Source: Rebecca billardiae RCC1528 (lineage: Eukaryota > Protista > Haptophyta). Taken from it: 64,000 bases of DNA. The number at the start of each line of letters is the position of its first letter. Position 1 is the stretch's first letter. Shown piece by piece: positions 1 through 64,000 of this stretch. Location: positions 3,100,001-3,164,000 of the forward strand of contig OZ251223.1 in NCBI GenBank assembly GCA_965240325.2, written 5' to 3'. The notes under the pieces are model-generated. The model was not told where the DNA came from, made no database searches, and was given only the letters and a program-made list of their open reading frames with translations. Both the position numbers and the translations under genes were made by a program.

Positions 1-416
1 GGCGTCTGCACATTGACCCAGCTGTCTGGCACGTCAGAAGAGACGGTGCCATCCTGCTCCCACTCGATCGTGTAGGTCCGCTCGCAGAGGTGCACGCCAC
101 GCACCCGCCCGGCCCACTTTGGGGTAGGACTCAACTGCGGTGGCCAGCCTGCCATGACCGGCGTGCCGACGGGGAGGGCGTCAAAGTATGGGCACACGAG
201 CACCATCGGCACGTCTCGCACCACCGTGCCGTCACCCAGCCGCACCGAGTAGGTGAGCGCGTTGTCGTCGCGCGAGGACACCCAGCCCTCAGAGACCCCG
301 CCATCGTCCTGTCGGACGAGCACGTGCTGTGATGAACCCGCCCAGGCTGAAGCCGGCGGAGGCGGTGACGTCGACACCGCCACAGCGAGCAGCAGCCCGG
401 TGATCGTCGCCATCAT
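1..416 (-). CDS. Secreted protein, 5' part (runs off the window), with two Tudor/SH3-like beta repeats
   Basis: Manual translation from ATG 416 gives MMATITGLLLAVAVSTSPPPASAW (signal peptide). The frame stays open to position 1 and contains the repeated motifs TYSVRLGDGTVVRDVP and TYTIEWEQDGTVSSDVP. It is missing from the ORF track because it has no stop in the window. Confidence 0.6.
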   Translation of the reverse strand, partial: MMATITGLLLAVAVSTSPPPPASAWAGSSQHVLVRQDDGGVSEGWVSSRDDNALTYSVRLGDGTVVRDVPMVLVCPYFDALPVGTPVMAGWPPQLSPTPKWAGRVRGVHLCERTYTIEWEQDGTVSSDVPDSWVNVQT

Positions 417-465
417 TGTGGGCTCACAATTGACGAACAGGCAGGGCTCGAGAGGGCCGAGGCCC

Positions 466-3089
466 GGGGAACTTACAGTCAGACCGTCTGAATCGGCCCC
501 CTCGCTCAGACCGGTCTGAGCGAGGGCCCGATTCAGACGGTTTTTGTTTCCGCCCCACTGGCGAGCGCGCTGCGGGACGCACCGCGCTGGGGGCGGTGCA
601 CACTGCACTCACGGCGCGCCGCGATGTGTTCGGGCGGTGGATGGGGCTGAATCGGCCGAGAGTGACGGTGCGATCGGCCGCGATGCGTCTGCCATCACCC
701 AGTGATCTCGTGCGGTGCCAGCTCGCCCTTCGCTTCGTCGCCACTCGCACTCGCACCAGTCGCGCGCGTTCATGGCTTGCCGTTCGCGCGCTGTGTTCTC
801 GCGCAGTGTGTGCTTGGCAGCAGGGTGCTCGTGGCCGGTGGTTGCCGTCGCGGAGGATCGGAATGTGCGCAGCTACGCTACATCCCAGACGCCATGTGCC
901 CGTCCTCGTCGAGCGTTGGAGAGACACGCGTGTCGCGCATGCGCTCGCGGAAGCAGGCTGCACAGCGGCGCGCGGGCCTGGCTGCGCGCGCATGACAAGG
1001 TGCACCACACAGCTGCCCCCGCCATGAGCACCAGCTGTGTACGCACCTCTTTTGTGTTGTCTGATCCGCCAGGCCGCCACGGCGCAGAGACTGCGTGCGT
1101 GAGACACCGACAGTCAGCGGCCACGGCGCACACAGGTCACTGGCACATGCCAATATGCCATGGCGTGCAGCAGCTGATGCAGCCGTTGCTGCAGCTTCGA
1201 TTGATGAAACAGCAGCAGCGCCGGTGGCAGTCACCCCAATCGCTGCCACTGGCACACCCGTACTCGCCAACAGCACTCGCAGCCCTTGCACCTCCGGCAG
1301 CTGTGGCACGATGCTCGGCTGAGCGGCGGCAATAGGCACTGTCGTCCGAGCAGCCGCGCGCGCGCTCCTTCGCGGGCGCGCTGTCGCGGGAGTGCTGCTC
1401 CAAGGACCAGCAGCTGGTGCAGATGTTGCGGCTGAGACAGCAACTGCTGTTGCTCGTGTTGGTAGCCTCAACGCAGCCGTACTAGCGTTATGAGGGGAGA
1501 TGACTTGTGGAATGGGAATTGCTGCAGCCACTTTTTATTCCGCCATTTATTTTTATTAAAAGCAGCTTGCAGTTGCAGCAGAGTCAGAGACTTAGCGTGT
1601 CAGAAGCTGTCCCGCAGGGCTCAACTCGTCACGTACAGCGTCGGCGCTCGGAGCCTCGGGAGTTTGCACCAACCGGGCGTGGTGGGCGTGTCCCGCGCGG
1701 CGCGCAGCGCAGCGCTGTACGTGGGCGAGACAGCCGCGTCCGCGTCTCGCACTTCGGCGGCGGTGCCGAGGGCGGAGGCCGCCCGCCGCGTGCCTGACGG
1801 CAGCGCCTCAAGCAGCGCAGTCCCATGCGCATGCAGACGGGTGCGACGGCAATGGCGGTGGGTTTCGCAACGTGCACAGCGTCAGAAGCTCGGCACCTGA
1901 TCCGCCCAGCTGCAGCAATAGCACCATCGGTCTGGCGCCTGGCGCTCAGTGGGCGGCGTGTCGGGCGGATGCAGATGCACTTGCCGTCTGAATCAGGACG
2001 CCGGGCATGCGTGCCGAAGCAGTTCGCCCCAGCGCGCGCACTCGCAGAGTGAGAACGGCCGCCCTGCCGGCCGGAGGCCAATGCACTCGCCTGGCGGCTG
2101 CCGGCGCACGGTAGACCAGGTCAAACGTAAGCACCCGAAACCACCACCACCACGGCGGTGGTGACCGAGAGCACGACCACGGGCGGTGGCGCAGCCGATG
2201 TCGCGAGCGTGAGCGCAAGCGTGGCCGTGAGCAAGGCGAGCAGCGTGAGCGATGCGCGGAGCGATCGCGCCCGCCCTTCCGACGAGGAGAGGGCTTTATT
2301 GCGCAAGAGGTCCCCAGCGGTAGGTGGCAGCGATGTCGCGACATCGCTGAGCGCACCGACGTTGCCAGCCGGTCGACGTGGCCAGAGAAAGCTGTGAGCC
2401 GGATTGTTGCCGCAAGCAACCGTGTCAGCTGTGGCCGCTGACTGTCGGTGTCTCACGCACGCAGTCTCTGCGCCATGGCGGCCTGGCGGATCAGACAACA
2501 CGAAAGAGGTGCGTACACAGCTGGTGCTCATGGCGGGGGCAGCTGTGTGGTGCACCTTGTCATGCGCGCGCAGCCAGGCCCGCGCGCCGCTGTGCAGCCT
2601 GCTTCCGCGAGCGCATGCGCGACACGCGTGTCTCTCCAACGCTCGACGAGGACAGGCACATGGCGTCTGGGATGTAGCGTAGCTGCGCACATTCCGATCC
2701 TCCGCGACGGCAACCACCGGCCACGAGCACCCTGCTGCCAAGCACACACTGCGCGAGAACACAGCGCGCGAACGGCAAGCCATGAACGCGCGCGACTGGT
2801 GCGAGTGCGAGTGGCGACGAAGCGAAGGGCGAGCTGGCACCGCACGAGATCACTGGGTGATGGCAGACGCATCGCGGCCGATCGCACCGTCACTCTCGGC
2901 CGATTCAGCCCCATCCACCGCCCGAACACATCGCGGCGCGCCGTGAGTGCAGTGTGCACCGCCCCCAGCGCGGTGCGTCCCGCAGCGCGCTCGCCAGTGG
3001 GGCGGGCCCAAAAACCGTCTGAATCGGGCCCTCGCTCAGACCGGTCTGAGCGAGGGGGCCGATTCAGACGGTCTGACTGTAAGTTCCCC
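466..3089. mobile_element. Non-autonomous long-TIR DNA transposon (MULE/foldback-like)
   Basis: About 660-bp near-identical inverted arms (466-1124 and 2431-3089) with ends GGGGAACTTACAG / CTGTAAGTTCCCC. An 11-bp direct repeat GGCCGAGGCCC flanks it at 455-465 and 3090-3100. No transposase is recognisable in the 1.3-kb interior. Confidence 0.85.
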
Positions 3090-3172
3090 GGCCGAGGCCC
3101 GACCGCGAGGCCGCGGAAAGCCGATCCGCGACACACTGTTGCGGTCAGTAAGTACACTACATGTCCTACTAC

Positions 3173-3230
3173 TACAGTTTACTAAGAATAAAGAGACGCA
3201 CACAGCTCAGGCAGGCGAGATTGACGCCCG
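3173..3230 (+). repeat. Dispersed ~58-bp repeat (end of a Tc1/mariner-like MITE family), reference copy
   Basis: TACAGTTTACTAAGAATAAAGAGACGCACACAGCTCAGGCAGGCGAGATTGACGCCCG. Related copies lie at ~3294-3320, 3466-3492, 14613-14630 plus 16984-17030, 17345-17405, 50560-50623 and 60821-60897. Confidence 0.75.
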
Positions 3231-4362
3231 CCAACTGTCACCGCCCATGAAGCCGTCGCCGATGGTAGCGCCGCCGGAAAAATTCGTTCAGCCGTTTACT
3301 CATCAGAATAAAGAGACGCGGTGCCAAGACAATAATAGGTGTCTCGGTCAGTGGTTTGAGGTTGGGTGAGGGCGGTGGTTGGTTCGGGGGGCTGGCCAGG
3401 GTAGGGCTGGAGGCTTCGGCCGCCAGCCTGATCACCCGGAGCCCGTTATAAAGGGGAATTTATTACACACAGCTCAGGCAGGCGAGATTGACAGTAGTAT
3501 CATAGTTACGAAAGGTAGGTATGCTCACTGTGGCAGGTTGCCGCGCCATCCTTCAACTTCAAGTTCATCGCACCCTCTCCACAGTGGTCGTACTGCATGT
3601 ACCGTAACTAGCTACATCAGACAACAACTATATATACACTCACCGGAACCCGGACTTAATGGCGACTACTCATAGTTACTGCTGCCTGATTCACGTCTCA
3701 TTCCTGAGTGCGGCCGACGTAAGACATCACTGAAGTCACGGTAGAAGCCAGGTTACTGGTGAGCACTACCTAGCTTCTAACTGACTAAGTTCCGCGCGGA
3801 CGTCGGACGAATTAGAGTCCGCAGGGACTGAGAATTTGTCGTGCCGTGACCGTCATTATCACGTGTCGTCACGTCTGCCCAATGACAGGCGTGATCACGT
3901 GACATGGCACGTGACAAGTCCGGCCCACTGTCAGGGGGTCAGGGGCCAAGGGGGTCTCCCTGCCCGGGGCCTCGCCGGCCTGCTGAGGCGAAGCAGTAAA
4001 CTTTGGGGGCCTCTTTAGAGCCATCAAGATCAACTAACGAAGATCTCACTAATAAGAAGTCAGTCCGGGTCGGCACATATCGACTAGAGTTACCGGACTG
4101 TCACGTGACGGAGCCATTGCAGTGCCCGTGACGTGTCACTGTCACGTGACGTCTCACGTCACGTAGTGACGCGGTCGTCACGTGATAAGTCGTGATCAGC
4201 ACGCCGTGTAACACCGCGTGTATAATCATCACGGCTCATCACGACTACGAGTCACGTGCCGATCACACATCAGAACGCGCCATTACGCCTGATCCCAGCC
4301 CTTAGATGCTCGTCACTCTCAGCTGCGCTGACGAATTTATTATACGCGACTATTAATTTAGC

Positions 4363-6209
4363 TTATGGCGCACGGCCCCCCCCCCGAAAGGTCTGAGCGT
4401 GAGCGAAAGCCGGGGGGGGGGGGGCGGCGCACGTGCTCCGCAAAATCAAAAAGAGGATGCGCGCAGGATTTTGGGGATTTTTCGGTAGGTGGCCACCGCG
4501 TATGAGTGGATATCGCTGCCGCAATGATTGCGTTTGTAGTAGATGCTAATTTTAACGATAGTAACACTTAGGGGAATGCAGGGTGGAATAGCACATAACA
4601 CCAGCCGTGTGTTAGATCATTCCGTCATAGTAAGATGCCTGAATTGTAAGAGCCTGAAACAGCTCGCCAACCATAGAAACGATAGGTTGGGTCGTCAGCT
4701 TTGATTCACGCGCTTCTGAAAAACAGCGTTTTAGATTAGACGCATCCCTCTTCTCTTAAGAGAACTGCGCTTCAAAAACACCGTTTCAACGAAAGACGAT
4801 CGCCCGCCATTCAACTGAAACGAGATTCTGCATAAAGCGAACCAAAGATGTTATTGCGCGGGTAGTCCGAACCGACGTTCCCGCGCGCTCTCATATCATA
4901 CAGCTATCGAGCTACTGACTTGCTCATGCGGGTGGGATTCGACATCTCTATCTGCGAGGATTAACAGCTCTCTGAAAACGATTGTGTCCTGGACAACTTG
5001 AAAGGGCAGCGATCGGCTTTGATTCTGCCTATTGTAGGGAAAGTTTTATGGTACGAGTTAACGAACCGTCACTTCTGGGCTCTGGTCGCGAACAGTCGCC
5101 AACTGCCGGCACTACGTGCGCGATCGCGTGGGGCGATCGCGTGGGGCGCGACGCGGCGTGCAGCGGAAGCGCCCGAAGCGGAGGCGTCGGGGGCGGCGGC
5201 TGAAGGGAGCGAGGGCGGTGGTGGCGGCACCGAGGACGAGGGAGGCGCGCCGAACGGCATGTCCGTCCTCACCCTCGCCATCGGCGGCCGCCCGCGCGTC
5301 ACCGCCGCCGGCTCTCAGCCGACGACAACGCCCGCGAGTGCCGCCCACGGCGCGCGGCGGGCGCGTCACGGCAGGCGGCGGGGGCGGCGACTGCAGGGAG
5401 CGAGGGCGATGGTGGCGGCGCAGTCGAGGGAGGTGCGCCATCCGGACAGCGCGGCGGCGCGGCGCGCGGCCGAGCGCGGGAGCCTGGGCGGCGGCGGGCG
5501 CGCGGCGGGGCATGTGCTCAGTGCTGCCCGAGAGGCTGGCGCACTCGCCCAGCGCCGCCGCGCACACCGCCGCCGACCTCGCGCGCACGACCTCCGTCAA
5601 CTCCTCCGTCAGCGGCGGAGAGCGCGTCGCCTCGCCGCCCACGCTGCCGCCCAGCCGGTTCGTCATCCGAGCGCTCGCCGGGCGCGCGCGGCGTGACGCG
5701 CCGGGCCGCGGTCGCCGCCTACTAACTAAGTGGTGGGACCGCCGCTGGGGGGCGGGGCGGGCGGAGGAGATGGCGGTGGCGAAGGAGGACGCGGTGGTGG
5801 ACGTGGACGTCACGCAGTCCGGGCTGCACTGGCTCATCCACCTCCTCTCTGCACTCGACCCACCGCCGTCACCGACGGCGCAGCAGCTGGCGGCGGCGCG
5901 GCCGAGGCGGGCGCGCGCCGCGCGCGCCGCTGCGGCGGCGTGGAGCGGCGGGAGCTGAGCGGCGCGCTGCTGCACACGCAGTCACGCTGCGCACGTGCTG
6001 CAGACGCTGTACGAGCGCGCCACCGCCGACGCCGCTGCAGACGCTGTACGACTACGAGCGCGCCACCGCCGACGCCGTCGCGCCGCCGCTGCCCCCGCCG
6101 CACCGGCACCGTCCGACCGTCCGACCGTGTCGTCACAAGCCGCGGCTGCTGCTCACATTCACAAGCTCACTAGCTGCGTGATGGTGACTAGCCACTAGGG
6201 CCGTGCGCC
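4363..6209. mobile_element. Degraded DNA transposon relic, possibly hAT
   Basis: GGCGCACGGCCC at 4367 with its inverse at 6198-6209. The first ~90 bp recur at 6378-6468. The interior frame reads WW...LA...TSVNS(SVSGG)ERVAS, resembling the hAT dimerisation motif TSxxSERxFS, and has internal duplications. Confidence 0.35.
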
Positions 6210-6275
6210 CTCAACTTCGTTGTTCACTACCCGAAGATCGGCGTAGCCGATCATAATATACACCGTAATATAGCT

Positions 6276-6316
6276 AGAGAGAGAGAGAGACTAGAGAGAG
6301 AGAGAGAGAGAGAGAG
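6276..6316. repeat. (GA)n microsatellite
   Basis: Interrupted GA dinucleotide run. Confidence 0.9.
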
Positions 6317-6691
6317 TAGACTATGATATACCGGGACCGATATCGCCCGCGGCCGCAGTGTCAGCCAGTATATATTATTATGGCGCACGGCCCCCCCGAA
6401 AGGTCTGAGCTGTGAGCGAAAGCCGGGGGGGGGGCGGGCGGCGCACGTGCTCCGCAAAATCAAAAAAGATAATGGCGGCGGGGCGCGCGTGATATGCTGC
6501 TGGTGCTGGGGATTTTGTACTTTTAGCAGGGCGGGGAAGCTGCTCATGAATGACTACATATTCAACCCCCCGCGGCCCGATAGGCATAATGACGGACGGC
6601 TTGTTTTATACTATTCAATCAGTAGGCAGCAGCCCAATTAAGACGGTAACTCAGCCAGCAATACGCATCCGGCTGGATGAAGTGAATCCAG

Positions 6692-9600
6692 TCAGACACC
6701 TCCGCTGCGATGAAGGCGACCAGCAAGTGCTGACGAACCTCGTCGACGATCTCCGCGTCGTGGGAAGGAGGTGGACGACGGCCCTTCCGACGCCGAGTCG
6801 TCGTCGTGAAGGCCACCGATGAACGCGTCTGCCGACCCCTGGGCGCCGCTCAAAGGTGGCGAGCCGTAGACGGGGGTGAGGGCCGCGCCAGGTCTCAGGA
6901 TGGGCTCGTCCGACACGTCCGTCGAATCCTCGAGCCGCGTACGGCGGTAAGCCATCGGGGTGCGCAGACGCGCGAACATGGGTGACGCATAGCTGCTCGC
7001 GCCGTCCGAGTCGCGATCCGTTTGGCTGTTGCGCGCGGGCTGTCCTCCTCGGTCGCCGTCGCGGAACAGCAGGTTGATGTGATCGAGCACGGGCATGTGC
7101 GAGCGCGCACGGCTGCGAGTGCGCTGGGTGGCCGGCCCCCAGTGAGCGTTGGGCCAGCTGCCATCGCGCAGCTCTGCCTCGTTCCACGTGACGGCGCGGT
7201 GCCGCGAGCGGCGCGCCGGCTCCGGCTCAAAGCCAGCGAGCGCGCCGACGAGCGGCAAACTCTCGTGCGACCCTCCGTACGAAGGGCGGATTGAGCATCG
7301 TGGGCCGCTGGAAGGCGTGTTGCCCGCCGAGTTCGCCGACGGCCCATCGCGGCGCCTTGCCGCCGGCGATGCCGCCGGCGGCGAGAAGCTGGGCGTGCGC
7401 CCGGGCGGGGGGCTGGTCCCTACGGACGATGGCTTCGAGCACGTGATGGGCACGGGGTCGGGTCCGTCGCCGACCTCGGGCGCCTCGCCGATCGCGGTGA
7501 GCCCCAAATCGGACGCGAAGTCCACGTGCGGCAGCGGGGAGTCCGCCGGGGGAGCGGCCTCCTCCGCGCTGCCCGCCAAGCCGACCTGCGGCGCGAGCCG
7601 ATTGCTGCCGCCTGGCGTCCGGCTGCCGCGAGACAGCCGGGAGCCAGACTCTCCGCGCACGTAGCGGCGCGCAGCGGGCGTCGCGCTCGGCCACGAGAAG
7701 GCTGCCAGTGCGGTCCGGAGCGCGCCGCGCACCGCCGAGTTGAAGCGCTCGAATGCGTCGTCGCCGTCGTTCGCACACTGGCACGGGCCGCTGCAGCGGC
7801 ACAGCTCGACGCTCGAGCTGCGCGAGTGGCCGCCGCCCGACCCGTTGGGCGGGCGCGGCACCGGTTGGTCGTGCTCGCCGCCCACGTCGACGTCGAGCGG
7901 CGGCGGGGCGAAGGCCGAGCGGCCCGGGCGCAGCTTCGACGGCGTGATGGGCGGCGGCGACGGTGCGGGAAGCGCGGCGGCGGCTGCGAGCGCGCTCGCG
8001 GAGATGTTGCTCATGGACCTGGGGCCCAGCCCCCACGGCGCAGGCGGCAGGGTGGCGCTCGGCGCGGCCCCAGGGCCCTCCGGCGGCGGGGTGAGCGGCT
8101 GCGGCGTCGCAAACGCGGACTTCATGGGCCGCCGCTTGGACGGCGACTGAGACGACATGCCCCCCGTGCTCGGGCTGCTCGAGCTGAAGAGAGACGGGTC
8201 GGTGACCGAGCTCGCCGAGAGCGGCGGCGACGAGTGGCGCTGCATGACCGCGCTCGAGCCGAACTTCTCGCGGATGAGCTGGAAGATCATCTGCTTGTCC
8301 GACTGGAACGTGGCCTGCGCCGTGCGCGCGTCGAAGGACTGCAGCGCGGCCTCGACCGATCTGCGGTCCTGCATCAGCGCCTTCACGAACGAGCCGCGCT
8401 CCTCGGGCGCCATCGTCAGGTGGAAGATCACGCCCGCGTTGGTCGCGCAGTGCACCGCCTCGTACAGGCTGGTGCGCGCGCGCGCGGACGGCCGCGCCGG
8501 AGGCGGGGCGGGGAGGCGTGCGTGAGGCGTCGCGGTCGCGCGGGCGCGCCGCGGCGGTGCGCGACGGTGGCGCGCGCACCACCACACGCGGCTGAGGCAG
8601 ACGGGCTTGTCCCACGGGTCGAGCACCATGACGACGTGGCCGATGCGGGCGATCACGGCGCCGATGTGGTGCACCTGCTCCTGCACCGCGTGCTGCCGGA
8701 TGCAGAGGGCGTCGATCCACTGCGCGGCGCGCGGGAGGGACGGAGGGGGGGGCAGCACACGCGCGTGAGCGCCGGCGCGCCGGCGCGGCGCGCCCTCGGA
8801 GCAGCAGCGGGGGCCGCGATGGCGCACCAGGTAGGCGGCCTGCGCGTCGAGGCCGTGCAGCTCGAGGTACGCGTCCACGGCGTCGAGCAGCTTGAGAAAG
8901 GAGCACGACTGGGCATGGCACACGAAGAGGCTCGCGCCCGCGACCGCGGGCCGACCGTCCTCCGTCGTCTCGTCCTTCCGCAGCTCCGCGAGCGACAGTC
9001 CCGACTCGCGCGTGAGCGCGTGCAGCTTCTCGCTCAGCACGCGCGTCGGGTCGTCGCGCTCGATCCCGAGCTCGGCGCACAGCTCGCGCAAAAACCTGGG
9101 GCTCACGCCGAGCAGCAGGTGGCGCTGCAGGTTGCTGCCGCGCTCGGACATGCTGAGCACGGCCGCGGCCGACGGCGTGACCGATGCGGCGCGCTTCAGC
9201 CTCGCGGACATGCTCACCGTCGACTTGGACGTGCGCCGCAGCATGTCGTACAGCCGGCGCAGCGGCCCGCGCGCCGGCTCGACGCCGAGCGGCTTGAACG
9301 CCGCGACCAGCACGTACGAGAGGGCGGTGCTCGCGGCGGTGTGCGCCGACGAGAGCGCGAGCGCGCGCCACGGGTTGGCGTGGCACAGGGTGCGCCACAG
9401 CACGAGCGCGAGGATCTCCACCGTGGACCACGCGATGGCGAACCTCATGCTGCGCGAGATGCGCGTCGCGAGCGGCAGCGGCAGCGCCGCGAGCGCGTCG
9501 GTGGCGCTGCGGCGCACCGCAAGGCCGGCGAGGAGCGTCGCGACGAGCCGCAAGAGCGACCACACGAACCACACCGAGGTGACGACGCGCTCGCCCGTCC

Positions 9601-10645
9601 AGAGCAGCGCGCCCGCCATCGCCATGTCGCCGAGCGACGAGATGGCGACCGCGCTCGTGAGCCGCCGCTTGTGCGGCGCATCGCTCGGCGTCGCAAAGCC
9701 GCCGCTCCGCGTGCGATCGCCCAGCCCCTCGTGGAAGGCGATGAAGAGGGCGAACGAGAAGGCGGACGCGGGCAGGTCGAAGCCGCTGATGACCACCGTC
9801 GCCTCGACGGGGAGCGAGCGGAGCACGCCCGGGTCGACGATCAGGTACAGCGCGCGCAGCGTGTTGAGCACGAGCTCGAGCGCGAGCAGCCACTGCGCGG
9901 TCGTCCAGCGGAAGCCGCCGTCCGCCCTGAGGATGGCGTACAGGCGGCAGCCTGCGAGCTCGAGCACGGCGGCGACGCTGAAGAGCAGAAGGCCGTGGAC
10001 CAGCCACACCCAGACGGACGTGCGCATGCGTGTCCACGCGGACACGTCGGGGGACAGCCGGGCGCGCAAGGGGGCGTGGCCGAGGGCGCGCGCGGCCGGG
10101 TCGAGCTCGCCGAGCAGCGCGCGCGTCGCCGGCCCGTCCTCCAGGACAATGTCCGCGGCCAGGAGCGGCTGCGCCGGGGAGCGCGCGTCGCCCACGTGCC
10201 AGGCGTGCATCAGCTGGCCAGGCTCGGCGTCGAGCGCCGCGTCGAGGACCTCGTATCGCACGAGTGCCATGCCGCCGAGCGTGTCGCGCACGTACGTCGA
10301 CTGGCGCTCAAAGGAGCAGCGCAGCCCGTTGAACGCGTCGATGGGAGTGAGCACGAGCGCGCCGCGCATGGAGGCCGGGCGTGGTCCTGTGTACGCCCGC
10401 GGGCAGCCCGCGCCCGCCCACTCATCCATGCGCACGTGCGCGAGATGGCCTTCGGCGGCGAAGCGCCGAGGCGCAAAATCTGGTCGCGCAGCCGCGAGGT
10501 CGAGGTCCGCCACCAGCGGCGGCCCCGAGGTCAGCACGAGCCCAGCGTGCGCACGCGGGAGCTGGGCAATCGAGAGCATCGCCAGCACCACCGCGCACGC
10601 CGCCGCGCGCGGCTCGCCGCGGCGCCCGCAGGCGGCGCTCCTCAT
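6692..10645 (-). CDS. Predicted receptor: signal peptide + PA-like ectodomain + 7TM + cytosolic HET/TIR-like domain (paralog 1)
   Basis: Signal peptide ...AVVLAMLSIAQLPRAHA; PA-like segment GCP...GALVL...CSFERQ...LGGMALV; seven hydrophobic helices. After removing in-frame introns 8720-8827 and 8469-8579 the C-terminal domain reads FVCHAQ...YLWIDALCIRQH...HVVMVLDPWDKPVCLSRVWCLYE, followed by a long Ser/Pro-rich tail. Start codon and 3' end are uncertain. Confidence 0.75.
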   Translation of the reverse strand: MRSAACGRRGEPRAAACAVVLAMLSIAQLPRAHAGLVLTSGPPLVADLDLAAARPDFAPRRFAAEGHLAHVRMDEWAGAGCPRAYTGPRPASMRGALVLTPIDAFNGLRCSFERQSTYVRDTLGGMALVRYEVLDAALDAEPGQLMHAWHVGDARSPAQPLLAADIVLEDGPATRALLGELDPAARALGHAPLRARLSPDVSAWTRMRTSVWVWLVHGLLLFSVAAVLELAGCRLYAILRADGGFRWTTAQWLLALELVLNTLRALYLIVDPGVLRSLPVEATVVISGFDLPASAFSFALFIAFHEGLGDRTRSGGFATPSDAPHKRRLTSAVAISSLGDMAMAGALLWTGERVVTSVWFVWSLLRLVATLLAGLAVRRSATDALAALPLPLATRISRSMRFAIAWSTVEILALVLWRTLCHANPWRALALSSAHTAASTALSYVLVAAFKPLGVEPARGPLRRLYDMLRRTSKSTVSMSARLKRAASVTPSAAAVLSMSERGSNLQRHLLLGVSPRFLRELCAELGIERDDPTRVLSEKLHALTRESGLSLAELRKDETTEDGRPAVAGASLFVCHAQSCSFLKLLDAVDAYLELHGLDAQAAYLVRHRGPRCCSEGAPRRRAGAHARVLPPPPSLPRAAQWIDALCIRQHAVQEQVHHIGAVIARIGHVVMVLDPWDKPVCLSRVWWCARHRRAPPRRARATATPHARLPAPPPARPSARARTSLYEAVHCATNAGVIFHLTMAPEERGSFVKALMQDRRSVEAALQSFDARTAQATFQSDKQMIFQLIREKFGSSAVMQRHSSPPLSASSVTDPSLFSSSSPSTGGMSSQSPSKRRPMKSAFATPQPLTPPPEGPGAAPSATLPPAPWGLGPRSMSNISASALAAAAALPAPSPPPITPSKLRPGRSAFAPPPLDVDVGGEHDQPVPRPPNGSGGGHSRSSSVELCRCSGPCQCANDGDDAFERFNSAVRGALRTALAAFSWPSATPAARRYVRGESGSRLSRGSRTPGGSNRLAPQVGLAGSAEEAAPPADSPLPHVDFASDLGLTAIGEAPEVGDGPDPVPITCSKPSSVGTSPPPGRTPSFSPPAASPAARRRDGPSANSAGNTPSSGPRCSIRPSYGGSHESLPLVGALAGFEPEPARRSRHRAVTWNEAELRDGSWPNAHWGPATQRTRSRARSHMPVLDHINLLFRDGDRGGQPARNSQTDRDSDGASSYASPMFARLRTPMAYRRTRLEDSTDVSDEPILRPGAALTPVYGSPPLSGAQGSADAFIGGLHDDDSASEGPSSTSFPRRGDRRRGSSALAGRLHRSGGV

Positions 10646-11189
10646 GGTCCGCCCAATGGGCTGCCACGCTCGACAGTGGGCTGACAGCATGCTGCCGCCC
10701 GCCACCGTGGTCACCAGTGAGCAAGTGCGCACACGCGGGCGTCGAGAATTCGCGGTTTCCAGCGATCGGTGGCTCCGCACGGTTCATGAGCTGCATGAGC
10801 GACCACGCGGTCGCAACTTGAGGGGGTCCCCGCTCTGGACACTAGCTACCACTGGACAGATGCACGCCTATCATTGAGCAGTTTATAAAAAGTTTCGTCG
10901 AGTGAGCGCGCCAGCTCCGTCAACCACAAACATGATATGACGTGAGAATTGAGAACCCGCGCGGTGCCAGGTTAAGTCACCCGCGTACCTCGCGGGGGTA
11001 CACATATATCAAGTGAACTGCCCAGAGTATTCATATCGGTTAACTCTATGCACTCTCAAATCTCAATCCACTCATCAATCAGGGGCGTTCCCCGCACTGG
11101 TCATACGCCAAATCGAACCGCGTTCCTATTGAAATTGGCTTCCTCTATTTAAAGCGGGTACATTTGATTACGGCCCGCGCCAGTCCGGT

Positions 11190-11220
11190 AGCAATGCCCC
11201 CCCCAGGGGGGGGCATTGCT
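11190..11220. repeat. Perfect 15-bp inverted repeat with 1-nt loop
   Basis: AGCAATGCCCCCCCC-A-GGGGGGGGCATTGCT. Confidence 0.9.
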
Positions 11221-11482
11221 TTCGGGAGCGTGTGGCAGGATCCCGGGACCGCCCTTGATGGTCCCTTGAATCTCCTCAATCACATGTGATTGTGTCAATA
11301 GACTGGCTGGTTGATGAATGATTTACAGCTTCGACAGATTCAACGCAGTTGCCAGTTGAGCGGGTACACTTATTCATGGTTGATCTCGCCAAGGGAGATC
11401 ATCATGATGATTTTTCTTTTCCACAAAAAAACCCAACAGTTGGCGAGCGCCCGCGCGGCTGCCCCGGCTGCGGAGCGCCAGC

Positions 11483-11857
11483 ATGGCAGACTGCCGCCTC
11501 TATGCGCTCGCCTTCGTCACCACGTTGTCGTCGACCGTGAGTCTCGGCTCGGCGCAGGAGGTGAAGGTGTGTTGCCAGAGCGCGGATGTCGCCTGCCGAG
11601 CATGCAACGAGGGCCTCACCGTCGACGAGTATTGCCGGCGCCGTTCGCTCGCAAGCGGCTGTCCTGGGGCAGGTGGCGCCATCTTTGGCATCGTCGTCGC
11701 CTGCCTGGTCTTCGTCGGCGCGGTCGCGGCGGCCATCTACTGGCGCGAACGGATCGCTGTGGAAGTACAAAAGCTCTACGCCACCTACCAACTCAAGATG
11801 GCGCGAGAGAAGGCCCTAAAAACCTCGTCGGGTGTCGAGACAGCTACGCGTGCATGA
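11483..11857 (+). CDS. Small single-pass membrane protein with a Cys-rich extracellular module
   Basis: Signal peptide, then CCQSADVACRACNEGLTVDEYCRRRSLASGC (6 Cys), a TM helix AIFGIVVACLVFVGAVAAAIYW and a short cytosolic tail. Codon usage looks coding. Confidence 0.7.
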   Translation: MADCRLYALAFVTTLSSTVSLGSAQEVKVCCQSADVACRACNEGLTVDEYCRRRSLASGCPGAGGAIFGIVVACLVFVGAVAAAIYWRERIAVEVQKLYATYQLKMAREKALKTSSGVETATRA

Positions 11858-13682
11858 GCCATTGAACCTGGTGGGACCGTTCTCCATCCTGCCCACGGCG
11901 TCGCATGGCGCTCAAGCACGCCGCAGCCTCACTGATCGCTTTACTCGCATGTGGTCCCAGCAGCCTCCACAGTCGCGCCGGTGCGAAGAGTCCCGAGAAC
12001 GTCGGGTGTCACCGATCTCGCGCCGAGTGCGCGGACCGGATACTACGCGGCTAATTAGTCGCGCGGACGTCTGGGGAGCCTATCGAGCTCGGCGGCCTGC
12101 AAAGTTTAATAAGCAGCAGTCAGCTGCTGATGACCCTGATGTCACGGCCTGTCTGTGCCCATAGTGCCCCTTCGCGATTTCGCGGCCCTGCTGGGACCGC
12201 GTCTCACGGGTGACGGGCTCCGGCTGGCCGAGTAGTGAGTGGCCGCGCCGCCTGTCGGACCCGCGACTCTCCGCGCGGTCCGCCGACTCCGCCGTGACCC
12301 CGGCAGCTGCTCCGTTACGTCTTGGCCCCGAGCCGAAGTCAACCAAGCGGACCATGCAGCCGAGTCCCTTCCCGGCTTCCGACCCCCGATTGATGACTAC
12401 TTCAAGTTCAACGAGAAATGTCGCATCCGACCACCTCACCCAATAGGTTCAGACTCTATTTTTACTATCTATGTAATTACCCGTCCCTTACTCAGATTTC
12501 AGCACAGTCCGGGAGCGTTCCGGACACCTGTATGCATATGCGAAAATGATACCCGGACTGGGTATTTAGTTGTAGAAAATAGAATCTGAACCTATTGGAG
12601 GTGTGGCTGATGCATGATCCATATCTGGCCGTAATATCGTCCAAGGGACCGCCTGGGGTGGGCTAGGAGCTATTGTAGATCATCAGAGGCGGCGATCCCG
12701 CCGATTGCAGTGTCAAGATGTAATGCTCCACTGACCGGACTGGGGGGGGTGGACCGAAGCCGGAGCCGACGAGCCAGCCCGCCACTTGACAGCACTCGGT
12801 AACTCCGAGCAGTGTCCGCGAGACCGAATTTGTAGCATGTGACTTGTTGAGTTGTGTCAACTTGTCACGAGTTCATTTGACATGGACAGACATTTAGTCC
12901 GATTGAGCGCCCGCCAGGCGGCCCACGCCGGACGCCCCGGGGCAGCAGACGTCCGGGGCGCGGACCGCCGGACCCGTGTCCGGTGTCGGGCAGGCACCGC
13001 AGTCTGCACTGACTGACAGCACTGTCAGTGACACTCTCTACTTCTAGATAGTAGACACTCTACACAGTACACTACAGCCGCCCGGCGGGCGCCGAGTGCT
13101 CACTCGTCACTACGAAGATCGACTGAAATTGTGCGACTGGCCGCGCCGCGACGACACCATATGGCACTATCACTCACTCACCGTTTATTTTTTAAAAAAG
13201 TCACAGACTACTCACTCTGTCCGTGTCTGCGGAGCCGACGGGAGCCCGGTGCCCCGGATGCCGTCCGTAGAATGACCGCGACCGCGTTACAACTTTATAT
13301 TTAGTATAAAAATCGTCGCGTCATGAGAAGCGTGACCCGCCGCCACCGGTCGTCTAATCTGAATTATTATTAACATTTAAATTATTTTCCGGATAACCGT
13401 ATCGTCCGCGGATTCGCCGCGCCACGCCGCGGGCCCGCCCGAGCCCGACAGGGCGAGCACTGAGCAGGTGCCTCGCGCCTTCTCGAGCGCCGCTGTGAAG
13501 TGCGAGCTGCTGGCCGCTGGGTGTCGCCTGCTGTCGGACCGAGTCCGAGCGCGTCAGCGCCTCAGCACACGAACACGTCGGAGTCGTCGCGACGTACAGT
13601 CACAGTCCGCGTATGTTTCACGGAAGTCTGCGCGCGCGCCAGATATTCAGTGTCTCGCCTGCTCGTCCTCGAACGCTGCTGG

Positions 13683-14543
13683 CTAATCGTCCACATCGTC
13701 CGAGTCGTCCTCGTCGGCTGCGCTTGCCGACGCGGACGACGTCCCATTCGGACCGCCTGCGCCCTTGCGTGCAGACCATGGCACGTGCTCATGTGGGAAG
13801 GTGCGTGTGCAGCCCTTCCGGCCGCAGAACGAGGAAGCCTCGGCATCGCCATCATCATCGCTGCCGTCCAGGTCGACACTCACCCGCTTGAGGAATGCCT
13901 GCACGAGCTCGGCAATATCGTCAACGTCCGAGCCCGCGGGAAGCTCGGGCAGGGATGACACAAAGCGCCCCCCCCGGAACGCAGCCATGGACAGCCGGGT
14001 TGGCACATTGCCGATGCGAGCCAGCAGGGCATCGTGACGAGCGCAGCGGTACAGCTTGGACCGCGGGAACATGGGCGCCAGGCGGGAGAGGACGTCATCG
14101 GCATAGCGTGTGCGCTCGTCGCCCTCGACCGCGAGGTGCACGACGGACACATGCGCGCCGCGCAGCTGCGGCAGGGACGAGTTGCTGTCCTCGAGGATGC
14201 AATAAGCACCAAAGCCCTCAGCGCGCTGCTCCCGCGCGCGCGCAGCGTCGTCGCGCATGGCCTGCAGCCTCTTCGCGCGCATGGCCTCGAATGCCGCATC
14301 GTCGTCCTCGTCGAAGTCGTCCTCATCCTCGTCAGCCGCACCGCCCCCCTGGTGCGCGCAGCATGGCTCCGAGCAGCACGGCCCGCAATGAATCTCCTGC
14401 CGCCCAAGTGCTCGAGGCATGAGTCGGCGCTCTTGCGCCTGTGTCAGCTCGCGGCGCGCGTCGCGCAGCCGTGCAAACTCGTGCTCCTTCTGGCAGCAGG
14501 AGCTGAGCGGCGCATCTCTCAAGAGAGATTCCCCGTCGTCCAT
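13683..14543 (-). CDS. Phosducin-like (thioredoxin-fold) protein
   Basis: Acidic stretch, then FEAMRAKRLQAMR...EGFGAY, VVHL...DDVLSRLAPMFPRSKLYR, ...AAFRGGRFV. The C-terminus has CGRKGCTRTFPHEHV. The upstream part of the track ORF runs into a transposon, so the start is placed at MDDGESLL (14543). Confidence 0.75.
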   Translation of the reverse strand: MDDGESLLRDAPLSSCCQKEHEFARLRDARRELTQAQERRLMPRALGRQEIHCGPCCSEPCCAHQGGGAADEDEDDFDEDDDAAFEAMRAKRLQAMRDDAARAREQRAEGFGAYCILEDSNSSLPQLRGAHVSVVHLAVEGDERTRYADDVLSRLAPMFPRSKLYRCARHDALLARIGNVPTRLSMAAFRGGRFVSSLPELPAGSDVDDIAELVQAFLKRVSVDLDGSDDDGDAEASSFCGRKGCTRTFPHEHVPWSARKGAGGPNGTSSASASAADEDDSDDVDD

Positions 14544-14630
14544 CGCGCCCAGCGAGGCAGCGACCGTGATCGCGTGACGCGCCCCGAACTCTTTGTCTGT
14601 ACGTACCAGCTGTTCTCGCGCCTGTCTGAG

Positions 14631-16983
14631 GGCTTCATCCGGTTGCCACATTAAGCCTTGACCACCTGCCACATTAAGGGCCCCGCGACCGGCTGCCACA
14701 TTAAGGCGACCGGCTGCCACATTAAGGATCCGCGCCAACGCTCGCACGGCCACCGACACGCCACGCGCGGAGCGATGCGCCGATGGTCTTCGGCTCGGTC
14801 GCAAACGTCCTGAACCGCGCTGGCCTGGTCAGTCGCCCTTTGCTCGACGCAGTCGTGCACTGGCCGGCGGAGGCAGTGGCGCCGGGCGTCGGGAAGCACT
14901 TCGAGTTCCTCGGTGAGGCTGGCGAGCCCGCGCCCGACAAGAAGCAGCGTGGCGGCGCGCGCGCGCCGTGCTCGCGGTGAAGTACGTGCTGCTCGCGAAG
15001 GGAAAGCAGTTCAAGCAGGGACACCTCGAGCACTCGGTAGATGATCTCGCCGTGCTCGCCGCTGACGGCCAGCGTGCGAAGCGCGCTGCTGGCATACACG
15101 GCGTTGAGCAGGTCACCGTGCGAGAGTGCTCCGTCAGACCCGTGGCCAAGGCCCTTGTCGATCAGCTGCGCTGAAGGGCGCGCGCAAGAGTGCGTGATGG
15201 AGGTCAGTTCCAGGCAGGCTCCATGTTGGCTGCAGCGCTGCGTCTGCGCAGCATGCCCCCGCACGCGCGTCTGCGGGCGCACGCCTGCGCTCATCTGCAA
15301 CCTGCGCTCGAGCTCAGCCTTGAGCGCGCTCAGCGTGCCCTTCAGCAGCTCGAGCTGTTCCTCCTTGCGCCGCGCGTCCGCGTGCGCCGCGAGTAGGTGC
15401 TTGTTCAGCGGCTGCACCTGCACCGCCGCGTGCTCGACGCTTGCCTCGACCACCTCAACACGCACGCGCTCGCCGACGCGCTCCAGGGACTGCTGCGTCA
15501 GCTCATGCGCACAGTGGAGCGCCAGAGCGACACCTCCGCGCCGTCCACAGCGCTTATCGCCGGGCTGAGCGCTATGGAGAGCTACACGTGTGCCGAGGGC
15601 TCGAGCCCGACGACACGAACGCAGTTCACCTCGCTGTACGACGAACGCCACCTCGAGCGCACGAGCGCATGCGTCTACAGCGGGAGCACCGACGGCCGCT
15701 CCGGCAGGCTCGCCGCCGACTTCCCCAGTAGTAACTAGCATATCAAAGCCGTCTTCGGTAGCGCGCGAGGCTGGCTACAATACGGTGATGCTACACAACA
15801 TGGGTTGCGTCACGCGCAGCACCACACGAGCGGCCGGCAGCGGCGTACCATCGGCTGAGCTGTTCCTGAGTCACTGTTCCTCTGCAGAGGAACGTGCACG
15901 CGCGCGTCGACGAGCACTTACGCGCTCCGCGGCCTTCGGCACCTTGACATCATTGCGCGTGCGCATGACAGGCGCGGATGGTTGCGCACTTGCGTGTCCG
16001 TTAGCGGCGCGCACGATCCGCGAGCACCGTCCGCCGGGGCCTTGCCATTGTCGACCTTGGACGGCGCACGGCGCACGGCGGCGCGCTCGCAGATTCGGTC
16101 GGGTAGCCCTCGCTGGACATGTGCTGGCCTCTGTTGCTCCGCTGCTCATCGGACCGGGTGCCAATCAGTGGCCCACAATTGACGACCCGTTCGCCTGCCC
16201 CGCATGCTCGCACACGGGATGACTCAGCCTGGAGCCACCCCGGTCGAGATTTCGGGATGTCAAAGCAGTGGCCGAGCATGCGCTCAAGCGCTCTCGTCCG
16301 CATGGAGCGTGACCTCTACCGTTCTACCGTCTGAGCGTCTGCCGTCACATGAGTCGGACAAGTCCCCAAAGCTGGGTGCAACCAGTCCATCGGGAGTAGC
16401 CGCCAGGCCTCCCGCCACCACCGCAGCCGCGCCGCCCAGGGTTGTGAGTCCTGGGATTACCCGGGGTGGTCAGGCTGGCGCGCACGCTCGCGGACGCTTG
16501 GAACCCGCGCTCCCGCGCTGCGTCGCGTGTCACCCCTCGATCGTCGCCCCACCGCCACCTCTTCCATCCCATCACCACCTCTTCCTCGACATCCTCGGCC
16601 TTCGCCGCCGCACCGACGCCCCCGCGCGCGGCCGCTGTGGCAGCGGGCGATCCGCGTGCGCTGCGCCGCCGCGCCGCCGCGCCGCCCAGAGTTGTGCAGC
16701 GCGGCCTGTGAGTCCTGCGAGCTGCCCTGTGTGGTCAGGCTGGTGCGCACGCTCGCGAACGCTTCGAACACTCGCTGCATAGCGTGTCGCCCCTCGATCG
16801 CCGCCCCACCGCCGCGTTTTCCTCCACGCACGGCGGCCGTCGCCGCCGCACGAGCGCCCCGCTCGCGGGCCGCGCGCCTTAATGTGGTGGCGGGATCCTT
16901 AATGTGGCAGTGGTCAACCGTCTGCCACATTAAGGCTTAATGTGGTGGCGGGATTCGGCTTAATGTGGTAACCGGCTGAAGTC
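14631..16983. mobile_element. Non-autonomous MULE-like element with subterminal GCCACATTAAG repeats
   Basis: TIRs GGCTTCATCCGGTTGCCACATTAAGCC and (reverse complement) GACTTCAGCCGGTTACCACATTAAGCC. A 9-bp TSD CTGTCTGAG lies at 14622-14630 and 16984-16992. There are 4-5 CCACATTAAG units at each end, a broken coding-like interior and a diverged internal duplication (~16430-16560 vs ~16680-16815). Confidence 0.8.
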
Positions 16984-17039
16984 CTGTCTGAGCTGTGACC
17001 CTGTGTTCGTCTTATTCTGAGAGTAAACTGATGTCGTCG

Positions 17040-17405
17040 TACAGTTTACTATGTTTTAAGGCGTGATTGACGCCATCATATCCAACACTGCACAACAGAC
17101 ACCGCCACAAAACAGACCGGCGCAGGCAGGTGAGGGGCGCGTTGCCGCACCTCATCGAGGCGGCCATTGCAGCAAGCGGCCGCCCCGCGCTCGGCTGCGG
17201 AGGCACGCGCTCGAGAGCGCGCAGTACGCCCTTCCCGAACGTGCCAGCCCACGGTGGCGGCATATTATTCCCATCGCGCGGGTGGAAAAGTTACCAAAAT
17301 AAGTATATTATTATTCCTGCGCTCATGATTGATCGTCGTCATACGGGCGTCGATCTCGCCTGCCTGAGCTGTAGTGTGCGTCTCTTATTCTTAGTAAACG
17401 ACTGT
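17040..17405. mobile_element. MITE, Tc1/mariner-like (TA-CAGT termini)
   Basis: Left end TACAGTTTACTATG...GGCGTGATTGACG; the right end is the reverse complement of the dispersed 58-bp repeat. About 365 bp, non-coding. Confidence 0.6.
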
Positions 17406-17643
17406 CATATCATCGTCCGCCGATTGGCGATGAATTATTCCGCGCCGGGCTCAGGCTGCTGGCCCGCCGCTGTGTTATTCCTCACTACAGCGCATAAATA
17501 AGTAAGTAGAGTAACTTATAATAATACGAGCAGCTATTATTAAGTATATATATATATATGTATCATATAGTTCTTAGTCGTGCTGAGTACCGAGTCAGTC
17601 TGGTCACACACAATCCAGCCCGGGAGCGGTACCGTAACCGCTG

Positions 17644-19524
17644 TCACCTGAGCAGGCTGAGGGCGCAGTTGACGATCGGGCACTGCCGCCGACGTGAATC
17701 AGGAGATCGACCTGCGCCGTCCTTCCTAGCTGTGTCGTTAAAACTTAAATCATAGCAGAATAATGAGTGAAGCTCACCGCCGGACCGACAGCTCGCTCGA
17801 CCCAAGGCTGGCCAAGGCTGGACCATCTGTGCGAGCACCGCGCGCAGCTCGCGCGGGCTCGCGCCGCCCAGCTGCAGTACATAGTCCTCGCACGCTTGGC
17901 GCAGCTCCTCCGCGCTCGACATCATCGCCGCCGCGTGAAGCGGCGCCACCGTCTCGCGATCGATGTGCGGCACGAGCGCGCGCTCGCACAACAGCGCAAG
18001 CGGCGGCACCTCCGCCTCGCGGCCCTCCGCCTTCTCGCGCGAGCTAGCAGGCGGCTCCCAGGTGCCCCGCAGCCGAGCCAGGGTCTGGGTGCTCACGGCG
18101 GCGCCGCGCGAGATGAGCACGGCGCACACGTCGACGCACGCGCACAGCGCCGGCCGGCCAAGTGCCATCGCGTGCGGGAAGAGGGCCACGGTGAGCGCGA
18201 GGGGCGTGCGCTGGCTCCCATCGGCCGTGTTCGGATCAGCGCCGCCGCCGAGGAGCTGCACGCAGATGGCCCCGGCCGCCGTGGCCTGGGGCTCGAGCGG
18301 TCCTGGCAGCGGCCCTGCGCACCCCTCGAGCCAGCCCCCCCACGGGAGCTCTTGGCCAAACGCCGCGCACAGGCTGTGCAGCGGCGTGTGGCCGTGCGCG
18401 TCACGTAGCCGCGTCAGCCTCCTGGCCGCGCCGCCGCCGAGCTCGGAGAGGATGCAGCGCACGGCGCGCACGTTGAGCCACGCGGCGCCGGCGTGCAGCG
18501 GCGTCGCGCCGGCGGTGTCTCGCGCCTCGGGGTCGGCGCGCGCGCGCAGCAGCAGCGCGGCGCACTCGCCCGAGAGGTCGCGCGTCGCAGCCCTGTGCAG
18601 CGGGGCGCTGCCGCACCGCTTGGCGCGCGCGCCCGCGTCAGCGCCGCGCGCGAGCAGCGCCCGGACGCACGTCGCGCACGCCTGCTCGGAGGCGGCGTGG
18701 AGATACGAGAACCCGCCGCTCCGATGGCGCGTCTGCGCGCCGTCGACCGTCACGTCCGCGCGCAGCAGCAGCCGCACGCACTCGCACCGCTCGGGCGTGT
18801 GCGCGCGCTCGAGGCAGGCCATGAGCGGCGTGGAGCCGAGCCGGCTGCGCACGGTGCCCGTCGCTGCGCCTGCGCCGTGCGCGAGCAGGAGCTCGACGGC
18901 GGGGCTGATGCCGAGCGCGCACGCCACGTGCAGCGCGCTCTGCGTGTGCACGCCGTCGACCGCGTTCACTGACGCCCTCGCGCTGAGCAGCAGCGCCACG
19001 AGCGATGCGGACGTCTCGGCCTCGCCCTCGCGCACGGCGAGGTGGAGCAGAGGCACGCCACTCGGGGCGTCCGCGGGCGCGCGCGTCCTCGCGTCGGTCA
19101 CGCGGGCCGAGGCGAGCTGCTGCGCGGCGGTGCCGGCGGCACGCAGGCAGGTGCGTGCGCTGGCCACATTGGCGCGCACGAGCGCGTCGGCAAGTGCTCG
19201 CGTGAGCACCTCGAGTCGCTCCTCGCGCGCGCAGCCGTAGAGGATGTGCTCGCCCTGCAGGGACGTCGCCGACGCCCTGGGCGCAGCGTCGCAGCCCTCC
19301 AGCCATTCAGCTCTGCTCGAGTCGTGCTCGTGTTGCGCCACTCTCCGCGGCTCGCACGCAGTCGCCACCATTGCGGCATGCGCCGTCTCGGGCGGTGGGC
19401 AATGCGAGCTCGTACGCGTATCACCCCTCCCATTCACTCGCCATCCGCCTTTCGTGCCTCGCGGGGCCCTGTGCGACGAATAGCGCAAGGCCTCGTTGGC
19501 GCCGCTCGCGGCCGGAGCGGACAT
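17644..19524 (-). CDS. Ankyrin-repeat protein with a C-terminal BTB/BACK-like helical segment
   Basis: Multiple TPLH/SALH...LLL..GA.VN repeats. The C-terminal segment LALLCERALVPHIDRETVAPLHAAAMMSSAEELRQACEDYVLQ is BACK-like. Both ends are uncertain. Confidence 0.75.
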   Translation of the reverse strand: MSAPAASGANEALRYSSHRAPRGTKGGWRVNGRGDTRTSSHCPPPETAHAAMVATACEPRRVAQHEHDSSRAEWLEGCDAAPRASATSLQGEHILYGCAREERLEVLTRALADALVRANVASARTCLRAAGTAAQQLASARVTDARTRAPADAPSGVPLLHLAVREGEAETSASLVALLLSARASVNAVDGVHTQSALHVACALGISPAVELLLAHGAGAATGTVRSRLGSTPLMACLERAHTPERCECVRLLLRADVTVDGAQTRHRSGGFSYLHAASEQACATCVRALLARGADAGARAKRCGSAPLHRAATRDLSGECAALLLRARADPEARDTAGATPLHAGAAWLNVRAVRCILSELGGGAARRLTRLRDAHGHTPLHSLCAAFGQELPWGGWLEGCAGPLPGPLEPQATAAGAICVQLLGGGADPNTADGSQRTPLALTVALFPHAMALGRPALCACVDVCAVLISRGAAVSTQTLARLRGTWEPPASSREKAEGREAEVPPLALLCERALVPHIDRETVAPLHAAAMMSSAEELRQACEDYVLQLGGASPRELRAVLAQMVQPWPALGRASCRSGGELHSLFCYDLSFNDTARKDGAGRSPDSRRRQCPIVNCALSLLR

Positions 19525-19694
19525 GTCTGCCGATCGAATAAAAGATGCAAGCAAGCAAGCTCATGAAGAGATTTTCCGGAGTCCAGAGCTGCACAGCACC
19601 GGACGCACGGGTTGCGCCCAGCCGGCAGACATCTCGGCAGCGGCGGCGTCGGCTGCGCAGCCCGCGCCCGTGGCCGCGGCGGCGAGCGGCCGAG

Positions 19695-22658
19695 ATGGAG
19701 GAGCCGGCCGACCAGCCTGCCGAGGCGCCCAGCGTGCCCATCGACGAGCAGGGCGCCCTCGAGGCGTACGTGCGGCGCGTGCACGGCGAGGAGCTTGCGC
19801 GGATGGTCCTCACGTACTTTGACGCGCTGTGGGCGCGCTCGGCGCCGCCCGCCGAGCTGCTCCACTTCCTCGGCGCCACGCAGCCCCCCGACGAGCAGTG
19901 CGCGCAGGCCATCCGCGAGGCGTGTGCCGCGGGCGAGCCGGCGCGCGCGCTGGCCGCGCTCACGGACGACCTTGCGCACCTCGTCCGGCCGGTGATCGAC
20001 GCGTACGCGTGCTCGCCGGACAAGGAGCGCGTGGAGGCGTGCAGAGCGGCGGGCTCGGGCGCGGCGTTCGTGAAGCAGCGGCCGAGCCGCACGCACCCGC
20101 GCCGGTGCGAGCTCGCGATGGACGCGGTGCAACGGTGCCTGCGCGCGCACGAGGGCGCCTCGGCCGCTCAGTCCCCGCGCGGCGCGGCGGCCGCCGACGG
20201 CTCGCGGGCGAGCGCGGCGGCGTCGGCGAAGCGCAAGGACGAGACGTGGGCGCTGGCGCACGGCAGCCCGGCGAGCGAGCTGTGCACGCGCGTGCGCGTC
20301 TTCGACTACGCGCCCGGCACGTTTGGCTGGCTGCGCGCGCGCGCGATGGAGGCGGTCGGGGTCGCGGGCGAGGACGGCGATGAGGGTGCGTGGCCCTCAC
20401 TCGCGCTGTCGCTCGGCGGCTGGCGCTCGCTCGGCCCCGCGGTCTCCACCGTGCAGACCTCGTCGCGCTCGGGCGCGCTGTACTGGGAGTCGAGCGACGG
20501 CCGCTGCTTCGTCAAGACCGTCGGCGCGAAGGAGGCGAAGACGCTGCGCTCGATGCTCCCAGCGTACGTGTCCCACCTCGAGCGGTACCACGCCTCGCTG
20601 CTGCCGCGCTTCGTCGGCCTCTTCAAGGCGCGGCTGCTCGACGAGGGGCCGTCCGCGCCGCGCGTGTACCTGCTCGCGATGCGCCACCTCTTCGCCGCCT
20701 GCGCGGTGCCCGGCACCGTCGCCGAGCAGTACGACCTCAAAGGCTCCACCGTCGACCGCTACGTGGGGGCGGGCTCGCCGCGCGCCGCCGGCGGCACGCC
20801 CCGGTCGACGGCGAGCGGCTCGCGCTCGGTGCCGACGACGCCGCCCACACAGCGCGCGACGCTGGACGGCGCGGGCGAGCCGGCGGAGCTGCACGGCGCG
20901 GGGAGCGGCGCGGGCGCAGAGCGCGGCTCGCGCGGCTCGCTCCAGCTCTCCACCCCGCCGCTCCAGCCGCCCGCCGGCACGCCAGCCCAGCCGGGCAGCG
21001 CGACGGCGCCGGCGGGCGGCGCGCACCAGCCGCCCGCCGGCCACAGCCCGGTGCACGCGGAGGCGTTCGACAGCCCGCGCGTCGCAGGCGGCGCGCTCAC
21101 GCGGAAGGACCTCGACCTGACGCGGCCGGTGCGCATCGGGCCGTCGATGCGCCGCCTCCTGCTCGCGCAGCTCGAGGTGGACAGCCGGCTGCTCGAGCGC
21201 CACGAGCTGATGGACTACAGCCTGCTCCTCGGAGTGGGCAGCGGCGCGGAGACGGTCGAGCGACTGGGCGCGCGCCGGCGCGAGTGGGACGCGGAGCGCG
21301 TGCGCCGCTGGCGGTACAGGGGGCCGCAGCCGGGCGAGGGCGAGAGCGACGGCGGCGTGGGCGGTGTTTGGGACGGAGCACCCGCGGCTAACGCGAGACG
21401 CGTCGACGGCGCCGGCGCCGCGGGCGTGGCTGAGGGCAGACACGGCCTTGCGCCTGCGGCGGTGGCGGCGGCGGCCGCGGCGGCGCCTGTCGAGGCCGCG
21501 GCCGACGTGTCGGTGGGCGGAGCGCCCGCGGGCAACGGCCGGCGGGAGCACGCAGCTGCCGGGCCTGCCGCCGCCCCGGCCGTCGGCGCGACGACGCCCG
21601 CCAGCGTCGAGGTCGAGGCTCCGGCCGGCGCCCCTGCCGAGCGCAGCCCCAGCCACGCAGCCGCAGAGCCGGACAGCCCGGGCGAGCAGGCGCTGATCCT
21701 GCTGCTCGACACGCCGCACACGCCGCACGAGTGCTGGCGCGCCGCGTATGACGAGCTGAGGCGCGTGTGCGCCGGCCGCGCGCGCGTCACGGTCGTCGAC
21801 GTCGACTCGAGCCCCGCGCAGGCGGCCAGGTGGTCGGTCGCCGCCACGCCGACGGTGATCGTCCTGCAGCGGGGGACGGAGGTGCTCCGTGTCGTCGGCC
21901 TGCGGCACATTGTGCGCGCGTGGCGCTGGCTGCCAGCGCTGCTCGACAAGCTGTACCGCCCGCCCGCGGTGAGTCCTGTGCCCTCGCGCGCACGCGCGCG
22001 CGTTGGTGCCCCCGCCGCGTCGCCGGAAGGGGCGGACGCGCCGGCGCACGCGATTGCTGCTTCGCCCGCTGCCGCGCCGCTGGCCGACGGAGGCAGCGCG
22101 CGCCCCGCGGCGCCTGCGCCTGCGGGCGCTGCGGCGGCGCGCGAGCCACCGGACCGGGCCACCGGCGCCGGCGCGCCGCTTGCCGAGCCTCCGCGTGCCG
22201 AGCCTCCTCCGTGCGCGGAGGACGCGCGTGCCGCCTCCCCGGCCTCGGCCACGGCGCCGGGCGCGCCGGCGGCCGAGCGGCTGTACGACGAGGGCGTGGA
22301 GGTGGCCGCGGACGGCGGCACGTGGGCGGAGGACCTGCTGGGGCGCACGCTCGTGCGCGGCGACGACGGCGTGGGCGACGCCGAGCTGCGCGCGATGCCG
22401 CGCTTCCACGTGCTCTCGCTGTTCAGGCAGGACCTCGGCGGGATGGCGGCGCGCGGCCCCGCCGACGAGCGGCTCGACTCTGGCGAGGTGTTTGTGATGG
22501 GCATCGTCGACATCCTTCAGCAGTGGGACTTTGCCAAGCGCGTCGAGTCGCGGCTCAAGGCGCTGCGCTGGCCGCTGCAGATGTACAACATCTCAGCCGT
22601 CGACCCGCAGCTGTTCAGGAGCCGCTTCCTTGAGTACGTCGCGCGCGTCGTGGAGTAG
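19695..22658 (+). CDS. Phosphatidylinositol-phosphate kinase (PIP5K family) with an inserted thioredoxin-like domain
   Basis: Motifs DYAP.F..LR, SGALYW.SSDGR.FVKT, LLPRF.G, YDLKGS..DR, KDLD, MDYSLLLGV, MGIVDILQ, KRVES and ISAVDP..F..RF. The start could be 19545 instead. Confidence 0.9.
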   Translation: MEEPADQPAEAPSVPIDEQGALEAYVRRVHGEELARMVLTYFDALWARSAPPAELLHFLGATQPPDEQCAQAIREACAAGEPARALAALTDDLAHLVRPVIDAYACSPDKERVEACRAAGSGAAFVKQRPSRTHPRRCELAMDAVQRCLRAHEGASAAQSPRGAAAADGSRASAAASAKRKDETWALAHGSPASELCTRVRVFDYAPGTFGWLRARAMEAVGVAGEDGDEGAWPSLALSLGGWRSLGPAVSTVQTSSRSGALYWESSDGRCFVKTVGAKEAKTLRSMLPAYVSHLERYHASLLPRFVGLFKARLLDEGPSAPRVYLLAMRHLFAACAVPGTVAEQYDLKGSTVDRYVGAGSPRAAGGTPRSTASGSRSVPTTPPTQRATLDGAGEPAELHGAGSGAGAERGSRGSLQLSTPPLQPPAGTPAQPGSATAPAGGAHQPPAGHSPVHAEAFDSPRVAGGALTRKDLDLTRPVRIGPSMRRLLLAQLEVDSRLLERHELMDYSLLLGVGSGAETVERLGARRREWDAERVRRWRYRGPQPGEGESDGGVGGVWDGAPAANARRVDGAGAAGVAEGRHGLAPAAVAAAAAAAPVEAAADVSVGGAPAGNGRREHAAAGPAAAPAVGATTPASVEVEAPAGAPAERSPSHAAAEPDSPGEQALILLLDTPHTPHECWRAAYDELRRVCAGRARVTVVDVDSSPAQAARWSVAATPTVIVLQRGTEVLRVVGLRHIVRAWRWLPALLDKLYRPPAVSPVPSRARARVGAPAASPEGADAPAHAIAASPAAAPLADGGSARPAAPAPAGAAAAREPPDRATGAGAPLAEPPRAEPPPCAEDARAASPASATAPGAPAAERLYDEGVEVAADGGTWAEDLLGRTLVRGDDGVGDAELRAMPRFHVLSLFRQDLGGMAARGPADERLDSGEVFVMGIVDILQQWDFAKRVESRLKALRWPLQMYNISAVDPQLFRSRFLEYVARVVE

Positions 22659-23113
22659 GCGGGGACGCCGGGTCCGGCGCCACAGTCGGTCCCACCGGCG
22701 TGTCGCCAGTCGGGACGGTCGGCGGCGACATCGGCGGCACCGCGGCTGAGACATCGTGCCACGACGCGCGTAGCTGCGTGGAGGCTAGTCGGCTGAGTGA
22801 CAGCGCTCAGTCATTCTGAGACACATGAGTCTTGTAGAAACAAGTTCGATCAGCCCGCCCGATGGGCGATGGGCGCGATGGCGGCCGCGGGGACTTGAAG
22901 GGAAAAAGTGAAAAACAAAACATCAGGGCGGCAAGCAAAGAAAAGCAGCGCAGCGGAAAAGCGTTGCATATGGGAAACCGTTTCACGTTCCCGGCGGCCG
23001 ACGCCGGCGCGCGCCCGGACGTGACTCGAAGCCCACCGGCGTCGATCAGAAAAAGGGTGGTCGTCTCGCACTTCCATCTCCACCCGACGGCGAGGCCGGC
23101 GCCTGGTGGCGAG

Positions 23114-24969
23114 ATGAGCGGGTCAGGCACGCAGCGCAAGCAGTGGTCGCAGGAGGAGGACGACCGCGTGAAGGAGCTCGTTGGGCTGCACGGTGCGCGC
23201 GCGGTCGCTTCGCCTGCGCTCGAGCCGACCCGGAGGACGCGTGCGCGTGCGAGTGCGTCCACTCATCAGCCTCCGGCTGCCTCTCTGGCTACGTGTGCTG
23301 GCTGCGCGCAGGCACGCGCTCCTGGACGTTGGTGGCATCGTACCTCCCCGGTAGGACGGGCAAACAGTGCCGGGAGCGCTGGCACAACCAGCTTGACGAG
23401 GGCATCCGCAAGGATGCGTGGACTGCTGGTGCGTGCACCGCGCAACGTCTGCGTGCGCGCTCTTCCGCGCTGCGCGCACGCGGCGCCTGACGCTTGCAGT
23501 CGCGGCGTGGCGGGTGCGGTGCGCGCTGCCCGCGCGCAGAGGAGGACCAGACCCTACTCGACATGCACGCCAAAGTGGGCAACAAGTGGGCCGAGATCGC
23601 CAAGGCGCTGCCCGGCCGCACCGACAACGCGGTCAAGAACCACTGGAACTCGGCACTGCGGCGCGAGCGCGAGGCGCGCGAGAAAGGCGAGAACCCGACG
23701 CTGCTGCAGGCGCTGCGCAAGGAGATCGAGGGAAAGCAGCCGAAGAAAAATAGCGCCAACGGCGTGGCGGGCGGCTCGCGTGGCAGCGCGAAGAAGAAGA
23801 AGAAGGGGGGCAGCTCGCGCGGCGCCAAGGGCGGCGCCAGGGGCGGCGGTGGGCGGCGCAGTGCTGGCGACGACGACGACGACGACGACGAGGACGAGGA
23901 CGACGAGGACGACGAGGAGGAGGACGATGGGGGGATGGCGGTGGATCTGTTCGGCGCGTTCGGCGACGCGACCGCCCCCGAGGTGACGCGCGTCAACGAG
24001 CTGCTCGCGGCGAACGCGTCGAGCCCGCTCGTGCAGCTGCTCGGCAGCGGCAAGGACATGGACCCGGACGGCTTCGACGCGCTGCTGTCACTCGTGCGCG
24101 CCAAGACGGGGCAGGAGCTGATGGCGGCGAGCGACAGGCTGGTCGAGCGCGTGAAGGGCGGTGGGGACGCCAGCGCGTCCACGCGCGCGGGCAAGGGCGG
24201 CCCGCCCTCCGCGCGCCTGCCGATGGGCATGACGCCGGGCGCGCAGGCGCTCGCAGACGCGTTTGGCCTGCACGTGGGAGGCAGCGTCTCGAGGCCGCTC
24301 GCGACGCCCGGCGGCCTCGAGCTGAGCATGAATGACCTGCTCACGCCGTCGCTCGCGGCGTCCATGGGGCTGGACGAGAGCCTTGCTTCGCAGCTGCACT
24401 CCGCGCTCGCCGACGCCTCGAAGGACAGCAAAAAGCCGGGCTCGGGCGGGAAGCGGCCACCGGGCTCGGCGGCGGCGCAGGAGAGCGCGCCCACCGAGGT
24501 GAAGCGCGCGCGCTCGTCCTCGCGCCCACCGCGCATCGGCATCACGAGGAGCCACGAGGAGGGCGCGGACTCGCCGCACAGCAGCGGGCCGCCCTCGCTC
24601 ACCCGATCGCGCAGCTCGCTGCGCGAGAAGCGCCCGGCCGGCGCGACCGACCTCTCGACGCAGGACCTGCAGGGCGAGCCGGCGAGCTCCCTGGCCGCGC
24701 CTGCGAGCGCCATCACACCCGCGCAGGCGCAGGCGCTGCTCAACTCGCCCGCCGCGCTGCCGCTCTTCGCCGCCGCGCTGTCGCCCGCGCTGTCCGAACC
24801 ACTCGGCCTCTCACCCTCGTCTATCATGACGTTCCTCAACCTCGATAGCCTCAACCTGCCCTCGCCGTCGCTCAACTCGGAGGGCGCGCCGCGCACAGGC
24901 AGCGGGCCTGCAGGCAGCCGCGCTGGCACGCCGTCGGGCCGTCGCTCGTCGCGACTGCGGCCGCAGTGA
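23114..24969 (+). CDS. R2R3-type MYB transcription factor (3 exons)
   Basis: Exons 23114-23192, 23312-23428 and 23540-24969 give WSQEEDD...[22 protein letters not shown]...WTAEED...[25 protein letters not shown]. Confidence 0.92.
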
Positions 24970-25700
24970 CGCGCGCGCTTGTGACGATGATCGGCATCTG
25001 ATGGGGCGGCATCACGATCGAAGCTACGCGTCGGACGGTGAGAGCGCGTCGCCCGCAGTGCTGCTTGCTTGCGCATGCAGCCACCGCCCACGGGGGCCGC
25101 TTCCGACACAGCAGATGAGGACGTGGCCGGCGTCCGTCGGGCGCGCTCTGGCGGTCGGCGGGGCGCACACGCCCACGGCGTCACCGCATGGGCCGTCTCA
25201 TGTGATGCGGCGTGCGCGCAAGCCCTTTCCGCTTTGCGCAGCCGCAGCGCGCGTGTCGCAGTGACGAGGCCCCGTCGTCGTCGCAGCACCATGCCGCGCG
25301 CGCTTGTAGTTAGCCGCCTGATGACTGCGCGATGTTCGCCGACGGCGCCGAGTCCAGCACCGTCAGCATCGAGCCCGAGGTCCGAGCACGCGCTTCACAA
25401 CGACTGCCGCGTTATATATATTTATTCTACTGCGCTGCTGCTGATGCAGTGATGCTGCTGACGCCGCGCATCACGCGCGACTCGCGTCATATCGTCATAT
25501 ATTGAGCGCGATGATTTAGTAGTTCATCAGTGATGAGCGCGCATATAGCATTAGTGTTATTAGCAGCGTGCATCATCGCATGCGCATCATCGCGTCATAT
25601 CAGCATCGTCGTCGTCATCAGCATCATCATCAGACATCATCAGCGTACCATGCGCCACCTGCTGCATACTCTGTACTCATGTCTCATCCGTCTGCCGTCA

Positions 25701-28700
25701 TCATCCAGCGTGAGCCTGAGGGCGATGAGCATTGACCCCGCCGCCAACGACCGAGGCCGAGCGGGTCAACGCGGGCGGGCTGTCTGCCTGGTTGTTGGGA
25801 TCGGCGTTGGATCGCCGCGCGCTGCGCCACAGCTGAGCGCGTGAGCCCCAGTCCTCGGAGCGGGAGGCCGTGCTGCTACTCCCCTCCTTGGGGCGCGGCG
25901 GGCCCCGCTGCCATGGCCGCATCGCGGTGGGTGGCCCCGCGCTCGGCGCGGTCGCGGTGCGCGAGACCACGCTCCAGCTCAGGTACCCCACCGCCGCCCG
26001 GATGGCTGTGCGCACGGTCGCGTTGAACGCGTCCAGCGCCGCCTCCGCGTCCGCGGGGTCGCGCTCGAGGCCCGCCGCGCGCAGCTGTGCCGCGCTCAGC
26101 CCGCTCGGCGCAAACTTGGAGACGATCAGCTCGAGGATGCGCGCGCGGTCGTCTGCGAGCGAAGCCTCGGCGTGCCGCGCGTCGAAGGAGGTGAGTGCCT
26201 CGCACACGCGCGTGCGGTCGCGGTCGAGTGCGCGGAGGAAGCTCTCGCGCTGCGTGCGCGAGAGCGCGAGCGAGAACTCGACCGGCCGGCTGCCGCCACC
26301 GCCGCCACCGCTGCCGCCCGCGCCGCCGCTGCCCTCAGCCTCCGGCTGCTGCTCGTCTGCCGCGCCCTGCCACGCGCGCGCGCTGCGGCGCTGCGTGTTC
26401 GCCTGCATGATCTCGTACAGGCACCTGGTGCGCGCGCGTGCGCAGGCCACGCCCAACGTGCGGCGCCGCGAGTTGGCGGGCGAGGCGGCGGTCAAGCCGC
26501 GTGCGGACGATACCGGCCGCCGGAGCGCGCGCGCGCGTGGGAGGGAGGGGCGTCTGCGGGGCGGGAGGCACGCGCGCACCACACGCGCGTGAGGGCGATC
26601 GGCTTGTCCCACGGCGAGAGGACGGCCACCATCCGGCCGATTTGGCGCAGGATCGCGCCGATGTGCAGCACGTCCGCGTCGACGCGGTGCTGCCGGATGC
26701 AGCACAGGCTGGGCGGCGCAAGAGGCGTGCGCCGCGTGCGCGGGCGGCGCGTTCCGCACTCGGCCTCACGGCGCGGCCGAGCGGCGCGGCGCGAGCGCGC
26801 GGCGGCGCGTGGGCCGGTCGGCCCGGGTGCGCGGCCAGGTGGGCGCGCAGGCGAGCGCGCACTCGATCCACAGGTAGGTGCGCGCCGCGTCGAGTGAGTG
26901 CAGCTCCATGTGTAGACTGACCGCATCGAGCATGTCCACAAACGAACACGCCTGGGCGTGGCTTACAAAGAGGGTGGCCGGACGCACCGCCGCGCGCCCG
27001 TCCGCCGTCCGCGCCGAGCGCTTGAGCTCGCACAGCGCGAGCCGTGAGGCGGCGGTGATCTCGCGCACGATCTCGCCCGCGCGGTACGACGTGTCCGCCG
27101 CGCCGAGCCCATGCGCCGCGGCGAACTCGCGCAGGAAGGCGAGGGAGACGCCGAGGCCGAGGTGTGGAGGGAAGCCGCCCGTTCCCGCGAGCGCGCGCCG
27201 CTGCGTGTGCGCGGAGCCGAGCGGGGAGCTGGGCTTCATGGCGGCGCAGCAGATGGACAGACGCCGGCCGGCACTCGGCGAGCCGCCACTCGGCGGGCTG
27301 CTGCCGGTAGCGCTCACTCGCTTGCCTCGCTCGGTGGGCGGCGAAGGTGAGCGCGCGCCGCGCGTGTCCGGCGCGGACGGCGCGTCCAAGCGCCCAGCAC
27401 CCTCGCAGCGCGCAGGGTGGACGCGCGCAGAGGCCCCGGGCAGGGCTGCCAGCAGGGCTCGGCTCGCCACGGCGATCGGCGAGCGCGGCGGTGTGGGTGT
27501 GTCGACCGGCGCCGCATGCCGCTCCTTGCCACCGGATCCGGCGGGCACTGCCGATGGGCGCATCACGTGGCCTGCCGCGCGCTCGAGCTCGCAACTGCCT
27601 TTGCCGCCAACACTTTGGCCGTTGCTGCCGCCCCCGCCCGCCACGGGATGCAGCGCTGCCGTCGGCGGCGGCACGGCCGGGGGCACGAGTGGATGCTCGC
27701 CCAGCATCGACGCCGCGTCCACCTCCCGCAGCCCCGGCTGCTTCGGCGCCCCCTCCTCCACGGCTGCGAGCTCGTCGGCAGCCGTTGACGTGACGCTTTC
27801 GATCGAGAGCCGCGATGAGCCGTCGCGCGCGCGGGCCTTGTCGTGCGCGCCGCCGTGCGACTCGCCGCTGCCGCGTCGCGAGGAGGGGGTCGAGCGCTTG
27901 CGGCCGATCTGCATCACGCGCGATCGGCGCAGCTCGGCGACATCTAGGCTGCGCGCCAGCGCGCCGAGCGTCTGCGAGCGCGCTTTGCGCCCCCGTCGCC
28001 GCTCGAAGTGGGCGTGGCCGCTCGGCAGCCGCTGCCGCCGCCGATCTGCCGCGTCGTCGGTGTCTGTCGCGCTCAGCGGTCGGCGCTGGGCGGGCAGGTC
28101 GGCGCCTGTCGGCTCGGAGGCCCTCCGTTCCGAAGCAGGTGGGCTCTCTTGCGCTGCGCGCGAGCTCGCCACGCACGCGCGCACCCCAGCCGCCAGCCCG
28201 TTGGCTGCGCGCTCGAGCGGGCCGTGCACGATCGCGACGCCAATCGGCACGAACACCTTCAGCTTGGCCACGGTGAGGCACGCGTGCACGACCGTCAGTG
28301 GCGCGGGCTGCAGGAGGCGCGCCCACGGGCGGAAGAGGCACGGCTGCCAGAACGGGCCGACCACCACGCCGAGCGCAACGAGCACGAGCACGCGGCGCGT
28401 CTCGCGGACGAGGTAGCTGAGCACGACGGGCGGCGACGCGCCTGCGTACAGGCCCATGCGCGCCCGGCGGTGCGCGTACAGCGCAAAGGCGCAGATCGGG
28501 ATGGGCAGCAGTGAGGTGGACCACGACAGGCGCAGCGTGCCGGCCGGGGAGACGTCGAACAAAGTCGGTGAGTAGAGCAGCAACAGATCCGCGCCCACCG
28601 CCAGCAGCAGCAGCAGGAGCGCCAGACGGCGGTAGAAGCGCGTGCCGATCGAGAGCGAGACCAGCCCGGCCGCGTCGCTCGCCTCGCAGAAGTACACGAG

Positions 28701-29579
28701 GAACAGGAAGGTAGAGAGCGAGGACAGGTCGTACGGCGCGGTGCGTAGACGCACCGCCACGCCATATGACAGGCGCCCCGGCCAGAAGAAGATCGGGTCC
28801 AGCACCACCTGCGCGAGCCGCAGCCCGTTGGCGCTCACCTCGAGGCCGAGCATCAGCTGCGGGATCGTGGCGCGCACGCGCCCGTCCGCGCGGAGGAAGC
28901 TGACGAGGCGCGACACGGCCATCTCGAGCGCGAACGCAACCACGAGGGCGAGCACAACCGTCCACAGCGTGAAGAACCACGTCGTGAACAGCCGATCGAA
29001 CGCCGAGCTCGATGGCGCGAGCGTGCCCCGCGCCGCGCGACCCGAGCGCAGCGACGCGATGAGCGGTGCGGCCGCGGCCGACGTGATGTCTGCACCGATC
29101 AGGCCGTCAAACGCGCGCACGTCGCCGTTGAGCCACAGCCGAGAGATGTACCCCGGCACGGGCCGCAATGGCAAGCTCTGCTCGCTGAACGACAGCCAGC
29201 CAGCCGCGCCGAGCGCAGCGGCGGCGCGCGCATGACGCTCCGGGCTGCAGACGAAGGACCTCGCGTGCACGGCGATGACCAGCGCGCCGTGCAGGCGGGA
29301 CGCGTGCCCCTCCCCGACGTATTCGGGCGGGCATCCGCGCCACTCGGTCTCCTCCGTGAGCACGAGCGGCGCACTCACGGGCGCGGCGTCTGCGGGCGTG
29401 AAGCCGTAGCGTGGAGCGTCGAGTACATCGCCTGAGTCGAGCACGAGGTGTGCCCTGGCGACAGCGGGCGCGAGCGCGAGAGCCATGGCGAGCGACCTCC
29501 AAGAGAGTATGCCCAGCTGAGGACGACACGACCTTCGCCGCCTCGGCCGGGGCGCCAACGCGCCCAGCGTGGCGAGCAT
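25701..29579 (-). CDS. Predicted receptor: signal peptide + PA-like ectodomain + 7TM + cytosolic HET/TIR-like domain (paralog 2)
   Basis: Colinear with paralog 1: WRGCPP..G...GALVI...CSPER, seven TM helices, LGVSLAFLRE, LFVSHAQACSF. Removing introns 26709-26862 and 26425-26579 restores YLWIDLCCIRQH...LSPWDKPIALTRVWCLYE. The start could be 29486 instead. Confidence 0.75.
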
Positions 29580-31065
29580 CGTCCGCTCGACGCCTTCGAG
29601 GGGAGGAGTGTCGCCACCGCCAGGCCGACGACACGAGGGGATCCAGCCCAGGCGTTGGGAATCCACAATATGAACGGGGTTCAGAAGGTTCGCCTCATCA
29701 AGCAAACTGTACATCGCACATTCATGAATCAGCGGACGAATCTTCGTCGATCATCAGATGTCATTTAAGTATCTTACCTCCCCTGTGAAGCCGGAAGCTG
29801 CCGCCGTCGTGCGCCGGCCCGGCCGCTCCGACGCGTTGGTGCCCGCGTGGGCATTCCGGGCAGCAATAAACCCGCCGTACTCGTCGTCCCCAACCGCGTG
29901 TTGGCCGTATACCTCACACTCACAGTCAGAGGCGAGCCTCTGCGCCGCGCCGGGCGGGTCACGCCGCATGCGCGGCTGCGGCCCGGGTCTACTACTAGCC
30001 CGGACCCTGTCACCCGTTACCGGCCGGCGCGCGGGGCTGGCAACCGCAATGAGAGTCTCAGACCGATAGTGAGCCGGAAGAAGCAGAAGAGCCTAACCGT
30101 CGGAAGGTGACATCATCAGTAACTACCGCCTGTTTCGTTTGAGCATCATCCGCAACAATGAACGTGGCTCATCAGTGACGTATTATGAGAGTACAGTAGC
30201 TTGGAAGTTCAGCCTTCAGGCTGCTGACGTGGCCCGTGACAGACAGGCGTGGCTCAGCGGCGCGGGACCTGATGACGAGTGACTACTACTAGGCCAGTAC
30301 TGTCACCGTGCGCAGCGTCACGGATCACACAGCCGGATGATGTCATCATCATGCGGTCATTTATCACTACTGAAATCGTAGTGCTAAATAGCAGTACCAA
30401 AAAGTAGTAGGGGGCAGAGATCGTGTACTACCTACTCGTCGCCAGCTCTCGTTGACTCGTCGTCTGCCCGTGACAGCAGCTCCATTAGCTGCTACGGTAC
30501 GGCCAGATGTGAGATGGTGGCGGGTACTTCGTTCGATGGTGGCTGCCCAGGTAGTGCGGCACGTGCGTGCCTCTGGACGGGCCGTGGCGAGGTCGCCAAA
30601 TCGCATGGCATCGTCCCAACGAAGGCTGCTAGTACCCCTGACCAGCTTGCTAGCCATGCCGGTCGTTGATCATCCCGCCGTTGACAGGCGCGCACGTGCC
30701 ACACATAGCACACGCCACACGTATGCGCACGGCAGCCGTGTCGGACTGGCGCGGTCGCACGACTAGTTACCGCACAGCCTGGCGGAACTACATTCAGATT
30801 GTCAGACTCATGCTGGGAGTCTGCTAGCAGTGAATTTGTCGTCAGGGACGCGGTCATGGAATCCTCAGATCGCGAACTGAAAGTCTGATGAATTGATATA
30901 GGTCTGCATACACCCTCGCCTGGCATGCCGGCATGCCTCAGACGTCATACTTGTACTAGCACCGCCGTCAGCTAGAAGGGTGATGATAGTCATGTACTAC
31001 TGGCCGGTCGTCAGCGCGCGCGACTTAATGTTATTGCATCATCAGCATCATGACGATGCCCTGTA

Positions 31066-31117
31066 AATATATGTATGTATATATATGTGTATATATACAT
31101 ATATGTATGTATGTATA
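31066..31117. repeat. TA/TATG microsatellite
   Basis: Low-complexity TA/TG run. Confidence 0.85.
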
Positions 31118-31668
31118 CAATCATTGCCCGCCAGCATTGCCCTAGCAATTCATCCGCCTGCTACCGCCGCTACTACGGCCTTCGTCCTTCAGCCGCCCAT
31201 ATCTGATAGTTACTCACCGCGCGATGACTACGGCGCGGAGTATATATATACGGTCTTGTAACCACGTGCGCCGGACGTATGCCGTAATCAGATGAGCAGA
31301 CAGCACGGTCTGTCTGACATCAGAGAGCGCAGTAGTGGTCGTCGTCGCGCCAATAAACTGCGGCGTTCGCTATAGTAGACGACGACAATAAATTGCTAGC
31401 AGCAGTATAGGTTGTTACTGTTAGTCTACTCGCGGCGGGATGAAATTGAAAGGAAGCTGTCCTAGCTGTCGTCACGCTCACGGCCACACTCACTACGTGC
31501 TGCGCGCTCGTACTTCCCGGCGAGGACGGGACCGCGCTGCCAGTGACCTGAGGCCATCAACGTCACGCCCCATCAGTGACCCGGCCGTGGCGCTGGGGCC
31601 TTGGATCGCAGTAGGACGGGCATTCACGCCCTCCATGGCTTCCCTTCCGAAGCTAGTCCCCAATAACT

Positions 31669-34600
31669 TCATCCGGACCCCGCTGTATCATCTGTCGTCT
31701 GCCGCGCGGGCACCGGGCCATCGCCCTCACCGTCGGCGCCGCCCTGCTGCGTGTGAGCAGGCTGCTCCAAGCTGGCGACGCCGATGGGACTGCCGGTCGG
31801 CTGGCCCTCGGCCGCGGCGGCCTCGTCGCCACCCGCTGCCTCCTCGGGAAGCGGCGCCGGCTGGGCCTCACCGCCGCCTTCCCCGCCGCCGCTCATGTCC
31901 GCCACAGGGCCTGCGAGCCGAGGATGGATCATGTCACTGTCAGCGTCGCCACGCTGGTCCGCATCGCCGCCGTGCGCCTCGCTCTGCTCCGCCGGCCGAC
32001 TGGAGCTGATCCGCAAGCCCGCTCCCTGCTCGCCCGTGGACCGGGAGGATAGCTCGTCCTCGCCGTGGGCTGCATTCGCGTGGGCGCCACCAGCCGCAGG
32101 CGCCGCAGCAGGCGCACCCGCGCCCGCGCCAGGCTGCTCGTCCGCGGCGCCGGCGATCTGCGCGTCCTCGTCGCCGCCGCCGGCCTCTGCCGTGGCGGCG
32201 GGCGCATCCGCGTGCGCGTCGGCGTCGGCGTGCGCGTGCTCGGGCGCGTGCCTCCGCCCGGCCATCAGCAGCTCGAGGGTCGGCCCGGGCACGGCGATCG
32301 ACGCCTTGCGCGCAAGCTGCTCAGGCGCGGCCGACGTGTGTCGCGCGATGGTCCTGTTCTGGGCAGCGTTGGCCTGCAGCTCGTCGTCGAAGGAGACGTC
32401 GAGCAGCCAGTCGAACGTCGAGCGCACCTCCTCCTGCAGCCTGATCAGCAGCGGCACCTGCGAGGCCGGCGGCGCACGGCGCGCGCGGCGCGGGCGTCGG
32501 GGCGCTCAGACCGCGCAACGCGGCGCCGAGCGGCGCGCTTGAAGGCGCGCGCCGCTGTCGCGCGACGCCGCGCGCGCGCGCACGCGCGCGCATGCCTGCA
32601 GCCGGTTGAAGTTCTGCTGCATGTCGTGCGGCGACGCGTACGCGTACTTCTCCGGGTGCTCATCCCAGCGCTGCAGCGTCATCTGGATGTCCGTCTTGCT
32701 CTTGAGGTAGCGCTGCTGGTGCGCGCGCGCGTACGCCTGCAGCTCGGCCCAGAAGCGCGGGTGCACGTCCGAGATCACATCTCCCTGCACCGCCTCGAGC
32801 TTGATCGCCTGCTCGATCTTCTTGCGGATCTTCGACGCGCTCGAGCGCTCCGAGCGCACCCACGCCGACATCGCCTTGATCGCGTCGAGCATCAGCTGCG
32901 CATGGGGCGACGGTCGCGGAAGAGGGTGGCGCGCGCGCGTGGGCCGGCCGGAGGCGCGCACGCGGGCGCGCACGCGGGCACGCGCGGGGCGCACGCGCGC
33001 CGCGCCGCGTGGGCGCGCACCGCCTGCTCGGCGATCTGGTCCGCCTGCATCGCCTGGCGATCGTCCTCGTCGTCCTGCCGAAGGTCCTCAACGAAGAGCT
33101 GCTCCGGGTCCACGTCGCCCGGCACGCCTCCCGCCGTCTCGACGAGCATCCGCACAACCGCGCGCCCCTCGCGCGCGGCGTCGTCGAGCGGGGTCGCGCC
33201 GAAGCGGTCGCGCGGGTTCACCTCGATGGCGGGCAGGCTGAGGAGGTAGTCGGCGGCGGCGAGCTGCCCGTTCGAGGCGGCGAGGTGCAGCGCGGTGCGC
33301 TCGTCGTAGTCCCCCTGGTTCACGTCGCACCGGTGCCGCACGAGCTTGCGCAGCGTCGCGATGTCGTTGTCGGCCGCGGCCGCGCAAAAGGCGGCGGCGA
33401 CGTCGAGCGCGCCCATCTCGCCGCCCGCGCCGAGCAGCAGCTCGGAGCACTCGTCGCGCTCGTGAGTGAAGGACTCCTGCAGCGGCGTGTGGCCCCAGCG
33501 GTCCTGCGCGTTCACGTCCGCCTTCGCCTCGAGCAGCAGCCGCACGTTGTCCGCGTGCCCCTCGGCCGCGGCGAGGTGGAGCGCGGTGCGCGAGTCGTAG
33601 TCGGCGGCGCTCGGCTCGCACTGAAACTCGAGCAGGTGGCGGATCTGCTCCGCGCCCTCCGCCGAGGCGGCGGCGGAGCACAGCCGCTCGGCGACGTCGG
33701 CAATGCCGAGCTCGGCGCCGCGCTCGTGCAGCAGCCGCGCGGCGTCGAGTCGCTTGTGCCGCAGCGCGTCCGCCAGCGGCGTGCCGTCGTACCGGTCGCG
33801 CACATTCACGTCCGCGTTGAGCGCGAGCAGCAGCTCGATGGCGGGCACGTGGCCCTCGCTCGCCGCGAGGTGGAGTGGGCGGCGCTGGTCGTAGTCCGGG
33901 CTGTTCACGTCGAGGTTGGAGGTGCTGACCAGGCGCTCGATCGCGTGCAGGTCGCCCTTGAACGCCGCGTCGCACAGCCGCACCGTGTACGACGACGTGC
34001 GCTGCTGCTTCGCGTCGGCGATCGTCGAGGCGACGCGGTCGGCCGGCTCGGCGTTTGGCGCCGAGCTCGGGCGCGACATGTTCTCCGAGCGCTCGTCGAC
34101 GCTGCGCGCGATGCTCGAGTGCGCGCTCGAGTGCGCGCGCGAGAGGCCGGAGACGTGCGAGCGCGCGCTCGCGCCGCCGTTGTCGTACATCTCGACGCAC
34201 CTGTTCATCACCACGTCCTCCTGCTCGGGGAAGAGCTTGAGCAGCAGCCGGTAGTCCTCCTGCGAGAGCGCGTACACCTTGGCCTCGCCGTCTGCGGACG
34301 CGCGCGCCGAGTCGTGGTGCCGCAGCTTGAAGACGAAGGCGAGCTCGCCCGCGGTGTTGCCCGTGGTGCACCACTTGACCGGCTCGGTCGTGCCGTCCTC
34401 GAGCACGTCAAACACCTCCACCGCGCCCGACGCGACGACGAACAGCTCCTTGGACATGTCGTTGGTGCGGTACAGCACCGCCTCCGCGTCGTGCGTCTGC
34501 TCGCGCATCATCGACGAGCAGCGGTCGAGGAACGCCTCGGCGCAGCCCGCGACGAGCGGCACCTCCTCGAGCAGCGCGCGGTTGGTGTACCGGCAGATCT

Positions 34601-37376
34601 CGATCTGGAGCGAGAGCGGCAGCGCGTTGTAGATCTCCGCGTCGTCCACGTGCGAGAGCGACTTGTCCTCCAGCCGCGCGGTGAAGAAGGTGTCGATCTC
34701 GTACGCGAGATCGAACGGCACGCGCGCGTGCGCGAGGTACGCCTGCACCTGCTCGCGCTGCCCGCGCTTGGTGACGATCTCGTCGTCCTGCTTCATCACG
34801 AGGTTGGAGATCTCGCCGACGGCCCACGCGTACACCGTCAGGTTGATCAGCAGCACGATCACCGTGAAGACGATCTCCGTGTGGTTGGCGGGCGACTGCG
34901 GCATGCCGAGGCACGAGAGCACCGACTGCAGCAGGAAGAGCGCCAGCAGGTACTGCTCGCCCAGCACGCACGGGCCGTCCGGGTCGTCGGCGAGCGGCGT
35001 GCCGCCCACCTCGGAGACGAGCGAGCCGAAGCTCTGCGGCCAGCGGTGCGCGGGGTGCGACAGGTCGGCGGGCAGCTCGTGCCCGTCGAGCGTGATCGGG
35101 TGGCCGATCAGGTTCCACGCGCACGCGCCCACGTGCGCAAACGCCAGGTAGATGGTGAGCTTGGCGGCGAGACCGAGCACGAGCGAGTCGGAGGAGAAGG
35201 AGCGCGACCAGCGGAAGTAGGCGGAGAGGAGCTCGCGCACGCGCACGAGCTTGAGCAGGCGCAGGCACGCCGCAATGTACGCCGGCGCGCCGAGCGCGGC
35301 GACGAAGTGGTCCTGCGGCAGCGCCGCGACCAGGTCGGCGACAAAGTCGTGCGCGAGGTAGTGCTTGCGCACCTTGGCGGGCTGCGTGACGGTCACCGAC
35401 TTCTTGTTCACATACGACGTGTTGAAGCCGACGAGGATGCGGAGGCCGTAGAGGCAGTCGCACACCACGTCGACGTACGCCCACCAGCCCAGCTTGCTCG
35501 CCTCCTGGAAGAAGCACAGCTTGACCGGCACCATCAGCGCGTTCCACAGCGTCGCGCACAGCACGGCGGAGCGCACGTACGCGTGCAATCTCGAGCGGTG
35601 CGAGATCACGTGCCACGGCCGCTCCGAGCCGGGGCCGCCCGGCCGCGCGCCCGGCGCGCCGAGCGCGAGCGCGGCGCCGAGCAGCGAGGCGGGCACCAGC
35701 GCGCCGAGCTCGGCGCACGCGCCGCGCGCGCCGCCCTTGCGCGCCGCGAGCGCCACGCGAGCGAGCCGCGAGGCCGCCGCGCCGCCCGCGCGCGGCTCGC
35801 CCGCCGGCCCGCCGCCGCCCGCGCCGCTCGCGTGCGCGCGCAGCGCGCTCTCGAGCGCCGCCCACGAGGGCGCGCCCTCGAGCGCGCGCAGGTCGAGGCC
35901 GAGCGCGCTGTGCAGCCACGCGAGCACCTCCGGCGAGCGCACCCGCCCCGGCGCCGCCGTGCGCTCCTGCTGCAGCAGCCCGTTGAGCATGGACGCGACG
36001 ATGGCCGCGTCCGCGTGCTCCGCGCCCTCGGCCTGCGCGCCGTCCGCTGCGCGCGAGCTCACCAGCTCGGCGAGGGCGGCGCACAGCTCGGGGCGCATCA
36101 GCGCGCCGAGCTCGGGCCGCGAGCCCGACGGGTCGGCGGCGCTGCTGCGCTCGCCGCCGCCGCCGCCCAGCCCCGCGCCGCGCGGGAACAGCCGCGGCAT
36201 CTCGAACGAGCCGCCGTGCGCGAGCTGCGCGCCCTCCAGCCCGCCGTGCGCGTCCGCGCCCGTCTCGTTCTCGCGCTCGGCGAGGATCCACGTGGCGGAG
36301 CCGACGTAGAACTGCGAGCGGCTGATGTTCACGCCGCCGCCCTTGCGCGAGCCGCGGCGCGAGCCGGCGCGCAGCCGCTCCGTCCCGCTCGCGCCGTCGC
36401 TGCCGCCGCCCTCCGCGTCGTCCTCCTCGCGCTCCTCGCGCTCCTGCGCGCGCGCGACCGCGAGCGAGCGCTCGGTCAGGTAGCCGAGCAGCGCGCGGAT
36501 CTCCTTGGCGCCCAGCTCGCCCATCGAGCCCTGCAGCGTGCGCATGTCGGTGGCGTTGATCGAGCCGCGCTGCCGCACGTCGAGCGCGTTGAAGAGGTCG
36601 TGGATCAGCCCGACCGCCGCGCAGATCACCTCCGCCTCGCGCTCGGCCGCGCTCGGCTGGCGCTGCAGCGCGGGCGCGCCCCCGTCCGCGCCCCCGCTCG
36701 TGGCCTCGGACGCGCGGCCGGCGCTCGTCCGGAAGCGCGAGAGCGCGTCTTGCACGCGCGAGGCGCAGCGGAGCGGCGAGGCCGGCACCGAGCTCCCGAC
36801 CGGCGAGGCGGGCACCGAGAGCGCCTCGCCGCCGGAGGAGGCGCGCGCGCCCTCGTCGATCGCCAGCGTGCGCGGAGCGAACCTGGGCCGCTGCGGGCTG
36901 CCGCCAGAGGCGCCGCGCGTGACGGCTGGCTCCTCGCTCGTGCGGCTCGTGCGGCTGATGCGCAGGCTGTTGCTGAGGCGGCTGCACCTCGACGAGCCGT
37001 CCGTGTCCTGCTGGCCGTCGCGCTCGGCGGCGCGCGCGCTGCTCATGCGCAGGCTGGCGCTCGCCCAGCCGTTGCGGCCGGCGGCTGCGCGCTCGGCGCC
37101 GCCCTGCGCGGGCTGCTCCGCCTGCTCCGCCGCGCGCTTCGCCGCCTGCGCCGCGCGCTTGGCGAGGTGCTCGACAAACGCCTGGCTGGTGAGCAGCACC
37201 TCGTACCCGAGGTCGGCGAGCGTGCTGCGCGCCGCGTCGTCCGCGCCGCCGGGCGAGGAGCTCCGCCCCTCGCACGAGTAGGCCTGCGAGCCGCCCTGGC
37301 GCGCGCTACTGTCGGCCGCGTTGTGCGACGAGCGCGCAGTCGAGCCGCGCTTGGCGCACACGGCGCTCAGGGACGT

Positions 37377-37433
<57 letters not shown>

Positions 37434-40400
37434 GCCGTTGACATGGCCAGAGCCGGTGAGGCTCGACCCGCGCCGTCTGTGCGAGCCAGGCTGCAGCGAG
37501 TTGGTGCTGGAGTGGAGCAAGCCCTCGCCAGAGGGGCGGGCGCGCCGCGTCGGCGAGCGGCCCGCGGCGCCGCCGAGCAAGTCGGAGAGGATCGCCGCGC
37601 CCGGCAGCATGCTCTGCGCGGGCGGGTCGGCCGGGCGCGCGGGCGCCTCGTCGCCCAGCAGCAGGTCGAGCTCGTCGTGCAGCTCGGCGCACACGCGCCC
37701 GGCGCCCTGCTCGTCGAAGCCGAACCGCCCCCTGATGAAGGCCTTCAGCGCGTCGTCCTGCGCGCGCGCGCTGTCCGCCGCGCCGCCGAGCGCGCGCGTG
37801 TACGCGTCCGCCAGCGCTTCCAGCCCGTCGGCCGCGCGCGGCAGCCTGAGCACGAGCTGGATGAACGACTTCTGGCCGGAGGCGCGGCGCTTCGCCGCCA
37901 CGCTCGAGGCGGCGCGGCGGCGGCGCTCGCCGGACGTGCGCGACTGCCCGTGCTCGACGCGCGAGCGCGCGCCGCCGCCCGCCGCCTCCCCGCCCGGGCC
38001 GGGCTGGCCAGCGGCGGGCGGCTGCGCGGCCGCGCGCTGATTGCTCCCGCTGACGGCGCGCGCCGCGCCCGCACTCCCACTGCTCTTCGAGCCGTGCGCC
38101 GGCCGACCCTCGAGCGAGAAGGCGCCGGAGACGTCCTTGCCGGGCTGCCTCTTCGGCGCCGAGCCGGCACTCAGCAGCGGCAGCGCCGCCGACGCGTTCG
38201 CGAGCGTGGCGATCGTGGGCGTCGGCGCGACCTGGTCGGTGCCCGCGGCGGCGCGCTCGTCGCTCGCGTCCGCGAGCGCGCGCGCGACGTCGAGCGCCTG
38301 CTGCTGCCGGCTGAGCAGCGTGCTCGCCGCCGACGCGCCGCCGTGCGCGGCGGCGCAGGCGCCGTCGGCGAGGGCCGCGCCGCCCGCCGCCGCCTCCGCG
38401 CCGCCGTGCGAGCCCGCGCAGGCGCCGTCCGCGAGGGTCGCGCCGCCCGCCGCCGCCTCCGCGTCGGCGCGCGAGCCCGCGCTGCTCCGCGCGCTGCTCC
38501 GCGCGCTGCGGCGCGCGCTGCGCCGACTCGAGCGCGTGCCCCCGAGCTGCGCGTCGCTCGAGGCGCGCTCCTCCTTCCGCAGCTCCGCCTCGAAGCCCGA
38601 CAGGTCGCGATCGTCGCCGTACAGCTCGTCCGAGTGCGAGGAGAGCCCGTCGTCCGCGAGCTCGCGGCTGTCCTCGACGGCGTACGTGTCGATCCAGCGC
38701 GGCACGGACTGGCTCAGCTTGCGGCACACCGGCTCGAACGTCGCGACCAGCTTGCTCACCGCGTCGATCAGCTCCTCGAAGGCGAGGCCGAGCGCGCGCC
38801 GCGTCTGCTGCTGCTCGGACGCGAGCGCCTTGCGCCGCACGCTGCGCTGCTGCAGCGTGCGCTCGATGGCGAAGACGGACTCGGCGCGCGCGCGCGCGAG
38901 CGCGCGCTCGAGCTTGCCCGACTCTGCGAGCGCGGCGGGCAGCTCCGCGCCGTGCGCGAGCAGCAGCGCCGAGCACCTGGGCGAGTGCTGCAGCGCGTCG
39001 ACGAGCGGCGTGTTGCCCCACCTGTCCCTTGCGTTCACGTTGGCGCGCGAGGTGATCAGGTAGTCCACGACGGAGACCGAGCCGGCGCACGCGGCGAGGT
39101 GGAGCGCGGTGCGCGCGTCATAGTCGCCGCCGTCGACGTCGAGCCCCGTGTGCACGAGCAGCCGCAGCCGCGCGATGTCGCCCGTGCTCGCCGCGTCGCA
39201 CAGCCGCTCCGCGCTCGCCTCCTGGCTCGGCCGGCTGCCCGCGTCGTACAGCAGCTGCACCACGATGCCGCGCTGGTTCATCATCGCGTCGTCGATCGGC
39301 GTGCGCCCCCAGCGGTCGGCGACGTTCACGTCGGCGAGGCGCGAGACCATGTACTCGACCACGCGCACGTTGCCCTCGGCCGCGGCGAGGTGGAGCGCGG
39401 TGCGCCGGTCGTAGTCGCCCGAGTTGATCTCGAGGCCGTGCGAGAGGAGCGTCGCAATGTAGTTCACGTCGCCCGCCGACGCGGCGGTGCAGAGCAGCGA
39501 GGCGGGCTGCTCGAGCTCGAGCCGCGCGCCGCGCTCGCGCAGCGACGTCGCCGCCGCCTCGTGCTTGCCCTCGATCGCGTCCTTGATCGGCGCGCCGCCC
39601 CAACGGTCGGTCACGTTCGGATCGGCGCCGAGCGAGCAGAGCAGCTCGACCACCTTGACGTTGCCCTCGGCCGCGGCGAGGTGCAGCGTCGTGCGCCCGT
39701 CGTAGTCGCCGGCGTCGAGGTCGAGCCCCGAGTGCGCGAGCGCGCGCACCGTCTCGACGTCGCCCTCGGACGCGGCGTACGTCATCTGCGAGAGCGCGTC
39801 CTCATTCCTTCTTACAATCGCCTCGCGCACCGTGGCGCGCAGCTGCTCGAACTCGTCCGCCTCGGGGCTGTCCGACTCCTTCGCGCCGGCGGCGCCGCCC
39901 GCGGGCGCGCCCGGCGGCGCGCCCTGCTGCGCCGCGCCGCCGCCGCTGTTCAGCTCGTTCCCCGCCTTGTCCAGCCCCATGTTGAGCAGCAGGTTGGCCA
40001 TCACCACCTCCGCCTGCTCCGGGTACGAGAGCAGAATCTCGTCGTACTCGGAGCGCGTGAGCAGCAGCAGCGTGACGTCGCCCACGCCGGAGGCGGAGAC
40101 GGTGTACGGCTGGACGATGCCGAGGAAGAAGGTGATCTCGCCGACCACCGCGCCCACGCCGAGGTCCGAGCGGATCGTCGCGATGTGCGCGTCGCCGTTG
40201 CGCACGTTGAGCGAGCCGGAGCGGCAGAAGAGCAGCTCGCGCGTGCCGTCGCCCTGCTTCCACAGCACCTCGTTGGGCATGACGTGGCGCTCCTTGAGCG
40301 CGATCACGACCTCGTTGAGGAACTGCGGGTTGGCGCCCTTGAACACCCACGCGGTCTCGATGTGCGCGCGGTACTGCGCCGACGCCACCTTCACCTTGAG

Positions 40401-41984
40401 CGTGTGCGGCAGCTGCGCAAAGATCTGCAGGTTCGCCGCCGCCGACTTGGTGTGCTGGAACTCAAAGTGCTCGTGCAGCGCGCGCGCGAGCCGCGTCGGC
40501 AGCTTGCGCGTGCGCGCGTACTCGTCGACGGCCTTGAGCAGCTCCTTGTACCGCGTGGTCGCCTCGTCCGTGCGGAACAGGTAGTGGAACAACGTGCCGA
40601 GCACGAACGCGTAGAAGACGATCTGGAAGAGCACGATCACGTTCATGATCGTGAGCTCGTGCACCGAGACGGGCACGGTCGTGTACCCCATCGCCGTCAC
40701 GCCCGACATGGCCATGTACAGCGAGAGGAAGTACTTCTCCATGTCGCCGTTGCGCTCGGGGTCGAAGTGCTCGTACCCCGTCTCCGTGTACAACTGGCCC
40801 GCCCACGTGTACCGCTCGATGCGCCGCTGCTCGATCGCGTCGAGCGGCGGCGGCTCCGCGCCGGGCGCGACCGTCTCGCGCGCGACGAGCCACCACACGC
40901 ACGCGAGCAGGTGGGGCATGCCGAGCACGACGATGGTGTACTTGTACACGGCGAGGTAGATCACGTTGGTCGTCAGGTCGGTCGACACCTGGCTGATGTA
41001 CCAGTACAGGTCGAGCAGCCGCAGCAGCCGCAGCGCCTGCGCGACGTACCACAGCGCAAAGCCCTCGCCCGCCCACGCGAGCGCGCGCGCCACGTGCAGC
41101 GTCACGACCGCGAGCACGTCCGGCGCGAGGCGGCCGAGGGTGTACGGGTAGAGCGCGACGCCCGCGCTCTCGCGCTCCTCCTCCGTGAACGCCGTGCGCA
41201 GGTCCGCCTCGCCCGCGCACGCGGCGACGACGCGCGCGAGCTCGAAGACGTCGACCGCGACGTCGCCCGCGATCGAGAAGGGCGAGAACGCGGTGAGCAC
41301 GGGGAAGGCGACGCGCATCGGCAGCGAGAGGAACTCGAACGTGGTGCACGGCATGCGCAAGAACTTGTAGTACGCCTCCCACCGCTCGCGCCGCTGCTTG
41401 CGGTGCAGCTGCGCCAGCTCGAGCGCCGCCTCGTCCACGTCGTCAGCGCCGCCCGCCGACTCCTCGACGAGCTGCAGCGCCCAGTGGACGCCGCGCGGCT
41501 CGCGGCCGGCCGGGCGGTGCGCGCGGTAGTGGCGCGACGTCCTGAGGATCGGCCGCGGGCCCGATCGGTTGCCCCGGTTGCCGCGCAACGCGCTCGCGGC
41601 GCCGGCACCGCGTGGCGCCAGGCAGGAGCGCCGGCCGCGCACGCGCCAGCAGCCGCCCGTGCGCGCGCGCACGAAGCGCTGCAGCCGGAAGAGGACGAGG
41701 GACCAGCCGCGCAGCTCGACCCCGGTCAGCTCGAAGGAGTTCTGCTTGGCCGCCCCCGCGCCGCGCGAGCTGGGCTGCGCGACGGCCGCGCTCGGCGCCG
41801 GCGCGTTTGCGCGCGCCCCTGCCTGCAGCACGATTCCGTACGGGTTGTGCGCGAGCAGCGACGCGCGGCGCCCCGAGGCTGTCACGCGCGACTTGTCGTT
41901 CGCGTCGCCCACGCCCGCGACGGTGGCTGCCTTGCGCCCCCGCCGCTGGCCGCGCTCGGCGCCCTCGGCGGGCGCGCGTCCCAT
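31669..41984 (-). CDS. Giant two-repeat Shaker/CNBD-family cation channel with ankyrin repeats (2x[6TM-CNBD-ANK])
   Basis: The 3030-aa ORF contains two S4-like segments (LRLLRLL, LRLLKLVRV), two pore regions, two C-linker/CNBD domains (GEITFF, GELAFVF) and two ankyrin arrays (GDYD.RT.LHLAAAEG). It extends via introns 32896-33020 and ~32458-32595 to a stop at 31669. Confidence 0.85.
37378..37431. repeat. (CCCGCG)n hexamer tandem repeat encoding poly-(GA) in the channel linker
   Basis: About 9 units; reads GAGAGAGA on the minus strand. Confidence 0.85.
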
Positions 41985-44000
41985 GCCCGCCCGCGCAGGA
42001 GAGAGCAGAGGGACGACAACCCCTCGCGTGGCGGGGTTCGGAATGGCCCGAATGATAGATGCGGCCTGAACTGAAACCTCCGCGCCCCTTTTTCATTACT
42101 CGTACGTGCATTCTGGTATCTCATCCACCTGTCCAGCCGCGCAAGTTACCGCCTGAGAAGGCAGGCGACACCGCGACCTTGCCGGGACAGTATTATTTTT
42201 CCGGACAAAACCGCCATATACCAATCTTACCCCCATACCCGGCCCGAAACTCTGTCATTCGTCGGTTTCGCCCTGGGTCCCTGACCCATTAATTTCTATG
42301 ATTTAACGACACAAGGAGCGCATATGATAATCACGTTGTCATTGATGAGCGGATAAAATTGTGATGATGACAATCCGGCTTCCAACTGGTGAGCAACTGG
42401 TGAGCACTGAGCAGCGGTTTATCACATCGATGACGATGAACCGCCAAACATTGATACCCAGCCCAAAGGTGCATGTGGAGTGTGGACAAATCATCTCAGT
42501 GATCTCGCCATGTAATTACCGGTTCATACCCAACTGCCCACTTGAAATGATCCTTATATTTGTGAAGGTTCTCGTCAATCGTCATCAACGTTTTATGATT
42601 ATATTCCCGAAACCACGACGGCCATCTTCTCGGAAACCGGGGGATCCGATCATCAATTATTATCATCAACATGCCCATAATATAATACATTAACATTCGC
42701 TTGCCGCTGAGCAATACATTATTATGATATTGTTATTCCACTTGATGACAGAGACATCGCGGGGAACGCTGGGCTGGCTGCCCGACCGGACAGACAGGTG
42801 GTCCGGATCCGGACCGGTTTTTCTTGGCGAATATTTTCTCTGGAGGAGAGAAAATCATCGGGCCAGCATGGCGGACTTTTCAATCTCAACGGCAAGGCCG
42901 ACAGCTCACGCGCTGTCGCTGGGGGCGCTGCCCGCCACGGTGTCTGGGCCGCACGAGCTCAGTGGATCAGCCCGTCTGATGTTGCCCCGGCAGCGGAAGT
43001 ACCCCTGGGCGCGGCCCTCGTTGCCGATTAGCGCTCTAGGCCGTAGAGCAGCCGCCGCCCGCCGGCCTGCTGCCTCGGTCAGTGACAAGGCTCGGTCGGA
43101 GGCCAGGCGCCAGCCGATCAGGCGAGGCTGCGGAGTGTGGTGACGCGACGTCACGCAGCGCCTCCGCGAAAGCGGTCAGCAACCACACGTACCTGGCGCC
43201 AGGCTCGCCCACCGGGTAGATCGGACCGCAAACTCTCATCATGCTGCTGCTGTTGAGGCATGAATGCCGTTGCTACGCCCAACCGCGCGACCGCTTGAGT
43301 CAGTATGGGACGTCGGAACGCGCGAGGTCGGCGAGACCTGACGACGCTTGAGCGCCGCGGAACACATCCGCTTGGGCGCGCATCGAGCCACATCCGCGGC
43401 CTAGAAGGGAGTCCCAAGTCTGTGCGCCTCCCCCGGCCCGGCCTCGGTGAAGAGCGCCGAGCGGCCCCAAAATATGAATATGCATTTGTGATATACGGCT
43501 TTTTTTATGGCTGGCCAAACCCTCCCGGAACCGCATAATATTAATAGAAGTCAGGCCGTTCTGAGCCAAGTCTCTCCGAACCATGAATCACGAGTTCGTT
43601 CGGCCGATAGTTCCTGATTTTATTTTTTGTAATACCGGGTCGTTCCTCATGTGAATATGCGTCGGAACTTCTTATCGGTTCGAGAAGGTTGGGGTAGATG
43701 GCGCTTGGTAAAAAATGACCGAGTTCCCATATGAATCCATGTATGACCCTTCCTCACCCATAACGGTAATTAGACATGGATGAGGAAGATGCGGCCTTCT
43801 CGCGTAACCGAGCCACCTATGAAGCGTTGCGAACTGTTCGACCCGCCATTTCAGAATAGTCATCGGACGTTCGGCCTCATTAGTGGTCGGTTGAACCCGT
43901 TCATATGGTTGCGAACGGGATTCAGCTGCGAATGTTTGTGATTATTACTCACCCCGAGAATCTGAGCCAACCCCTCTTCATCCCGTGATCGGCCACGCGG

Positions 44001-45329
44001 GTGCCCCAGCAAACCAACCTCTCGCCTCACGAGCACAGACAGCTCGAACGGATGCCACCCACAGCCCCCAACGCGCAGCAGAAGATCCTGCTCTTTCCGT
44101 GGTCGAACCACCCCGCCGGCTTTCGGCATCCTCCTGAACGCCCCGTGTACGCCCCTTCGTCGGGCGCCGGGCCGCTCTCGGCCCCGGACGCGCCGGGCTT
44201 CAAGCGTGCGCGCGTCGAGCGCTCTGCAAACAGCAGCGTCATCCTGCAAGGCGTCGGCGAGCACGACGCATGGCGGCCTGCCGCGGGACCTGATCTCGCA
44301 GAAATGGCCGCAGTGCGAGAGCACCTGCAGACGTTTGTGCATCCCGCATCCGCGCCGCTCGAGACGTCCGGCCTCGACGATTTCAGGCCGAGGCATTTCC
44401 CCGGCCTCGCGGCCGGCGGGTTCCTCGGGCTGAGCGCATCGCGCGATGTGGCGACCGGGTCGCCACCGGACGGGCAGGGCATCGGGCCGTTTGTCCCGTC
44501 GGCGCACGATCTCGCTCCTTTCCCATCGCCGCCGACGGCCGACGCCCCACCAACGACCCCTACGCTCTTCGATCTCGAGCTCCTTCGGCTCGCGCAAGCG
44601 GCATCCGCTGCGTTCGATGTGGCGAGTGCGCCACGCGCCGGCGGGAGCTTTGCTCCTCCGCCCGACGTGCCTCACTGTGCGCCGGTTGGCGTCGTGCCGA
44701 GTGGCTTCAGTGGCCACGGGTACAGCCGCCTCGCGCTACCGCCGCAGCAAGCGCCATCGCCGCCCGCGCCGACGCCGACGCCGTTCCCCTCCTTTGACGC
44801 GGCGCAGCACGTCGCGCAACCCGCACCCCCACCAGCCGAGCAGCCCCCGGCGGCGAACCGCCGGCGGGCGCAGACGAGCCTCGATCGGAGTCAGTACACG
44901 TGGCTCGCCGGCTACATCGCGGCCTTGCACTCCCACGGCGCCGAGAGCGCCGCCCAGGAGCTCATGCGCTCCGAAGCGCGTTCTGCGTTCCGGATGGCCG
45001 AGCTCGGCCACGGGATGACGGCCGGTGCTGCCATTGTGCTGCATCAGCAGGGAGCCCTCCCCGCGTTCCTCGCGAGCGGGAAGCCGCGCAAGCAGATCGC
45101 TCAGCTCATCGTTGACATGGCGGACCTGCCGCCGGATGCGCGGCAACAGCTGCTCGGGCTCAAGCTACACTCAGCCATCAAGGCAACGCAGCGCCGCAAC
45201 CAGGCGCGCCGCTCGCGCCGGGCACTGCAACAAGGCCCAGGCCCGCCATCGCCGGCGCAATCGCCGAAATCCGCTCCGACAAGCCTCGGCGACGGCAGCG
45301 ACACGACGACGACGTCGTCGCGCCCGTGA
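44001..45329 (+). CDS. Hypothetical Pro-rich protein with a helical, basic C-terminus
   Basis: Intronless 442-aa ORF with plausible codon usage inside an otherwise AT-richer non-genic block. No family recognised; the start could be 44052. Confidence 0.4.
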   Translation: MPQQTNLSPHEHRQLERMPPTAPNAQQKILLFPWSNHPAGFRHPPERPVYAPSSGAGPLSAPDAPGFKRARVERSANSSVILQGVGEHDAWRPAAGPDLAEMAAVREHLQTFVHPASAPLETSGLDDFRPRHFPGLAAGGFLGLSASRDVATGSPPDGQGIGPFVPSAHDLAPFPSPPTADAPPTTPTLFDLELLRLAQAASAAFDVASAPRAGGSFAPPPDVPHCAPVGVVPSGFSGHGYSRLALPPQQAPSPPAPTPTPFPSFDAAQHVAQPAPPPAEQPPAANRRRAQTSLDRSQYTWLAGYIAALHSHGAESAAQELMRSEARSAFRMAELGHGMTAGAAIVLHQQGALPAFLASGKPRKQIAQLIVDMADLPPDARQQLLGLKLHSAIKATQRRNQARRSRRALQQGPGPPSPAQSPKSAPTSLGDGSDTTTTSSRP

Positions 45330-45822
45330 GAGGCAAGTGTGCCCGCTCGCGGCAGCCATGCGCGGCCCGGCTCGTGGCTCGCCCCCGGCGCGGGCTGCGC
45401 ACGCGGCTCACGGGCCACGGTCGGCGTCAGTCGCCGCCCGCAGCGCAGCGCGCGCCACTGCCTGCCGCTGCGTGGCGGCGCTGCCACCAAGTATTTATTC
45501 CGGCGCGCTCCAGCATTCTGACGACGAGTCAGAGCGCGTGCCATGTTGACGAGTGTACAGTAGCATCTGGAATGTGACACTGCATTGCAGGGCACTCTAC
45601 AGTAACAGTGTTTGAGACAACCCAGCATGGCATCACTCATCAGATTGAAGATCAAGGTACGACACCGATCAGATGCAGGCTGATGCAGCGTTGATGAAGC
45701 ATTTTCCAAGGCTCACGCGGCGGAGAAAAGATGCGCGGCGAAATCGTCCGACGACAGGGCTGTCAGAGAGAGGGCTCCCGGTGACCCGGTCCGGACTTCG
45801 AGAAGCACGGCGCGAATGCGCG

Positions 45823-46281
45823 ATGCGTCCGCTCGCGATCGCCGTCTCGGGCTCCGGCTGCAGCGCGGTGAATGGCATCTATGCGCAGGTCTCGGCGACC
45901 ACGATACCGGCAGGGTTTGCAGCCGTCTGCAAGGCGCAGGGCTGGAATGTCGCGCAGACCTGGCAGACGCTGAACAATGGCAGGTCCTGGTTTGGGCACA
46001 ACAACGGAGCGTACATCTACCTCAACGCCAAGGACGGGCACTGGTGGATCGACGAGCCAGGTGGCGAAGGCGTGTACATCGCGCCTGCTGAGACCGAATC
46101 GTCAGCCCATGCGCCGCCTGCCAAAGGCTGGCGCGCGTTGAGGCCATTGTACGCGCCACTGCCCGTGGTGGAGGTGCAGTACACGGCGGCGTTCAATAGC
46201 CCGACCCCGGTCAGACTGCTGTGCCACCGCACGCGATGCGGCCGAGCCGTCTCACATACTACATATATGATACTACTGTGA
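45823..46281 (+). CDS. Conserved-looking hypothetical Trp-rich protein
   Basis: VSGSG...VNGIY...IPAGF..VC...W...YIY.N..DGHWWIDEP.G.GVY...PP..GW...P.P, a pattern I associate with uncharacterised algal proteins. The 3' end is uncertain. Confidence 0.65.
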   Translation: MRPLAIAVSGSGCSAVNGIYAQVSATTIPAGFAAVCKAQGWNVAQTWQTLNNGRSWFGHNNGAYIYLNAKDGHWWIDEPGGEGVYIAPAETESSAHAPPAKGWRALRPLYAPLPVVEVQYTAAFNSPTPVRLLCHRTRCGRAVSHTTYMILL

Positions 46282-46372
46282 CGGTGGTGGTGATAATCAG
46301 ATATGTTGTGAGCTGATGAGCCTTGAGTGATGCCGTCACCGTGAAACACCGATCCGACGAGATACATAGATC

Positions 46373-49294
46373 TTAGCTGCGCAAGCTTGTCGTCACAAGT
46401 GTAGTGTCAGCACGCTCGTTGTCATCATCCGCATCCCCGCGATCCTGTGGCGTGCTTGACTGATGATGGTGACGATTGATGTCGTCGGCGACGCCGGCGT
46501 CATCCGCAGCGGCGGCCGTCTGCGACGCGCCGGCCATACGCGCCACCATCTGGGACTGCGCCGCGCGCTCTTCCTCGTCGGAGCCCTCGCGGGCGAACAG
46601 GAGCTGCACGGGCGCGGCCAGCGCGGGCGCGTCGGGCAGGAGGCGCAGCGGCACGCTCATCAGGTCAAAGGCGATGCACGCGCGCCGCGTGTCGGTGCCG
46701 CCCACGTCGGCCACCTTGGGGTAGCGCTGGGAGAAGTGCGTCAGGCACACGCGCTGCGCGCGCGCGCGCGCGCCGACGGCGAGCGCCTCGCTGACCGTGC
46801 AGTGCCGGCGCGCGAGCGCCTCCTCCGCCAGCTCGTCCTCAAACGTCGCCTCGTGCACGAGGAAGAGCAAGCTGCACTCCGCGGCGGCCGCGGCGACAAA
46901 GGGCTCGCACGGCCGCGAGTCTCCCGAGTAGCCGCACGCCCAGCCGTCGGCCATGCTGAGCACGAGGCACCAGGCGTCGGCGCAGTGCACCGCCGGGACC
47001 ACCTGCGCGCGGCGCACGCCGAGCCCCCCCAGAGCGGGCAGCGCGTCCGGCGCGGACGTGCAGTGCGCAAAGGCGTGCGCGCACGGCTGCGCGAGCGTGC
47101 GCGCGCACACGTCCAGCCAGCGCTCGAGCCGTCGAGGCGCGAGCACGAGCGGGGGCGCCGCTGCCGCGGGGCTCGAGGCGGAGCCGACGGCGCGGGCGCG
47201 CTCCGCGAGGAGCGCCGGCAGGCCGAGGTGGTGGTCCGCGTGCGCGTGCGACACCCAGAACACGCGCACCGCCGCCAGCTCGCGCCGCGCGCCGCGCACG
47301 CCAAAGCGCCGGCGCAGCTGGCCGAGCGTCCCCTCGCCGCAGTCGAGGAGGACCGAGCCTCGCGCGCGCGGCAGCCGGAGCAGCGTGGCGGAGACGTTGC
47401 GGTACTTGGAGGGCATCGCGGCGCCGGTGCCGAGGAAGACCAGCTCGCCCCCGTCGAGCACGCCGGAGTGCACGAGGGCGCGCATCGCCACCTCGCCCTC
47501 GTCGGTCGGAGAGCCTGAGGCTTCCGCGGCGCACGGCGCGGGCCCGCCGCGCGGGGCGCGCGCTGCCTCCTCAGCGAGCAGCGCGCGGTGCTGCGCGGCG
47601 CAGAAGGCCGCGAGCGCGCAGCTCGGGGGCGGCTCCGAGGCTCCCGCCACGCAGGGCGCGAGCGCGGCAGCGGCAGCCGTCGTGCCCACGCCGCACTCGC
47701 CGCCCGCGCTGGCCGTGGCAGCATCTGCTGCCGCCGCCGCCGAGCCCGCGCCGTCGCGCGCCGCCGTCTCGCGCAGCCGCGAGGGCAGCGCCGCGAGCGC
47801 GCCGCCGAGCCCTTCGACGGCGCGCAGCTCGGCGGCGAGGTGCTCGCGCGAGAGGCTCTGCGCCTCGCCGCGCGAGTTGGTCCAGCGCACCAGCCGCTCG
47901 CACTCGCTCAGGTCGAGTTGGCGCCGATCCAGAGGACGCACCGTGAGCCTGCCCAGCAGCGCACCGCGGTGCACTGCCGCGCCGCGCGGCGCGAGCGGCG
48001 CGAGAGCGCGCTCGTCCGCGTGCGGGAAGGGGAAGGCCGTGGGCTGCACGGCGTGCAGCAGCGCCTGCACGCGCGCGCTGGAGACGAAGACGTGGCCGCC
48101 CGTGCACACCGTGCGGTCGAGCACGAGGTGCTGCACCGAGCTGCGCGCGCGCGCGGCGCCGAGGCCCACGCCACCACCGTCGGAGCACGCACCGCCGGCC
48201 GCGGGAGCGTCCGTCGCGCCGACCGCCGAGCCGGGCGCGCCGGCGGGCGCGCCCTCGAGCAGCTCGCACACGCGCGCGTACTCGTCCGACGCCCAGACGG
48301 AGTCGGGGCAGAGGTGCGCGCAGGCCGAGACGGGCATCGTGCCAACCAGCTCGCCGAGCGCGTCCGCGGCGCGCAGCAGCAGCCGCGCGTGCGCCACGGT
48401 CGGGCAGCGCAGCACGAGCACCACCTGGCCCGGCGTGGGCGCGCCCACCACCTCGCTCGGCTGCACGACGCGCCCGCCCGGCAGGGTGACACACTCGCCG
48501 CGGCAGAGCGCGCCGCGCGCGCGGCCCTCGATGCCCAGCGCCCGCGCGCGCTCGGCGTCGAACTTGCCCACGCCCGGCGGCAGCTCGACCGCGTAGCACA
48601 CAGCCTCGGCCGCCGCTGCCTCTGCCGTGGGCTCAGCGGCGTGGCCGCCGCTCGCAGCCGCTGGATCCGACGCGGCCGCCGCGGCGGGCGCGCGCGCGCC
48701 GTTGGCGAGGGCGGCGTCGAGCCGTCGGCGCTTCGTCGACGGGGCGTTCTCAACGCCACCCGCCTCGAGCGCGTCGAGTGCCGACGAGCCGGCGAGTGGC
48801 GCCGGCGTTTCCTGCGCCTGCGCGCGCACGGCGGCCGCGGACGTCGAGAGGACGAGCGCCCTGATGCGCAGGCCGTCGTCCACGCCGACTTGGGCGCAGC
48901 ACACGTCGGCGGTCGGCGCGCGGTGTGCCTCCTCGGCCCAGCCGAGTTTGGCGTGCGCCGGCATGAAATTCGAGGACGCGCGCAGGAACTCGAACGTGCC
49001 CGCGGGCCCGTGGATGGGCACGCGCGAGCTGTGGCCGGCATCGGCCAGCGTGATCAGCAAGCCCGGGAGGCCTCCGACGGTCTCCGAGGTGAGCGAGGTG
49101 AGAAAGACGCGGCGGAGCTTCTGACTCAGCCGCAGGTGCTGCTCGCTGCATAGCCTCTGCATCCCTTCCCCCGCGTTGAAGAGATACAGCGAGGTGCCGC
49201 GCTTGCGCGGCACGGTGAGAAGCAGCGACGGCGAGGTGTCCGCTGAGCCCGTGCCCAACACCTGCAGGGTGACGCTGCCCGTGAAGTCCACCAT
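46373..49294 (-). CDS. ELAC2: Ribonuclease Z, long form (tRNase ZL)
   Basis: YLFNAGEGMQR, GGLPG, GKFD exosite, FLGTGAAMPSKYRNVS, LLDCGEGT, SHAHADHHLG, YSGDSRP, HEATF, THFSQRYPK. Confidence 0.95.
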   Translation of the reverse strand: MVDFTGSVTLQVLGTGSADTSPSLLLTVPRKRGTSLYLFNAGEGMQRLCSEQHLRLSQKLRRVFLTSLTSETVGGLPGLLITLADAGHSSRVPIHGPAGTFEFLRASSNFMPAHAKLGWAEEAHRAPTADVCCAQVGVDDGLRIRALVLSTSAAAVRAQAQETPAPLAGSSALDALEAGGVENAPSTKRRRLDAALANGARAPAAAAASDPAAASGGHAAEPTAEAAAAEAVCYAVELPPGVGKFDAERARALGIEGRARGALCRGECVTLPGGRVVQPSEVVGAPTPGQVVLVLRCPTVAHARLLLRAADALGELVGTMPVSACAHLCPDSVWASDEYARVCELLEGAPAGAPGSAVGATDAPAAGGACSDGGGVGLGAARARSSVQHLVLDRTVCTGGHVFVSSARVQALLHAVQPTAFPFPHADERALAPLAPRGAAVHRGALLGRLTVRPLDRRQLDLSECERLVRWTNSRGEAQSLSREHLAAELRAVEGLGGALAALPSRLRETAARDGAGSAAAAADAATASAGGECGVGTTAAAAALAPCVAGASEPPPSCALAAFCAAQHRALLAEEAARAPRGGPAPCAAEASGSPTDEGEVAMRALVHSGVLDGGELVFLGTGAAMPSKYRNVSATLLRLPRARGSVLLDCGEGTLGQLRRRFGVRGARRELAAVRVFWVSHAHADHHLGLPALLAERARAVGSASSPAAAAPPLVLAPRRLERWLDVCARTLAQPCAHAFAHCTSAPDALPALGGLGVRRAQVVPAVHCADAWCLVLSMADGWACGYSGDSRPCEPFVAAAAAECSLLFLVHEATFEDELAEEALARRHCTVSEALAVGARARAQRVCLTHFSQRYPKVADVGGTDTRRACIAFDLMSVPLRLLPDAPALAAPVQLLFAREGSDEEERAAQSQMVARMAGASQTAAAADDAGVADDINRHHHQSSTPQDRGDADDDNERADTTLVTTSLRS

Positions 49295-49481
49295 GATGCT
49301 CCGACGAGCGCGCGCCTCCCCGCCGGATCCTCTGCAGCTCGTCGGCGGGCGTTGTGCGATCGAGCGCGGCCAGGTCGAACCTCCGATGCAGCGTCTTGGT
49401 CAGCGTGCCGCGCGCTCGGCCGCCATCCGGCGCCCATCCACGTTCTCGTCATGATCTCATCACCTTGGCACTGTGATGCAT

Positions 49482-50384
49482 TTGACACTGGCCCACAGGG
49501 GGGGGTTCCGAATTGGTCCCCCGACCTCGAGCTCGATGGCTGCCGCACGTGCGTGCCCAGCGTGCCTCGCGCGTGTACGTGCACGGCAGGGCGTCCCGAC
49601 AGCGGCGGGGTGGCGTAGATGGTCGCATGGGAGGTGCATTCGTGTGTCGGAGACGTCTCGGCGCCTCGGTGGCGTGCCCACACCTCTCCTTGTCGCCGCT
49701 TGCCTGCTGCGTGCTCGGCCCGAGCCGTTTGGAGTGCACGCCTGCACGTGCACGGCCAGTGTCGGGCGGATCGAGCCGTAGCGAGTGTGCTTGCGGGTAC
49801 TCCCACCCGATGCGGCTCTCTGCCGCCGTCGTAGTAGCTCTCGTGCATCAATCCCAAGCCGTGCACTCCAACCCACGACGTGTTCAGTGTTGTCATGGTG
49901 GTACACCACATGCTGTCCAGTTTTATTTTCAAATAGCGCATTTCTGATGCGATTCCTGGGCAATGTTCGCGAGCATGTTGGGCGCATGCCTGACTAGATT
50001 CGGCAGGTTCCAGGACACGCGCGAGGGCTTGCGACGGCGGCAGAGAGCCGCATCGGGTGGGAGTACCCGCAAGCACACTCGCTACGGCTCGATCCGCCCG
50101 ACACTGGCCGTGCACGTGCAGGCGTGCACTCCAAACGGCTCGGGCCGAGCACGCAGCAGGCAAGCGGCGACAAGGAGAGGTGTGGGCACGCCACCGAGGC
50201 GCCGAGACGTCTCCGACACACGGATGCACCTCCCATGCGACCATCTACGCCACCCCGCCGCTGTCGGGACGCCCTACCGTGCACGTACACGCGCGAGGCA
50301 CGCTGGGCACGCACGTGCGGCAGCCATCGAGCTCGAGGTCGGGGGACCAATTATTCGGAACCCCCCCCTGTGGGCCAGTGTCAA
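49482..50384. mobile_element. Foldback element / long inverted repeat
   Basis: About 350-bp near-identical inverted arms (49482-49831 and 50032-50384) around a 200-bp spacer. No clear TSD. Confidence 0.75.
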
Positions 50385-51141
50385 TGACAATGTCTGATGC
50401 CACTGTTCTACTGTCACGCCTTCCAAGTGTGCACGTTAAATCATAGTAAACTGTTGTTGATCATGCAGTCAGCAGTGACGACGACGCAAGGATTTCACTG
50501 CAACGAGCCGACATTATTTTCGCCGTGACCTCCAGAGTCCAGACCCGCGCCTGCCTGCTAATCTCGCCTGCCCGTCGGAGCTGTGTGCGAGTCTCTTATA
50601 AATTCTTAGTATAGTAAACTGTACGAAGGCTTTTAATGACTTTGACTACGGTTTGATTGATTATGACGGTGCGATTTCTTGATTCAGACTACACTGTCAG
50701 ACTCAGAGTCATCGTCAGACATAATCCATTAATCGGCACCGGTGACGCGTCCGAGTCACGAGTGCGGTTTGGCCGTGGCCGTACCCGCGGTCAGACGATG
50801 TGATGCCTGCGCCGCCGATTCGGCGCCGAATGTGGTCCGAGCAGGGGCACCTGCCCGGATCCTCGCGCACGAGCATGGACGGGGCGCCGCTCCGGCGGCG
50901 TCTGATGCGGTCGTGATCCGCGACCGTCACTCGTCAGGCGTCTCACTCACTCCGTCTGAGCGGACCTGCCGCGGGCCCGGCGGCGTCGCAGACTGGCGGC
51001 CGAGTCGCTCGACTCGGGCTCAGGCGCGGACCGGACGCCCGGTCGAAGCCGCGATGTCGATGAGTAGCGTCAAGCAGTCGAATCGAGCCTCACAGCCACA
51101 GGCCATTGACACTAGCTCAGACTGTTTGACTGCATGGGCCA

Positions 51142-51318
51142 GGCCGGATGCAGTGGCCGTGCAGCAGCCGCCCAGCCACCCTCGCGAGGATCTTGGGGGG
51201 GGGGACGAGTGGCCCCCATCGAACCCCTCGGCCGGATGCAGTGGCCGTGCAGCAGCCGCCCAGCCACCCTCGCGAGGATCTCGGGAGGGGAACGAGAGCC
51301 CCTCCCTCGAACCCCTCG
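51142..51318. repeat. Two-copy ~88-bp tandem repeat
   Basis: GGCCGGATGCAGTGGCCGTGCAGCAGCCGCCCAGCCACCCTCGCGAGGATCT...TCGAACCCCTC occurs twice. Probably intronic. Confidence 0.8.
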
Positions 51319-51338
51319 GCCGCCCACGCGCAGCGCGC

Positions 51339-51738
51339 TCACAACTGCTCCCAGTGCAGCGAGTACACGTTGGACGACTTTCCTGTGCCCTGCGAGATGG
51401 TGCACATGTACGTCTCGGGCGCGAGGTTGTACACCCTGTCGAAGACATTGTCCACATCCGAGTGCGCGATTGTTGAGAACACCATCTGCGTGGAGGGCAA
51501 GTGCCCGTCCGTGCACGACTGCCCCACCCCCATCTCCTTTGCAAACTCCTGCAGCACGTTGATGGTCACGTTCTCATCCGCCTTCACCTGCACATCGCAC
51601 GCGTACTTTACAAAGAGCCCCCCGTCGCCATGGCAGCTCGGCAGGTCCGGTGCGCTACCATGGTCGTGGTTCCACCGTTTCGCCTGCTGCACATACTCCT
51701 CTAGGACGCCTCCATCGTTGCCCCCACCGCGCGGCATG
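51339..51738 (-). CDS. Hypothetical protein (exon; probably continues after a GTGAG intron)
   Basis: Coding-like stretch MPRGGGNDGGVLEEYVQQAKRW...YSLHWEQ with non-shadow amino-acid composition. No family recognised. Confidence 0.45.
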
Positions 51739-51998
51739 GCCGCGCACACGGAATGCCAAGCGCGTGTGCAACCCTGCGCGGAAGCGTGCGGGGTGGGCTG
51801 GAGCGCTGTGAGACGGTTGGAAGGCTTGACAGGGACGCAAAACGCACGCAGGCAGGCCAGCGTGATCGACCTTCGCGCCCGTGCGTGTCTGCTCGGCAGG
51901 ACGCGCGCGTGCAGGGTGCGCACCCGTGGGCGCGACACAGGAGAAGCCGGCGGCGGCGGGATCCCGCCGCCAAGCGAAAATTATTCGAACTGCTTGGC

Positions 51999-52124
51999 AA
52001 AAAATAATAGCAAAAAGCGGGATTTATCTTACGGCCGCAATTTCGGTTTTCCCCTTGAGATCTTCCTTTGCATCCCGGCTTGTCGTCCGCCATCGTGCCT
52101 CGAACTCGGCGTGGTGGAAGACGG
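51999..52124 (+). repeat. 126-bp direct repeat, copy 1
   Basis: Appears identical to 58149-58274. Confidence 0.9.
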
Positions 52125-52132
52125 CCTCCAAG

Positions 52133-52400
52133 CAAGGGGCTTACAAAATACCACTGGGGGCGAAAGCGCCAGTGAGGAGCCCCGTCGGATGCGATGTACA
52201 TGAGACGGAAAGTGTCCGGGAGCTCGTATGAGGAAAACACAGGAATGCCTGGGAAGAAGTAATGAGGTCACGACAGATCTACCCGCTTTCCCGGATTCAA
52301 ACTTCTCGCACAGTGTTTTCCGCTGACCGGACACTTTCCGTCTCATGTACATCGCCCGACAGCTGTGTTTCGCCCCCAGTGGTATTTTGTAAGCCCCTTG
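52133..52400. mobile_element. MITE, P-element-like
   Basis: Ends CAAGGGGCTTACAAAATACCACTGGGGGCGAAA and its inverse; imperfect TIRs of ~85 bp. A 7-bp TSD CTCCAAG lies at 52126-52132 and 52401-52407. Confidence 0.8.
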
Positions 52401-53051
52401 CTCCAAGGCGTCTCGTCTCCTCGCCCGCTCGGCGGAGCTCCATCGTGCGAGAGACCGGTCCGGGAGCCCCAGCACGATGGAGTCCTCCGTGTTCGGCTGT
52501 GACGACGCGTTCAAGGACAAAGAAACATACGAAATCGTCTGCGGCTTCGGTTTTGAACCTGCGGCTTCGTCCGCCGCCCCGGAGATCTTTCGATTGGTAC
52601 CCTCATCACTCCCTGGCTCCCAGGGGTTCGTCTAAATGCACCCCCCCCATAGGGTCAGTGGACGTCCCTGACTGTGGCTGGAGCCGTCTACCTGAGACTG
52701 TACCTCGCGGTCGATAACTCGGACGACTCGTGTAGTTATGTTAAGTCGTGACTTGACGAGTGACGTGGCCCGTGTCATGCCGACTCACAGCCACAGGCTT
52801 TCTGCGCACGCAGACTTGGCAGGTCTCACCTCAGAATCCTGATGCGGGTGCAGTGTGACAGTCGAGATCATCAGTATTCAGTGGACAGCTCCGTAACCTG
52901 CTCCGAGTGCTCGGTGCCGAATCCGCATCGTCCGTGTCGCGCGCGGCCGAAGGAATGGTACGCGTCGGTATGGCCCGTGATCTGCAGCGGCGGGCCGGGC
53001 CGCAGGCCGGGCCCAGAGCGTGTGTTGGCCGTTTTCCCTATTCTCGGCTCC

Positions 53052-54054
53052 TTAGCACGCGAGCGTCGCCGTCGTCGCCATGTGCTCGTCAGCGCGCAGG
53101 CGCCGGCGCAGCGCGGAGCCTGCGGACATCGCCAAGACGACCGTGCCCACGAGCGCCACCACCAACACCAGCGCGAGCATGCTCGCACTCGCCGCGTCGA
53201 GCTCGAGCGCCTCGTCCTGGGCGAGATGGCGAGACATGAAGCCGCATTGGCCGAGCACCTTGCAGCGCAACTGTGCAGCTATCTGCGCGAGTCGGGCAGC
53301 GGTCGGCAGCGGGTGGACGTGAGAAGAGGGGACGAGGCCCGCGCGAGGGAGGGGAGGGGGGGGGGGGTCGGTGAGCTGTTGGGAAGCAGTAGAGTCCGGC
53401 CGCCACATAAGGCCGCTGGCGCGTGGATGGAGCTGGATGACCCAGACTCACCGTGAAGAAGCACGCGGCCCGGCACGCAGCTGACGGGGGAGGGGACGGA
53501 GCGGGCGGTGGGGTTGGAGGCGGGGGGGGCGGGGAAGAGGGCGGGGTTGAGGGCGAGGTTGAGGGCGAGGGCGAAGGGGGCGGGGCGGTGCAGTCGAGCA
53601 CGTTAAAGCCAGAGCAGCCTGCTGTGTCGCATGTCCAGCCGGATTGGCCGCAGCTGAACTCGGCAAGGACTGAGGTTGGGCCCACCGTGGTGATCTGGCT
53701 GGGCGCAGTGCACGTGATGGTCGTAGAAGGAGCAGGTGCGAGCTGACGGCCATGGACGCCGACTGAGGAGGTATGCGCCTCCTCCGCGTCCCCAAGCATA
53801 CGTGCGCGGCGTCGGACGCACGTCGGTGTAAAGAAAAAGCTGCAAGCTTCCTGCAGATCTGATGAACTCCCAGCGTCGCACTTCATCCAGCAACCATTAG
53901 GAACGCCCCCCGTCGTCAGTTCAAAGTAGATCGTCGGCGCAGAGGTGGCCGCCAGCACGCCGAAAATCAGCTCCTCTGCATCACACCCGGCCGCGCTGAC
54001 GAAGGTCGACTGCTGTGACAGCAGCAGCAGCGCTGTGGCGAGCCACGAGCGCAT
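53052..54054 (-). CDS. Cys-rich cell-surface protein with a Pro/Ser stalk and C-terminal TM helix (2 exons)
   Basis: Signal peptide MRSWLATALLLLSQQSTFVSA, Cys-rich domain, PPPSPSPS stalk, intron 53283-53451 (GTGAGT...GCAG) and TM MLALVLVVALVGTVVLAM. Confidence 0.7.
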
Positions 54055-54734
54055 CGTTGCGGCAGCGGCGGAACCTGAGCCGGTGAAGTGTGATGATGAG
54101 CGGTGAACCGGTGAACCCGGCTTACTTATGGCCCGCGGTGCAGGGCGGAGCGCGTAGCGTGGAGCCCCACCGGGGGCCCTCACTACGTTGTCAAAAAGAT
54201 CTTTTGATCAAAGAAAAGGGGACGGGGGACGATGTTTAGGGTTGTTGGAGGGTGAGTTTTCGATTTTTTGAGGGGTACGGTACAATGCTGTCCATCCCAA
54301 GCTTAAAAGGCCGCGCCCGGGTCATTTCTCCCACCCGTCCCAGCCCCCTACATCAAGGCTCCTGGTATTTGAAAATACCCGCAGCTATTCGTTACCAGCC
54401 CATTTCATAATCACTGAGCTCAAAACATTCCATGGAATGTTTTGAGCCCGCTGAGCCGAAGACGGGCTCACGGGCTTTCTGGGACGGGTGGTGCCGGCCC
54501 GTGCCAGGCGGGGGATGTGTGACCACGGATCCCATCCGTGAGCACGCGCAAAGCGCTGGAGCGCGCGATAGGTGTTGGCAGTAGTCTACCCGACACACGG
54601 CGGCTCGGTCGCGCTGGAGAGGCGCTCCGACATCGTCGGGAGCGTTCAGATCGGGACCCCGGCCGGCGGCCCGGCGATTTTCCCGAGCCGCGCCCCGCGC
54701 GAAAAAAAATCCGGCCATAAAACCCGGTAAATGT

Positions 54735-57410
54735 TTAAAAGACCGCTGGAAAATCGCCAGGGACCCACCTAGGCCAAGGGAGTGGCATGGGACACCAGCG
54801 GACGGGCCGCGCGGGGAAGCGGGGCGGCGCGCTCGCAGGGCGAGAGGCGCGGACGGGCCGCGCGGCGAAGAGGTTGAGGCGGTGCGGCTCGTTCACGTGC
54901 ACGCCCGGCCAGGTTGAATGCCGCATGGCCGTCGCGCAGAAGCTGCACGCGTGCGTGTAGAACTGCTGCTCGCGCCCGCCGCCCTCGCTGGCGTCGTCGT
55001 CTGTGACCTCGCCGGCGTCGTCATCGCTCGCGTCGTCGGTGCTGCGAACGTGGGCGTCGTCGGCGCCGCCGGCGCTGCGGTCGTCGTCGCTCGTGTCGCT
55101 CCCCGCGGGCATCGCGTCGCCATGCTCCTCGTGCGCGCCGCCGTTGCCGCCGGGTGCGGCGCTCGGCAGGCGCACGGGCTTGCGCACGTACTCGTCATCC
55201 GGCACCGGCCACATCACGATCATCTCGTCGATGGCGCGTCCGCTCTGCCGGCTGATCTGCTCGAGCAGGGGCCGAAACACGCGGTGCGCGCGGAGGTCGT
55301 TGTGGTCGTGAACGCCGACGAGCACCACGCGGTGCACCTCCGCCGGGTACATGGTGTACCCGCAGCTGTAGCACATCGTCGACGGCTGCTCCGTGTACCG
55401 GCGCACGACGCGTCGCAGTCGATTCCACTTCGTCTTGTTCAGCGCGCCCAGCTGCGTGCGCTCGTGATGCCGGTCGTGATCGGCGTCGCACAGCTCGTTG
55501 ATGGTGGCGATGTGGTCGGGCATGCGCGTCGAGCGCGATTGCGCGCCGTGTGCCGCCGCTCGGCGCGCCGCGCCGAGGTCGCCCCACAGCGGCGTCACGA
55601 TGATGGAGTCCGCGAGCGCGTACAGGCGCGCGTCGCGCACGCTGAGAGTAGGCGCGAGCGCGTTGTAGTGTGTGCCGGCCTGGTCGCGCCACACGTGCAC
55701 GAGGCGCAGCTCGCGCATGTCCGCGGGCTCGCCGCGCTCGTGCCGCTGCCCATTCAGCCACGCGCGAATGTCGCCGGTGATGGTGCCCAGCCGCGTCTCG
55801 GGCGTCACGTCGCCGAGCGCGTAGGTGTACTCCGTCGCAGGCGGCGCGCGTGCAGCCTTGAGATATACATCTCGGCTGACGCAGTCGTAGCACTGCGCGC
55901 ATGGGTCGGCGGTGCCGTCGTCGTCGATTTCGTCGTCCTCACCGTCTTCGTCGTGCCAGCACACGCGCGCGCAGCACGTGCAGTCGTCGTGCGCGATCGC
56001 ATCGGCGTGCATGACGATGCGGTCGGGCGTCACGCGGAAAACCCAGTGCTGCGGGATGCGCGCGCGCTGCCGCGCCCAGTCGATCTCCGCGTCGGGCGGC
56101 ACGGCGGCGCCGGGCGGCACGGAGGCCCACTCGTAGGTGGGCTCGAAGGGCGACACGGTTGCGCGCGGCACGAAAGCCGGAAATGGTGCTGCCGAGTCCG
56201 CGTCGGGTGCGTGCGCGTCCGCCGGCGCCGCGTCGGCCTCCGCGCCGCCGCGATCGTCGGGTGACGCGGGCGCGTCGAGCTGTAGGAAAGATTGCACGCG
56301 CGCGCACTCCTGGTCGTCGCGGCGCACCGCGGCTGGGTTGCTCATCGCGCGTGCGTGCGCGAGCAGCTCGGCGGGCGGGTTGGGCGGGAAGCATCGTGCG
56401 AGCAGGCCCGGCTGGAACGCGTTGCAGTGGCGCTCGAGCTCCGCGTAGCGCGCGGCGTTGCTGGCGCGGTTTGGCTTGCCCGGAATGGGCACGTACCCAG
56501 GTCTGCGCAGCGTACCGCGCCCGCCCCAGCGCGCAACCCATGCAGCGCGCAGCAGCTCGAGATCGTCTGCCACAGTCCACAAGCCGCCGAGCAGGTGTGT
56601 ACGCAGGCGCGCATCTGCGCGCCCCTTGGCGTACGCCTCGAGCGCCGTTGTCAGCTGGAAAAACGTGTGAAGCTCGTCGGTCGCGTCAGCAGCGGCTCCG
56701 CTGCCCGCAGCAGGCGTGGAATTCTGCGCCGTGCTCGCTGCGGTGGATGGTGCTGGTGTTGGTGGTGTATCGGTCGTGGCGGGCGCGTTCTTCGCGGGTG
56801 GCGGTGCGTTCGGCGAGCCGGCGTGCAGCAACGATGGCGCGTGTGCTGATGATGGCACGCTCGGTGCGGTGGTGGCCGCTGTGCTCGCACACGCAGGCAG
56901 ACATGTTAGTTGCGAGCGTAGTGGTTGGTGTGAGCAACGAGATGAGTGGCACCGGTCGTGCGATGCCGGCGCAGGTGGTAGCGGTTGCAAGTTGAAGATG
57001 GCGTCGTGTAAGGCGCGATCGCGGCGTAGCAGCTCGTTTCGAAGCAGCCGCACGCGCCCATTGCAAGTTGTAAGCCCCGCCTCCCGCGGGTAGAATGACG
57101 ATCGAGGTTTTTGGGATCGTTTCGAATCGTAAGCCGCCTGCAGCAGTACGATATCGGGCGGCGCTGTTCGTGACGGCGTAAGCGAGCGCAGAATGGCGTG
57201 CAGATCGTGTACGCGATCTCCCAGCATCGCTTGCAATGCGTCTGCGCACGCATCCGTTGATGTCGACCGAGGTGTGTGTGATTGATGGGTCGACGGTGGC
57301 GGCGTTGGCCCTGACGAGCCTTGCGCCGGTGGTGCGCCGTTCGAGAGAGCCGGTTGTGCTGCTCCCCTTCGACCGGCGTTCGGCGCCGCGATGCACACGT
57401 CTTCGTGCAT
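54735..57410 (-). CDS. Truncated Helitron-like (RepHel N-terminal) ORF with CxxC clusters and a ubiquitin-like segment
   Basis: Intronless 891-aa ORF. PSTMCYSCGYTMYP...HACSFC...P...N resembles the Zn-binding region preceding DUF6570/Rep in Helitron proteins. No Rep or helicase motifs appear before the frame degenerates, and the upstream region is AT-rich with tandem repeats. Confidence 0.45.
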   Translation of the reverse strand: MHEDVCIAAPNAGRRGAAQPALSNGAPPAQGSSGPTPPPSTHQSHTPRSTSTDACADALQAMLGDRVHDLHAILRSLTPSRTAPPDIVLLQAAYDSKRSQKPRSSFYPREAGLTTCNGRVRLLRNELLRRDRALHDAIFNLQPLPPAPASHDRCHSSRCSHQPLRSQLTCLPACASTAATTAPSVPSSAHAPSLLHAGSPNAPPPAKNAPATTDTPPTPAPSTAASTAQNSTPAAGSGAAADATDELHTFFQLTTALEAYAKGRADARLRTHLLGGLWTVADDLELLRAAWVARWGGRGTLRRPGYVPIPGKPNRASNAARYAELERHCNAFQPGLLARCFPPNPPAELLAHARAMSNPAAVRRDDQECARVQSFLQLDAPASPDDRGGAEADAAPADAHAPDADSAAPFPAFVPRATVSPFEPTYEWASVPPGAAVPPDAEIDWARQRARIPQHWVFRVTPDRIVMHADAIAHDDCTCCARVCWHDEDGEDDEIDDDGTADPCAQCYDCVSRDVYLKAARAPPATEYTYALGDVTPETRLGTITGDIRAWLNGQRHERGEPADMRELRLVHVWRDQAGTHYNALAPTLSVRDARLYALADSIIVTPLWGDLGAARRAAAHGAQSRSTRMPDHIATINELCDADHDRHHERTQLGALNKTKWNRLRRVVRRYTEQPSTMCYSCGYTMYPAEVHRVVLVGVHDHNDLRAHRVFRPLLEQISRQSGRAIDEMIVMWPVPDDEYVRKPVRLPSAAPGGNGGAHEEHGDAMPAGSDTSDDDRSAGGADDAHVRSTDDASDDDAGEVTDDDASEGGGREQQFYTHACSFCATAMRHSTWPGVHVNEPHRLNLFAARPVRASRPASAPPRFPARPVRWCPMPLPWPRWVPGDFPAVF

Positions 57411-57833
57411 GATCGCAGGTTATCTCCGCGGCGTGTCTGGACCACCCGGGCTTGCTTGCATCGGGCGTCTGGGTGCGTGGCTTACCGATCCTGCTCTTCA
57501 GCGTTAGTTGTGAAGTGTAGCTGTGAATCGGTTTATGGTGAATGGTTTGATGAGGGTGAGAGGGTTCACGTGAATCTGTCATTAACAAGTGGACCCTCGG
57601 AAGATTCGCGAGGAGCGTGTTGATCCGCCAGGTATGATACTGCTTATATGGCGGTGAATTGTAATTAACTGCTAGGTGTTCGGACGTTGTACACCCGTTT
57701 TGCTTCATGCGTACAAGGCTGCTGATTGCTTAGATTCTCTCTCTACCTTACAATATCTGTGCAGCCCCAGCGTCCCTGTTTGTTGAGTAGTATTGATATT
57801 ATATTTAACGACTGGTTTCTAATGTGCATACTT

Positions 57834-57967
57834 GTTGCATATTGTGAATAGGAAGAAGCGGTGGCGCGAAGCTCGTGTGGATCACAGCTAAGTTGTGCAT
57901 AGATGTTGCATATTGTGATTAAGAAAAAGCGGTGGCGCGAAGACTGTGTGGATTACAGCTTTAGTTG
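57834..57967. repeat. Two-copy ~71-bp diverged tandem repeat
   Basis: GTTGCATATTGTGA...AAGCGGTGGCGCGAAG...GTGTGGAT.ACAGCT..GTTGT occurs twice. Confidence 0.8.
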
Positions 57968-58148
57968 TTCTTGTGAGAATTCTGCGTTTTTTAATGACCA
58001 TTAAGTTGTCATTAGTCCTTACGAGCATTGTCTGAGGTTGTTCATTGGCTGCTGCACGAAATCTCGCACGATCTGTTGTGATCACCTCCGATCTGCAATT
58101 CTTTGAGAAATTCTCAAAAACTTGGAAGTTCGTAGCATTGTGAGGTGT

Positions 58149-58274
58149 AAAAAATAATAGCAAAAAGCGGGATTTATCTTACGGCCGCAATTTCGGTTTT
58201 CCCCTTGAGATCTTCCTTTGCATCCCGGCTTGTCGTCCGCCATCGTGCCTCGAACTCGGCGTGGTGGAAGACGG
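58149..58274 (+). repeat. 126-bp direct repeat, copy 2 (syntaxin promoter/5' region)
   Basis: Appears identical to 51999-52124 and ends 46 bp before the syntaxin ATG. Confidence 0.9.
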
Positions 58275-58320
58275 GTGGCTCGACGTGCGCGTGGCGCGCG
58301 AGTGAGCTGATCGAGGCGCC

Positions 58321-59370
58321 ATGGAAGACCCCTTCCAGGTCGTCAAAGAGTCCGTCGCTGTCACCCCGCCGCCGACCCGCCAGCGCTTGCGCTCGAGTGG
58401 CGCACAGGTGCTGCGCTTGCGCGGCAATCTGGCTCATCCCCTGCCCCTACCCCTCTTCCACACGCCCACAGCGAGGTTCAGCACTCCCTCAGCGTGGTGA
58501 ACGAGCTTCACAAGCGGTGGAAAGAGATATACAAGTCGGCAACCGGGACGGACACAGAGGAATACGAGTGGACAAAGTCAGAGCTGCTGTCCGGCCTGCG
58601 GTCGATCGAATGGGATTTGCAAGACCTTGAGGAGACGATTGGCATCGTGCAGGGCAACCGCGAGAAATTCGGGCTGAGCGACGAGGAAATTGCGTCGAGA
58701 AAAGAGTTTGTTGACGGCACGCGCTCGAGCATCGCGACGATCCGAGCAGAGGTGAACAGCGCGGAGGCGAGCGAGACCAGCTCGAAGCCGACCACGTCTG
58801 CGAGCAAGCGCGCGGTGAAGAAGGCGGGGACGGAGAGGGAGTCGCTGCTCGCAGCCGACAGCGCTGCCGCGGATGCGGGCACCAGCAAGCTAACGAGCAT
58901 TAAGGTGCGTCGCCCTCGTGCCGAGCGGCCAGTGTTCGGCCAGGGTCGTGCCAGTGCAGCCAGCAGTCGGTGCCGAACAGTGAGGGACTCGAGCGTGCTC
59001 ACCCGCGTGGCGCGCGCAACCCCGCGCCGCGCAGGTGGATTCTGCGGCACATGCAGACAACTCGCGCTTCATCTCGGACGAAGCGCAGAAGCAGCAGCTC
59101 GTGATGAAAGAGCAGGATGCGCAGCTGGATGTCATCTCGAGCTCGGTGACCAGGCTCAAGGACATGGGCCACGAGATAAACGCCGAGCTGAAGGTGCAGG
59201 ACAAGCTGCTCGATGAGATAGATGAGAAGACCGAGTCGACACGCACGCAGATGGGTGCCGCGATGAAGGGGCTGACCAAGCTGGCAAAGGACTCAGACAA
59301 GGGGAAGATGTGCCTCATCCTCGTCCTGTCGCTCATCTTGATCGGCTTGTGCTATGCCATCTTCTCGTGA
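58321..59370 (+). CDS. STX6: Syntaxin-6/10/Tlg1-family Qc-SNARE (3 exons)
   Basis: Exons 58321-58349, 58472-58904 and 59035-59370: MEDPFQVVKDEV...LRSIEWDLQDLEETIGIV..N..KF....E...RKEFV, SNARE motif EQDAQLD...EL..Q..LLDE, and a C-terminal TM. Confidence 0.9.
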
Positions 59371-59943
59371 AGCCAGTGGCAACGCACGGACTGAAATAGA
59401 AGCTGTCCGCTGCCATCCGACATCGGCGCCGGCCTTCCTCGGTCTCGGAGCTGGACGCGGCTCCTGACGGCCGCCGGCGCGCCTTCGGCTTCGCGGACCG
59501 CCTGCTGGCGGCCGCATGTGTAGTCGCTCAGATTCGCGTCTGAATTGATCGATCTATACTATAGAGTCGTCGTCTGAAATAACTACTCCGAATCGATCTG
59601 CTGAATTACTCGGTGCCAAAGGCTACGCCGGGCGTAGGCTACGGGCTCGGAGACGAGTATTGAGTAACAATCAGGCCCCGCAGATTCCGACGACTCCCGA
59701 CGGTGACTGACGACCCGGTGTGAGCCTGTGCCTGGTCGGCGGGCCCGCGACTGCCCCGACAGGCCCGACTGGCGGTTGAACCGAGGCGGTTGAACCGACT
59801 AACCGAATCGTGAAGTCGCCGACTACTCACGACGAGACGACTCGAGGATTGAGGATTCGCGTCGCGTACTCTCGTCATCACACACAGTGTCATGAACCGC
59901 ATGGTGCGCTCCTGACATCAGATCGGGGCGGACATGACGATGC

Positions 59944-60795
59944 TCAAGCCGCCGACGTAGTGCGCGGCCGATTCACCCGTCGCAGGGCTGCCTCTGCGTC
60001 GGCCAGGACGTACGCGTAGCCAAGCCCAACGGCCCGCTTGCGCACGATGCCTCCGCCGATCAGGTCGCGCTCGATGAAGCGCCAGTCAAGGCGACGCTCC
60101 TCCTTCGACGGGCGCTCAAAGCGTTCGCGTAGATCGCGCTCTGGCATTTCGTTGAACGACTGCCGACGCAGGATGGACACTGCCAGGCGCCGCGCCGCTC
60201 CCACCTCTTTTGCTAGTGCGCCTATGCGCGGGAGGCTCCACACACACGCGTCGCTCGTGCTAGCGTGCCATGCCAAGTAGCCTGCCCTGAGGAGGGCCGA
60301 GCGCACGCCCGCAGCGCGTTCGGGCCCACACAGCTGCGCCAGATCCTCCGCGTGCACAGTGTGGCGGCATGCTGGCACCAATCGATCCGCAGCAAGCACC
60401 AGATCTGCATGCGAGGCGTCGCTCGGGAGGAAGTGCTTGCGAATCGCGTTTGCAAACGCATCGGCGGCAATGATCGCGCACTCGCGCAGCGCTGGGACTT
60501 CTAAGAAGACCAGCGATTCGCGCTTCCGTGCTCGCTCGAGCTCGCGGCCGAGCTCTGTGCCGTCGGTGAGCAGCGCGTAGAGCTGCGACTGCAGCGCAAA
60601 CGGTGGCAGGACATCGGCCATTGCTGGCGGGAACTCGTTCCACAGCGCCTGCAGGATGAGGTCGAAGTCGGAGAGAGAGGCAAGGTGAAGCATGCCATCA
60701 TCCTCGATCACCTCGACGGGCAGCGAATCCGGGCGTTCGACTGTGCGGCGGCGCTTGCGTGGGAATGCCAGCGCGCGCTTGCCATAGGCCGCCAT
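59944..60795 (-). CDS. STK19: STK19-like winged-helix protein
   Basis: LPPFALQSQLY.L....T...RELE, L.RAGYL, WSLP..G, R.....LRRQ.F.E, LDWRF..RDLIG.G. Confidence 0.75.
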   Translation of the reverse strand: MAAYGKRALAFPRKRRRTVERPDSLPVEVIEDDGMLHLASLSDFDLILQALWNEFPPAMADVLPPFALQSQLYALLTDGTELGRELERARKRESLVFLEVPALRECAIIAADAFANAIRKHFLPSDASHADLVLAADRLVPACRHTVHAEDLAQLCGPERAAGVRSALLRAGYLAWHASTSDACVWSLPRIGALAKEVGAARRLAVSILRRQSFNEMPERDLRERFERPSKEERRLDWRFIERDLIGGGIVRKRAVGLGYAYVLADAEAALRRVNRPRTTSAA

Positions 60796-61170
60796 CCGGT
60801 GCGGACGACAGGTGAGTAGCTACAGTTTACTAAGAATACAGTAAGAGTAGACGCACAGTCGCACACAGCTCAGGGGCCTCAGGCAGGCGAGATTGACAGT
60901 AGGACGGCGACCGTCTGACCGACCTGGGAGGCTGGGACAGGTTCAGCACTACTAGACTCCTCCGCCGTGCCGACGGAATCCGTCTCACAGGCTGCTGCTA
61001 CACACTTCCCACCGTATCAGACTCTGCCAACCAACACGTGAACAGGTTACTGTTATCACAGTCTGAGGTGGAGCGGACCATTGGCACTGGAGGCGGGTGG
61101 CGGCGGTGAGCGACTGCGGCGTGCCACGCGCACATGGCACCAATGCCGGGAGCCAAGAAGAGCGGCCACT

Positions 61171-61844
61171 TCAGCCTGCGACAGCCATCGCTTTCACGTA
61201 TGCGCGCATTCCCTCGTCAAACTTCTCCCGCGTGACGCCCTTCGGCGTGAGCACGCAGTGCACACCCAACCTGCGCACGTCTGAAATGTTGCTGGGATCA
61301 TCATCGAAAAAGACCATCTGTGAAAACGGCACGCCCGTCTTGCGCTGCAGCTCGCGGAAGTGCCCCTGTTTGCTTCCCTTGTAGATCTCCACGAGCTCGC
61401 CTTTGCCCGCGACGTCCCACATGCTGCTGCCGCGGTCATCGACGACGAACTTTTGCAAGCACTCGCGTGCCCATGCTGGCTCGTCGCTGCGGGATGCAAC
61501 GCCCACCGTCGTGCCCGCCTCGTGCAGCTCGCGCCAGAGTGCGCGCACGTCGCCAAGAAGCTTGACGTTTGTGCCACCCGCCGTTTTCAACGTCGCGGGA
61601 TCCGACGTCTTCGAGAAGGGCGGGCTGTCGCCCCACAGCTGGTACATCTCCGGGTACCTGCCATGTACACGGCGCGCGCTCGCGCGGCACGTCAGGGCGC
61701 CACCGCGCGTCTGGCTCGGCGAGGGCGCGCAGGCACGCACCAGCAGCACGCGTCGAGGTCAAAGACGAACATCGGGGCTGGCCTCGATGCTGCAGCCATC
61801 GCGACGAGAGAGCGGCTCACGGCCTGGGACGCCAGCAGGCGCAT
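61171..61844 (-). CDS. MDP1: Magnesium-dependent phosphatase 1 (HAD superfamily), 2 exons
   Basis: FVFDLDACCW|YPEM (intron 61658-61740), ASRSDEP.WA, EIY.GSK..HF, MVFFDD...N. The start could be 61799 instead. Confidence 0.9.
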
Positions 61845-62126
61845 GCAGGCGCGATGGTGAATCGAGACGTCGTGCCCGGCAGGCGCCAAGCCGGCGCAGT
61901 CCGTCAGTCCGGGACCGACCACCCTTGGCCTTGGACCCGTTCGTCACCTGACTGACTCACCACGGCAGCACGGTTCAGTCGGTTGGCGAGACTTATCAGA
62001 GTCGGAGTAAGATCCATGTCAATGACAAAGTGTCACGGTCTAACTCTAGCATGAGTGGGGCGGACGAGCGAGCAACAAGCCGAGTGACCTGAACATCCAT
62101 ACACATATGTGTTCCTGGAATAAGCC

Positions 62127-64000
62127 TCAGGCTGTGCGAACCCCTGCCCCTGGCGGCCGAGCCAGGTGCGCCGCGAGCCGCAGCGCACACGCCCACGGCG
62201 CATCGCAGCCAAACCACGCCGCCGTGCACGCGCGCACGCGCGGCGGCGCCCACACAAGCTGCAGCGTGAGCGACGCCGAGGCGAGCGTGCTCGCGACGCG
62301 AAACGCCCGGCGGTAATGGCGCTCAGCGGGCAGCCGCTCGACAGCCGCGGCCGCGATCAGCGCCGCGTGGAAGAGCGACCACGCGAGCGCGAGCACGCGC
62401 GGCTGCCACGAGTGGCTGAGCAGCAGCCGCCATGTGCTGCTCAGCACGACGCCCGCCATCAGCGCCTGGCCCAGCGACTGCGGGAAGCAGTACGCGGCGC
62501 ACGCGCACGCCGCGCCAACGACGAGCGCCGGCAGCAGGCCGCACGTCAACAGCCTCTCCGCATACTCCACCAGCCCGGCGCCGTCGCCCGTCGCAAGCGC
62601 CCACGCGAGCGCTGCCGACGACGGCGGCGCCAGGGTGACGCCCTCGCACTGCTCCGGCTGGAAGGCGCGCAGGCCGGGCACGGAGGCCCACACCGCCGCG
62701 GGCTCGAGCGCACACGCGCTCCACGCCACGCCGACGAGTGCCAGACCCGCCCTCGCGCACGCCCAGAAGAACGCGCCCTCCTCGAGCGCGGCCTCCGAGC
62801 GCTCGCGCTGCGCGCTCGACTCGCGCGCCGCCGTGTCGTGCGCCGCGCGCGCGCTCTCGACGCGCTGCCGGCGCAGCTCGCGCAAGGCGGCGACGAAGGA
62901 CACGGCGAGCTGCTGCTGCTCGCGCGCGCGCGCGGCCTCCTGTGTCTTCGCCTCGCGCCGCGTCGCCTCCTGTGCCTCGAGCTTGCGCAGCCGCTGCGCC
63001 CACTGCTCGCGCCGCGCCGCCCAGATGGGCGTGGCCTGCGCGGCCGCGTCCTCTGCTGAGTAGCCGCTCTCGCGCAGCTCATCGCGGATGGCGGCGACCG
63101 CGCCGGTGAGCTGGCTGGCGTCGAGGCGCTCGCTGAGGTGCGCGGCCTCGGCGCGCGTCGCCTCGAGCGCGCGCTCGTGCTGCAGAGCGGCGCGCGCGTG
63201 GCCGTGCGCCTGCCGGTACGCGCCTTGCAGCTGGGTGGCAAGGCGGCGGGCCTCGTCCGCGCCCGCGCCCGCGTCCGCGCCCGCTGCACTGCTGGGGCTG
63301 CTCAGCCAGCTGCGGCCGTCCAGCACCGCGGCAGCGCTGCTGGCTCCGCCGCCGCAGGCACCTTCGGGCATATCTGAGACGCGGAGATCAGCGTGTGGCG
63401 CGTGAAGCCAGTCGCTGCAACCCGCGCTCGTCGACGAGCTGCTGCTGCATCCGCCGCCGGCGCCGCTCGCGACGAGCGCACGCGACGCTCCGGCCGTCGC
63501 CGACTCGGCGGTGCGGTGGCTGATGGCCGCTGCTCGTGGCGCCAGGCACGTGCACACGTCGTGCTCGACCGCGGCTAGCTGCTCATTCTCGAGCCGCTGC
63601 CGCTTCTCCTCAGCGCCGAGCGCCGCGTTCGCGCGGGCGAGGCGGTCTGAATCCCGCGCACCGTGCGCAGCACGAGCAGCGTCGAGCGCTGCGCAGCGCA
63701 CCGGGTCTGCCCGGCCCAGCGCGGCGCCGATCGCGTACAGCCGGTTCGCCTGCTCAGCTTGCAGACCTCTCCGCTGAGCCAGCTTTAGGAGCGCGACAGC
63801 GCGCCGGCGGCGCCACAGGCGCCCGGCGAACCACCAGCACACGATCACCGTGAGCGGCACGAGGGCGGCCGCTGATGGGGCCAGCGTTTGGCCGTCTGCA
63901 CGCGCGGGCTCAGCCGAGTGACGTGCGTCGCTGCCGATCGGCGAGAAGAGTCGTGCAGAGGTGCCACTTGCGAAGCAGCAGGCGGGCAGCGGCTCGCCCG
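62127..64000 (-). CDS. Coiled-coil, multi-TM hypothetical protein (5' end outside the window)
   Basis: Frame open to the window edge; long E/R/Q/A coiled coil and several hydrophobic C-terminal helices. Confidence 0.6.
   Translation of the reverse strand, partial: GEPLPACCFASGTSARLFSPIGSDARHSAEPARADGQTLAPSAAALVPLTVIVCWWFAGRLWRRRRAVALLKLAQRRGLQAEQANRLYAIGAALGRADPVRCAALDAARAAHGARDSDRLARANAALGAEEKRQRLENEQLAAVEHDVCTCLAPRAAAISHRTAESATAGASRALVASGAGGGCSSSSSTSAGCSDWLHAPHADLRVSDMPEGACGGGASSAAAVLDGRSWLSSPSSAAGADAGAGADEARRLATQLQGAYRQAHGHARAALQHERALEATRAEAAHLSERLDASQLTGAVAAIRDELRESGYSAEDAAAQATPIWAARREQWAQRLRKLEAQEATRREAKTQEAARAREQQQLAVSFVAALRELRRQRVESARAAHDTAARESSAQRERSEAALEEGAFFWACARAGLALVGVAWSACALEPAAVWASVPGLRAFQPEQCEGVTLAPPSSAALAWALATGDGAGLVEYAERLLTCGLLPALVVGAACACAAYCFPQSLGQALMAGVVLSSTWRLLLSHSWQPRVLALAWSLFHAALIAAAAVERLPAERHYRRAFRVASTLASASLTLQLVWAPPRVRACTAAWFGCDAPWACALRLAAHLARPPGAGVRTA

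Follow-up and report, generated by a model that had tools for sequence, protein, structure and literature searches.

We describe a gene of the haptophyte Rebecca billardiae RCC1528 that joins, in one predicted protein, a PA-like ectodomain, a seven-helix membrane core of GPCR fold and a cytosolic domain that resembles TIR and HET domains. It lies on the minus strand, as do all features given below, of the 64,000-nucleotide window that was analysed (contig OZ251223.1, positions 3,100,001 to 3,164,000), from an ATG at 10645 to a stop at 6692 of that window. As modelled, the gene is shown to encode one chain, a type-I-oriented seven-pass membrane protein with a cleavable signal peptide, and such receptor genes form a family of pavlovophyte-type haptophytes. 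Of several possible functions, we favour, with a probability of roughly one half, that of a PA-like/GPCR-fold receptor whose TIR/HET-like tails, once clustered by ligand, would cleave nucleotides or trigger a defence or cell-death signal.

The frame runs for 1317 codons without a stop, and because the GC content of third codon positions (GC3) is 0.84–1.0 between roughly codons 70 and 1270, it is regarded as coding and not merely as open in GC-rich DNA. The predicted signal peptide, counted from the start codon (residues 1–35, 10541–10645), has a basic n-region, a run of hydrophobic residues at 14–32 and an AHA-G cleavage-like site, in agreement with the signal peptide proposed in an earlier sequence-only reading of this DNA, and the relatives align here with comparable hydrophobic N-termini. 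At the opposite end is a long tail rich in Pro, Ser, Ala and Gly (6692–8245), which gave no match in a Pfam search and is probably coding, since its GC3 is 0.84–0.96; the true 3' end of the gene is uncertain, as GC3 drops to 0.38–0.54 in the final ~45 codons. The tail contains a conserved C-terminal motif (DAFERFNSAVRGAL...SW, 7688–7765) with 51–56% identity to the C-terminal ends of two relatives (P0003 and P0155) and with counterparts in a third (P0186) and in the paralogue described below; in this gene, about 160 low-complexity residues lie between the motif and the cytosolic domain.

The cytosolic domain reads through only when two stop-free introns are removed, as the sequence-only reading had claimed. 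Intron 1 (8827–8720, 108 nt) and intron 2 (8579–8469, 111 nt) both have the form GTGCGC...CAG and both are in frame. The GC content by codon position, which is about 0.7/0.4/1.0 in the flanking exons, is flat inside them (0.89/0.78/0.89 and 0.84/0.92/0.86, respectively). Homologues from transcript assemblies span both junctions without an insertion; their alignments, such as those of P0013 (48% identity) and P0007 (50%), have 0–2 gaps there. Within the same window there is also a paralogue, B (25701–29714), which has the same three-part architecture by comparison with the spliced gene. Its introns at the corresponding positions (26862–26709, 154 nt, and 26579–26425, 155 nt) shift the frame, and their donor and acceptor sites are identical to those of introns 1 and 2. 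After splicing of both genes, the cytosolic domains are 37% identical (E 8e-54) and the N-terminal halves 28% (E 7e-26). The evidence for splicing of the two introns is comparative, resting on homologues, paralogue B and codon-position GC. In the spliced product the motifs that had been quoted, FVCHAQ, LWIDALCIRQ and SRVWCLYE, are all found exactly.

It might be argued that the model misrepresents this particular copy. The gene could be a decaying paralogue, or its product could keep both introns, so that the LWID strand and the WCLxE helix would be interrupted and the seven-helix part would carry a dead tail. Retention would leave the protein untruncated, as both introns are in frame and free of stops, and the only two public contigs that carry this gene have the unspliced sequence, although the runs from which they derive may be DNA or RNA. 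We nevertheless think it very improbable that the model is in error, as the 1317 codons are intact with a strong GC3 bias, this bias is lost inside the introns, the splice sites are shared with frame-shifting introns of paralogue B, and nine of nine nearly invariant residues of the cytosolic domain are present.

The fusion of the three parts is not peculiar to this gene. A "hypothetical protein" of Pavlovales sp. CCMP2436 has the same PA-7TM-TIR/HET-like architecture, and among relatives all three parts are carried by individual transcript contigs and, in one case, by an NCBI gene model, which supports the three-part architecture that had been proposed. The cytosolic domain is more widespread than the receptor: at least 64 of the best 150 relatives have it without the receptor part, and a chytrid, oomycetes and green algae have it as a free-standing domain or in fusions with TPR, EF-hand or ankyrin repeats. 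The fusions to TPR arrays resemble NLR-type proteins, an observation that was counted for a reading in terms of TIR/HET-type signalling.

The ectodomain (residues 36–205, 10031–10540) has two conserved cysteines (in CPRAY and RCSFE) and appears as an alpha/beta domain in the AlphaFold model. Its assignment as a PA domain is suggested at the level of the family, from sequence profiles. The Pfam PA family (PF02225) is matched weakly by 14 of 38 relatives (best E 2.5e-4) and is the sole family that recurs among these relatives' ectodomains, while the family profile, searched against the PDB, retrieved the PA domain of an aminopeptidase (2ek8_A) over its full length, with E values of 0.0038 and 8.1e-4. 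The closest shapes in the ESM Atlas are PA-bearing peptidases, at low TM. This gene's own ectodomain gave no PA match in Pfam, and language-model features gave no PA signal. Of the earlier claim of a PA ectodomain of about 170 residues, the domain itself is seen in the model, whereas its PA identity is suggested for the family and is not recovered from this sequence by Pfam.

For the membrane core (residues 211–448, 9302–10015), a GPCR fold is well supported by modelling. AlphaFold predicted residues 33–470 of this gene with a pLDDT of 92.0 and a pTM of 0.89, giving the alpha/beta ectodomain and, after it, seven long helices of 22–34 residues each, which agrees with the seven hydrophobic helices noted before, and a short helix 8. 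The top 50 VIA-align rows consist entirely of GPCRs and designed GPCR folds (Z 17.4–19.9, 215–258 aligned residues, rmsd 3.2–4.8), class A receptors being found at Z 18–20. Foldseek matched LPA1 with an E of 7e-4 and a probability of 1.00, and at rank 49 returned one chain of an LGR4-RSPO2-ZNRF3 entry. By sequence, no Pfam 7TM family was matched by the membrane core in any of 41 relatives, and the family profile of the 7TM part found no match in the PDB. A basic, serine-rich juxtamembrane linker (residues 449–504, 9134–9301) with a conserved GPL motif after helix 7 leads to the C-terminal domain. The latter is predicted to be cytosolic, the side proposed earlier, because a signal peptide and seven helices place the N-terminus outside.

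The cytosolic domain is distributed over three exon parts. The first (residues 505–606, 8828–9133) contains a helical N-terminal subdomain and the first core strand with FVCHAQ, as seen in the family alignment. The middle exon (8580–8719; WIDALCIRQ ... DPWDKPVCLSRVW) includes the nearly invariant residues W, D, P, W, P, R and W and aligns to positions 51–75 of the Pfam HET profile. The third (8246–8468) supplies the CLYE glutamate, the last core strand and the C-terminal helices, as indicated by the alignment, the model of a homologue and fold searches. Among 48 relatives, nine residues hardly vary (H, W, D, P, W, P, R, W and E), and this gene keeps all of them, among them H73 of the SHA motif and the WCLxE glutamate (E152; both in alignment numbering), the latter being conserved in at least 90%. 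The three blocks of the HET domain (strand-S-Y/H, LWIDxxCIxQ and RxWxxxE, a pattern partly taken from PMC4986451) occur in order within ~220–240 residues as FVCHAQ, LWIDALCIRQ and SRVWCLYE.

Against Pfam HET (PF06985; gathering cut-off 22.5 bits) this gene scored 11.8 bits as the unspliced protein and 17.2 bits for the middle exon alone. HET is also the only recurrent weak match among the relatives (7 of 48, best E 2.7e-4, sub-threshold), with TIR_2 (best E 0.022) and ThsB_TIR found in two of 48 each. None of the TIR profiles PF01582, PF13676 and PF08937 matched this gene, PADLOC returned nothing for the domain, including its TIR models, and the family profile retrieved no TIR chain by sequence from the PDB and no HET-annotated protein at E values up to 10. 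The HET (TIR-like) label given to this domain in the sequence-only reading is accordingly borne out as a resemblance, but not as membership of the family. The last block, RxWCLxE, we take to be nearer to the plant TIR motif than to HET.

The cytosolic domain was modelled on a homologue 48% identical to this gene (pLDDT 94.3), and the model shows an extra N-terminal helical subdomain of about 60 residues, additional C-terminal helices and a longer loop ahead of the glutamate helix. Among solved structures, TIR domains make up ~30 of the best 50 Foldseek matches (E ≥0.07). In VIA-align the best rows come from TIR, ThsB and nucleoside 2-deoxyribosyltransferase (Z 5.3–6.1), and a second comparison gave, among 50 rows, 48 for TIR or ThsB and two for nucleoside 2'-deoxyribosyltransferase, headed by SARM1 (Z 6.6, 102 of 139 residues, rmsd 3.4), AbTir (Z 6.5, rmsd 2.8), TRR-2 (Z 6.4) and MyD88 (Z 6.3) with ~100 of 135–140 target residues covered, all these values being below 8, a range that according to the tool can reflect a common arrangement. 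In the ESM Atlas the domain matched a fungal HET cluster, 98% of whose members have PF06985 (TM 0.55 by query, 173 residues, rmsd 4.6), as well as TPR-linked clusters from oomycetes and ascomycetes; no solved HET structure was found for comparison. By this homologue model, the domain of ~220 residues has a core of TIR-type alpha/beta fold, and it keeps all residues that are nearly invariant in the family. Because the fold matches are weak and the Pfam scores sub-threshold, we treat it as an unannotated domain of the TIR/HET superfamily and not as a proven HET or TIR member. Where the sequence-only reading had expected Pfam and structural matches for all parts, the GPCR-fold core and the TIR-like domain were thus recovered by structure, whereas Pfam matches to PA, 7TM and TIR families are absent from this gene.

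These structural comparisons also bear on the view that the protein is an ordinary G-protein-coupled receptor whose tail either belongs to the 2-deoxyribosyltransferase/CMP-hydrolase type of N-glycosidases, acting on nucleosides or nucleotides, or serves as a non-immune regulatory module. The best structural matches of the membrane core are class A GPCRs, the nucleoside 2-deoxyribosyltransferases (Z 5.0–5.5) are less than one unit from the TIR domains, and viral matches include a CMP hydrolase and an N-deoxyribosyltransferase. We consider this view unlikely, however, as TIR entries dominate the top of each structure list, the three-block motif and the weak Pfam matches favour HET/TIR, and neither a G-protein-coupling motif nor a GPCR sequence family was detected in the core.

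We favour instead a process in which binding of a ligand to the PA domain or to the helix bundle would alter the conformation or the clustering of the receptor, so that the TIR/HET-like domains could assemble and then cleave NAD+-type nucleotides or otherwise launch a defence or cell-death signal, by analogy with TIR enzymes and fungal HET, and would do so without a separate adaptor. The WCLxE glutamate sits in the helix after the third core strand, ~83 residues past the first strand (81 in SARM1, by aligned ranges); judged by motif and spacing, it may correspond to the catalytic glutamate of TIR domains (SARM1 E642, RUN1 E100). For the receptor as a whole, NADase activity, cell-death signalling and independence of G proteins are what we infer. 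More tentative is the specific proposal of an as yet undescribed kind of one-component receptor for immunity or death, in which a GPCR-fold PA sensor directly activates its own nucleotide-cleaving TIR/HET-type domain. If true, a virus, grazer or kin cue at the cell surface would be coupled, in haptophyte algae, to signalling derived from NAD+ or to cell suicide, and the soluble and TPR-linked copies of the domain would be downstream or parallel partners.

Such copies have a different role if the TIR/HET-like domain is a non-enzymatic scaffold that, upon ligand binding, recruits proteins with the same domain (soluble, or linked to TPR or EF-hand), comparable to TLR/MyD88 and with no cleavage of NAD+. 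MyD88, MAL, TRR-2, TRIF and TIR domains of the IL-1R family score on a par with enzymatic TIRs, the relatives without a receptor part could serve as partners, and an adaptor role for HET has been proposed by Dyrka et al. (PMC4986451). The conservation of the WCLxE glutamate and its surroundings, at least 90% over the family, nevertheless fits catalysis better than a pure interface, and SARM1, AbTir and SPARTA TIRs rank among the top structural matches. We therefore regard a scaffold as conceivable but rather doubtful, and retain the receptor with signal-generating tails as our preferred reading.

No description of a PA-7TM-TIR/HET protein was found in the literature searched, in line with the earlier remark that no protein of this architecture was known. 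HET is described as a TIR-like death domain (PMC4986451, PMC12881547), in fungi without known biochemical activity (PMC12881547), and HET homologues of haptophytes were already noted in 2014 (PMC4986451). In another haptophyte, Gephyrocapsa huxleyi, one report describes membrane-anchored TIR proteins with multi-pass N-termini, identified by Pfam TIR families via HHsuite and expressed early in virus infection, with a worked example that has one membrane helix and an EGF/leucine-binding-like ectodomain; in contrast to the receptor reported here, its text names no PA domain and no GPCR fold for them (PMC12489294). The GPCR-bigrams of oomycetes and other protists (GPCR-PIPK, -AC, -PDE, -INPP and -TKL) are analogous in that an N-terminal seven-helix domain of GPCR type is followed by a C-terminal, presumably catalytic, cytosolic domain, but no TIR/HET-type accessory domain is among the named types (PMC6033456), and the folded PA-like ectodomain distinguishes the present receptor from them.

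The fungal HET domain (PF06985; HET-E/D/R, TOL, PIN-C) shares with the cytosolic domain a length of ~220 residues, three blocks in identical order and a probable TIR-related fold, and fungal HET proteins, like relatives of this domain, are fused or linked to TPR/ANK repeat arrays. The present domain differs in its sub-threshold Pfam score, in its first block (FVSHA(Q/W), compared with ALSYxWG in HET) and in its position at the C-terminus of a seven-pass receptor, whereas HET occurs in soluble or NLR proteins. The TIR domains of SARM1, AbTir, plant TNL, Thoeris ThsB and SPARTA provide the best core matches (Z up to 6.6) and have a conserved glutamate ~80 residues past the first strand, but a significant sequence or profile match to them is absent, and the domain adds the N-terminal subdomain, the C-terminal helices and the longer loop to their core.

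PA-TM-RING ligases (such as ZNRF3/RNF13), vacuolar sorting receptors and SPPL2 likewise recognise a ligand or substrate through a PA domain that lies N-terminal to their membrane spans, on the luminal or extracellular side, but they are not known to combine it with a GPCR-fold core or a TIR-like tail. No LRR match was found in this gene, which thus lacks the LRR and single span of a Toll-like receptor. Compared with Toll-like and IL-1 receptors, it has a PA-like ectodomain in place of LRR or Ig, a seven-helix GPCR fold in place of a single pass, and a TIR-like domain that is HET-like; what it shares with them is the combination, on one chain, of extracellular recognition, a membrane span and a cytosolic domain of TIR type.

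Gene A, a minus-strand frame running from an ATG at 10645 to a stop at 6692, encodes a protein whose architecture, topology and folds could be established: a signal peptide and ectodomain, a seven-helix core of the GPCR type and a TIR/HET-like cytosolic domain (motifs FVCHAQ, LWIDALCIRQ and SRVWCLYE) follow one another in a single chain. We regard this domain architecture as well supported. One of the main rival explanations is that the gene model itself is wrong.

Unspliced, the frame comprises 1317 codons. An open frame alone was rejected as proof of coding, as other frames in this region (GC of the window 0.55–0.79) likewise lack stops over about 1000 codons; because long open frames are so common, GC3 periodicity was used as the coding criterion. 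Between codons ~70 and ~1270, GC3 is 0.84–1.0 while GC2 is much lower, which identifies the frame as coding. In the final ~45 codons (6692–6835) this bias is lost, with a GC3 of 0.38–0.54 compared to ~0.9 upstream, so that the true 3' end is uncertain: judging from composition, the stop at 6692 may not be the real C-terminus, and either a 3' intron has gone unrecognised or the terminal stretch may be 3' UTR.

The sequence-only reading had postulated two stop-free introns, and these have held up. Both are in frame and lie on the minus strand (8827–8720, 108 nt, and 8579–8469, 111 nt), with the form GTGCGC...CAG and a GC content of 85–87%. Within them, GC is flat across codon positions (0.89/0.78/0.89 and 0.84/0.92/0.86), the values for the neighbouring exons being ~0.7/0.4/1.0. 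Their removal fuses ...AAYL to WIDALCIRQ... and ...SRVW to CLYE..., and both joins are spanned by dozens of homologues with 0–2 gaps, several of which are transcript assemblies (MMETSP; a JGI contig of 2.3 kb). Identity to the spliced protein is 48% over 218 residues for the database relative P0013, 50% for P0007 and 45% for P0006. Paralogue B, a second copy in the window (~25701–29714, minus strand), is interrupted at nearly equivalent positions by introns that share the donor (GTGCGC) and acceptor (CAG) of gene A (26709–26862, 154 nt, and 26425–26579, 155 nt); given these lengths, its conserved motifs are out of frame unless spliced. On these comparative grounds, we take the intervals to be introns that are probably spliced out in gene A.

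Relative to the conserved protein motifs, the introns of the two copies are offset by 8 nt and 3 nt, intron 1 lying upstream of the W of LWID in gene A and within the D codon in paralogue B. This could reflect intron sliding or independent gain. Similarity between the introns themselves was dismissed as a meaningful signal, as it is accounted for by composition.

Public Logan contigs of runs ERR14847148 and ERR14847151, which may be DNA or RNA, correspond to unspliced gene A. The two contigs (L001 from ERR14847151, L002 from ERR14847148) span just this gene with its introns (window ~6448–11137); their ends are 25–30 nt apart between runs, and the first ~20 bases of L001 deviate from the window sequence. 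A lookup of the unspliced frame of paralogue B in the public Logan contigs gave no match. Between gene A and its downstream neighbour, ORF translations indicate a CT/GA-type simple repeat (~6250–6300), and a G run at 6425–6440 lies ~10–35 bases past the contig ends (6448 and 6473).

For the N-terminal half, residues 33–470 were aligned with 40 relatives and folded (pLDDT 92.0, pTM 0.89). The model consists of an alpha/beta ectodomain, seven helices of 22–34 residues and a short helix 8; together with the signal peptide predicted at residues 1–35, this implies an extracellular ectodomain and a cytosolic C-terminus, in agreement with the order of parts originally proposed. In an exhaustive comparison with 48,161 solved chains, the best 50 matches to the helical core consisted entirely of GPCRs (class A and, in some cases, class C) and designed GPCR folds, with Z 17.4–19.9 over 215–258 residues, above the line of about Z 13 below which the tool advises caution for helical bundles. 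Foldseek concurs (LPA1, E 7e-4). As no Pfam 7TM family matched among 41 relatives, we consider this a GPCR fold outside the known sequence families. A presenilin/SPPL2-like reading of the combination “PA plus multi-pass” was rejected in view of the GPCR matches of the bundle at Z 18–20.

The assignment of the ectodomain as a protease-associated (PA) domain stands at the level of the family, where it is moderately supported; gene A's own ectodomain has no Pfam match. PF02225 is the sole recurrent family in the ectodomains (14 of 38 relatives, best E 2.5e-4), and aminopeptidase 2ek8_A has a PA domain to which the entire family profile aligns (E 0.0038, or 8.1e-4 with a longer profile). The consensus C..Y.G...L.GA.V.......CS.E..AR.....GA.A agrees with the PA pattern, and both of its cysteines are present in gene A. 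The nearest ectodomain shapes in the ESM Atlas belong to PA-bearing M28, M36 and S8 peptidases (TM <0.5). A language-model look-alike search with the ectodomain remained at chance level.

The cytosolic domain was modelled on residues 85–306 of P0013, the closest spliced homologue (48% identical), with an alignment of 48 rows that included the three exon pieces of gene A. The model (pLDDT 94.3, pTM 0.90) comprises a helical subdomain of ~60 residues, an alpha/beta core and C-terminal helices. About 30 of the best 50 Foldseek matches are TIR domains (E 0.07–0.8), and an exhaustive aligner ranked TIR, ThsB and nucleoside 2-deoxyribosyltransferase highest, at Z values of 5.3–6.1 that fall, like those that follow, within the tool's warning range. 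A second comparison was led by SARM1 (Z 6.6, 102 of 139 residues, rmsd 3.4) and AbTir (Z 6.5, rmsd 2.8). The transferase matches bring in another main rival, an ordinary GPCR with a transferase or hydrolase tail unrelated to immunity; in the second comparison, two of the best 50 matches are nucleoside 2'-deoxyribosyltransferases and 48 are TIR or ThsB. With Z values this weak, the model-based argument for a TIR fold is drawn from the uniformity of the list and from coverage of whole TIR domains. ESM Atlas shapes matching the domain at TM 0.83–0.88 are unannotated oomycete, green algal and haptophyte clusters, several of them attached to TPR_10/TPR_12 arrays, and a cluster from basidiomycetes, 98% of whose members belong to PF06985, matches at TM 0.55 over 173 residues. 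Among predicted viral structures, the TIR and transferase matches were all weak and were led by a TIR/WD40 protein of Tetraselmis virus 1 (E 0.04).

Sequence profiles are less generous to the idea of a HET(TIR-like) tail, which has stood as a resemblance. Pfam HET scored 11.8 bits with the unspliced protein and 17.2 bits with the WIDALCIRQ exon, below the cut-off of 22.5; Pfam TIR did not match gene A, and nothing exceeded threshold for the whole protein, its pieces and ten relatives. Weak signals among 48 relatives (HET in 7, best E 2.7e-4; TIR_2 in 2; ThsB_TIR in 2) are mutually consistent and come from the only families that recur. The family profile matched no chain, hence no TIR, among PDB sequences, PADLOC returned nothing relevant, and a profile search (E ≤10) across 5.8 billion proteins found no HET-annotated protein among 7444 candidates, which were restricted to a length of 122–388 residues and to proteins with exact words in common. 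No Pfam family covers the domain. We thus describe it as an unannotated domain of the TIR/HET superfamily, membership of Pfam HET or TIR being unproven.

In the cytosolic alignment, conservation is 90% or higher at nine positions, namely the H of SHA, the W and the D of WxD, the W and both P of PWxxP, and the R, the W and the E of RxWCLxE. All nine are present both in gene A and in paralogue B. The glutamate is part of the helix that follows the third core strand, ~83 residues past the first strand; the corresponding distance in SARM1, taken from the aligned ranges, is 81 (residue 561 to E642). WCLxE is also the plant TIR motif that bears the catalytic glutamate; the conserved residue is a putative catalytic one. 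In the remaining main rival, the cytosolic domain serves as a scaffold only.

Among 1.84 billion representative proteins, 227 relatives were found at E ≤0.001. Among the best 150, all three parts occur in one chain in 12 clusters, 64 carry the cytosolic domain without the receptor, and 20 have the N-terminal half alone, some of these probably being ORFs cut off by introns. A full-length search restricted to residues 1–480 had gene A itself as its sole match. The full architecture is found in a 796-residue hypothetical protein of Pavlovales sp. CCMP2436 (T492DRAFT_1004805, an NCBI gene model), which ends with the same AFERFN motif as gene A; Tetraselmis striata and the chytrid Phlyctochytrium planicorne are further named sources. 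Going by the best named relatives, the DNA may derive from a haptophyte of pavlovophyte type. AFERFN belongs to a short amphipathic motif, AFERFN..VR.A....A..SW, which family members conserve at their C-terminus or close to it (window 7688–7765; P0003 736–762; P0155 328–354; the C-terminus of P0186). In gene A, ~160 low-complexity residues separate it from the cytosolic domain and ~330 more lie beyond.

In receptor-free copies (P0112, P0165, P0168, P0159, P0183), the cytosolic domain is joined to TPR_10/TPR_12 arrays, EF-hands or ankyrin repeats. Those with TPR are two JGI proteins and the chytrid P0112 (KAJ3094704.1, 1807 residues), which has the domain twice plus TPR arrays; ESM Atlas shapes add oomycete and ascomycete clusters that are likewise linked to TPR. 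The layout of the TPR-fused copies is reminiscent of fungal HET-NLR proteins.

Bacteria, plants and animals share TIR-type domains as a currency of their immune signalling, TIR enzymes become active upon assembly, and fungal cell death is run by HET domains. By analogy, the PA domain or the helix bundle of gene A might sense a ligand, whereupon a conformational change or clustering would unite the cytosolic domains, which could then cleave NAD+-type nucleotides or trigger a defence or death signal. HET domains alone suffice to kill fungal cells (PMC12881547).

To our knowledge, it is largely unknown how protists and algae sense attackers. If the proposal is correct, it would represent a new wiring of surface sensing to TIR-type chemistry through the tail of a seven-helix receptor, a new type of GPCR-enzyme fusion, and a source of candidate receptors that can be tested in the interactions of algae with viruses or grazers. 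A widespread eukaryotic domain without a Pfam family, intermediate between HET and TIR and retaining a putative catalytic glutamate, could also help to settle the biochemistry of HET. Literature searches for GPCR-TIR, 7TM-TIR, TIR with protease-associated and HET-GPCR nowhere found the combination described; the sequence-only reading knew of no such protein either.

HET is accepted as a distant relative of TIR, with haptophyte homologues noted in 2014 (PMC4986451), and TIR proteins that possess extracellular regions or several membrane helices at the N-terminus are expressed by G. huxleyi during virus infection (PMC12489294). GPCR-enzyme fusions are termed GPCR-bigrams, with PIPK, INPP, AC, PDE and TKL as named types (PMC6033456). 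TIR is absent from that text, whereas the tail of gene A is TIR/HET-like; by analogy, the protein may embody a TLR-like logic in the form of a GPCR-bigram.

Follow-up and report, generated by a model that had tools for sequence, protein, structure and literature searches.

A haptophyte gene family in which a PA-like ectodomain and a GPCR-fold seven-helix bundle precede a TIR/HET-like domain

We analysed a 64,000-nucleotide stretch of Rebecca billardiae DNA (the window), which carries two genes of the same architecture, here P1 and P2. P2 is an intact three-exon gene at 25701–29579 on the minus strand, with its start ATG at 29579 and a product of ~1189 aa (Table 1). It is not a single open reading frame: two GT..AG introns are required, the first of which contains a stop in the exon-1 frame, and their removal rejoins the frames exactly at WI/D-LCCIRQH and RVW/CLYE. 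Because the introns split both motifs, the strings WID..CIRQH and RVWCLYE appear in P2 only after splicing. Exon 1 ends at the donor GTGCGCG at 26862, and both ends of intron 2 are similar to the ends of intron 2 in P1, whose own introns (8720–8827 and 8469–8579) both happen to be in frame. We favoured the ATG at 29579 over one at 29714 because GC3 drops to 64% upstream of 29579. From N- to C-terminus, the product consists of a signal peptide, a PA-like ectodomain, a seven-helix GPCR-fold bundle, a helix after TM7, a disordered linker and a predicted cytoplasmic TIR/HET-like domain of ~250 aa, here called the effector.

Table 1. Positions in the window of the parts of P2 and of the comparator gene P1
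Feature	Position	Strand	Basis and remarks
Paralog 1 (P1), comparator	6692..10645	-	tblastn and alignment; same architecture; its protein is entry P0001 of the public collection
P2 exon 1	26863..29579	-	905 codons + 2 nt; ORF/frames; ends ..YLWI+ga; signal peptide, ectodomain, 7TM, linker and first effector part
Signal-peptide-like stretch (aa 1-43)	29451..29579	-	hydrophobic core ..SLAMALALAPAVARA; hydropathy scan; P1 has a hydrophobic N-terminus that aligns with it
PA-like alpha/beta ectodomain (aa 44-198)	28986..29450	-	AF2 model m1bd679d71c34, pLDDT >90
Seven transmembrane helices, GPCR-like bundle (aa 201-442)	28254..28979	-	AF2 helices and VIA-align
Helix after TM7 (aa 454-474)	28158..28220	-	AF2 helix, model residues 415-435
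Low-complexity linker (aa 476-805)	27165..28154	-	gap when aligned with P1
Effector part 1 (aa 806-905)	26863..27164	-	helical pre-domain LGVS..FLREF and betaA-alphaA LFVSHAQACSF.. up to YLWI
Intron 1	26709..26862	-	154 nt, GT..AG, phase 2; read from DNA
Exon 2	26580..26708	-	129 nt; D-LCCIRQH ... VLSPWDKPIALTRV-W(tg)
Intron 2	26425..26579	-	155 nt, GT..AG, phase 2, splits a Trp codon; read from DNA
Conserved Glu codon of WCLYE (~residue 953, spliced product)	26412..26414	-	read from DNA
Exon 3	25701..26424	-	W-CLYE, 36-aa low-complexity loop, remaining effector, 90-aa tail, stop 25701-25703

The structured parts of P2 have a GC3 of 84–98%, with exon 2 at 98%. The tail shows weak codon periodicity, as does the second half of the linker (GC3 81, GC2 75), which may hide an in-frame intron; the first half of the linker is clearly periodic (GC3 86, GC2 63). 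Exact look-ups of the P2 ORF product with two start codons in a collection of 15 billion proteins gave no match, and the P1 product was present there from two runs. This difference and the weak periodicity would suit a P2 that is silent or decaying, with only P1-type genes in use. We consider this very unlikely, since the three exons are open and joined at canonical splice sites that restore the motifs exactly, the structured parts hold their high GC3, and P2 keeps every near-invariant residue of its family.

The N-terminus of P2 was modelled by AlphaFold2 from a 44-sequence family alignment. The model (pLDDT 92.7, pTM 0.90) comprised a PA-like ectodomain followed by seven helices at model residues 162–193, 200–221, 233–263, 275–302, 307–340, 345–375 and 379–403; the signal peptide cleavage site ahead of it is putative. 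The best Foldseek match of the ectodomain was the ectodomain of ZNRF3 (TM by target 0.57–0.60 over ~160 columns, with a weak E of ~5e-3), and the PA-bearing aminopeptidase 2ek8 was a second match of PA type. As modelled, the ectodomain thus has a PA-type alpha/beta fold. Pfam PA (PF02225) had no match in the P2 pieces and matched four of 48 family members at E≤0.01 (best E 7e-6), with P0058 and P0080 scoring 19.9–20.3 bits, under the 23.9 cut-off. When the bundle was searched against 48,161 PDB chains (VIA-align wide), the best 50 matches were all GPCR-fold (Z 13.8–16.5, 211–273 residues aligned), with LYCHOS and many GPCR classes among the top ones, and GPCRs were also among the Foldseek matches of the N-terminal model. 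The model places the seven helices in the GPCR arrangement. Pfam 7TM families matched neither P2 nor 48 relatives, and known GPCR sequence motifs were absent. The helix after TM7 occupies the position of GPCR helix 8 in the model and may have a corresponding role. We also considered an SPPL2-type protease and rejected it, no GxGD-type motif being visible by eye in the membrane region.

The effector continues through all three exons. At least 30 family members matched its first part (E 1e-7 to 1e-30), and exon 2 gave family matches at E 1e-5 to 1e-15. The remainder in exon 3, SFDAR.. and FNATVR..YLSW, ends at ~25974, and its FN..VR..SW block aligns in P1 and in the family alignment. We built the structural model of the effector on a contiguous relative, P0048, rather than on P2 itself (pLDDT 93.5). 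The top Foldseek matches of this model were all TIR domains, though weak (E 0.06–1). VIA matches included SARM1 (Z 6.4, rmsd 3.2, 111 residues), SpbK (6.1), MyD88 (5.9), RPP1 (5.7) and ThsB (5.3), and non-TIR flavodoxin-like enzymes (nucleoside deoxyribosyltransferases, DprA) scored like the TIRs. At the sequence level, Pfam TIR families had no match in P2 or its relatives even at E≤10, the effector profile found no TIR or other relative among PDB sequences, P2 itself had none there, PADLOC returned no match, and no Pfam family matched the P2 pieces.

The HET family came closest in Pfam. It was the only family matched by more than one effector (three of 32 cut-out domains, best E 0.007), and in full-length proteins PF06985 reached at best 11.7–12.4 bits, over the WIDxxCIxQ block only and below its gathering score of 22.5 bits. 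The three HET blocks LFVSHAQ, WID-LCCIRQH and RVW-CLYE occur in order in spliced P2 and are kept across the family. The effector family holds an invariant His, Trp-x-Asp, Pro-Trp and Trp-x3-Glu; all 17 rows that cover the Glu of WCLYE carry it, and all 16 that cover the Trp carry that residue. The putative catalytic Glu, whose loss would have counted against the sequence-only reading, is kept in all of these rows. In the P0048 model it sits where helix 152–163 begins, at +4 from the Trp, and the VLSPW..L.R.WCLYE block of P2 resembles the betaC-alphaC block of TIR domains. From motif and helix position, rather than from residue-level superposition, we infer that this Glu is equivalent to the catalytic Glu of TIRs. 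The cytoplasmic domain of P2 probably combines a TIR-type alpha/beta core with three blocks of the kind seen in fungal HET domains, as judged against the fungal consensus (see also PMC4986451). The labels PA, 7TM and TIR/HET first given to the parts of P2 from its letters agree with the fold evidence, although in Pfam the HET and TIR families stay below threshold or without a match.

P1 and P2 had been described as diverged paralogs with the same domain order, on the same strand and 15 kb apart, and tblastn and alignment confirmed each point. Searched against the window, the P2 pieces found one other copy, at 6692–10780 on the same strand (the effector pieces matched at E 1.9e-19 and 2.4e-14, and the ectodomain with the TM region at 5e-16 over 554 aa), and no third copy within the 64 kb; the intergenic gap is 15.06 kb. 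The six effector motif strings originally quoted are all present in both genes. Between the two, the effector is 49% identical in exon 1 (98 aa), 60% in exon 2 (40 aa) and 45% in exon 3 (60 aa), against 33–37% for the ectodomain and 28% for the TM region. The low-complexity insert does lie before the effector in P2 and within or after it in P1: the linker ahead of the effector is ~330 aa in P2 and ~50 aa in P1, the KF-to-FN spacing 30 and 174 aa, and the C-terminal tail 90 and 332 aa, respectively.

An exhaustive profile search of the public protein collection returned 73 clusters, in ~35 of which the N-terminal module is likewise followed by the effector. The members include at least seven proteins of Diacronema lutheri, and UniRef labels two Diacronema members heterokaryon-incompatibility-domain proteins. 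Word-index protein searches with P2 exon 1 and with its effector part found no relatives; a profile word search based on the alignment of effectors added nine (one of them an MMETSP transcript), none Pfam-labelled and none giving a transitive link to HET. Both modules of P2, the N-terminal one and the effector, align with the family over their full length and in the same order. We conclude that P2 is a member of an old haptophyte family whose PA-7TM-effector architecture is fixed; that family and architecture are as described here is highly probable. The argument that a second copy speaks against a chance fusion holds well beyond these two genes. The sequence-only reading had also proposed looking for the same module fused to other effectors, and none was seen among the 73 clusters. 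Two long effector-less matches, P0012 and P0038, are without a Pfam domain and may be products of intron read-through. Pfam did not confirm the "RGS domain" that UniRef assigns to Diacronema KAG8460825.1.

The pattern of a variable sensor with a conserved effector, taken at first as the mark of an immune-receptor family, stood up in part. Across 11 full-length members, mean identity was 33% in the ectodomain, 34% in the whole TIR-like core, 41% in its betaA-alphaC half and 27% in the 7TM, which is the least conserved part; family-wide, only the betaA-alphaC half of the effector clearly exceeds the ectodomain, so that support for the pattern is modest. The proposed per-domain comparison of substitution rates lent it no further weight: Nei–Gojobori dN/dS between P1 and P2 was 0.5–1.1, values we treat as uninformative with synonymous differences near saturation and a genome GC3 above 85%, and no positive selection was seen in the sensor. 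An ectodomain that is not hypervariable and matches the effector core in mean identity, no visible positive selection, and an old family of stable architecture would also fit an ordinary receptor for chemosensing or cell-cell recognition (nutrients, pheromones, gametes, self/non-self) rather than a pathogen sensor, its effector making or relaying a second messenger. Fungal HET domains likewise act in allorecognition (PMC4986451). Diverged multi-copy paralogs, on the other hand, suit an immune-type repertoire, and in another haptophyte, Gephyrocapsa huxleyi, virus-infected and virus-resistant cells show induction of TIR-domain genes (PMC12489294). Weighing these points, we regard a purely chemosensory or recognition role as unlikely.

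We next compared P2 with known systems, several of which share one of its parts. Toll-like and IL-1 receptors are also surface receptors, with a cytoplasmic TIR-fold output, and the P2 effector has its best PDB fold matches, weak ones, among TIR domains. They have one span and an LRR or Ig ectodomain, whereas P2 has seven GPCR-fold helices and a PA-like ectodomain, and relative to their TIR the P2 effector has an extra helical pre-domain, a longer C-terminal half and no Pfam TIR match. Fungal HET proteins (PF06985; HET-e, TOL, HET-6) share the blocks hydrophobic-S/Y-H/Y-x, WIDxxCIxQ and RxWxxxE. They differ in being cytosolic and often joined to NACHT or repeats, and they are not known to be joined to a 7TM receptor; the P2 family scores below the Pfam cut-off. 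Catalytic TIRs (SARM1, plant TNL, ThsB/SpbK) are the best structural matches, and the P2 family has its invariant Trp, with the invariant Glu at +4, at the start of the matching helix; the family has no sequence-level match to them, and the equivalence of its Glu is putative. Plant 7TM-RGS1, the GPCR-PIPK proteins of oomycetes and Dictyostelium, and LYCHOS combine a GPCR-fold core with an output domain of their own, but the output of P2 is TIR/HET-like and its helices have no Pfam 7TM match. ZNRF3/RNF43, plant vacuolar sorting receptors and SPPL2 have a PA-fold ectodomain directly before the membrane; unlike P2, such proteins continue with one span and a RING, or with nine helices and protease motifs. 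In haptophytes, a protein described in PMC12489294 likewise combines an extracellular part with an intracellular domain, in its case a TIR with a conserved Glu. The genes of that study were defined by HHsuite matches to Pfam TIR, and the Glu of its example is residue 836, compared with ~953 in P2. A remote relation between HET and TIR, and HET-like domains in haptophytes, have also been described (PMC4986451). Our literature search found no paper on a GPCR-fold 7TM with a TIR/HET-like output.

These features suggest how P2 might work. The signal peptide and the odd number of helices would place the N-terminus outside and the effector inside. A ligand bound at the PA domain or in the 7TM pocket could change the bundle or its oligomeric state and so bring the cytoplasmic domains together. 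Once clustered, the TIR/HET-like domains might use the conserved Glu to cleave NAD+ or a related nucleotide, in the manner of SARM1 and of plant and bacterial TIRs, or might nucleate a homotypic signalling assembly, and in either case the end result would be defence or cell death. As a whole, a membrane receptor with ligand-driven clustering and a TIR/HET-like output to defence or cell death is our best explanation of P2, and on balance a probable one. Two of its parts are less secure: a defence role is a substantial possibility short of probable, and a catalytic output is slightly more doubtful still.

The cytoplasmic domain could instead be a non-catalytic adaptor that associates homotypically, as in TLRs, with soluble proteins carrying the same domain, such as TPR-repeat proteins of haptophytes and oomycetes, with no nucleotide chemistry. 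The same 258-aa domain does occur whole in protein clusters from other protists, alone or joined to TPR repeats or other modules (TM by query 0.81–0.86), the similarity of the effector to catalytic TIRs is weak, and Dyrka et al. proposed HET domains to be adaptors (PMC4986451). Catalysis, however, accounts more readily than a contact surface for a Trp-x3-Glu that is invariant across the family, and many supposed adaptor TIRs have proved to be enzymes (see also bioRxiv 10.64898/2026.04.20.719644). We therefore think an adaptor somewhat unlikely.

Blooms of coccolithophores are ended by giant viruses, and TIR-domain genes have recently been linked to resistance (PMC12489294). A conserved multi-copy family with a GPCR fold and a TIR/HET-like output would be a concrete candidate for the infection-sensing step. 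It would be a new coupling of a seven-helix receptor to an output, with an effector that may bridge fungal HET domains, animal and plant TIRs and protist cell-death modules. What P2 adds to P1 is that the architecture is not a one-off fusion, that the two copies are old and that the putative catalytic residue is kept family-wide. A bolder proposal, which we offer as speculative and rather unlikely in its entirety, is that haptophytes possess their own class of receptor, whose GPCR-fold sensor would directly drive a catalytic TIR/HET-type domain without G proteins or adaptors. An extracellular cue (a virus, a bacterium or a kin cell) would then lead to NAD+-derived signals, or to NAD+ depletion and cell death, and P1 and P2 would represent old subtypes that recognise different ligands. 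As an AU test did not reject P1 and P2 as sisters (p 0.21), we make no claim that their duplication predates the Pavlovales split; in the tree itself, P1 and P2 fall in different supported groups.

P2, a three-exon gene on the minus strand at 25701-29579, is predicted to encode a PA-like ectodomain, a seven-helix GPCR-fold bundle (7TM) and a cytoplasmic TIR/HET-like effector domain. We observed this architecture, with its invariant residues, across a protein family. P2 is a variation on an already known kind, receptors with a TIR/HET-type output. Haptophyte HET-like domains and a remote HET-TIR link have been known since 2014 (PMC4986451), and our literature search found no published description of a PA-7TM-TIR/HET protein.

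The window is eukaryotic and very GC-rich (60-79%), with short GT..AG introns. P2 lies in three open stretches in two frames, and both exon junctions rebuild blocks kept in relatives, lending the predicted gene model strong internal support. In the structured parts GC3 stands at 84-98%; it drops to 64% upstream of 29579, which makes the start codon chosen in the sequence-only reading reasonable. The predicted product has ~1189 aa, its exact length being uncertain because codon periodicity is weak in the C-terminal tail and in the second half of the 330-aa low-complexity linker between 7TM and effector. In two stretches codon-position GC is nearly flat (GC2 72-75, GC3 80-81), in contrast to the remainder of the gene; these may code for low-complexity protein or contain hidden in-frame introns. 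The public protein collection has no exact match to the P2 ORF product, whereas the product of its paralog P1 is present there. Two ORFs overlapping P2 in another frame or on the opposite strand are Arg/Ala/Pro/Gly-rich and without relatives, and are chance ORFs expected at 76% GC.

Positions in the window of P2, its paralog P1 and associated features
Feature	Position	Strand	Remarks
P2 exon 1	29579 (ATG) to 26863	-	ends ..TYLWI plus two bases; read from DNA
P2 intron 1	26862-26709	-	154 nt; read from DNA
P2 exon 2	26708-26580	-	split codon Asp, then LCCIRQH ... SPWDKPIALTRV plus two bases
P2 intron 2	26579-26425	-	155 nt; read from DNA
P2 exon 3	26424 to stop 25701-25703	-	split codon Trp, then CLYE...
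P2 Glu219	~28923-28925	-	TM1
P2 Arg254	~28818-28820	-	TM2
Flat codon-position GC	27165-27660	-	P2 aa 641-805
Flat codon-position GC	25704-25943	-	
Overlapping ORF	26335-28980	-	881 aa
Overlapping ORF	26878-28416	+	512 aa
ORF just downstream of P2	23494-24969	+	opposite strand to P2; Myb/SANT-like stretch, then long Asp/Glu run
P1 ORF	6692-10780	-	start Met at 10645
P1 intron 1	8827-8720	-	108 nt
P1 intron 2	8579-8469	-	111 nt

An AlphaFold2 model of P2 residues 40-475, built with 44 family sequences (mean pLDDT 92.7, pTM 0.90), contains an ectodomain of alpha/beta type, seven long helices and one further helix. The best 50 matches among 48,161 PDB representatives were all GPCR-fold chains of several classes, aligned over 211-273 residues (model residues 151-411) with Z 13.8-16.5, above the tool's level for a mere helical bundle. 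GPCRs were also among the Foldseek matches of this model. For the ectodomain, the Foldseek matches included a PA-bearing aminopeptidase and the PA-fold ectodomains of ZNRF3 (TM by target 0.57-0.60). Among 48 family members, Pfam PA matched four (best E 7e-6); P2 itself gave no match. Glu219 and Arg254 are near-invariant (at least 90% across the family); they may pair as buried charges inside the membrane core or contribute to a ligand or switch site.

Since the P2 effector is split over three exons, we modelled that of a contiguous relative (family member P0048, residues 476-733; pLDDT 93.5), using a family alignment that held the exon pieces of P2 and P1 as separate rows. Its top Foldseek rows were all TIR domains, yet with E of 0.06-1. 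By VIA-align, the best scores were SARM1 TIR (Z 6.4, rmsd 3.2 over 111 residues), SpbK (6.1), MyD88 (5.9) and RPP1 (5.7), with ThsB and nucleoside deoxyribosyltransferases scoring beside these TIR matches. The model supports a TIR-type flavodoxin-like core at model residues 70-258, short of proof of TIR membership. None of the Pfam TIR families matched the effectors at the sequence level; their sole recurrent Pfam match was HET, below threshold, and the three HET-type blocks follow one another in the right order. The family has several invariant or near-invariant residues, among them the WCLYE Glu (17/17 rows) and a Trp four residues before it (16/16). We take this spacing to be that of the catalytic motifs of SARM1 and plant TIRs and of the HET consensus. 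A helical pre-domain (LLLGVS..FLR.F, model residues 1-65) precedes the core. No PDB match covers it, and an ESM-Atlas shape search found the whole 258-aa domain, pre-domain included, to be a module widespread among protists (TM by query 0.81-0.86), indicating that the pre-domain is integral to the protist domain. There the module is joined to TPR repeats (oomycetes, haptophytes) or other domains, or stands free.

Word-index protein searches returned no relatives. When the N-terminal modules of the two paralogs were aligned and used as a profile in an exhaustive search, representatives of 73 clusters were recovered at E <= 1e-3 (54 of them at E <= 1e-10), most aligning across the whole ectodomain and membrane region, and ~35 carry a P2-type effector directly behind the membrane module, bearing out the earlier claim of a conserved family. 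Shorter representatives look like fragments or read-through at introns of genomic contigs. One representative, P0001, is P1 itself, and two Logan contigs of ~4.66 kb (L001, ERR14847151; L002, ERR14847148), which match window 6448-11115 at 99.5% and 100% identity, span P1 almost exactly end to end with both introns kept. The named members all come from the pavlovophyte haptophyte Diacronema lutheri (KAG8458553.1, KAG8458467.1, KAG8459293.1, KAG8460825.1, KAG8463106.1 and the adjacent KAG8471001.1/KAG8471002.1). The last two (P0058 and P0080), with consecutive accessions and locus tags on one 3-Mb contig, look like a tandem pair, echoing the two nearby copies in the window.

By tblastn of P2 pieces, the window holds one other copy only, P1, at a distance of 15.06 kb on the same strand. 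The sequence-only reading had noted the same domain order in two genes at this distance, and every motif string it quoted was found, as was the low-complexity insert before the effector in P2 and within or after it in P1. P1 introns lie nearly where those of P2 do, shifted by 8 and 3 nt relative to the coding alignment; both are in frame, so that P1 reads as one ORF, unlike those of P2. WID precedes the intron of P2 and follows that of P1, and intron 2 has like ends in both (GTGCGCGCG ... CGCGCGCACCAG). P2 resembles the Diacronema proteins as closely as it does P1. In a maximum-likelihood tree P1 groups with P0009/P0018 (support 98/95) and P2 with the group of the Diacronema KAG8459293.1 cluster (92/98), and an AU test does not reject P1 and P2 as sisters (p 0.21), which together indicates that the copies are old.

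A variable sensor with a conserved effector, proposed earlier as an immune-receptor pattern, holds for the P1/P2 pair, with identities of 33-37% (ectodomain), 28% (membrane region), and 49% (exon 1 part, 98 aa), 60% (exon 2) and 45% (exon 3 block, 60 aa) in the effector. Across 11 full-length members, mean pairwise identity is 33% in the ectodomain, 27% in the 7TM, 25% in the helical pre-domain and 34% in the whole TIR-like core (41% from betaA to alphaC, 26% after alphaC). The pattern extends to the betaA-alphaC half, but family-wide the contrast is modest, and it is the membrane bundle rather than the ectodomain that we name least conserved. Estimates of dN/dS lay near saturation and were uninformative.

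The receptor would work outside-in, a ligand driving rearrangement or clustering that activates the cytoplasmic domain; this domain would then act as a Glu-dependent enzyme that cleaves NAD+ or nucleotides, or else as a scaffold for homotypic signalling. The invariant Trp-x3-Glu favours the enzyme, and the TPR-linked copies of the domain favour the scaffold. HET and TIR biology (PMC4986451) and the induction of TIR genes, which may or may not include P2, in virus-challenged Gephyrocapsa huxleyi (PMC12489294) make a defence or cell-death role of P2-type receptors plausible. The Diacronema member KAG8460825.1 (P0014), an RGS-domain protein according to UniRef, has ~320 aa between 7TM and effector (residues ~450-770), where Pfam gave no RGS match at E <= 1; an RGS domain there, if real, would connect these receptors with G-protein signalling.
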